64,000 nt of DNA from Chrysemys picta bellii (taxonomy: Eukaryota), in assembly GCF_011386835.1 (NCBI RefSeq), contig NC_088798.1:110236001-110300000 (forward strand), written 5' to 3'. The notes beneath the pieces were generated by a model. The model made no database searches, was not told the DNA's origin, and saw only the letters and a list, made by a program, of their open reading frames with translations. The translations under genes and the position numbers were made by a program. Shown here in pieces: positions 1 through 64,000 of this stretch (positions are counted from its first letter, which is position 1; each line of letters begins with the position of its first letter).

Positions 1-12169: not shown

Positions 12170-12239
12170 TTGGGGTGGATCGATTGGGGACTGTTTGCTC
12201 TGCCTGGGAGCGGGCGCAGTCCCTGCCCTGCACAGCGCC

Positions 12240-22080
<9,841 letters not shown>

Positions 22081-22116
22081 TGGGGCCCAGAGCACGATCT
22101 GCCCCCTTGCCCGCCC

Positions 22117-22122
22117 AATAAA
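22117..22122 (+). terminator. F12 polyadenylation signal
   Basis: AATAAA 37 nt after the stop codon. Confidence 0.8.
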
Positions 22123-22849
22123 CCCCCCGCCTGGGGCCTGTCACACCCTCGCTTCGCCTCTGCGTCTCTGGGGGAGCATCCCATCAGCTGCCCCGGTGCC
22201 AGAGCCTGGTGACGACTCGCTCCCTGCTCAGGGCCCGGGCCCTGGAGCAGCTCATGCTGGGAGCTGGAGCTCAGGGAGGGACTGAGCAACCTGAGGGAGC
22301 CACCCCTGCCCTTCCAGAGCAGCAGGGGCTGCGGGACCAACAGATGTTGGTCTTCACCTTGGGGGGCTGCCAGGCCCATCGGGGCAGGATGCTCTTGGGG
22401 AGCGGAAGGGGGAGGCGCTGGGCACGCGGGTGCAAAGTTCCCCAAGCTCCAGCCAGGATCGAGACTCGGCCCCTCCACGCTCGTCCAGCCTGGGAGGTCT
22501 CTGGCCCAGCCCTGTGCCCTTGGGGGGTTCTGTGCCCCACCCAGCACCACCCCCCTGGCTGCTGTGGGGCTGGCTGCACCTGGCCAGGAGGGCAGCGTGG
22601 GGGGACGCTGGAGGCTGTGGAGGAAGCTGATCCTGCTCCCCGTGGGACGAGGGATTGTTCCCTGGCGCCGAGCCCACCCTGCCGCACCACAGAGCCTGGG
22701 AGCCGGAGCGGCCGGGAGCTTGGAGCTGGGCCTGGTTCCCTGGGATCCAAACTCTCAGGCGCCTGCAGCTGTTTTTAGCCAGGGGAAGGTTTGATGCTCG
22801 GGGATTTTCTATTTTGAGGCACGAAGCAGAAGAAGCTGGATGGTGACTG

Positions 22850-23480
22850 ACCCCTGCATGTCTGAGCTGAGCGGCCCGGCCCAGCCCCGATGGCAGCCCA
22901 GCCCCCACTGGCCTGGCCTGGCCCCGATGGCAGCCCAGCCCCCAATCTGCCTGGCCCGGCCCCAATCACAGCCCAGCCCCACACCGGCCCGGTCCAGCCC
23001 AGATCACAGACCAGCCCCCAACCTGCCCAGCCCGGATCGCAGACCAGCCCCCACCTAGCCCGGCCCAGCCCCGATCACAGCCCAGCCCCACACCGGCCCA
23101 GTCCAGCCCGGATCGCAGCCCAGCCCCCAACCTGCCCGGCCCAGCCCCGATCGCAGCCCAGCCCCCAACCTGCCCGGCCCAGCCCCGATCGCAGCCAGCC
23201 CCCAACCTGCCCGGCCCAGCCCCGATCGCAGCCAGCCCCCAACTGGCCTGGCCTGGCCCTGATCACAGCCCAGCCCTACCGGCCCAGTCCAGCCCAGATC
23301 ACAGCCCAGCCCCCAACTGGCCCAGCCCGGCCCAGACCCGCCCCCAACCTGCCCGGCCCAGCCCCCAGCCGGCCTGGCCCTACCAGCCAGGTCCAGCCCA
23401 GATCACAGACCAGCCCCCAACTGGCCCAGCCCAGCCCCCAACCAGCCCGGCTCGGCCCCAATCACAGCCCAGCTTCAATC
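22850..23480. repeat. Minisatellite, unit about 40 bp
   Basis: Repeated CCCAGCCCCCAACCTGCCCGGCCCAGCCCCGATCGCAG. Confidence 0.9.
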
Positions 23481-25526
23481 CCAGCCATGGGTTCAGCCCT
23501 GGCTTGCACAGTGTAGCTTTAGTGCAGACCCAGTCCTGGCCCAGTTCAGACCCGGGGGTAGGAAATGGGGCTTGGCATGTGGGAGGTGGGGGCAGGGAAG
23601 TCCTACAGAGCAATCTCCTGAGCAAACCTTGCACTGTCACATGCTGCCCCCAGCGGTCACAGCCCTTGGCCCCGCTCCCCTGACCTGCCTGGGCTGACCC
23701 CCCCCTGCACCCTACCCCTGCTGCCTCGGGCAATGGCACCTGCTCAGAGCCTTTCCCTTTGGGATGTTTACAGAACACAGGTTTCAGCTCTTGCCAGAAC
23801 CCCTCCAGAGAGGGGACTTGGGGGCATGGTTATCTGCCCCCCTCTCCCCCACACACTTTGGGGAAGCAGAACTCCCCAGGAAGCTACCCTGCTGAGCTAT
23901 GGGAAACAGCCCAGGCGGGCGAGCCCTGGAGCCAGAGTGGCTGGCCCCTATCCACTTGGGGGCTGGGGAGGGGGGTCACCTGGCCTTCTGCTGCTCAGAG
24001 ATGGGGGAGGGGGGGTGTCCCAGCCGCATGCTGCTATTTAGGGTCTCAGGAGAGCCCCAGGTGCTTTGTTGTTCCTCAGGCCCCAGCAGTGGCACTGTCA
24101 CCCCAGCTCAGCTCCCTCTCTGGAGGCACTTGTGGTGTGGGCCCCGTTCCAGGCCCTGTTCTCTGTCCAGAGCCTAAAAATTGCTGGGTGGGACTGGCTG
24201 AGCCGGACCCAACACCAAACACAGGGCCATGTATCTGTGAGCTGCTGCCCCTGGCCCCCCAGGCCTGAGGGATTTCTCCTGCAGCCCCCCTTCTGCCCCA
24301 CCATGCCTCAGCTGCTCCTGTGCCCCCCATCTCAGCCCCCCACTCTCAGCTCTGAAGTCCTGCAGAGAGGCTGCAGCACAGCAAGCTGGGCCCTGGGGTT
24401 CCCGTATTTCGGATTCCCCAAAGAGGACACTGCCTTGGGGAGGGGGGGAGCTGGGGGTACAGCTGGGGGGGCTCGGTGGTGGGGTTACTCGCTGGAGACG
24501 GGGGCCAGTGTCACTCCCTGTCACGGTGGCTGGTGCAAGCCCAGGATGCAGCACCAGCTGTCAGTCAGCCCCTCATTGCGGGGACCCCCCTCCCCTGGGC
24601 TGCGAGCGGGGCCTGGGTGGGCAGGAGCTGGCAGCTGCAGTGGCAGGGGACTGGACCAATCAGACACAGAGGCAGGGGTGGGACCAATCGGCGCTCTGCT
24701 CTGTAGAAAGCCCGGACATTGCCCGTTATTTGATGAACCCACCAGCCAGAGAAAAGAGGCTCAGAAAAGGGGCAGTGTCCGGGAGCCCGGATGTGGGGTA
24801 ACCCTGCCTCTGGGCAGCTGGATTATTTGGGCTAAGCTCTGCCCAAGCCCATGAGATGGGCAGGGAATAGCTCTTGAGGCCCTGTTCCCGCCTGGGGGCA
24901 GCACGGTTTATACCACACACCATTAGCCTGTGGAACTCCCTGCCACAAGAGAGCATTGGGGCCAAGAGAAAACTAGGCTTCAGGGCAGGCTCAGCTGTTG
25001 CCCTGGCCAGTGAGAACAGCCATTAACATTAGAGAGTAAAAACAGAAGGGCCGTAGCCCTCCGGCTCCAGGGCAAGAGCCAACTGCTAACTCTGTGGGCA
25101 GGTTCCCCCTCCCTGCCAGCTGCAGGGGTCTGGCACCTTCGTCTGCAGCAGCTGGCACTGGTCTCTGTCAGTGACAGGACCCGGGACCGGGGGTTCCTGT
25201 GTCCCCCTGGAACAGCCCGCAGGAATCCCTAGGGCCCCCTCCTGCTCCTGTGGGAGGGGCTGGCCAGGGGGGCTCAGACCTGGCTCCAACCTGCCGAGCT
25301 AATTGCCCCAGACTGGAGGGGCTGGACACGCCAGAGCCCAAGAGCCAGACGGTGGAGTCCCGGCCCGGCCCAGCAGCCGGACGCAGGGGCCCGGCCCAGG
25401 AACCAGAAACGGAGCCCCAGCCCAGCCCAAGAGCCAGACGGTGGAGTCCCGCTCCAGCCCAGCAGCCGGACACAGGGGCCCGACCCAGGAGTCGGACGCT
25501 GGGACCTGGCCTGTGATTCAGTCTCT

Positions 25527-25532
25527 TTTATT
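25527..25532 (-). terminator. Polyadenylation signal of the alpha-2 adrenoceptor gene
   Basis: TTTATT on + (AATAAA on -), about 215 nt after the stop at 25747. Confidence 0.7.
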
Positions 25533-25746
25533 CAAATACCCAAAATCTACATTTTTAAAAACACCTGTAAACTAAAGTTGGCAGCTAGAGTTTCCAGCCC
25601 CCCTCTGCTCACAGCCTGGGCCATCCAACCCGTAATCCCAGGTCTCCTAAACCCCAGGCCAGGACACCAGCCCCACACCCAGGCTTGTCTCCTGTGTCAT
25701 ATAGCCCAGCACGGGGGCTGGAGGCCAAGAGCAGTTTGAAATGATC

Positions 25747-27066
25747 TCAGCCCAGCAGGGAACAGTGGCGCAGGGGCCTTGCTGGGGTCTGGCCTAGTGG
25801 GGGAGCGGTGCCAGGGTCCAGCCCAGGGCGGTGGCAGCGCGGGGCCTTGGAGAGGAGCCTGCGGAAGGCTCTGCGGAAGTCCCTGTTGAAGACGGTGTAG
25901 ATGACTGGGTTGAGGCAGCTGTTGCAGTAGCCAATCCAGAAGAAGACACTGAAGAGGAGCTTGGAGATGTGGCAGCGGTCCCCGCACAGCGACTCCAGGC
26001 TGTAGGTGAAGAAGAAGGGGAACCAGCACAGGACAAAGGCACTGATCACCACGGCCAGGACAAAGGTGAACCTGTGCTCCCGCGCCTGCACCAGCCGTCT
26101 CCTGGAGATGGACATGCTCTGCTGCTCACTCCACCGCTGGGGGCCTCGAGCCAGTGCCCAGGAAGGCCTCCTGAGCCTTCTCGGGCTGGCAGTGGCGCCG
26201 TTGTTCTCCTCCTCTGGCCACTGCCTGCAGAGAAGAGCTGACCCCAGCTTGTGGGCACACTGGCTGCCCTGCTCTGTGCTTGTGTCCTGCTCTGCAGAGC
26301 TCCAGGTGGCAGTGGGCAAGCAGGAGCTGGCGCGGGAGGGGCGCTGGGCCATGCCAGGCCTGGCGGAGACGGTGCCGGAGCACCTGTGCTTGGTGATGCG
26401 ATAAATCCTGCAGTACACCACGAGCATGATGAGGCAGGGGGCGAAGAAGGAGGCGGTGCAGGAGGCCAGCACGTACCAGGTATTGTTGTTCAGCAGGCAT
26501 TCCCTGGCCTGCGGCTGGGCCGTGAACAGGGCCGGCACGGAGACAAGGCCAGCGATGGCCCACACGGCACCGATCGTGACCTTGACTCTCCCGGGGCTCC
26601 TCTGGAGGTTGAACCTGGTGGCCCTGGTGACGGCCCAGTAGCGGTCCAGGCTGATGGCACACAGGTGCAGGATGGAGGAGGTGCAGAAGAGCACGTCCAG
26701 CGCCAGGTAGAGGCTGCACCAGAGGCTGCCGAAGCCCCAGGAGCCCAGCAGCTCATTGGCCAAGGAGAAGGGGATGATGAGGGTGGCCACGAGGATGTCG
26801 GCTGAAGCCAGGGACACCAGGAAGAGGTTCTGCGGGGCCTTGAGGGCCCGGCTGGTGAAGACAGCCACCACCACCAGCGCGTTGCCCAGCAGCGTGGCCA
26901 GGATGATGGAGAGCACAGCCAGCAGGATGAGTGCCGAGGCCAGGGGGGAGTGTGGGGCCGCCCCTGGCTGCCCTCTGCTGTCGTTTCCAGACGCGTTGAG
27001 GGGAGCAGCGGGGGCGCTGACCTTCTCCATCCCAGCTACATTCCCAGGCCAGGCCGGACCCTCCAT
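25747..27066 (-). CDS. ADRA2D: Intronless alpha-2 adrenergic receptor, probable ADRA2D ohnolog, 439 aa
   Basis: Seven TM segments with alpha-2 signatures: FTSRALKAPQNLFLVSLASADILVATL, LALDVLFCTSS (D3.32), DRYW, WYVLASCTASFFAPC (S5.42/S5.46), RFTFVLAVV, CWFPFFFTY (W6.48, F6.51/6.52, Y6.55), FFWIGYCNS.LNPVIY. The alpha-2 family call is near certain; the D subtype is inferred from synteny with F12/RGS14/LMAN2. Confidence 0.85.
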   Translation of the reverse strand: MEGPAWPGNVAGMEKVSAPAAPLNASGNDSRGQPGAAPHSPLASALILLAVLSIILATLLGNALVVVAVFTSRALKAPQNLFLVSLASADILVATLIIPFSLANELLGSWGFGSLWCSLYLALDVLFCTSSILHLCAISLDRYWAVTRATRFNLQRSPGRVKVTIGAVWAIAGLVSVPALFTAQPQARECLLNNNTWYVLASCTASFFAPCLIMLVVYCRIYRITKHRCSGTVSARPGMAQRPSRASSCLPTATWSSAEQDTSTEQGSQCAHKLGSALLCRQWPEEENNGATASPRRLRRPSWALARGPQRWSEQQSMSISRRRLVQAREHRFTFVLAVVISAFVLCWFPFFFTYSLESLCGDRCHISKLLFSVFFWIGYCNSCLNPVIYTVFNRDFRRAFRRLLSKAPRCHRPGLDPGTAPPLGQTPARPLRHCSLLG

Positions 27067-28373
27067 GCAGGGAGCTGCCCGTGGGAGGGGGCAGCACCGC
27101 CCATGCCCGCCTGGCAGGCCCCAGCGTCCTCACCTGCCGACAGCCCTTTGTACGCCAGAGGAGCGGGGCCAGCCCAGCGCTGCCTGGGTGCCCAGACGGC
27201 ACGGTGCCGCGGTCAGATGTCTCCAGTGCCCCAGGGGGAGGGGACGGTCCCAGCACGCAGCAGAGCCGGAGGGGGTCTCACCCAGGCACTGGAAAGGTCT
27301 GTCCTCCCAGGGGCTGCTGCCCCCTTCCTTCCCGTCCCCGCCCGCTGGGGGAGCCGGCGTGCAGCGGGCCAGGGGCGTGCGGAGCCTGGCAGCACTGCTC
27401 CAGCACTCAGCAGCCTGGGCTCTGCCCCAGGACGGGAGGGAGGGGCTGACGTGACTGGCTGGAGCCCAAGCAGCTGCCGGCAATGGGGGAGGAAGTTTGC
27501 TGCCAACGTTTAAAGGGTCCGGGAGTTCCTGCCATGCCCCCTGCCCCCAGGGCACTGGGCCCATACTTGGGGGGAGGGACAGAGCAGGAGGATGATACAG
27601 GGGCCTGGGCACAGTGGATGGGGGGGAACAATACTCGAAGAGAGGGACTGGGGGGCTTCAGAGGGGGGATGATCCTGGGGGGCTAATACCTGAGGTGTGG
27701 GGGAGGGACTCAGGGAATGATACCAGGGAGGAGGGGCCCAGTGGGGGGATGATACTGGGGGAGTGCAGTGGGGGGACAATACCCGAGGGCGAGGGGCCAG
27801 TGGGGGGTGCAGCACAGCTGAAAAGGGCCCCAAGGTGGGATTCTGCCTGGCTGACCCCCCATCTCCACACAGTGGAGGAGGGTTGCCCAAATGGGGGGCT
27901 GGGAGCAGCTGGTCTGGGCTAGGATGAGCGCACACTACCAGGCCTCTGGGGGGAGAGCTGGGGGGGCACCGGGAGCTGGGGAGGGGGCACGGGGAGCTGG
28001 GGAGTGGGTATCGGGAGCTGGGAGCTGGAGAGGGGGCATGGGGAGCCGGGGGGGTCGCGGGGAGCTGGGGTGGGGCCCTTTCCCTGACACTGCGGCACGG
28101 GGAGGGCTCGAACTGTTTCCAGGGCAGCTCTCTGCCCGGCACGGGGCTGCTAAGGACCCTGGTCCAGCTGAGGTGCCGGTGTGCGCAGGGCAGGGTAGAC
28201 CAGGCTCTGTGGCAGCCATACAGCGAGTGGGCGGGAGGGCGAAAGGGTTGAATAGCAGAGGAGAAAGCCCCACCCCCCAGTGGCCGAGGGGGCAGCACCC
28301 CCGGCGCCCGGCCCTGCACCGATCGCCCCGGCAGGGAGCGAATAGCGAGGGGAAAACACTGCCAGGCGGCGCC

Positions 28374-28379
28374 TTTATT
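28374..28379 (-). terminator. Polyadenylation signal for the orphan exon chain
   Basis: AATAAA on the minus strand, about 155 nt after the TGA at 28533-28535. Confidence 0.55.
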
Positions 28380-28421
28380 TACCCACATTTCACTCCAGAC
28401 AGGATGGACAGACAGACAGAC

Positions 28422-28435
28422 ATCGCCATGGCAAC
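28422..28435. promoter_or_regulatory. RFX X-box-like motif
   Basis: ATCGCCATGGCAAC fits RTHNYY-AT-RRNAAC. It lies about 1.35 kb upstream of the ADRA2D ATG, within the orphan 3' UTR. Confidence 0.35.
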
Positions 28436-28532
28436 ACATGCACCGCGGGCGCTGGTGAGCTACGGGACAGCCAGGGCTCTAGCTCCGGTTAGGTACCACG
28501 TCCTGCCACCAGCATGCGGCATCTCCTGCCCC

Positions 28533-31500
28533 TCAGGTCTGCTCCGGCTGGGCAGCGCGAGGCGCCGACATGTCCTAGGGGTGCAGAGGAAACAGGCTCA
28601 GGGCTGACACAGCCACCTCCATGGGGCAGGCACCCCGGCCACTGCCCACCGCTGGGCCACCCTCAGCCCCCGCCTGCCACCCTCCAGCCAGGTCACCCGG
28701 GCACTGCCCTGCCACCCTCAGCCCCCGCCTGGGCACTGCCACCCTCGGCCCCTGCCTGGACCCTGCCCTGCCACCCTCAGCCCCCGCCTGGACCCTGCCC
28801 TGCCACCCTCCAGCCAGGCTACCCGGGCCCTGCCATCTTCAGCCCAGGCCCCTCTAGAAGCTCCTGGGCCCTTTCCGGGCTCGGGGTCCTTGAGAGTGCA
28901 TCCAGACCCATATGAGGTTTGCCAGGCACATGGCCCGGGAGCAGGGCCTGAGCTGGGCCTGCCTGGTTCCTGGCCAGGGCAGGCTCCTCAAGGCTAACAG
29001 GCAGCAAAGGAGACGGCAGGTACCTGGGAGCCGCTGGTGTCCTCCTGGCTGGGGAGAGACTTCTGGGGTGTGTGGAACGCCTGGGAAGAGAGCACAGTGC
29101 ACACAGCACAGGCCTCAGAGCCAGCGCCAGCCCGCGGGCAGGGAGAACCATCCTGACCTGGTGTGGGTCCTCAAAGCCCCCCCCCCCCCCCACCATGGAG
29201 AACCAGCCCGACCCAGTGTGGGTCCTCAGAGCTCCCCCCGGAGAACCAGCCCGACTCGGTGTGGGTCCTCAGAGCTCCCGCCCCACCATGGAGAACCAGC
29301 CCGACCCAGTGTGGGTCCTCAGAGCTCCCGCCCCGGGAGAACCAGCCCGTCCCGGTGTGGGTCCTCAGAGCTCCCCCCCGGAGAACCAGCCCAACTCGGT
29401 GTGGGTCCTCAAAGCCCCCCCCCCCATGGAGAACCATCCTGACCGGGTGTGGGTCCTCAAAGCCCCCCCCCCCCCACCATGGAGAACCAGCCCGACCCAG
29501 TGTGGGTCCTCAGAGCTCCCCCCGCCCCCGGAGAACCAGCCCGACTCGGTGTGGGTCCTCAAAGACCCCCACCCACACCATGGAGAACCAGCCCAACTCC
29601 CATGGAGAACCAGCCCGTCCCAGTGTGGGTCCTCAGAGTCTCCCCCACCCCCCCGGAGAACCAGCCCGTCCCGGTGTGGGTCCTCAGAGCCTCCCCCACC
29701 CCCCCCGGAGAACCATCCCGTCCCGGTGTGGGTCCTCAGAGCCTCCCCCACCCCCCCGGAGAACCAGCCTGACTCGGTGTGGGTCCTCAGAGGCCCCCCC
29801 CACCTTGGAGAACCAGCCCGTCCCGGTGTGGGTCCTCAGAGCCTCCCCCACCCCCCCGGAGAACCAGCCCGACCCAGTGTGGATCCTCACTCAGAGCCCC
29901 CCCGACCCGTTCAGAGCCCCCCTCCCCCTCCGAGAACAAGCCCTGCCTGGGCATGGGGTCCCTGCTCAGAACCCCTCCCACCCCTCAGCATCCCATCAGG
30001 GCTGGTTACCTTCTTGGCGGCCTGGATCTCCTCCGTGGACTTGGACCGGCCTTTCCCGGCCTGCTTCTGGGGGGAGCTGGACGGCTGCTGGGGACACAGG
30101 AAGGTCCCGTGTCTTACAGGGGGGAACACTCATCCCACAGGACCCTCAGCCGGCCCTGGCTGGCCTGGCCCAAGCGTCGCTGCACAGGGAGGCCTGGCCA
30201 CATGGCGGAATCGGCAACTGGCTCCAGGTGCAGGTGGCTCAGGCGGGCACCGGCTGTCAGGGCCCCTTTCAGCCAGCACTGCTGCTCCTGCAGTCACACT
30301 GGGCTGGGTGCCTTGTACAGAGCATTGTGGAGCACTCAGCAGCCATCCCATAATTCGCCCGCAGCAGCTGGCAGCACCAGGGACAAGCAGTGTGCACCTT
30401 AGGGCACTGGGGTCAGCGCTGACCTTGGGGGGCCCTGCTCCCTCCACTGGAGCCCTCTGTGACGTTACACCCCATATTCTTCATAGAAATATTCTCATGA
30501 TACGAATCTGGCATAACTAAGATATGTTTTATACTAGATAGGTCATGTGAGGTATCATTGGAAAGTTATGATTGACTGTATACGTTTATCCAGTGTGTCT
30601 GCATGTCTAATTTCTGTATCTAAAGTTAGGAATATTGTCTATGTAACAATTAAAACGGTGTGCTCGGGAAACTGTCACCGGACAGTAAGCAATCAGCCTT
30701 AATGGACCATTAGGAAAAGACAATGAGTCTTCGAAGATGTGGATCCCCCATCTTCCCAGGAGATCCTTCCCTGCAAATAAACCTTGTCTCATGGTTGCTC
30801 TGACACCTTGGACACTACTGGTACTTTTCCACTGGAAAAAAAGGCTTCCCGCCTTATGTACATTCTATTTAAAGCTGGGAAGCAAGGCATTCAGGGCTCT
30901 CCATTTGCCTCCCCTCCCGAGAAGAAAGATTGCTGAAGGCTCCTGCAGAAACCAAGGGACTAAGCTATGCTATGGGAAGGCAAGGGATGAGTCCAGGGAT
31001 CTCTAGCCTGTAAAGAGACATAACTGGAATTCTGAGCTGCAGAAACTCTACAACCTTCCTAAACAACACTTAGGGTGAGATGTTACTATGTGTGACCTGT
31101 TTCTGTAGCGTATTAAGATTAGTTTGTGTGTTTTGTTTTATTTACTCAGTAATCTGCTTTGTTCTGTTTGCCTTCCCTTATAATCACTTAAAATGTACCT
31201 TTTGTAGTTAATAAACTTATTTCTTGTGCATTTCAAAACCCAGTTTGTGCCATTCATACCTGAGGAGGGAAAAAGCGAGGGGGAGATTTTTATGAGCTTG
31301 CATTGTGCAGATCTCTCTGTACAGCACAAGACAATATTATTCTGGGTTTACATCCCAGAGGAGGTGTGCACATGAGTGCTGGATAAATCCCTGAGCTGAA
31401 TCTTCCCTCACAGAGTTGATTTCAGTCTGTGTCTGCAGCTGGCCGTGGCCTTACCGGTGTGTGTCTTGGCACAGCAAGGACAGGGTGAGGAAACCCAGGC

Positions 31501-31791
31501 TGGTGGAACAGGCGGACGCAGTGGGACCCCAGCACATCAGGTGGCATCCCAGACACAGGGTCCAACCCGTCACCCCCCCCACACACTGCAGCTGGGCTGC
31601 GCTGCCGCTAGAACCCCATGCTCCTTCTCCCGCAAAAGCCCAGCCTGGGTCCAGGGCCTGATGGGTGCTGCGGCGACCTCTGCCAGGCTCCCCCCCGCCT
31701 GTGGTACCTTTGTGCCGGGCTCCATGGCTCCCTGCTCCCCAGCTGCACTGAGGACTCACTCTGGTGCAGCAGAAGGCGCTGTCCTGGGGTC
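28533..31791 (-). CDS. Candidate unannotated spliced coding exons (orphan microprotein or alternative RGS14 C-terminus)
   Basis: All exons have canonical AG/GT boundaries and compatible phases: 31760-31791 (GPQDSAFCCTR) or 31708-31725 (GCCATGG Kozak, MEPGTK); 30010-30087 (QPSSSPQKQAGKGRSKSTEEIQAAKK, 25 of 26 codons end in G/C); 29024-29044 (EDTSGSQ); 28533-28574 (DMSAPRAAQPEQT*); then AATAAA. I recognise no homologue. Confidence 0.5.
28620..28830. repeat. Short minisatellite, unit about 30 bp
   Basis: Repeated GCCACCCTCAGCCCCCGCCTGG(G/A)C(A/C)CTGCCCT. Confidence 0.8.
29140..29900. repeat. Minisatellite, unit about 40-45 bp
   Basis: About 16 copies of GGAGAACCAGCCCGACCCAGTGTGGGTCCTCAGAGC(C)n. 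Confidence 0.95.
30458..31574 (+). mobile_element. Solo LTR, about 1.1 kb, AT-rich
   Basis: Inverted ends TGTGACG...CGTCAC, AATAAA at about 31210, sharp AT-rich contrast with the flanks. The 5' end is homologous to 2230-2370. Confidence 0.75.
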
Positions 31792-33399
31792 CTGCAGGAG
31801 AAAGGCCTGTCATGGGACTAGCAGAGACTGCCGGCTCTCCCTGCTCCCAGCTGTCTGCCCGTCTGGCCTTGTGGGCGAGGGACCGAGTTGGGCTCAGGGA
31901 CCCAGTTCAGTTCCCAGCTCCACCACAGATTGCGCGACCTTGGGCCAGTCCCTGGACGTGTCTGGGCTCAGCTCCTGTCCTGTGACAGCTAGATGATAAC
32001 CAGCTCCTGTGTGTCAACTGCAGGGCAGTGCTGCCAGGGCAGGGCCTGCCTCCCTGCACCCAGGCACCGCCATATTCCAAGCAAGGACAGCCCAGCCGCT
32101 GAAGGGTTCCAGGGAATGCACCTGGCCTGGAGGCCAGCAGCACAGAGGGAGCCCAGCTGTGGGGCCGGACAGAGCTGCTCGGACCACAGGGCGGGGACAG
32201 GGTGTTTCTGATCAGCAAGTGGGCCCCCGTGCCTCGGGGGGAGGGGGAGGGCAGGAACTCCCAGCCAGCCCTGCCCCCCGTTCCACCCGCCTGACAGGAT
32301 GGCCTGGCGCTCCTAGCGCACAGCAATCTGGCGAGCAGCGCAGCCGGGAGTAACCTGCACTGTCCTTGGTCCTACCCGGCCCCCATGTCCCTGGCTCCCA
32401 GCCGAGGCTGTTCGCTGCAGGTGAGCCTGGCCCAGGGACAGCTGCCGCATGGTACCGTGGAGGCCATCGCCATGGGGATAAGGAGAGCTTGCCAGGGCGA
32501 CTCTGCCTGGTACCTAGGCCCAGGAGGGCACAGCAGGATGGGGCGAGCCCAGATCCCACCGTGGGGGAACCAGAGCCCGTCAGGCCCGGCAGCCTGCAGA
32601 GCTAGTGGGATACCCAGGGTGAGTTAATCCCTCCCTCCCCCATTTCCCCAACCTTTGGCACTAGGCCATGGCATGCCCGGGGCACTGCCGCGCTACCCTG
32701 ACTGGCTCGTGGGGAGGTGCCCTGGGGAGGTGGGCGGATCAGATGCCCCCCAGGATCCCAGGAATGTCACTATGCAGATTGGCAGCAACACCCCACAAAG
32801 TGCCCCCCCTCCCGCCAGCTCCACGGGGAGAACTGAGCTGCCCCAGGACCTGCCCAGTCCAGGCGGGTGCCAGGCTGAGGGGCCCTTGCACAGAGCAAGG
32901 GGGAGGCAGCCTCGGGACCAGAGCGCCTGGTCAGTGAGAAAACAGGTTCATTGCCCATGTCCCAGCCATGGCGTCCTCCCCACTCACTCACCCCTGCCTG
33001 GTGCCTGTTCCAAGCTGCTCTAGGCTGGCAGGGCAGCCCTGTCCCCCATGCCTGCACACCTCACCGGCCAGCAGCGCCAGCCTCTCCAATGCTCCGGTGC
33101 AGCCTGGTGCCCGCTGCGCGGCATGGGGCACATTGGCTGGGGGGCTCAGCACAGAGCAGCGCCATTGCTGTGAATATAGGACCCACCCAGACTCTCTCTC
33201 CTGCTTCTCGGGGGCAGAGCAAAGGGTCAATATGCAGTCCCTGCCCCAGGAATGAGGCTGCAGCTGCCTCTGGGCTGGAACACAGCGGTTCCTGGTCAGC
33301 ACATGGGACTGTGCTCAGCCGCTTAGGCCGGAAGTGAAGTTGAAATCTACAGGGAGAACGGACGGTAGAATAAGCCCCCACCTCCTGCAAACTCCTTCC

Positions 33400-34195
33400 C
33401 CACCCCGGCCAGGCACCACAGAACCCCCTAGCACCGCCCTGGGGCCCTGGGACAGACCCCACCCCACTCCCTGCAGCAGAGCGCCCCCTAGCACCGCCCT
33501 GGGGAACAGGGACAGACCCCGCCCCGCTCCCTGCACCGCAGCACCCCCTAGCACTGCCCTGGGGAACAGGGACAGACCCCGCCCCGCTCCCTGGCCCTGC
33601 TCCCTGCAGCAGAGCACCCCCTAGCACTGCCCTGGGACAGACCCCACCCCGCTCCCTGCAGCACAGCATCCCCTAGCACCGCCCTGGGACAGACCCCACC
33701 CCGCTCCCTGCAGCACAGCATCCCCTAGCACCGCCCTGGGACAGACCCCACCCCGCTCCCTGCAGCACAGCGCCCCCTAGCACTGCCCTGGGACAGACCC
33801 CACCCCGCTCCCTGCAGCACAGCGTCCCCTAGCACCGCCCTGGGACAGACCCCACCCCGCTCCCTGCAGCACAGCGCCCCCTAGCACCGCCCTGGGGAAC
33901 AGGGACAGACCCCGCCCCGCTCCCTGCAGCACAGCGCCCCCTAGCACCGCCCTGGGGCCCTGGGACAGACCCCGCCCCGCTCCCTGCAGCACAGCGCCCC
34001 CTAGCACCGCCCTGGGGAACAGGGACAGACCCCGCCCCGCTCCCTGCAGCACAGCGCCCCCTAGCACCGCCCTGGGGAACAGGGACAGACCCCACCCCGC
34101 TCCCTGCAGCACAGCGCCCCCTAGCACCGCCCTGGGGAACAGGGACAGACCCCGCCCCGCTCCCTGCACCGCAGCACGCCCTAGCACCGCCCTGG
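33400..34195. repeat. Minisatellite, unit about 50-60 bp
   Basis: About 14 copies of CAGCACAGCGCCCCCTAGCACCGCCCTGGG(GAACAG)GGACAGACCCC(A/G)CCCCGCTCCCTG. Confidence 0.95.
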
Positions 34196-34555
34196 GTCAC
34201 TGGAGATGCGCTGATGAGGGGAACGTGCCCTCTCGTGAAACTCCCAACAGCCCAGCTCTTTGCAGTATCACCTGCGTGTTCTCTGCTGCCCCTTGCCCCT
34301 CTGCATGGCCAGTCACGCCCCCACCCCTGCCTACCGGACTGGCCGTAATCCCTGGGCTGTGCAGCGGGCTGCAGGCGGCTGGTTGCCTCTCCCACTCCCC
34401 ATTCACACCAGCCCGATGAGGTGCTGTCACATGCAGACGAGGGCAGCCAATGCGGAGCAGCCACCTCCTCAGCCGTCCTTCGCATGCAAAGCAGCACCAC
34501 AGCCAGCAAGCTGGCCTGGCCTGGGGGACTCTGGGCTCCCCTCGCAGCCCCACAC

Positions 34556-34778
34556 CAGGGCCGGCTCCCGGCACCAGCCTGGCAAGCAGGTGCTTGGGGC
34601 GTCTGCTCCGGGGAGGGGCGGCACGTCCAGGTATTCGGCGGCAATTCAGGGGATGGTCCCTCACTCCCGCTGGGAGCAAAGGACCTCCCGCCGAATTGCC
34701 GCTGCAGATCGCGAGCGCAGCTTTTTTTTTTTTTTTTTTTGTCTGCTTGGGGTGGCCAAAACCCTGGAGCCGGCCCTG
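34556..34778. mobile_element. hAT-type MITE
   Basis: 13-bp TIRs CAGGGCCGGCTCC / GGAGCCGGCCCTG, internal poly-T tract; TSD degenerate. Confidence 0.75.
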
Positions 34779-35264
34779 CCCATATCTGCCCTCAGCCCCC
34801 CATTGGGCATGGGGTCCAGCTCCCAGGAGATGCCGCCCGTCCAGCCAGACTGGGCACTGGGGACTCCTGGAGCCTGGGGCTAGCGCACAGGCTCTCACTT
34901 GCTGCAGCCCTGGAGCAGCTGAGGGTTTGGGGTTTGCTTACCCGCACTTCTGCAGCTAAACGGGGGCAGCTGTCTGGCAGAGACCCCAGTGAGGCGCATC
35001 TAAGGGCCACCCTAGGGATGCTGCTCCTGCCCTAACCCTCCCCATCCTCCTCGTCCTGACGCGCCACCAGCCACCATCTCCCTCCTCACTGGCAGGTTAC
35101 CCCAGGGAGCCTCCTCCCGCAGGGAGCTGCCAACTCTCCACAGCCCCCTGTGCACAGACATAGGCAGTGCTGGTCTGGGGGTGCAGGCTTCCATCCCCCC
35201 GTTGTCCCCATGGCGAGGACTGGTGACAGAAGCAGAGGTGCTGGGCCACGCAAGTTGTTAATCA

Positions 35265-35520
35265 GGCATATTTTACATCCCAAAGTGCTTTACAAATAAC
35301 TGACATACAAACTATATACAGGCTCACTTCACTTGCCACTGAGATGCAGCCACCTCTAGGGTGGAATGAGGCAGCTGTTTAACAACTCACAGCAACACTA
35401 CACAACAGTTTAGGACAGGAAGTGGAGAATACTGTAGTTTCCTGAAACCGCCGGGGCAGTTTAAGGAGGCAGGATTTGGCCAGGGCACTGGGGCTGACCC
35501 CAACTCAAGGCCAGACATCC
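35265..35520. mobile_element. Ancient SINE fragment (AmnSINE1/DeuSINE-like) just 3' of the RGS14 stop
   Basis: CATCCCAAAGTGCTTTACA...TGAGATGCAGCCACCTCTAGGGTGG...GGATTTGGCCAGGGCACTGGGG resembles the AmnSINE1 consensus as recalled. A related segment lies at about 33250-33290. Confidence 0.45.
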
Positions 35521-35555
35521 TCAAGGCTGGCTCTGAAGAAAGTGCAGCGTGGGCC

Positions 35556-38500
35556 TCAGTGCAGTTCAGAGTGGACAGGTGGCTGCGCCAGTCTGGGATC
35601 CCGGGGGCAAGGGGCACCAGCCCCCTTTGGGGTGAGGCTGGGATCACAGGGGCCATGCTGCCGCTCAGAGCTCTCGCTGGGGCCAGCATCCTGCCCTGGC
35701 AGCTGCAGGAAGTCGGGCAGGACCAGGACCTCTTTAGAGAGCAGCCCACGCTGGTCGTTGGCCCTGCAGCTCTGGGCCCGGTTCAGCAGCTCCACCAGCC
35801 CTGGGGGAACGAGGGGAGAGTGGAGTCATTGGGCAGAGCTAGACTTCCGCAGAACACCCCCAGACCCCTCCCCCCGAACCCCCATCCTGTGCTCAGACTC
35901 CCCTCCCCCACCCCAGAGCCCCATCCCGCACTCAGACGCCCCCTCCCCTGCCACTAGAGTTCTCATCCCGCACTCAGACGCCCCCTCCCCCACCCCAGAG
36001 CCCCCATCCCGCACTGACGCCCTCTCCCCCACCCCAGAGCCCCCATCCCGCACTCAGACGCCCCCTCCCCTGCCACTAGAGTTCTCATCCCGCACTCAGA
36101 CGCCCCCTCCCCGACCCCAGAGCCCCCATCCCGCACTGACGCCCTCTCCCCCACCCCAGAGCCCCCATCCCGCACTTAGACGCCCCCTCCCCTGCCCCTA
36201 GAGTTCCCATCCCGCACTCAGACGCCCCCCCACCCCAGAGCCCCATCCCGCACTCAGACGCCCCCTCCCCCACCCCAGAGCCCCCATCCCGCACTCAGAC
36301 ACCCCCTCCCCCACCCCAGAGCCCTCATCCCGCACTCAGATGCCCCCTCCCCCACCCCAGAGACCCCATCCCGCACTCAGATGCCCCCTCCCCCACCCCA
36401 GAGCCCCCATCCCGCACTCAGACGCCCCCTCCCCCACCCCAGAGCACCCATCCCGCACTCAGACGCCCCCTCCCCCACCCCAGAGCACCCATCCCGCACT
36501 CAGACGCCCCCTCCCCCACCCCAGAGCCCCGATCCCACACTCAGGCGCCCCCTCCCCCACCCCAGAGCACTCATCCCGCACTCAGATGCCCCCTCCCCTG
36601 CCCCTAGAGTTCCCATCCCGCACTCAGACGCCCCCTCCCCCACCCCAGAGCACCCATCCCGCACTCAGACGCCCCCTCCCAGTCCCCATTTGCCCCTGCG
36701 CTTCCTCACCCCCCATGTTTCCTTCTGACACTGAATATACCACAGACGCCCTCTGCCCCCAGCACCCCAGATATGCCTCCTGTGCCCCTGTCCCCCACAC
36801 ATACGGCTGGTTTAAGAGCATGCCAGATGCCAGGGCCGCCCACCTTCCAGGTCATACGTGCACCGGTTCATGCCCCTCAGGGCTGCTGGCCTGGACCTGG
36901 TGATGGAGGGGGGCACCTCTGACAGCATGTCTGCTTCCACCTCTGTGCCTGTGGGGGCGGCCTCCTGGGAGTGGGGGAAAGAGCATGTGAGGAGCAGGAA
37001 GATGAGCTGGCAGCCCCAGCCCAGCCCAGCAGGGAGACCTGCCTCCTCTTCAGGGCACAGAGATGCCCCAAAGCTGGCCTGGCTCAGACCCGCTGTAACC
37101 ACTGTGCCCCGACCCTGCTCCGTGCTGCAGAGCTCCCCCAACGCGCCCAGAGCTGCACCCTGGCCACAAGGCTCACCGCTCACCCCCCCCGCCCCCAAGT
37201 GAGCCAGCGAGCTGCACTCCCGGGGACTCCCAGTTCAGCCCAGCCCCAGCGACAGCCCAGGCCTACCCTAGTGCTGCCCCCCTTCGCTGGGGCACCCCCT
37301 CAGCCCCCCTGACTGGGCCCCTCTTGGTGCCCAGGACTCACCTTGCACCGAAGGGGGGAAGTGGCCACAACAGTGTCACCAGCGCCTGTCGCTTTCACTT
37401 CTGCAACACAAGCACCGCAGCGAGTCAGGCTCCAGCCTCCTGCCGTGGGACGGGGCGGGGCAGACCACCTGCCATCACAGGAGCCCGGGCCCACCAGGGA
37501 AGGACTCAGCACCACGATAACTGTGGAACTCACTGCTGTGGGATTTCATGGTGGCCAACAGCTGAGGCACATGGCACCTTACAGGTGCAGTGTCTGGGGC
37601 CGACTGAGGAGGAGGAAGATACCCGACTGGCCGGGCCCATACAGTGCTGTGTGGGGCCCACGGGACCCTGGGCTGGACACAGACTTAGTGCTGGCCTGGG
37701 CAGGCGGCAGGACCACGGGGGTGCTCCAGCCTGGCCACTCCACCCTGCGGACCATACCTGTCGCAGCTTCCAGGATGAGCTTCTGCGCAGCCACGGTGCT
37801 GACCAGCTTCTCCAGGTCCAGGGCTCCCGGCTCCCCATGCTACAGCAGAACAGAGTTGGGGGGTTGCATGGGATGGTGCATCGTGGGGAGCAAGAGCAGG
37901 CTCTGGCCACAGTGTGAGGGGCAATGAGGGTACAGGCCACACACTGGCTGGAAGTGTGGTCCCCTGGGGTAGGAGCTCTGCCCACGGGCGGGCGGGCAGC
38001 CCCATCCCCGGGGTAGGAGCTCTGCCCACGGGCGGGCGGGCAGCCCAATCCCCGGGGTAGGAGCTCTGCCCACGGGCGGGCGGGCAGCCCAATCCCCAGG
38101 GTAGGAGCTGTGCCCACGGGCGGGCGGGCAGCCCCAGCCCCGGGGTAGGAGCTGTGCCCATGGGCGGGCGGGCAGCCCCAGCCCCGGGGTAGGAGCTCTG
38201 CCCACGGGCAGGCGGGCAGCCCCAGCCCCGGGGTAGGAGCTCTGCCCACGGGCGGGCGGGCAGCCCAATCCCCAGGGTAGGAGCTGTGCCCACGGGCAGG
38301 CGGGCAGCCCCATCCCCGGGGTAGGAGCTCTGCCCACGGGCAGGCGGGCAGCCCCATCCCCGGGGTAGGAGCTCTGCCCACGGGCAGGCGGGCAGCCCCA
38401 TCCCCGGGGTAGGAGCTCTGCCCACGGGCGGGCGGGCAGCCCCGTCCCCGGGGTAGGAGCTCTGCCCATGGGCGGGCAGCCTCTGGGGAAAGCCATGTAG

Positions 38501-41500
38501 CCAGCCCCAGGCCCAGGCTCCATGGGCGGGGCACTGCCTGCAGGACAAGCCACAGTCTGGCCTCTCCTACCTGAGCAGGGCTGAGTTCTGCATGGGGGCA
38601 AAGGACTCCCTAAGCTCTGCCCCTGCAGCCCGAGGCGGGTGCTTATGCCCAGCATTGAAAGACAGCAGCCCCCTTTCTGCAGGTTCCTAGGACTCCGCCA
38701 GAGGGGGCAAGGCAGCCCCCTGCCCAGGCTGCGGGCCAGCTCTCACCCGCCGCAGCAGTGCCCGTTCCACATCCACGCCGTACTTCCCCAGCACAGGCTG
38801 CAGCGCCTCCCGCAGGCACTTGGTCGACTTTGCGGTGATTCGCACTGTTTTACTGAGGGGGGAAATTTCCAACCTAGGAAGACAGAGATGAAGGAAACAC
38901 ATGGGGCAGGATGGGCCATGCAGCAGGGAAGGATGTGGCAAGACCTGGTGGGGTGAGACAGCAGCTGGAACGATGGGGCAGGCAGGAGCTGAGGAGGTGG
39001 GGCTGTGCGGGGCAGAGCCGAGCAGGGTGGGGCAGGGCAGAGTGAGCCGGGTGGAGCTGCACTGGGCACTCATGAGCCCAGGCTGCTAGATGTCCACTCC
39101 AGGGGTGTTCATCTTGGGCGAAGCCGACTTCACTGGCCAGTCCGGGCAAGCGCTGCCAGCGCCCTGCGGCGCCCAGGCCAGTGTGTGCAGGGGCGGGACA
39201 GAGCCATGCTCCCATCTGCTCTTCTGAGGGCCCACCCCAGCTGGCTTGCGGCCTGAGCCCCACTGCACTTAGCACTAGAGCCACTGTCTCCTTCCCACGG
39301 GCACGGTGCTGCTGCCATGGGGAGCCAGGGCGTGGAGCACAGGGGAAGGTTTGGGAGAGGCAGGGACATTGCAGAGCCAGTCCTGCAGGCGCTGGCCCCA
39401 TGCTCACAGGGTGCAGCAGCAGCTCCCACTCACTCGAAGCTGACTCTGTTCTCTAGCTTCACCTCCTGGTCCATCAGAACCATGCTGTCCTGGTCCAGCA
39501 CCAGCGCCTTCTGGGAAGAGTCAGCCAAGAGGAGACACGTCAGAACCAGGAACACGGCTCCACCCGAGACACAGACCCTCCCACGGCCCTGGCACAGCAT
39601 GGAATTCCTGTCTGCAGGCAGGTGCCTCAGGTGGGCAGCGCCTGTCAGTGCGGGGCCCTGGGGTCCCTCGGGCGAGGTGGCTCCAGGGCCGGCTTTTGAT
39701 GGAGCCCCCAGGCCATCCCTGGCCTGCCCAGCTCTCTCCTCCCCACCCCAGGACCGTCCCTACCTGTTCATTGCCAACCAGGTAGACCTTGATGTCAGGG
39801 AGGCTGAAGCCGCGCTTCTCACAGAGGCCTGCCAGCATGTTGCGGATGGAGACGCCAGCCCGCACCGAGGCCAGCGAGGCCGTGCCGTCCGGCAGGTACA
39901 CACAGCAGTACTTGCTGGGCCTGGCCTGCGGGTCGGACTCCGTGCCTCCCAGGCTCTTCCTGCGGCTCTGCAGAGGAAGAGGCGGTGTCACCCGGCGGGC
40001 AGTGTGGCTACGCAGCAGGCCCCGCGGTCGGGCACTTACCTCTGCCCGGGAGCTGCTGGCCATGCTGCTGCTGCTGCAGGAAGACGAGAGGAAGCCCAGG
40101 TCCAGGCTCGCAGAGGAATTCAAGGAGCCCTGGGACTCACGCCACAGGGACGAGCCCCCATTGCCATCTTCCACCTCTAGGACAGACAGACGGATGGACG
40201 TCAGGACAAGAGGCCGGCTCTGGGGCTCCGGGCCCTTTGCGAAGGGACGGCCACAGGCCTGTGGGGCTAGTGAAATGGCAGGCAGGTGGAGCCTGGCGTG
40301 GGACTTACCTGTCCACGAGGGCTCTCTCCGCTCCTCTCTCCTGAAGGACATCTGGGGGCTCCTGCCAGCACTGCTGCCGGCCACCTCCACCCCCAGTGGC
40401 AGGGACTTCCCCAGCTTCAGCTTCGCCTTCTAGGGGACAAGAGAGGCAGATCTCGGCTCAGGGAGCTTCTGGGGCGCCCGCCCCCCCCCCCCGAGAAAGG
40501 GAATCTCCCCTGAGGAGAGGGCATTGCCTCCCCACTTTTCAGCCCCCTCCCCCCGGGCTCCTGAGCAGAGCTGGGTGGTGAATGGTGGAGCCCTTCCCTC
40601 CTGGCATGCTGGAGGAGCAGCCAGGTGTCATGACTCTAGGTGCCAGGTCATGACACCAGGTGCCGGGTCACACTGCCACTCAAATTTGGTTTGAGTCGTG
40701 CCCACGATTGCAGTCCTTCCAGCAGCCCCACCCCTGGACCACACCCCCTGGGCTGGGGAGCTGGGCCTGGTACCTTGCCGAGGTCGGGTGGGGGGCTGCT
40801 GTTCCGGGAGTGAGCCCGCAGGTCAGGGAGCGGCTGCCCCTCATTCTCAGCCCTCACACACGCCTGGAACAGTGGGGACTTCACGAAGCGCGCGTAGCTG
40901 TCGAACTTCATCAGGTTAAAGATCTGAGCCAGGAGAGGGACCCGGTTAGTGCCGTGCCTGACCCGTGACCAGAGCCCGGCACGGCCCCCGGACACACACC
41001 TGGGTAGCGCCTCCCCCCGCCCAGAGCTCGGCACGGCCCCCGGACACACACCTGGGTAGCGCCTCCCCCCGCCCAGAGCCCGACACGGCCCCCGGACACA
41101 CACCTGGGTAGCGCCTCCCCCAGCCCAGAGACCGACATGGCCCCCGGACACACACCTGGGTAGCGCCTCCCCCGGCCCAGAGCCCGGCAAGGCCCCCGGA
41201 CACACCTGGGTAGCGCCTCCCCTGGCCCAGAGCCCGGCAAGGCCCCCGGACACACACCTGGGTAGCGCCTCCCCCCGCCCAGAGCCCGACACGGCCCCCG
41301 GACACACACCTGGGTAGCGCCTCCCCCAGCCCAGAGACCGACATGGCCCCCGGACACACACCTGGGTAGCGCCTCCCCCGGCCCAGAGCCCGGCAAGGCC
41401 CCCGGACACACACCTGGGTAGCGCCTCCCCCCGCCCAGAGCCCGACACGGCCCCCGGACACACACCTGGGTAGCGCCTCCCCCCGCCCAGAGCCCGACAC

Positions 41501-44500
41501 GGCCCCCGGACACACACCTGGGTAGCGCCTCCCCCCGCCCAGAGCCCGACACGGCCCCCGGACACACACCTGGGTAGCGCCTCCCCCGGCCCAGAGCCCG
41601 GCACGGCCCCCGGACACACACCTGGGTAGCGCCTCCGCCCGCCCAGAGCCCGACACGGCCCCCGGACACACACCTGGGTAGCGCCTCCCCCCGCCCAGAG
41701 CCCGACACGGCCCCCGGACACACACCTGGGTAGCGCCTCCCCCCGCCCAGAGCTCGGCACGGCCCCCGGACACACACCTGGGTAGCGCCTCCCCCCGCCC
41801 AGAGCCCGACACGGCCCCCGGACACACACCTGGGTAGCGCCTCCCCCAGCCCAGAGACCGACATGGCCCCCGGACACACACCTGGGTAGCGCCTCCCCCG
41901 GCCCAGAGCCCGGCAAGGCCCCCGGACACACCTGGGTAGCGCCTCCCCTGGCCCAGAGCCCGGCAAGGCCCCCGGACACACACCTGGGTAGCGCCTCCCC
42001 CCGCCCAGAGCCCGACACGGCCCCCGGACACACACCTGGGTAGCGCCTCCCCCAGCCCAGAGACCGACATGGCCCCCGGACACACACCTGGGTAGCGCCT
42101 CCCCCGGCCCAGAGCCCGGCAAGGCCCCCGGACACACACCTGGGTAGCGCCTCCCCCCGCCCAGAGCCCGACACGGCCCCCGGACACACACCTGGGTAGC
42201 GCCTCCCCCCGCCCAGAGCCCGACACGGCCCCCGGACACACACCTGGGTAGCGCCTCCCCCCGCCCAGAGCCCGACACGGCCCCCGGACACACACCTGGG
42301 TAGCGCCTCCCCCGGCCCAGAGCCCGGCACGGCCCCCGGACACACACCTGGGTAGCGCCTCCGCCCGCCCAGAGCCCGACACGGCCCCCGGACACACACC
42401 TGGGTAGCGCCTCCCCCCGCCCAGAGCCCGACACGGCCCCCGGACACACACCTGGGTAGCGCCTCCCCCCGCCCAGAGCCCGACACGGCCCCCGGACACA
42501 CACCTGGGTAGCGCCTCCCCCCGCCCAGAGCCCGACACGGCCCCCGGACACAGACCTGACTCAGAGGCAGAGGGACAAGTCCCAGAATCAGGAGCTCTGG
42601 ATTCCTGTCCCCTACTCCCAGCTGAGAGTTGGGGGAGGGAATATGTCCCCAGCTCCTCCGTCCTGAGCCTTGGGGGATGGCTCCATGGCCCCTCTCCCTT
42701 GGCCGGGGGGTTGGGCAGGGGCAATGCTCACCTGGAGCTGTTGCACTCGGAACATGTCGGGGGTGGGCGTGGCCAGCATTTCCTCCCCGATCCAGGCCTG
42801 CCGGTCGATGTTAACGGGGCTGACCGCCTGGCTGGACAGGAACTCGTCATAGATCTGCCGGGCCTCCTTCGCCAGCTGGGGAGACAGAGTTATCACAGGG
42901 GAGGCCGAGCCCCCTTGCCTGTGTGCATGGGAGCACACGCAGAGTAGGGTCACCAGCCACGCTCCAAGTGCAGGCACCACCTTGCGCCGACCCCTTGGGA
43001 ACCCAGGAACGGCCAGGCTGGGCCAGTCCCGGGGGCCCTCCAGCCCAGCAGCCCTTGCCTGCAGTGCCCAGCACCAGATGTTCAGAGGAAGGTGTAGGAG
43101 CCCTGCTCCTGACCCATAACAATCAGAGACTGGCCGAAGACCCAAGGCAGGAGGTTTTAGCCCTTCCAAATGCCATCTGCACTGTTATAGCTCTGCATCC
43201 CCCTGTTCTCCATTCACAAGGCCAGCTCCTCTCAGGCTCTCACTAGGTGCTGGCCTCACTGACATCCTGTGGCAATGAGTTCCACTGCTTATTTACACTG
43301 GGGCGGAGGATTACCTTCGATCAGTTTGAACTTCCCCTCGTTCTTGTGTGCCAGACAGACGGTCCCAAGGTTCCATCTCGAGACCATGCCCCATTTCCTC
43401 ATCTTGCTAAGGGAACAATCCCCGTCTGCTCTGTCTCTCTCCAGCCCCTGATCATTGGCATTGTCCTTCTCTTAGAGCCTGTCAGTTCAGCACGGCCCCC
43501 AGGGGTGACCGGTGCAGCACACAATGGCCAAGGGAGCTCCATGCTATTCTCCATCCCCTCACCCATTAGCTATTGGCTGCAGCTCCCCTCTGAGCAGGGT
43601 CTCCACTGAGCTTCCTACTGACGCCCAGGTCCCTTTGGCTGCCCTGGCATGTGCTTCCCTGCGGGGGGCAGCCCAGGTCTAAGCCTCAGTGTGGGCCGGG
43701 CTAGCTAGGCTCCCACTGTCAGGAGTGGGGCATGGGCAGGCTGGGCCAAGCCGCTAGCCCTCCCCTGGGCCCAGTACCTGCTGTGTGTTCCTGGCTGGGA
43801 TCTGCTGGAATCGCTCACACGCCTGCCAGAAGTAAACGTTCTCAGCGCTGAACTCCTTCTTCAGGAACTCCTGGGGAGCAGGAGAGGAACACGGTGGCAT
43901 CAGCCTCACCAGTGCCACTACCCCCGCCCGGGGGGGCCAGCCCTACCCACGCCCGGGGGGGCCAGCCCAGCCTCCATCCAGGGGTACCAGCGCAACCCCC
44001 ACCCTCTGCCCCCCGGCCTCACGCTGCCTGGAGTCCCTGCACAGCGAGCAGCTGGAGAATGGGGGGAACTGAGGGCAGTGAGGGGGGTGGGCTGGACCCG
44101 GCAGGGTCTGACACGCCCTGGCACTCACAGTGAAGTAGGTGACGGCCACCCGGTCCTGCAGCAGTGTCTCGAAGGACTCGGCCCAGCTGGCCACGGGCAG
44201 CTGCGCAGTGTAGCCTGCGTTCTGGGCACCAGGCAGGCTGTGCACACTGTGGCTACTGCCCCGGGCCCTGGAGCTGTTTAACTCTGAGATGCAGAAAGAG
44301 AGGTTAGGCCCTGCCCCACTCCCTGGAGCCAGTCCTGATCCCCGCCCAGCTGGAGGGAAGGTGTGGGGAGGCGCTGTCCAAGCAGGGCAGGGCCGGGAGC
44401 CCTAAAGCCAGGCACTCCAGAGCAGGGCCGCCAGATCTAGGGCCCATGGGCCACACAGGATCCCTCTGACATGTCAGAACCGGCACGGCGCCGGCAGACA

Positions 44501-47500
44501 GGGCGAAGGACTCTTCCAAACGTGACCTAAGCAGGAGCACTGCAGTTGCAGAGAGCCTAGGACAGCTCGGAGAGGGGTACACAACCTGCAGTGGGCCTGG
44601 GCCCTTGGGCTCAGGAACGGGCGAGTCTCCCTGTCAGGAGAGGGGCACCAGCCTTTGCCAACAGCCCAGGGGTCCAGAAGGAGCCAGGCTGGCACCGGGC
44701 ATCAGCCAGGCTAGTGCCTGTGCATCCAGCCCTCTCCTGGGGGATGCGGGTGGTAGGGTAACCAGATGTGCCGATTTTATAGGGACAGTCCCGATATTTG
44801 GGGCTTTTTCTCATACAGGTGCCAATTACCCCCCCACCCCATCCCGATTTTTCACACTTGCTGTCTGGTCACCCTAGGGGGTGGGGAAGGATAGGAAGGA
44901 GCTCTGTCCCCCCCAGCAGGGAGTCCCATGGCCCCAGGTGCTGTGTGTGGGCCAGGCAGGGGCTCTGTACCGTCCAGCAGAGCAGCCCTAAGGGCTCCTG
45001 GTCCCGTCCCACTGGGGCTGGGAACTGAGCCAAGCTGGTTACAGCTCTCGGGCTCCTCCCAACGCCACCCCCGCATATCCCAGGCAGCGTCTGACTCACC
45101 TCCATCTGACACAGCCAGGCCCTGCAAAGACAGGAGGAGGAGAGGTCAGCCAGGATCCCAGGCCCCGCACCCTGCAGCTATGGGGAGCAGGGAGGCCAGC
45201 CCAGGCAGCCCCTTGGGCGAGGGATGAGTCAGCCAAGCAGAGTACAAGGGACACCGGCTGCCAGGTGTCTCCCCGCCAGGGTGCTTGGTCTGTGCAGGAG
45301 CCATTCAGCGCTCGCATGGGACCGGGCTCCTGCAGGGCTGGGGCGTGAGTCAGCTGGCAGCTGGGCACTCTCTGGCCTGCCCTCCTCCCTCAGCTCAGCT
45401 CAGCGATTGAGAAAGGGCTGATGCTATCAGCTGTGACAATGCCGCTGCCTGGGGAGAAGTGTAGCAGCCCCAGGGCACAGGAAGGGGAGGGAGGGCAGGA
45501 AAAGGGAGAGGAAGCCACAGCCTCCAGCACACCAACAACTGCAGCCCATTTCCCAGCTCTGGGGCTGGGGGAGACCACAGACCCCTTAGTGTGGGTGTTT
45601 CTGTGGGGCAGCACCCAGCCACCGAGCTAGGCAGACCCCCCGCCAAAGAGCTCCCAGCTGGGGCTCATGGCACAGAGCAGGGGGCGTGCAGTGCGCTCTC
45701 TCCTGGCTAATGTCTGGGGATGCTGCCCCCAGCAGGCCAGGCCCAGGCCCAGTCCTGCCAGCCCACGGGCATCCCTGGGCTCCCAGCTCTGGGGAAACGG
45801 CTGCCAGTCAACCCGCCTAAGCAGGGCTCACGTCCCAGCAGCGACAGAGAACTGCTCCCCTCCTGGGTGCTGAGGAACAGGGACACCACCCAGCTCTGCC
45901 ATCGCCCGCCTGCTACCCCCGCCCCGGGCTCCCCACCCAGCACTGCCACTGCCCGCCTGCTACCCCCGCCCCGGGCTCCCCACCCAGCTCTGCCACCACC
46001 CGCCTGCTACCCCCGCCCCGGGCTCCCCGCCCCAGCACTGCCACTGCCCGTCTGATACCCCCGCCCCGGGCTCCCCACCCCAGCTCTGCCACCGCCCGCC
46101 TGCTACCCCCGCCCCGGGCTCCCCACCCAGCTCTGCCACCACCCGCCTGCTACCCCCGCCCCGGGCTCCCCGCCCCAGCACTGCCACTGCCCGTCTGCTA
46201 CCCCCGCCCCAGGCTCCCCACCCCAGCACTGCCACCGCCCGTCTGCTACCCCCGCCCCGGGCTCCCCACCCAGCTCTGCCACCACCCGCCTGCTACCCCC
46301 GCCCCGGGCTCCCCGCCCCAGCTCTGCCACCGCCCGCCTGCTACCCCCGCCCCGGGCTCCCCACCCCAGCACTGCCACCGCCCGTCTGATACCCCCGCCC
46401 CGGGCTCCCCACCCCAGCTCTGCCACCGCCCGCCTGCTACCCCCGCCCCGGGCTCCCCGCCCCAGCTCTGCCACCACCCGCCTGCTACCCCCGCCCCGGG
46501 CTCCCCGCCCCAGCACTGCCACCGCCCGTCTGCTACCCCCACCCCGGGCTCCCCACCCCAGCACTGCCACCGCCCGTCTGCTACCCCCGCCCCGGGCTCC
46601 CCACCCAGCTCTGCCACCACCCGCCTGCTACCCCCGCCCCGGGCTCCCCGCCCCAGCTCTGCCACCGCCCGCCTGCTACCCCCGCCCCGGGCTCCCCACC
46701 CCAGCACTGCCACCGCCCGTCTGCTACCCCCGCCCCGGGCTCCCCACCCAGCTCTGCCACCACCCGCCTGCTACCCCCGCCCCGGGCTCCCCGCCCCAGC
46801 TCTGCCACCGCCCGCCTGCTACCCCCGCCCCGGGCTCCCCACCCCAGCACTGCCACCGCCCGCCTGCTACCCCCGCCCCGGGCTCCCCACCCCAGCTCTG
46901 CCACCGCCCGCCTGCTACCCGCGCCCCGGGCTCCCCACCCAGCACTGCCACTGACTGCCTGCCTGCTACCCCCGCCCCGGGCTCCCCACCCCAGCTCTGC
47001 CACTGCCCGCCTGCTACCCCCGCCCCGGGCTCCCCACCCCAGCACTGCCACCGCCCGTCTGATACCCCCGCCCTGGGCTCCCCACCCCAGCACTACCACT
47101 GCCCGTCTGATACCCCCGCCCCGGGCTCCCCATCCAGCACTGCCACCGCCCATCTGATACCCCCGCCCTGGGCTCCCCACCCCAGCACTGCCACCGCCCG
47201 CCTGCTACCCCCTGTGACGAACTGGGCCTGTTCTCACTGTGGTCTGTGAATGCTGACAGGGGAGTGGGGCTGGAATAGTCTGCATTGGGGGATGGGAGTC
47301 TGAGTCTGCCCGAGGGCGCATACCTGAGTGTGTAACAGGAGAACCCAGGAAGGGGTTGAAGGCCAGGTGACTCCTTAGCCCGGGAAAATGAACAAAGGCT
47401 GTGGGAGGGGTCGCTGAAGCCAGAGTGCTGGAAGCGAGCTGGAGAGATGGCTGGGAGGCAGAGATGGCTCTGACCTCCCAAGGGGGGCTGGGCTGGGATG

Positions 47501-49399
47501 CCCTGGGACCCCAAGATGGACCTAACTGAGGGGGTCCCTGTGGTCTGTGCCTGCAAGACCTGTCTTGGACTGTATTCCTGTCATCCAAATAAACCTTCTG
47601 CTTTACTGGCTGGCTGAGAGTCGCAGTGAATCGCAGGAAGCCGGGGGTGCAGGGCCCTGAGTTCCCCAATACTCCGTGACACCCCCGCCCCGGGCTCCCC
47701 ACCCCAGCTCTGCCACCACCCGCCTGCTACCCCCGCCCCGGGCTCCCCACCCCAGCACTGCCACCGCCCGTCTGATACCCCCCGCCCCGGGCTCCCCACC
47801 CAGCTCTGCCACCGCCCGCCTGCTACCCCCGCCCCGGGCTCCCCACCCAGCACTGCCACTGCCCGCCTTCTACCCCCGCCCCGGGCTCCCCGCCCAGCTC
47901 TGCCACCGCCCGCCTGCTACCCCCGCCCCGGGCTCCCCACCCAGCACTGCCACCACCCGCCTGCTACCCCCGCCCCGGGCTCCCCACCCAGCACTGCCAC
48001 CGCCCGCCTTCTACCCCCGCCCCGGGCTCCCCGCCCAGCTCTGCCACCGCCCGCCTGCTACCCCCGCCCCGGGCTCCCCGCCCAGCTCTGCCACCGCCCG
48101 CCTGCTACCCCCGCCCCGGGCTCCCCGCCCAGCTCTGCCACTGCCCGTCTGATACCCCCGCCCCGGGCTCCCCACCCCAGCACTGCCACTGCCCGCCTGC
48201 TACCCCCGCCCCGGGCTCCCCACCCCAGCACTGCCACTGCCCGCCTGCTACCCCCGCCCCGGGCTCCCCACCCCAGCACTGCCACTGCCCGCCTGCTACC
48301 CCCGCCCCGGGCTCCCCACCCCAGCACTGCCACTGCCCGCCTGCTACCCCCGCCCCGGGCTCCCCACCCAGCTCTGCCACTGCCCGCCTGCTACCCCCGC
48401 CCCGGGCTCCCCACCCAGCACTGCCACTGCCCGCCTGCTACCCCTCCTGGGCTCCCCACCCAGCACTGCCACTGCCCGCCTGCTACCCCCGCCCCGGGCT
48501 CCCCACCCAGCACTGCCACTGCCCGCCTGCTACCCCCGCCCCGGGCTCCCCACCCCAGCTCTGCCACTGCCCGCCTGCTACCCCCGCCCCGGGCTGCCCA
48601 CCCAGCTCTGCCACTGCCCGCTACCCCTACTCCGGGCAGACTCTGCTGGTGCACTGTGATCCCAATCCAGCCACCCCACCCCTATTAGTCCATGCCCCCC
48701 AGCTGTGCTAATGCCCCTCAATCCCAACCCACAGACTCCTCCCACCTCTCCACAATTTCAGACCTGGGTTCCGCACAACCCGGCGTTGCCAGGGCATGGC
48801 CCCAGCCCTCCTGGCCTAGTCCCTACCCAGCATGCCTAACTGTGCAACAGGCTGGTCGGCACCTGTCTCAGACTGACAATGCTGCGCCCGCCCAGAGCGG
48901 GCGGCTCTGAGCTTCTGGTGTCTCTGGAAGGCCCCCTTCACCTGGCACAGACCCCACAGGTCTCAGCAGCCTCAGGCCGAGGACCTGACTGTCTCTGGGC
49001 CCATCGCTCAATGCAGAGCGATGTGGGGGAGGGAGGATGGGCTGCACCGAGCCATCCTGGGGGTAGGGGAGCCTGAGACAGCATCTCCCCATGGGGCAGG
49101 GTCCCTCCCTCTGGAGCAGAGCAGCCAAGGGTGGGGGCAGAACCCTGGGGCTGGAGCCTCCCAGTAACCCAGCACCAGCAGCCTCCAGCCAGGAGCAGAT
49201 CCGCCGGTAGAGGGGGTGCAGCCCCCGTGTCACTGGGGGAGCCTTGCCGGCTGGGCGAGCCAAAAAGCACAAGGACTGGGTGTGGCTCGGTCGCACCTCC
49301 AGAGCCGCCGAACTCCGCTCCCGCCCACGCGCCCCCAGCAGGCCGGGCACTCACCATGTGGTCGCTTTGAACGCCCAGGGGCTTTGCTTTCCCAGGCAT
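35556..49399 (-). CDS. RGS14: Regulator of G-protein signalling 14 (RGS, tandem RBD, GoLoco), 15 coding exons, about 593 aa
   Basis: Exons 5'->3': 49355-49399 ([15 protein letters not shown]), 45100-45121, 44129-44283, 43778-43870 ([19 protein letters not shown]), 42732-42875, 40774-40923 ([18 protein letters not shown]), 40309-40429, 40040-40176, 39764-39967 ([17 protein letters not shown]1), 39434-39510, 38747-38873, 37758-37839, 37342-37400, 36844-36964, 35556-35800 (GoLoco [21 protein letters not shown]). Total 1782 nt, all phases compatible. Confidence 0.95.
35880..36680. repeat. Minisatellite, unit about 42 bp, last intron of RGS14
   Basis: Repeated CCCATCCCGCACTCAGACGCCCCCTCCCCCACCCCAGAG. 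Confidence 0.95.
37970..38475. repeat. Minisatellite, unit 43 bp, RGS14 intron 11
   Basis: About 11 copies of GGGTAGGAGCTCTGCCCACGGGC(A/G)GGCGGGCAGCCCCATCCCC. Confidence 0.95.
40970..42555. repeat. Highly homogeneous 52-bp minisatellite with a 726-bp higher-order period, RGS14 intron 5
   Basis: About 30 copies of CCCAGAGCCCGACACGGCCCCCGGACACACACCTGGGTAGCGCCTCCCCCCG. Diagnostic variants recur exactly 726 bp apart. Confidence 0.97.
43130..43640 (-). mobile_element. Old CR1 3' fragment
   Basis: TCCTGTGGCAATGAGTTCCAC and ACTGACGCCCAGGTCCCTTT are reverse-strand CR1 3' motifs. Boundaries approximate. Confidence 0.55.
44754..44876. mobile_element. hAT MITE (TAGGGTGACCAGA family)
   Basis: TIRs TAGGGTAACCAGA / TCTGGTCACCCTA. 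TSD GCGGGTGG / GGGGGTGG (7 of 8). Near-identical to 6158-6281. Confidence 0.85.
45880..48620. repeat. Long minisatellite, unit about 47-48 bp, RGS14 intron 1, split by an LTR
   Basis: More than 40 copies of CCCCGGGCTCCCC(A/G)CCC(C)AGC(AC/TC)TGCCAC(C/T)GCCCGCCTGCTACCCCCG on both sides of the LTR. Confidence 0.97.
47213..47681 (+). mobile_element. Solo LTR inserted inside the minisatellite
   Basis: TGTGACG...CGTGACA ends, TSD CCCCC, AATAAA near 47588. Same family as 16577-17101. Confidence 0.9.
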
Positions 49400-49552
49400 G
49401 CCTCAGCGGGGGGCTGTGCGGGCAGGGAGCATGGGGCTCGGCGGGCAGGCCCCGCGCAGGCCAGCAGGCTGCGGGCGGCCCCAGCGGGAGGAGCAGCACA
49501 GCACACTCACTGCCAGGCTCACAGGGCTGCTCACTACCTCTTTTCGCTACTG

Positions 49553-49574
49553 CAGGAAGTGTCACTATGGAAAC
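49553..49574. promoter_or_regulatory. ETS site plus RFX X-box in the shared RGS14 / ARL3-like upstream region
   Basis: CAGGAAGT (49553-49560) is directly followed by GTCACTATGGAAAC (49561-49574), a full match to the X-box consensus GTHNYY-AT-RRNAAC. Confidence 0.55.
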
Positions 49575-49699
49575 CAAACCGCAGCTAGAACTGGGGTTTT
49601 CAGAGGAGTCTCCCTCCCTACAGGAAACACCCCCCCCAGCGAGGCCAGCCCCCCACCCTAGGGCCGCGTGCCCCAGGGCCCGGCTCTGAACCCCAGCAC

Positions 49700-49887
49700 C
49701 GCCGCTCCCCCAGCAGACGGGGCCTGGGCGCTCAGAGGTGGCAGCTGACCCTGGCCAAGGCCCCTGCACTCGAGGAAAGGAGAACCACAAACGCAGGACA
49801 AAGCCGCGGAGCTCACGGGAACAGCCTGCTGATGGGCACGGGGGCTATTCAAGTGATGAGAACCTGGAGAGACCAGATCCCTCTAAG
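49700..49887 (+). other. Candidate non-coding first exon of the ARL3-like gene
   Basis: Strong donor AAG|GTACGT at 49887/49888 and matching acceptor CTCTTGCCCACACAG| at 52578 upstream of the ARL3-like ATG. An in-frame TAA precedes the junction. The start coordinate is approximate. Confidence 0.45.
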
Positions 49888-49949
49888 GTACGTCACTGTC
49901 AGAGCCCCTCCCTGCAGCGCCCGAGCCCCTCACAGCCAGTACCGCATCG

Positions 49950-50180
49950 GTCCCCCGACGCCCGGGCAGCAAGGCCAGGCCCTCGTCCCCGTCGCTCCCC
50001 CAACACCCGGTAGCAGGGCTGGGCCCTCGTCCCATCACTCCCCCGATGCCCGATAGCAGGGCTGGGCCCTCGTCCCCTTCCCGTCGCTTCCCCAACACCT
50101 GGGCAGCAGGGCTGGGCCCTCGTCCCCGTCACTCCCCTGGTGCCCGAGCAGCAGGGCTGGGCCCTCGTCCCCATCCCCTG
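49950..50180. repeat. Short degenerate tandem repeat
   Basis: About 5 copies of GCAGCAGGGCTGGGCCCTCGTCCCC(G/A)TC(A/G)CTCCCC. Confidence 0.7.
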
Positions 50181-50226
50181 CACTGTGTGCACCGTCTGGA
50201 TCGCCAGTGGTGTGGCCCCGCCCACT

Positions 50227-50950
50227 ATGACAAGTGGGGGATTTTTTCAATGGTCTGCGTGAACACAGTGTGTGCCTCAGTTTCCCTGTTCTGCGTGTGT
50301 AACACAGTGGGGGATGGGGTTTGTTGTTGCAGAGGACCAGGTGTGACCTCGCTTACCAGCCAGGACCCCGGACGATGGCCTGGAGATTGGGTGCCCTAGC
50401 AACAGGTGACCGGGAGGCTCAGCCCAGCTTGGACATCAGCCAGTTCAAGGCTGGTGGGGAAGGTGACCTAGGATGATCAGCTGGAAGGAGGGGGCTGCTG
50501 GACTGGGGACAAAAGGCAGCCCGAGCCACCTGGGGTGCGGGACAGGCCAAGATGGATGGTGCTGAGACTGGCCCAGCCCAGGGGCTCTGAGAACAGCCTG
50601 GGCTGGGTTCAGCCATTCAAAAACCTCCTGTTTTCTGCTGGCTGAGAGTCACTTCAGGCTAGAGATCGGGGGGGGGGGGAGGGCATTATTCCCTCTGGGT
50701 GTGGAGGCCTCAGGGGCCCAGAGCAAGGGGACTCCCTGCGGGGCCCACAGCAGAGCCAGGCATGGTGGAGACTCGGAGAGGTGCAGGCCTGGGAGGTAGA
50801 GGAGCCTACGGCTTAACCCCCGAGAGAGAGGGGACCCCTGAGAAGGGCTGTCGCACTGAAGGGGGTTCCTCCCAAGGGCCCTGCGGAGCCAAGAGCCCGG
50901 GCAGCCACGACAACCCGCACTCAGGAACAGCAGGGAGAGGGAATTGTGGC
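50227..50950 (+). mobile_element. Probable solo LTR (related to the 16577/47213 family)
   Basis: Shares GCCTCAGTTTCCC and TTTT(A/C)TG.CTGGCTGAGAGTCA motifs with those LTRs. Ends approximate. Confidence 0.45.
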
Positions 50951-52685
50951 ACTGGGTGAGCCTGTCCTGGAAGGTCGTTCCTGCCCCGGCTGGACCTGGC
51001 ACCAGCTCAGCCCACGTCAGTCCAGTAAAGTTGCAGGCTCCCTGAATGCACTGAGACGGGGGGTGGGGGGGTAATCACCCGGGCGGGCCGCAGGGCTCGT
51101 AGGTGCTGGTGGGGTGGTACCGGCGGGGGCGAAGGCAGCCGGGTGGGCATGTGGAAGCCCTGGCCATGTTGGAAAAGCACGCCCAGCAGCGCAGGCGCAG
51201 CACCACCCCGACCGCACGGGTTGGGGCCCATTGCCTGTTCTGCCCTGGGGCCCGGAACTGCTGTCGGCAGGCCTGAGATGGATGCCGTATCTGCCCCTCC
51301 TGAGACCTGGTCTAGGGGCGGGTGACCGCCAGGGACGGCTATACCACTGTGCTGCCTGGCTGGTTTTATCTGGCCCCCAGGACGAGCACCGAAACTTTTT
51401 CTGCCCTGGCCAGCAAAACATCAAGGGCCGTCCCTAGTCCCAGACAGCACTTCTGACCCTATGGCTCCATCCTGGATTGGCAGGCTGCTCTATGCCCCCC
51501 CTCCTGCAGTCTGGCAGTGCCCCTTTACTGGGCCAGGTCTGGTGCCCCTACTTTTTGCAAGGAAAGCCCTGCGGCGGTGCTGCTCCGAGGCGGGGCCCCC
51601 TGGTGACCCAGTGATGAGTCTGGATGAGTTCACATCCTGGAACAGACTTGACCCCTTTGGGATCGATGCAGCCAGCAGGGCTTGGAAGTCCTGGGAGAAC
51701 TGGGGGGCTGCGCCCTGTAGGGGAAGAGGGAACACCCACATCAGAATGAGCTGCAGCTCCAGCCCCAGGGAGCAGGTGACTGGTAATGGGTCAATGCTGG
51801 GGATGTACCAGAGGGGGCAGGGCTCCCACTGATCCATCTCCTTCTGCTGCTGGGCCCCCGGCCTGCACTTGGGCCCAGGAGCCACAGCGGTGGCAGGACA
51901 CCGAGCGGGGTGGGTTTGTAGGGAGGCTGGGGCTGGAGCTGGCTTTTCCCAGTTACCCATGTTGGGAAAAGTTCTGCCCCACCAGTTTCTCAGCGCCGGG
52001 TAACATCACCACCCTCCCTTTGCTGCTACAGGAGCCAGGCATTTCCCCTCGCCTGCCCCCAGGGCTGCTGCTTGGAGCTGTCCCTCTCCAGCCTCCCCTG
52101 AACTCTCTGCTGCCCCCGCCCCGCCCCCAGCTCTTCCCCTGATACTGGGCTCCTGCTTGCAGCATGACACAGCCTCCTCCATCTTCCAGCCCCCACTGCC
52201 TTCCAGGGCTCTGCCACCCCAGCCCTGTACCCAGTGCACCTGCTCCCTGCTGCTCTCACCTCTGTCCCATAGGGCAGGGCAGATGGGCTTGGATGACTGG
52301 CCTGGAAGCTGGTCTGGGGGGAGTACACCTGCCATGGGTCTGGGCTGGCTCCTCCCCACAAGTGGGACAGCGTTATCACCAGGGGCGCTCTGAGCCCCAC
52401 GACCCTGCAAGGTGGGAAAGGGGCTTTGCTTCCCCTGGGGCTTAGGGCTGGGCCTGTGGGAGGGGCTGGCAGGCTGGCGACAGCTGGCTGGGGGATTTAC
52501 CTAGGGAGGTATTTAATGCTGGGGGTAAATGGAGGAACTACAGCTAATTCTGGCGCTTTAATCCTCTTGCCCACACAGGCGAAGGGACGGGTGTCAGGAC
52601 GCAGCCGCGGGCCGGGACCTGGCCCCGAGCCCAGAGGAGCTCCCAGCGCCCTGCACCCTACGGAGGATGTAGAGTCTCCCAGACC

Positions 52686-55600
52686 ATGGGTGAAGTACAG
52701 AAGGTAAGTGGGGCGGGTTCCCAGCTTGGTCCCTGTGGGGCCACCTCACAGGATGGGGGTGCTCAGTGCGACTATCCCAGCACTGGGACCGGGAGTCCCA
52801 AACCCTCCCCCTGAGATGGCAGAGCCGGGGCCTGGCACTCCCAAGAGCAGGACCTGTCCATGTGGGGGGGGGGGGGGGGGCGCTGGAAAGCTGCACCAAT
52901 GTAATCTCTCCAGAGCAAAGCAGCAGCTGGAGGGCAGGGCCTAGGCAAAAGGGGGCAGACCCTGGCTCACCGGCAGCAAGGGGGACAGTGCTGGGAGGCC
53001 AGGAACTGGAATTGCCCTGGGGGGCCAGGATGGAGTCAAAATGCACCATGGGGCCAGAGGCTGAGAACTGGGATGGGGCCAGGTGGTTGGGGGTCCGCCC
53101 AGGGCTCTCATGGGGCCTGGCTTGAAATGCAGCTGAACCAAGAGGTGGGGGCAGCAGCAGCCCTTGGCCTGGTCCCATGAGGTTCTGGGGCCAGCCCCAA
53201 TTCTCTCCACAATTCCCTACAAGCCTCCTCCTCCATTACTGCCACGCTTCTGTGCCACCTATGGACTGGCTCCAGAGCTTCCCTCTTAGCACAACACGTC
53301 TGCTGTGCTAGTCATGAGCCCCTCTAACGCGCTGCCCTGTCGGCCTGAGGGCAGCTTGAGAAAGGTGCATTACAGCTGAACAGTAAGGGACAGTACCTCT
53401 CCCCATTTCAGTTCTGCATTCCTACCATGCCCAGGATTGACAGGGGTGCTGTGTGTGAAGTGCTGTATCACTCTGTTAAGTGTCCGGGTAGCGTACTGGT
53501 TTTTTCATTACATGACCTGAACGTGTAACAACTTGGTCATCTGCCTGTCAGTTTCGCCGACTGGCTGTAGTAGGTTTGGAATTTCTGAGTCTTCTTGTTC
53601 TGCACCTGTTATCTGTAGAGTTTGCTCCATTAATGGCTCTTTCAAAAGGAACAAACTGTAGATGTTGATGGTTTCTGTTGAACTCTCCCCAGTCAGTCTG
53701 GATCACACGTGATCTGGGCGATTAATTCTTTTTCTTTACAAGAGCTGGAGTTGTCAATGTTTTTTCCTCCATCAAGTTTGCCAAGAATGTGGTCTCCAGG
53801 TGCTAGACCCGGCAGTTCTGAGTGATGTCTGCTGTAAAGCTGTCCATAAGCTCTTTAGCTTTTTGATCCAGTTGGGCTGCTCTCTTCACGTCTGGCCATG
53901 CTGGGGATTGTTCCAACTTTGGAAAGGAACCTGTTGCTCTGAGTTGTCTTCCCATCAGGAGTTGTGTGGGCCTGTCTGCAGGAGCTGCTACTGGTGTTGA
54001 TCTGTGTAAACAGGCTGCGGACTCACCACTGCGGCGCCTCCTGCTGGTCATCTCCGGGAATTAGCTCTTCCAGCATCCTGGAGCGCCCCCTGCAGGCCAG
54101 TGATCCACCTGTCCTCTGGCCCCTGTGTCCCTCCCGGACCCCGGTGCCCCTTTATCTGGGGTGCTGCCCCCTGGCAGTACACCCCTCAGTATTAGGGTCT
54201 CCCCTCCCCAGGGAACCCCCACCCACTATCCCTACCTCACCTCAGAATAAGGCCACTGCCAGTCACCAACTAGCCCCCGCTCCCTGGGGCAGACTGCAGT
54301 ATAGGCCACTCATCACTGGCAAGGGGGGTTTGGACCTGCTGCCTTGGCCTACCTCTGGGCTGCCCTCTGCAACCCCCAGTACCGTTGGCCCAATACTAGG
54401 CCGCAGCCTGGGGCTTTCCAGGTTGGAGCTCCCCAGCTCCTCAGCCTTTCCCCAGCCCTGCTCCACTCAGGTACCCTGTGTCTAGCTCGCTGCAGCCAGG
54501 CCCTTCTCCCTCTGAAGGCAGAGAGAGACTATTTGGGCTTCTGGCTCCCAGCCTCTTATATAGGCCAGCTGGGGTCTGATTGGGGCGTGGCCCAGATGTG
54601 GCTACTTCCCCAATCAGCCCAGTAGCTTTTCCCTTTGCCCCAGCCCTCTGCCTGGGCTGTTTTAAACCCCTCAGGCAGGAGCGGGGTAACCATGCCGCCA
54701 TGCCGCTACAATCTAACTCAGAAGAGCAAGGAATGGATCTTCCTCCTGCAGGATTTTCTTGGCTGCCTGTACAGCTCTCTCAGCCTCTCCGTGTGCTTGG
54801 GAGTAATGTGGGCTGCTAGTAATAAGATCAAAGTCATATTTCCTACAGAACGACTTAAATTCTGCTGCAGTGAGATGGGGTCCGTCGTCCGTCACTAGTT
54901 GTTCTGGAATACGGAAATGAGCAAAAGTTCACTTCCAGTTTCTCGATAACGCTGCAACATGTTATGTCTTTCAAGTACATTATTTCTGTATACCTGGAAA
55001 AACTGTCCATGACAATAAGATAATGCTGTCCTTTGGCATAAATCTGCAGCTAGTCTCTTCCAAGATCTGTCTGGCAGGGGTGTTGTTGTGTCGGTCTGTT
55101 AGTTCTGCAGTGTTCACATGCCAATACTCCATGTCCTTGCTGATGCCCGGAGCCCATAGTGACTGGATGGCCCATTCGTGGTGTTTAGTTAGTCCTTGAT
55201 GTCCTTCCTGGGTGAGGTTTAGGATTTCTCCTCATTTCGTTGGAATTACAATGCAGTTGCTTTTAATCATGAGTCCATTTGACTCACTTTAACTGTCCAT
55301 GTCCCACAAAGTAGCGTTTTGTCATTTCCTTGGTGTCCTTTAGATACTTGGGCCAGTTGGCCCTAATGGAACGTGGAACTGCCGGAAATTGCATGTCTGC
55401 TGAGGTTGCTTTTTTGTAGCAGGTGTAGCCTCTTTTCTGATGCTGGTCTAGATGTGCACACAGCATCCACATATGCCTTTACAGGATCTGTAAGCTCGGG
55501 TAGGGAGTGCAATGCTGGCTCTGTCAGAGTGTCTGCAACTAACCGATTTTTCCCAGGAACAATTGGGTTACATCGTATTAACCTTAGCAAGAGACGTTGG

Positions 55601-58600
55601 CATCTCAGCAGTGCTTGATCCAGGTCTTTTCCATTGATGAGGGTGAGGCAGAGTTCACTCACCACTGCGGCGCCTCCTGCTGGCTCTCCCGGGGATTAGC
55701 TCTGCTAGCCGGTGCGTCCTCTTCTGGTGGTGTCTCGCTGCTGTCACTTCTGCTTCAGGACCCACATCACTCCCAGGAGCATGGCATCCTCTTCATGACA
55801 CAGCTCTCTGGCCGTGTCACGCTCTGTTCTCCCCCCTTCCGGGGGAACTGCTGAAGTCCAGCCAGTTCCCTCAGTGGCTACTGCAGCCAATTGTCTGGCC
55901 ACTTCCTCAGTGGCAATCTGCAGTTGGGGGGACCCGGGCCCACCCACTACTCCGAGTCTCAGCCCAGGAACCCTCTAGATGGCAGCTACGTGCTACGTCC
56001 CCTCCAACCTCTCAGTACCTTTCCCTGGGCCATTTCCCCACAGCCCCCAGCACCCTCTTTGCCCTTCCCTCAGGGTTGCCCAACCCAGAGCCATCTTTAG
56101 CTCTCCCTGGTCACTGCTAGTAGCACTGCTCTGTCCAGGGTGCTGGCGCTCCTTCCTCTGCTAGGAGCCTGGCCTGACCTTCCCTCCTCAAGCTCCAGGC
56201 AGCTACGGAAGCTGCTCTGCCCTGCAGCTGTTCTTATATGGCCTGCCAGGCCCTGATTGGCTGCTCCTCACAGCCCCTCTCTAATTGGCTGCCTCCTGCA
56301 TAGACTCCCTAAGGCTCTATTAACCCCTTATGGGCCAATGTGGGGCAGTCGCCCCATCACAGAGAGTTACAAGTGGTTTATGGTCTGTTATCAGTGTAAG
56401 TGAATCCAATCCACACAGATCTCTGTAAAGTTCTTACGTGCCCCTAAGCTTGCCAGCCTCCTTTTCAATCTGTGCAGATCGTTTTTCCACTTTGTGTATG
56501 TGCAAGAGCAAAATGCAGCTGGCTTCTACTCAGAGCCATGTTGTTGCAACAATTCACCACCTAGGCCAGAGCTGCTTGTGTCTCCACTGACCCCCATTGT
56601 GGGTTTATTCACATAGAACTTGAGAGGTAGAGCTATTGAGGTCATTTCTTTTATCTTTTTGAAGACAATTTCTTGATTTGGCCCCATAGTCAAGGTGTGT
56701 TGGACTTCAATAGTTTATTCAGTGGTTTTGTCACTGCAGAAAGGTCATGTGGGTACCAACCAAGGTAATTCACCATCACCAGTAGGCGTCTCAGTTCTGG
56801 TACATTCAATTCTTAAATTACTTCTCTCTCAGGTCTAGGACTGATTCCATCTTTGTTTATTGTCTCAGTTTGGGGTAGGCAGAAAACAAACTTCTCCTCG
56901 TTTAGCTTTAGTCCAGACTAAATGATTAGCCTTGGGACCTCGTTGAGAGTTTTGGTGTGTTCTTCCCTCAAAGAGGCATGCATTATATATTTATTTTAGT
57001 CCATGCAAATGACAACTCCATTTGTGTTCGTTAACAGTTCTGCCATCTTTCTTTGGAAAATTTCAAGCACACTGGTAATTCCAAAGGTAATCTTTGAAAG
57101 TAAAGTCTACCAAAGGGTGTGATAAATGTAGTCAGTTTAACACTATCTTTGGCTACCGGAATTTGCCAGAGTCTCCTTGAGGCATCCAGCTTGGAGAATC
57201 CTGTACTTCCTTTCACTTTGGGGAGGAAGTCAGCCAGTGCTGGGAGAACATATTTTTTTCTCTTGCAATGGCTTCACTGAGTCTTAAGATCCACACAGAT
57301 TCATATTTTCCTATTTTTCTTTATAGCTGGTACCATTGGGGCACACCGTGCTGTCAGCTCGGAGATTTTTCTCGGTTATGCCAATCCATTTAATTCTGTT
57401 TAACTCCGTTTCCACTCTATGAAGTAAGTGGGTAGGAGTCCGGCGCGGGGTATGTATGCTCTATGGTGCAGCAGTGTGTTTTAGGACTATCTGTACTGGA
57501 CCTCCTGTCAGAAATCCAATCTCATGAAATATTCCATCGAGTTCTTCCACCTTCCTCACTAGGCCCATCATGGCTGTCATGCTGGGTCTGAGGAGGCTGT
57601 TGGTCTGTGGTCCTTTCATCACATACACGCTGAGTGCTCAGCTGTTTCTGTGGTGAACTGGCCCATGCAGCTCAGAGTACCTCCAGGGCTAGTCAGAGTG
57701 GGTTGGGGGACTTCAGCTCTGGGAGGGGTTGAAGGTGATCGTAAATTACTTCTGAGATGGCTGATGTCAGCTCTTCAGTCAATTTTCAAGTCCAACTGTA
57801 TTGTCATAAATGTTCAGTTTCACTCTTCAGGCAGGTTCTGTGGCATCACATGTGATAAATCCCAGAAACAATGGCTCTTGGTTGTATCACTCAACTCCCT
57901 GACTGCACCCCCAGCAAGTCTTCGGAACCAGCTCAAACCCACCCAGCCAGGGATTCTGCAGCCCCCCAGGCATGCCTGGGGGGCTCCGGGATGCAGCCCC
58001 GGCCACTCAGGATCCCCTTGTCCTTGCAGGGGTTGCTCGCTGTCATCCAAAAGCTCAAGGGCTCCGTGGAGCAGGAACTGCGGATCGTCCTGCTGGGGCT
58101 GGACAATGCCGGAAAAACCACGCTGCTGAAGTGCCTGGCATCGGAGGAGGTCAGCACCATCACCCCCACGCAGGTAGGTGCAGAACCCCGGATCCAGCGC
58201 ATAGTGGGTGAGGTGGGCTCTCCTCCCCTGCCTGGACTTACAGCCCGGTTTGCTTCCCTGTGCAGGGGTTCAACATAAAAAGTGTGCACTCACACGGCTT
58301 CAAGCTGAATGTCTGGGACATCGGTGGGCAGCGTGCCATCCGCCCCTACTGGAAGAAGTACCTGGGCAACACAGACACGCTGGTGAGCATGGGGCCAGCC
58401 CCCAGGTGGGCAGGGAGGAGGCAGTGTTGGAAGCTGGACCGGCTGGGGTCCAATACTGGGGTTCCACAGCAGGAGCCTTTGTCCTACCTGCAAAGGGAGA
58501 CCTGGTGGGTGCCCACCCAGGGGTGCCTGGGGGGCAGGGTGCCTATAAAGGTGGGACTGGCAGGGTGCCATGGGGAGCAAGAAGTGAATGGGTGACTTCC

Positions 58601-60607
58601 CCTTTTGTTCCTGTGGCAGATTTATGTCATTGACAGCGCTGACAAGAAACGCTTTGAGGAGACCGGGCAGGTATGATGCGGCCCCCCTGGAAATACACTG
58701 GCTTGTGGGCAGATTGCTCTCGACATTACATGTGCTGGGACAGGTCACAGATGTGCGTGCTTCTGGGGGTCTTTGGGACCAAGTCTTGGCTGTGCTGCTG
58801 GAGCAGCTACTTTTCCCAGTATAACAGTGTCTACTGGCCATTCCAGACTTTTTTTTTTGGGGGGGGGGGCAATATCTATGGGATGCAGCGAGAACCAGGG
58901 TTGTTAACTACCCAATTCTGTGAGTAAGCTGGGCTTGACACCCCAGCCCCTGATGAACCTCCCCCATCAAGGGATTGGTGAGAAATGTAGTTCCCCAGCA
59001 GCCGGTTGTATCCTGAACTGAAGGAAGGCACGTGTAATCAGGCACAGACTCACCCCTGCGGCGCCTCCTGCTGGTCATCTTGGGAATTAGCTCACCAGTC
59101 ATCAGAGGGCCCTCTGCAGGCCAGGTGTCCCATCTGTCATTGGCCCTCCTGGACCCCAGTGCCCTTGGCTTGGGTGCTGCCCCCCTAGCAGTACCCTACT
59201 CTCTCTCAGTCTTCCCCCCTCCCCAGGGAACCCCCACATCACCTCAGTCATGGTTACTGCCAGTCACCATCTAGCCCCCACGCCCTGGGGCAGACTGCCA
59301 TCTATCAGCCAATCATCACAGGCAACAAGGGGTCTAGACTGACTGCCTTCACCCACCCCAGCTGCCCCTCTGCAACCCCAATACCTACATGGGCCTAGGA
59401 CCAGGCCCTGCAGCCTGGGGAGTTGCTGGCCTAGGGCTTCCCTGCCCCCAAGGCCTTTCCCCATCCCTGACTCACTCTAGGTCCCCAGTGAGCTCCCTAC
59501 AGCCAGGCCTGTCACTCTCGCCTGTCAGAGGGAGACTCCTCATCTTCTAGCTGCCCTGGCCTTCTTATAAGGCTGAGTGGCTCCGTTTGGGGCGTGGCCC
59601 CAGCTGCAGCCACTTCCCCCAATCAGCCGGGGTTTGCCCCTTTCCACAGTCCCAGCCCCAGCCCTCGGCAGGGCTTTTCCCACCCCTTCAGGGCTGGAGC
59701 AGGTGTTTACCCCGCTACAGCACGGCAGGCAGCAAAGGGGTTCATGGTGAGGAACGTTTCCTCCCCAGCTCGTGAGCCCCATGACACTGATGGGACCTGA
59801 GGCCCAGAGCAGAACACACCTGAGGTCACAGAGTCCAGGGCGGAGCCAGGAGATTAACCCACATCCCAGGCCATAGTCAGAGGCTGGGGTCAAGGCTACC
59901 CACTGGTTACACATGCTGGGCTTTCCCTTTGGAAGGGGACTGATGCCAGGAAGGGCTGTGCCAATTCCAGACAGCCTCAGGGAGGGTGAAACTCCCTGCC
60001 TTCTGGGGTTTGGCCTCTGACCCCCTGCTGGGTTGGCAGTGTCCCAGGGACCCTTGCAGAGAATTGCCAGCTCAGTGACACTTGGTGAGGGATGTCCCCC
60101 AACCCATCATCCAGATCCCACTCGCGTGACAAGGCGGGTGCAAGCTCCTGGAACGATGCCCTGGCAGCGGAGCCCTGCAGCTGTCTGCGCTCAAGGCCTA
60201 CTGCTTGCTCTGTCTCTCGGCAGGAGCTGGCGGAGCTGATCGAGGATGAGAGTCTCACCGGTGTCCCTTTGCTGGTGTTTGCCAACAAGCAGGATCTGGC
60301 AAGTGCAGCACCAGCTGCAGAGATCGCAGAGGGACTGAAGCTACCTACGTACCGGGACCGCCAATGGCAAATCCAGGCCTGCTCAGCCCTGTCTGGAGAA
60401 GGAGTCCAGGTATGGGGGTGAAGCCCGGAGGAGCAGAGGTTGGGGAGGTCAGCGAAGAAGCCCAGGGGCCAGTGATCTGGCAAAGAGACCCCCACAAGGA
60501 ATCAAGCCAGGGGACGCTGGGAAGGGCCAGTGCTCACACTGGTTTCTTGTTTTTAATAGGATGGGATGAACTGGATTTGCAGCCAGATCACAAGCCGGAA
60601 GAAGTGA
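52686..60607 (+). CDS. ADP-ribosylation factor-like 3 paralogue (ARL3-like), 6 coding exons, 187 aa
   Basis: Exons: 52686-52703 (MGEVQK), 58030-58173 ([10 protein letters not shown]...[11 protein letters not shown]), 58266-58382 (GFNIKSV...[13 protein letters not shown]), 58620-58670, 60224-60409 (FANKQDL...QACSA), 60560-60607 ([15 protein letters not shown]). Exon sizes 144/117/51/186/48 match the ARL3 layout as recalled. The N-terminal extension and synteny point to the arl3l paralogue rather than ARL3 itself. Confidence 0.9.
54005..54710 (-). mobile_element. Solo LTR nested in the Gypsy integrase region
   Basis: TGTA...TACA ends, TSD ATCTG/ATCTA. CCAAT (54579-54583) then TATATAA (54556-54562) on the minus strand. 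Confidence 0.85.
55635..56361 (-). mobile_element. Solo LTR nested in the Gypsy RNaseH region
   Basis: Splits the reading HKPLVTL|[20 protein letters not shown]. Shares the ACTCACCACTGCGGCGCCTCCTGCTGG end with 54005 and 59033. Confidence 0.8.
59033..59719 (-). mobile_element. Solo LTR in an ARL3-like intron (between coding exons 4 and 5)
   Basis: TGTA...TACA ends and a perfect 5-bp TSD GCACG (59028-59032 and 59720-59724). Homologous to 54005-54710. Confidence 0.9.
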
Positions 60608-60863
60608 CTGAATGGAGCTGCAGTTCGCACAGCCAGCTCACCCGCTCCCAGAGATTCCCAGCAGTAGGCCCTCCCTGGACCCCCGGGCACAGGCTGCTGA
60701 GCTCAAAGGGCCTTTGTCGGCCAAGCTCTCCTTGCTCATCAGCTTCTCTGGAATTCCTCACCCTCATGGGTTTCATTTGGTCACTGGTGTATCTGCAGTT
60801 CCTGAATTGTGGAGGGAGGGCAGCATCAAGGGCTCCAGTGGAGCCAGGAGCAAGCCTCTAGAC

Positions 60864-61498
60864 CAGCCTTTTTCAAAATTCGGGTCGCGACCCAGTACTG
60901 GGTTGCTCTGGTCAGCACTGCCGACTGCTTCGTTAAAAGTCCTGTCGGCGGTGCTGCCCAGCCAAGGCACACTAGTGCCTACCTGTTCCGACACCACACT
61001 GCGCCCCGGAAGCGGCCAGCAGCAGGTCCGGCTTCTAGGCGGGGGGCCATGGAGCTCCACGCGCTGCCCCAGCCCTGAGCAGCGGTTCTGTACTCCCATT
61101 GGCCAGTTCCCGGGGTGGGCAGTGCCTGCAGGTGAGAGCCACGCGGAACTGCTTGCGCGCCTCCACCTAGGAGCCAGACCTGCTGCTGGCCGCTTCAGGT
61201 GGGAAGCCTGCCTCTGCACCCCCGCTGTGCCACTGAATGGAAGCCGCCGGAGGTAAGCCTGTGCCCCAACCCTGTGCCCCAATCCCCTGCCCAGCCCTGA
61301 GCCCCCCCCAACCCAGAACCCCCTTCTGCACCCCGAACCCCTCATCCCCAGCCCCACCCCAGAGCCTGCACCCCAACCCTTGGCCCCAGCCCTGAGCCCC
61401 TCCCACACCCTAAATCCCTCATCCCCAGCTCCGTTGAGTCGCCGGCATCAACAATTTTCTTCAACTGGGTCTCCAGAAAAAAAGTTTGAAAACCACTG
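60864..61498. mobile_element. hAT-Charlie-like MITE A
   Basis: TIRs CAGCCTTTTTCAAA / TTTGAAAACCACTG. TSD CTCTAGAC (60856-60863 and 61499-61506). Confidence 0.85.
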
Positions 61499-61506
61499 CT
61501 CTAGAC

Positions 61507-61851
61507 CAGCAGTTCTCAAATTGTGGGTCAGGACCCCAAAGCGGGTCGCGACCCTGTTCATGGGGTCGCCAGGGCTGGCATTAGGCTTGCTGGGGCCAAA
61601 GCCAAAGCCTGAGTACCACCGCCTCGGGCCAAAGCTGAAGCCCATGGGTCTCAGGCTTCAGCTTCATCCCTGGGCGGCAGGGCTCATGTTACAGGCCCCC
61701 CTGCCCAGGGTTGATGTCCCTTGGCTTTGGCCCCCCCACCTAGGGCAGTGGAGCTTGGGTGGGCTGAAGCTTCAGTCCCCCCTCTTGGGTTCATGTAGTA
61801 ATTTTTGTTGTCAGAAGGGGGTTGCGGTGCAATGAAGTTTGAGAACCGCTG
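61507..61851. mobile_element. hAT-Charlie-like MITE B, directly abutting A
   Basis: TIRs CAGCAGTTCTCAAA / TTTGAGAACCGCTG, followed by ATCTAGAC (61852-61859). Confidence 0.85.
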
Positions 61852-63048
61852 ATCTAGACCTAAAGTCCAGCCAGGCTCTCAGTGGTGTGCTGTGCAATTG
61901 TTAGGAAGGCTGCAATTTTACGCATGCATGCACAGCGCAACCTTGCACATACGGTGCATGCAAAGTCACACAGGGCAGAGGATGTCATTTTGTAGAACAA
62001 GATGCCATCCTCCATGCATTTCTGGGGCGGCCGGAATCATCCCATGCGCACAGACAGTCAGGAAGTCAGAGTCAGCACATAGACGGCACACTACTGCAGT
62101 ATCTTAACCCACAGGCTACATTCTTTATCCGTATCCCCGCAGCACCACTGCAAGCCAGTCCCCTAAGCGTCTGATCCGCACGTTAACGCTGCTTGAGAGT
62201 AGTTATTGCAAAACTGGTAATTTCAGAGCAGCCCAAGGAGCTGTGCTTTTGAAAATCGAGCCCCAAACGGCAGCCTGAAACTGAACTGTCACATGCTGTA
62301 CCCACTGGGCCTGTACATTGACACTACACCCGCTGTGCATGAGCATGCTGACCCTGCAGCCTACACCCATGTGCATTGTACATGGAATCCACTGGTGAGC
62401 GTGTTACATGTTCCCCACCGTAGCTAGAGGATGTTAGTCTGATACATTCCCCAGCCCCAGACTCTTTAGTTCAAGTTGCAGAGATGTGTATGTTCAGCTT
62501 TTGAAGTTGTTGCTTCACTCCATAGGGTCAGTGAAGCCTGTAGCTGGCATGCACAGAGTGACCATGCAGGAATGCCCCTGACAGTGTTGTACGATGCCAG
62601 CCCAGCAGTGCTGCTGTGAGAATCTCATAACCACCAGAGACACAGGCATGCTGACGCACCCAAATCTGCCCACAGCTGTGACAATCCCCCAAGCCTAATG
62701 GGGGGCGGGCGGGTTCCTCCTGCCCTTTTGCACGTCCCTGTCTCCAACCCTGGCCCCATCCCAGGAGCTGAGCAGAGACACTGCCTGTATCTGAGCAGGG
62801 ACATTTGGCAGAAAAGCAGTAATAGGGCAGGCCCCAGTGATCCAGCCTGCTCAGGACCCAGGCTGGGTCTGGCATCTCCAATAAAGCTGGCTGGGCTCTG
62901 GCTGCTGCTTTGGCTGAGTTATTGGTGCGCGGAGGGGGGCGCGGGGGTCGTGGCCACAAGGCTTGGGGTTCCTGGGAGCGGGATGGCGCATGCCTGAGGG
63001 TCCGTGGGGGCGGCGCGATGTCAATGGCTGGTTGCAGAGTGACAAGGA

Positions 63049-63208
63049 GGGAGGGATAGCTCAGTGGTTTGAGCACTGGCCTGCTAAACCCAGGGTTGTG
63101 AGTTCAATCCTTGAGGGGGCCATTTAGGGATCTGGGGATTTAGTTGGGGTTGGTCCTGCTCTGAGCAGGGGGTGGGACTAGAACCTCCTGAGGTCCCTTC
63201 GGAATCTG
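63049..63208 (+). mobile_element. Turtle tRNA-derived SINE with CR1-derived tail
   Basis: Box A TAGCTCAGTGG (63058-63068), box B GAGTTCAATCC (63100-63110), 3' tail ACCTCCTGAGGTCCCTTC shared with CR1 3' ends. Confidence 0.9.
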
Positions 63209-63237
63209 TGCTGCGGTCCGACAGACCTAGCCCAAGT

Positions 63238-63535
63238 GCATGCTGGGAGTCGTAGTCCTCCGGGCTAGGGCATGCGAGGAGAAGCTATTCACGCCCCACC
63301 ACCCCATTGCATGCTGGGAGCGGTATGAGCTCCGTTAGCCCCGCCTCTCGGCTGCCATGGATACGAGGAATGACGTGTAGCGCTCGCACTAGCTGCTCTG
63401 TGTGGGGGCGGGGCCTCCTCCGGAAGCCCCCTCAGGCCGGGTTCTAATTGGAGGGCTGGCGCGGCCCTAGGCAGGAGTTTCCGGGGAGGCTGGTGTGTTC
63501 TGGTTCCGGTTCCGGTCGGAAGCAGTGGGAGCGGG
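63238..63535 (+). promoter_or_regulatory. LMAN2 CpG-island promoter
   Basis: ZNF143/SBS-ACTACA-type motif GCATGCTGGGAGTCGTAGT (63238-63256) and a second partial copy at about 63309. X-box-like GCTGCCATGGATAC (63351-63364), TGACGTG (63371-63377), GC box GGGGCGGGGC, inverted CCAAT and ETS-type TTCCGG repeats in CpG-rich sequence. Confidence 0.75.
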
Positions 63536-64000
63536 ATGGCGGCGGGTCCGGGAGGGGGCGGCTGTGCGCGCCGCGGGCGGTGGGGTCGGGGCTGCCCCGT
63601 GCGTGGCCTCTTGTCCGGGGCGCTGCTGCTGCTGGCGTCCGGGCTGCGGCGCGGGGCCGCCGAGCTCACCGACGGGAACAACGAGCACCTGAAGCGGGAG
63701 CACTCGCTGACCAAGCCCTACCAGGGTGAGGGGGCGAGCGGGGCTGGGGACACCCCTCCGAGACGGGCCCTGCCACGGTCTGGCCGCTTCTCCCCCTCGC
63801 TGGCCCCACGTTCCCAATGGGTCCCCCCAGGCCTGTCCGGCTCAGCCTGCCCCCAGCATGGTCATTCTCTGCAGCTCCCAGAGCCCTCGCAGCCCTTCCC
63901 GTCCGCTTGGCTTGTGATCTCAGCTGTGCCCCTTCTCTCTGCTCTAGGGGTTGGTTCCACTTCGATGCCGCTCTGGGACTTCCAGGGGAGCACGATGCTC
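63536..64000 (+). CDS. LMAN2: Lectin, mannose-binding 2 (VIP36), exon 1 and start of exon 2 (runs off the window)
   Basis: Exon 1, 63536-63725: MAAG...LLLLASGLRRGAAELTDGNNEHLKREHSLTKPYQ. Exon 2 from 63948: GVGSTSMPLWDFQGSTML. Matches human VIP36 DITDGNSEHLKREHSLIKPYQGVGSSSMPLWDFQGSTML. Confidence 0.95.
   Translation, partial: MAAGPGGGGCARRGRWGRGCPVRGLLSGALLLLASGLRRGAAELTDGNNEHLKREHSLTKPYQGEGASGAGDTPPRRALPRSGRFSPSLAPRSQWVPPGLSGSACPQHGHSLQLPEPSQPFPSAWLVISAVPLLSALGVGSTSMPLWDFQGSTML

What the first reader, a model, noticed from the sequence alone, without database searches (positions are those of the whole stretch)
28374..31791. Hidden spliced coding unit between RGS14 and ADRA2D: an orphan 52-aa microprotein or a GoLoco-less RGS14 tail
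Seen: on the minus strand there is a chain of exons with canonical splice sites and compatible phases, invisible in the ORF track because they are tiny. These are 30010-30087 (25 of 26 codons G/C-ending), 29024-29044 (all G/C-ending) and a terminal exon 28574-28533 ending in TGA, followed by AATAAA at 28379-28374. Two possible upstream exons exist. (A) 31725-31708 has a perfect GCCATGG Kozak and an AAG|GT donor, giving MEPGTK-QPSSSPQKQAGKGRSKSTEEIQAAKK-EDTSGSQ-DMSAPRAAQPEQT* (52 aa). (B) 31791-31760 (GPQDSAFCCTR) starts in phase 1, the phase in which RGS14 exon 14 ends. Inference: splicing RGS14 exon 14 to exon B would skip the GoLoco exon and give an RGS14 isoform unable to bind Galpha-i-GDP, with a new Cys-Cys/basic tail. 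I also saw no canonical AATAAA closely following RGS14 exon 15. I recognise no homologue.
Basis: partly seen in the sequence, partly recalled or inferred. Interest (0 to 1): 0.8.

Follow-up and report, generated by a model that had tools for sequence, protein, structure and literature searches.

The report
Conserved 64-aa microprotein gene beside RGS14
The tiny exons are real: they form a spliced, polyadenylated 4-exon gene for a 64-residue disordered protein found, unnamed, from sharks to lizards, and not an RGS14 tail.

Summary
Assembled RNA contigs from two studies of the window's species and from two related species carry the three splice joints 31708>30087, 30010>29080 and 29024>28574. 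All are GT..AG on the minus strand. The contig ends 17 nt after AATAAA.

It is 57 nt (29080-29024), not 21 nt, so the protein has 64 residues, not 52.

The exon B donor at 31760 is not used in any of the four runs.

The protein is not an orphan. About 70 homologues exist in sharks, bichir, sturgeon, teleosts, frogs and squamates. All are labelled hypothetical, and none has a Pfam family. They share an invariant core, AKKAFHTPQKSLP, that spans the corrected exon 2/3 junction. The 4-exon, phase-0 structure is the same in shark, frog, pufferfish and lizard.

The gene lies about 4 kb downstream of RGS14 on the same strand in pufferfish and lizard too. dN/dS against lizard is about 0.23. The fold is predicted disordered with one short helix.

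Verdict: a real, unannotated orthologue of an unnamed, uncharacterised gnathostome microprotein family. The GoLoco-less RGS14 isoform is unsupported. Function is unknown; a short-motif, phospho-regulated role is only inferred.

The parts
31708..31918 (-). Exon 1. It is mostly 5' UTR; the coding part is ATG 31725 to 31708 (6 codons, MEPGTK). The 5' end is at least 31918 (X26) or 31954 (X5).
   Evidence: X26 record 9 is continuous over 31708-31918, X30 record 15 over 31708-31792, and X5 record 25 over 31786-31954. Depth falls to about 0 above 31954. Kozak context GGAGCCATGG, an in-frame stop 10 codons upstream, and donor AAG|GTACCACA.
31811..31813 (-). Upstream ATG in a weak context (cccATGa) and out of frame. 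It opens a 108-codon ORF that overlaps the main ORF through all splices.
   Evidence: This ORF was not searched against any database. Only the 64-aa frame was searched, and it gave the homologues.
30088..31707 (-). Intron 1 (GT..AG). It holds an AT-rich, repeat-like insert at about 30460-31300.
   Evidence: joint 30087>31708 skips 1620 nt in X26, X30 and X5. Many contigs only 90-95% alike pile up on 30500-31330. GC drops to 0.53.
30010..30087 (-). Exon 2: 78 nt, 26 codons, phase 0/0. It encodes QPSSSPQKQAGKGRSKSTEEIQAAKK.
   Evidence: The family profile matches here in the own-genome search (E 5.9e-6).
29081..30009 (-). Intron 2 (GT..AG), with a 49-51-bp minisatellite at 29185-29907.
   Evidence: the joint skipping 929 nt is present in all four runs; tandem repeat rows.
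29024..29080 (-). Exon 3: 57 nt, 19 codons, phase 0/0. It encodes AFHTPQKSLPSQEDTSGSQ.
   Evidence: One search gives the joints on both sides in all four runs; acceptor ctcttcccag|GCGTTC. The exon has the same 57-nt length in shark, Xenopus and Podarcis.
28575..29023 (-). Intron 3 (GT..AG).
   Evidence: the joint skipping 449 nt is present in all four runs.
28357..28574 (-). Exon 4. The coding part is 28574-28533 (13 codons plus TGA at 28535-28533). It is followed by a 3' UTR of about 176 nt.
   Evidence: X26 record 9 covers 28357-28573 and ends there..
28374..28379 (-). AATAAA polyadenylation signal, 17 nt before the end of the spliced contig.
35556..35830 (-). Context: the last RGS14 coding exon, with the GoLoco motif. 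Its stop is at 35558-35556, 3.8 kb upstream of the microprotein ATG.
25747..27066 (-). Its ATG lies 1.3 kb downstream of the microprotein poly(A) site.
   Evidence: 439-aa ORF. (7tm_1, 1.8e-63). (best PDB matches are alpha-2A/2B/2C, E about 1e-109). The subtype was not tested.

Best explanation
This is an independent, four-exon, polyadenylated protein-coding gene on the minus strand, between RGS14 and the alpha-2 adrenoceptor gene.

Shown:
- Transcription starts near 31920-31955.
- Three phase-0 introns are removed.
- The contig, and so probably the mRNA, ends about 17 nt after AATAAA.
- The ORF from the strong-Kozak ATG at 31725 encodes a 64-residue protein (about 6.8 kDa).
- That protein is the orthologue of an unnamed family found from cartilaginous fishes to squamates.

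Inferred:
- Ribosomes reach the main ATG by leaky scanning past a weak, out-of-frame uATG at 31813.
- The protein is intrinsically disordered. It has a basic N-terminal half (pI about 10) holding one short helix, and an acidic tail (pI about 4).
- It acts through short linear motifs rather than a fold. One is the invariant K-x-R-S-K-S, which resembles a basophilic AGC-kinase or 14-3-3-type R-S-x-S site. The other is the invariant AKKAFHTPQKSLP.
- It would therefore work as a small phospho-regulated binding or inhibitor protein, in the manner of PCP4-, ARPP- or PKI-type proteins. The partner is unknown.
For: Transcript: one search shows spliced contigs with all three GT..AG joints in two independent studies of the window's species and in a second species, and two of the joints in a third. 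The contig ends at 28357, after the AATAAA at 28379-28374.

Coding:
- 20 hits, E 1.5e-10 to 5e-7.
- 73 proteins by profile, in sharks, bichir, sturgeon, teleosts, frogs and squamates.
- an exhaustive HMM search gave 30 clusters, and no match looked like a member of another family.
- 20 invariant columns, including AKKAFHTPQKSLP across the exon 2/3 joint.
- the same four coding exons and intron positions in Chiloscyllium, Xenopus, Takifugu and Podarcis.
- over exons 2+3 against Podarcis, dN 0.17 and dS 0.74. Against frog and shark, dS is saturated while dN is 0.3-0.4.

Synteny: the gene lies 3.8-4.3 kb downstream of an RGS+RBD(+GoLoco) gene, on the same strand, in Takifugu and Podarcis, as it does here.

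Independent mRNA: stand-alone contigs of 1.2-2 kb with 70-430-nt leaders were found in cyprinid, other teleost, shark and frog. A teleost paralogue lies head-to-head with a CDC20-like gene.

Disorder: ESM pLDDT 0.31. AlphaFold2 mean pLDDT 58, with only the helix at residues 20-29 of the frog protein. No Pfam family. pI values are.
Against: - There is no direct proof of translation: no ribosome profiling and no peptides.
- The transcription start is only bounded by where contigs end. Contigs cannot show true 5' ends.
- A weak uATG 88 nt upstream opens an overlapping 108-codon ORF, which would lower translation of the main ORF.
- The functional model rests on motif resemblance only.
- The TPQK threonine and the SPQK serine are not kept in all teleosts, so a proline-directed kinase site is not a family-wide feature.
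- A third species (X13) shows no exon 1 coverage and abundant unspliced intron 1 sequence. This is unexplained.
Confidence: 0.9

Rival explanations
1. The ORF is a downstream cistron of the RGS14 transcription unit. RGS14 transcripts would fail to terminate, run into exon 1 and be spliced and polyadenylated at 28357. The microprotein would then be made from, or co-regulated with, an extended RGS14 mRNA.
For:: on the minus strand there is no AATAAA or ATTAAA in the 4.4 kb between the RGS14 stop and 31146; one teleost RNA contig (L005, 3371 nt) carries an RGS14 ORF (RGS, RBD, GoLoco) and, 1.15 kb further on the same strand, the fully spliced microprotein ORF; faint X26 contigs at 32213-32457, upstream of exon 1. 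The tandem arrangement is conserved in fish, lizard and this genome.
Against:: depth falls to zero between 31955 and 33100 in X5 and X13, and to about a fifth or zero in X26, so no continuous transcript from RGS14 is seen here. Six contigs from other species are stand-alone mRNAs with short leaders. An assembled contig across two close genes does not prove a single molecule. Non-canonical poly(A) signals were not examined.
Confidence: 0.1
2. One reading: RGS14 exon 14 splices to the acceptor at 31791, skipping the GoLoco exon. This would give an RGS14 isoform with a new tail.
For:: exon 14 ends at 36844 in phase 1 with a GT donor, and 31793-31792 is an AG behind a pyrimidine tract; the X30 contig has 7 unplaced letters immediately 5' of 31792.
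Against:: no contig uses the 31760 donor, and X26 reads through 31918-31708 unspliced. If the 31791 acceptor were used without that donor, the RGS14 frame would continue in the frame of the 108-codon uATG ORF, not in the conserved microprotein frame. The seven clipped letters could equally be a mismatch or an untranslated leader exon. Annotated RGS14 genes in Takifugu and Podarcis end before the microprotein gene.
Confidence: 0.05
3. The exons are leader exons of alpha-2 adrenoceptor transcripts, or of a read-through RNA into that gene, and are not a gene of their own.
For:: in X5 (second species) one 1764-nt contig runs co-linearly from the exon 4 acceptor (28576) through the poly(A) site and on for about 345 letters past 27150, towards the receptor ATG (27066).
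Against:: in the window's species the spliced contig stops at 28357, 17 nt after AATAAA, and X26 and X30 have no depth over 27349-28343. X5 also carries intron sequence throughout, so it holds unprocessed RNA. In Podarcis no alpha-2 receptor lies within 10 kb downstream, yet the gene is intact.
Confidence: 0.04
4. It is a spliced non-coding RNA whose short ORF is open by chance in GC-rich DNA.
For:: all three frames of the 564-nt mRNA are largely open, and a 108-codon ORF overlaps the 64-codon one. There is no peptide evidence.
Against:: the 64-codon frame has significant homologues with 20 invariant residues from shark to lizard, conserved intron phases, and dN much lower than dS.
Confidence: 0.01

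Closest known systems
Unnamed gnathostome family of 'hypothetical/uncharacterized' proteins of 64-76 aa. Examples are UniProt V9LEF8_CALMI (Callorhinchus), XELAEV_18017292mg (Xenopus laevis), FKM82_012358 (Ascaphus) and the Podarcis lilfordi and Takifugu flavidus entries (P0019, P0015, P0006, P0038, P0048).
   Same: It shares the invariant core (SPQK..K.RSKS..E..AKKAFHTPQKSLP), the acidic tail, four coding exons with phase-0 introns at the same places, and the position just downstream of RGS14 on the same strand.
   Different: It is the shortest member class at 64 aa, and its tail is poorly conserved. It has no in-frame N-terminal extension of the kind annotated in some squamate and frog entries. 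No protein from a turtle, bird, crocodilian or mammal turned up in either protein collection searched.
Small heat-stable, disordered phospho-regulators (PCP4/PEP-19, neurogranin, ARPP-19/ENSA, PKI, DARPP-32/inhibitor-1). This comparison is from my own knowledge.
   Same: Similar size, predicted disorder with one short helix, a basic segment carrying a basophilic-kinase-type serine, and an acidic tail.
   Different: There is no sequence homology. The IQ consensus is not met: the Q is L or V in sharks, and the G/R positions are missing. There is no RVxF or FDSGDY motif. The resemblance is to a way of working, not family membership.
RGS14 (RGS, two RBDs, GoLoco).
   Same: Same strand, immediately upstream, with linkage conserved from teleost to reptile. 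One fish RNA contig joins both ORFs.
   Different: There is no shared sequence, and no splice joint between them was observed here. The GoLoco exon at 35.6-35.8 kb is intact.

Membership tests
Unnamed gnathostome microprotein family (V9LEF8_CALMI / XELAEV_18017292mg type) | Significant whole-length sequence similarity, with the invariant core K-x-R-S-K-S ... AKKAFHTPQKSLP | tested here: met
   (E down to 1.5e-10 with the single sequence). (20 invariant columns, all present in the window's protein). (the family profile finds exons 2 and 3 of this locus and no other significant match in the genome; a third hit has E 3.2).
Unnamed gnathostome microprotein family (V9LEF8_CALMI / XELAEV_18017292mg type) | Four coding exons with phase-0 introns: after a 3-7-codon first coding exon, after ..AKK, and after a 19-codon third exon | tested here: met
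   joints; phases; the same structure in Chiloscyllium, Xenopus, Takifugu and Podarcis. Read-through ORFs ending ..AKK|V.. in unspliced fish contigs mark the same donor.
Unnamed gnathostome microprotein family (V9LEF8_CALMI / XELAEV_18017292mg type) | Position a few kb downstream of RGS14 on the same strand | tested here: met
   window; Takifugu; Podarcis. Not verifiable in shark and Xenopus, where 10-kb flanks held no called gene. One teleost paralogue lies elsewhere.
Alternative RGS14 isoform (GoLoco-less tail) | A splice joint from an RGS14 exon into these exons, continuing the RGS14 reading frame | tested here: inconclusive
   joint 31760>30087 is absent in four runs, and X26 reads through the exon B acceptor. 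The X30 contig, however, has 7 unplaced letters 5' of 31792. The RGS14 side (36844) lay outside the stretch that could be laid.
IQ-motif calmodulin-binding small proteins (PCP4, neurogranin) | IQxxxRGxxxR consensus, or a Pfam IQ match | tested here: not met
   no Pfam hit; the Q is not invariant (L or V in sharks), and the G and second basic positions are A and P.
Protein-coding gene (as opposed to lncRNA) | Purifying selection on the reading frame | tested here: met
   dN/dS about 0.23 against Podarcis. Synonymous sites are saturated against frog and shark while dN is 0.3-0.4.
Protein-coding gene (as opposed to lncRNA) | Evidence of translation (ribosome footprints, peptides) | not testable with these tools
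   No ribosome-profiling or proteomic data could be reached.

The most novel reading that the evidence does not exclude
The microprotein and RGS14 form an ancient tandem expression unit, read-through or bicistronic in some tissues and independent in others. The microprotein would be a phospho-dependent modulator of Gi/o signalling, sitting between a Gi/o GAP/GDI (RGS14) and a Gi-coupled receptor (alpha-2D). It may have disappeared from mammals together with ADRA2D, which would explain why so conserved a protein has no name or literature.
Probability: 0.1. Interest if true: 0.75.

Novelty: new member of a known kind. Interest (0 to 1): 0.55.

Why it matters
Neither protein collection searched holds a protein for this gene from a turtle or any other archosaur-line or mammalian species. 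Yet it belongs to a family with 20 invariant residues over roughly 450 million years, and that family has no name, no Pfam entry and no paper that I could find.

The result corrects the gene model and shows that the ORF is under selection. It also gives a concrete, testable candidate: a very small disordered protein, tightly linked to RGS14, that can be knocked out in zebrafish or Xenopus. It is also a clean example of the kind of gene that ORF-length filters miss.

It does not show a new kind of mechanism.

Tried and rejected
1. Loose ends in the read lay-out at 30084, 28963, 27159 and 29177 looked like alternative exons.
- None is in the window.
- Three map to unrelated places on another scaffold: C2:148.27 Mb and C2:5.005 Mb.
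- The C2:148.27 Mb locus shares only a 15-nt exact match with the mRNA; the C2:5.005 Mb loci share no more than 11 nt exactly.
- The loose end at 29177 was not traced, and I attribute it to the intron 2 repeat.
- I judged them contigs of other loci touching GC-rich stretches, not isoforms.

2. Pfam, ESM Atlas feature and structure search and AlphaFold2 gave no family or fold. The Atlas structure rows are meaningless for a model with pLDDT 0.31.

3. Literature searches found nothing about this protein. I tried peptide strings, ADRA2D+RGS14, and RGS14+microprotein terms. The ADRA2D paper (10.1101/106526) supplies only context: ADRA2D is absent in mammals and crocodiles.

4. A second copy in this genome was sought with the family profile. 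Only this locus matched.

5. Synteny in shark and Xenopus could not be checked, because 10-kb flanks held no called neighbour gene and no RGS14 match.

6. I did not search the 108-aa overlapping ORF, because it has no reference and would have needed long typed text.

7. I did not run complex prediction, since I claim no specific partner.

8. Conservation among the three related species is only suggestive. None of the 40 listed differences falls in the 195-nt CDS and 4 fall in the 3' UTR, but 27 rows were not shown.
Full report
**Observation**

- A 78-nt exon at 30087-30010, between a ccccag acceptor and an AAG|GTAACC donor. 25 of its 26 codons end in G or C.
- A donor after 29024.
- A last exon starting at 28574, with TGA at 28535-28533.
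- AATAAA at 28379-28374.
- ATG 31725 in a GCCATGG context, followed by an AAG|GT donor after 31708.

RGS14 exon 14 does end at 36844 in phase 1. The GoLoco exon lies at about 35830-35556. On this strand there is no AATAAA or ATTAAA between the RGS14 stop and 31146.

**Transcript evidence**

The first run search, with the whole 3.6-kb stretch, returned mainly runs that hold everything, introns included. A second search used only the last exon and 3' UTR. It brought up further runs of the same species (studies P8 and P10) that hold the exon but had shown next to none of the long stretch. That is the pattern expected of processed RNA.

I laid two of those runs (X26, X30) and one run each of two related species (X5, X13) on 27150-33100. 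This gave three joints with GT..AG ends on the minus strand:
- 30087>31708
- 29079/80>30009/10
- 28573/4>29023/4

All three are present in X26, X30 and X5. The latter two are present in X13. One 564-nt X26 contig and one 385-nt X30 contig carry all four exons.

The X26 contig ends at 28357, 17 nt after AATAAA. At the other end it runs without a break from 31708 up to 31918. A short X5 contig reaches 31954, and above that depth is about zero in X5 and X13.

The gene model that follows is:
- Exon 1: at least 31918 to 31708.
- Exon 2: 30087-30010.
- Exon 3: 29080-29024.
- Exon 4: 28574-28357.

The real exon is 57 nt.

**Coding potential**

The spliced mRNA has two long ORFs:
- 64 codons from the strong-context ATG at 31725, preceded by an in-frame stop.
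- 108 codons from a weak-context ATG at 31813 in another frame.

The 64-aa product finds 20 proteins at E 1.5e-10 to 5e-7. A profile of 14 of them finds 73 proteins and, in an exhaustive HMM search of 1.8 billion representatives, 30 clusters. No match looked like a member of another family.

The hits come from catsharks and elephant shark, bichir, sturgeon, many teleosts (often two copies), frogs and squamates. Nearly all are named hypothetical or uncharacterized. Two carry names that look like annotation spill-over ('sodium-dependent phosphate transport protein 2A-like', 'SEC7').

Twenty columns are invariant. They include K-x-R-S-K-S and the run AKKAFHTPQKSLP.

Longer hits of 137-214 aa are ORFs that read through the donor after ..AKK in unspliced fish contigs. 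They mark the same intron position.

Mapping the shark, Xenopus, pufferfish and lizard proteins on their loci shows the same four coding exons, phase-0 introns and a 57-nt third exon.

Over exons 2+3, dN/dS against Podarcis is 0.17/0.74. Against frog and shark, synonymous sites are saturated while dN is 0.3-0.4.

The family profile finds no significant second copy in this genome.

**Genomic context**

- The downstream ORF 27066-25747 is an alpha-2 adrenergic receptor.
- The plus-strand ORFs around 18 kb carry kringle and trypsin domains.
- RGS14 exons run from 43.9 to 35.7 kb on the minus strand.
- In Takifugu flavidus and Podarcis lilfordi the homologue also lies 4.3 and 3.8 kb downstream of an RGS+RBD(+GoLoco) gene on the same strand.

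**Independent gene or part of a neighbour?**

Six RNA contigs from cyprinid, another teleost, shark and frog are stand-alone mRNAs of 1.2-2 kb with leaders of 70-430 nt. A teleost paralogue sits head-to-head with a CDC20-like ORF. The family therefore has its own promoters.

One teleost contig (L005) does carry an RGS14 ORF and, 1.15 kb further on, the spliced microprotein ORF. Together with the lack of a canonical poly(A) hexamer after the RGS14 stop here, this keeps read-through from RGS14 alive as a minor rival. But the depth gap above 31955 argues against it in these samples.

In X5 a contig continues from exon 4 past the poly(A) site towards the receptor ATG. X5 also holds intron sequence, so I read this as unprocessed or read-through RNA.

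The X30 contig has 7 unplaced letters just 5' of the AG at 31793-31792. This could be a splice from an upstream exon or a clipped mismatch.

**What the protein is like**

It has 64 residues and weighs about 6.8 kDa. It has a basic N-terminal half (pI 10.1) and an acidic tail (pI 4.1). It has no Pfam family.

The ESM model has pLDDT 0.31. The AlphaFold2 model of the frog protein, built with the family alignment, has mean pLDDT 58 and a single helix over TEEIQQAKKA.

From my own knowledge of motif consensus:
- K-x-R-S-K-S fits a basophilic AGC-kinase site and the R-S-x-S core of 14-3-3 mode I.
- SPQK and TPQK fit proline-directed kinase sites, but they are not kept in all teleosts.
- The IQ-motif and RVxF consensus are not met.

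I therefore commit only to a disordered, short-motif, probably phospho-regulated small protein with an unknown partner. This step is inference.

**Comparison and novelty**

The locus is an unannotated orthologue of an existing but unnamed and uncharacterised family. No paper was found.

No member from mammals, birds, crocodilians or turtles turned up in the protein collections searched. This does not show absence, as this very locus demonstrates.

ADRA2D is reported to be absent in mammals and crocodiles (10.1101/106526). Whether this gene was lost with it is open.

**Verdict**

- Reading A is right in substance after correction to 64 aa.
- Reading B is unsupported.
- The finding is a real and moderately interesting gene, not a new kind of system.

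Noticed in passing
window 31146-35556, minus strand: There is no AATAAA or ATTAAA hexamer in the 4.4 kb after the RGS14 stop codon. Where RGS14 transcripts end in this species is therefore unclear.
   Followed up: partly
window 29185-29907: A GC-rich minisatellite of about 14 copies of a 49-51-bp unit fills most of intron 2. A smaller 27-32-bp array lies at 28702-28815 in intron 3.
   Followed up: no
window about 30460-31300: An AT-rich block in intron 1 attracts many contigs that are only 90-95% alike and that continue into unrelated sequence. It looks like a dispersed repeat or transposon copy.
   Followed up: no
window 30035-31137 (run X13): In the third species, long unspliced contigs cover exon 2 and the 3' part of intron 1 at a depth similar to the spliced joints. 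Nothing covers exon 1 or anything above 31528. Possible causes are an alternative start inside the repeat, intron retention, or local divergence. This is unexplained.
   Followed up: no
window 27150-28576 (run X5): In the second species a 1764-nt co-linear contig runs from the exon 4 acceptor through the poly(A) site and on past the low end of the laid stretch, towards or into the alpha-2 receptor coding region. This suggests read-through into the neighbouring gene.
   Followed up: partly
L005:3-3060: A teleost RNA contig joins an RGS14 ORF (RGS, RBD, GoLoco) and the spliced microprotein ORF on one strand, 1.15 kb apart.
   Followed up: partly
L007:1-1891: A second teleost copy of the microprotein gene lies head-to-head with a CDC20/Fizzy-like ORF, with 410 nt between the two start codons. 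This implies a shared bidirectional promoter region.
   Followed up: no
P0001, P0038, P0040 (squamates); P0004, P0005, P0024 (frogs): Annotated proteins and one RNA contig carry in-frame N-terminal extensions upstream of the family's Met. These extensions are similar within squamates and within frogs, but not between the two groups. This genome has a stop in that position. They may be lineage-specific longer isoforms or conserved leaders.
   Followed up: no
window 40648-42724 and 33300-34200, minus strand: Very long open frames made of GC-rich tandem repeats lie inside an RGS14 intron and in the RGS14-microprotein spacer. They are repeat artefacts in the ORF list, not genes.
   Followed up: no
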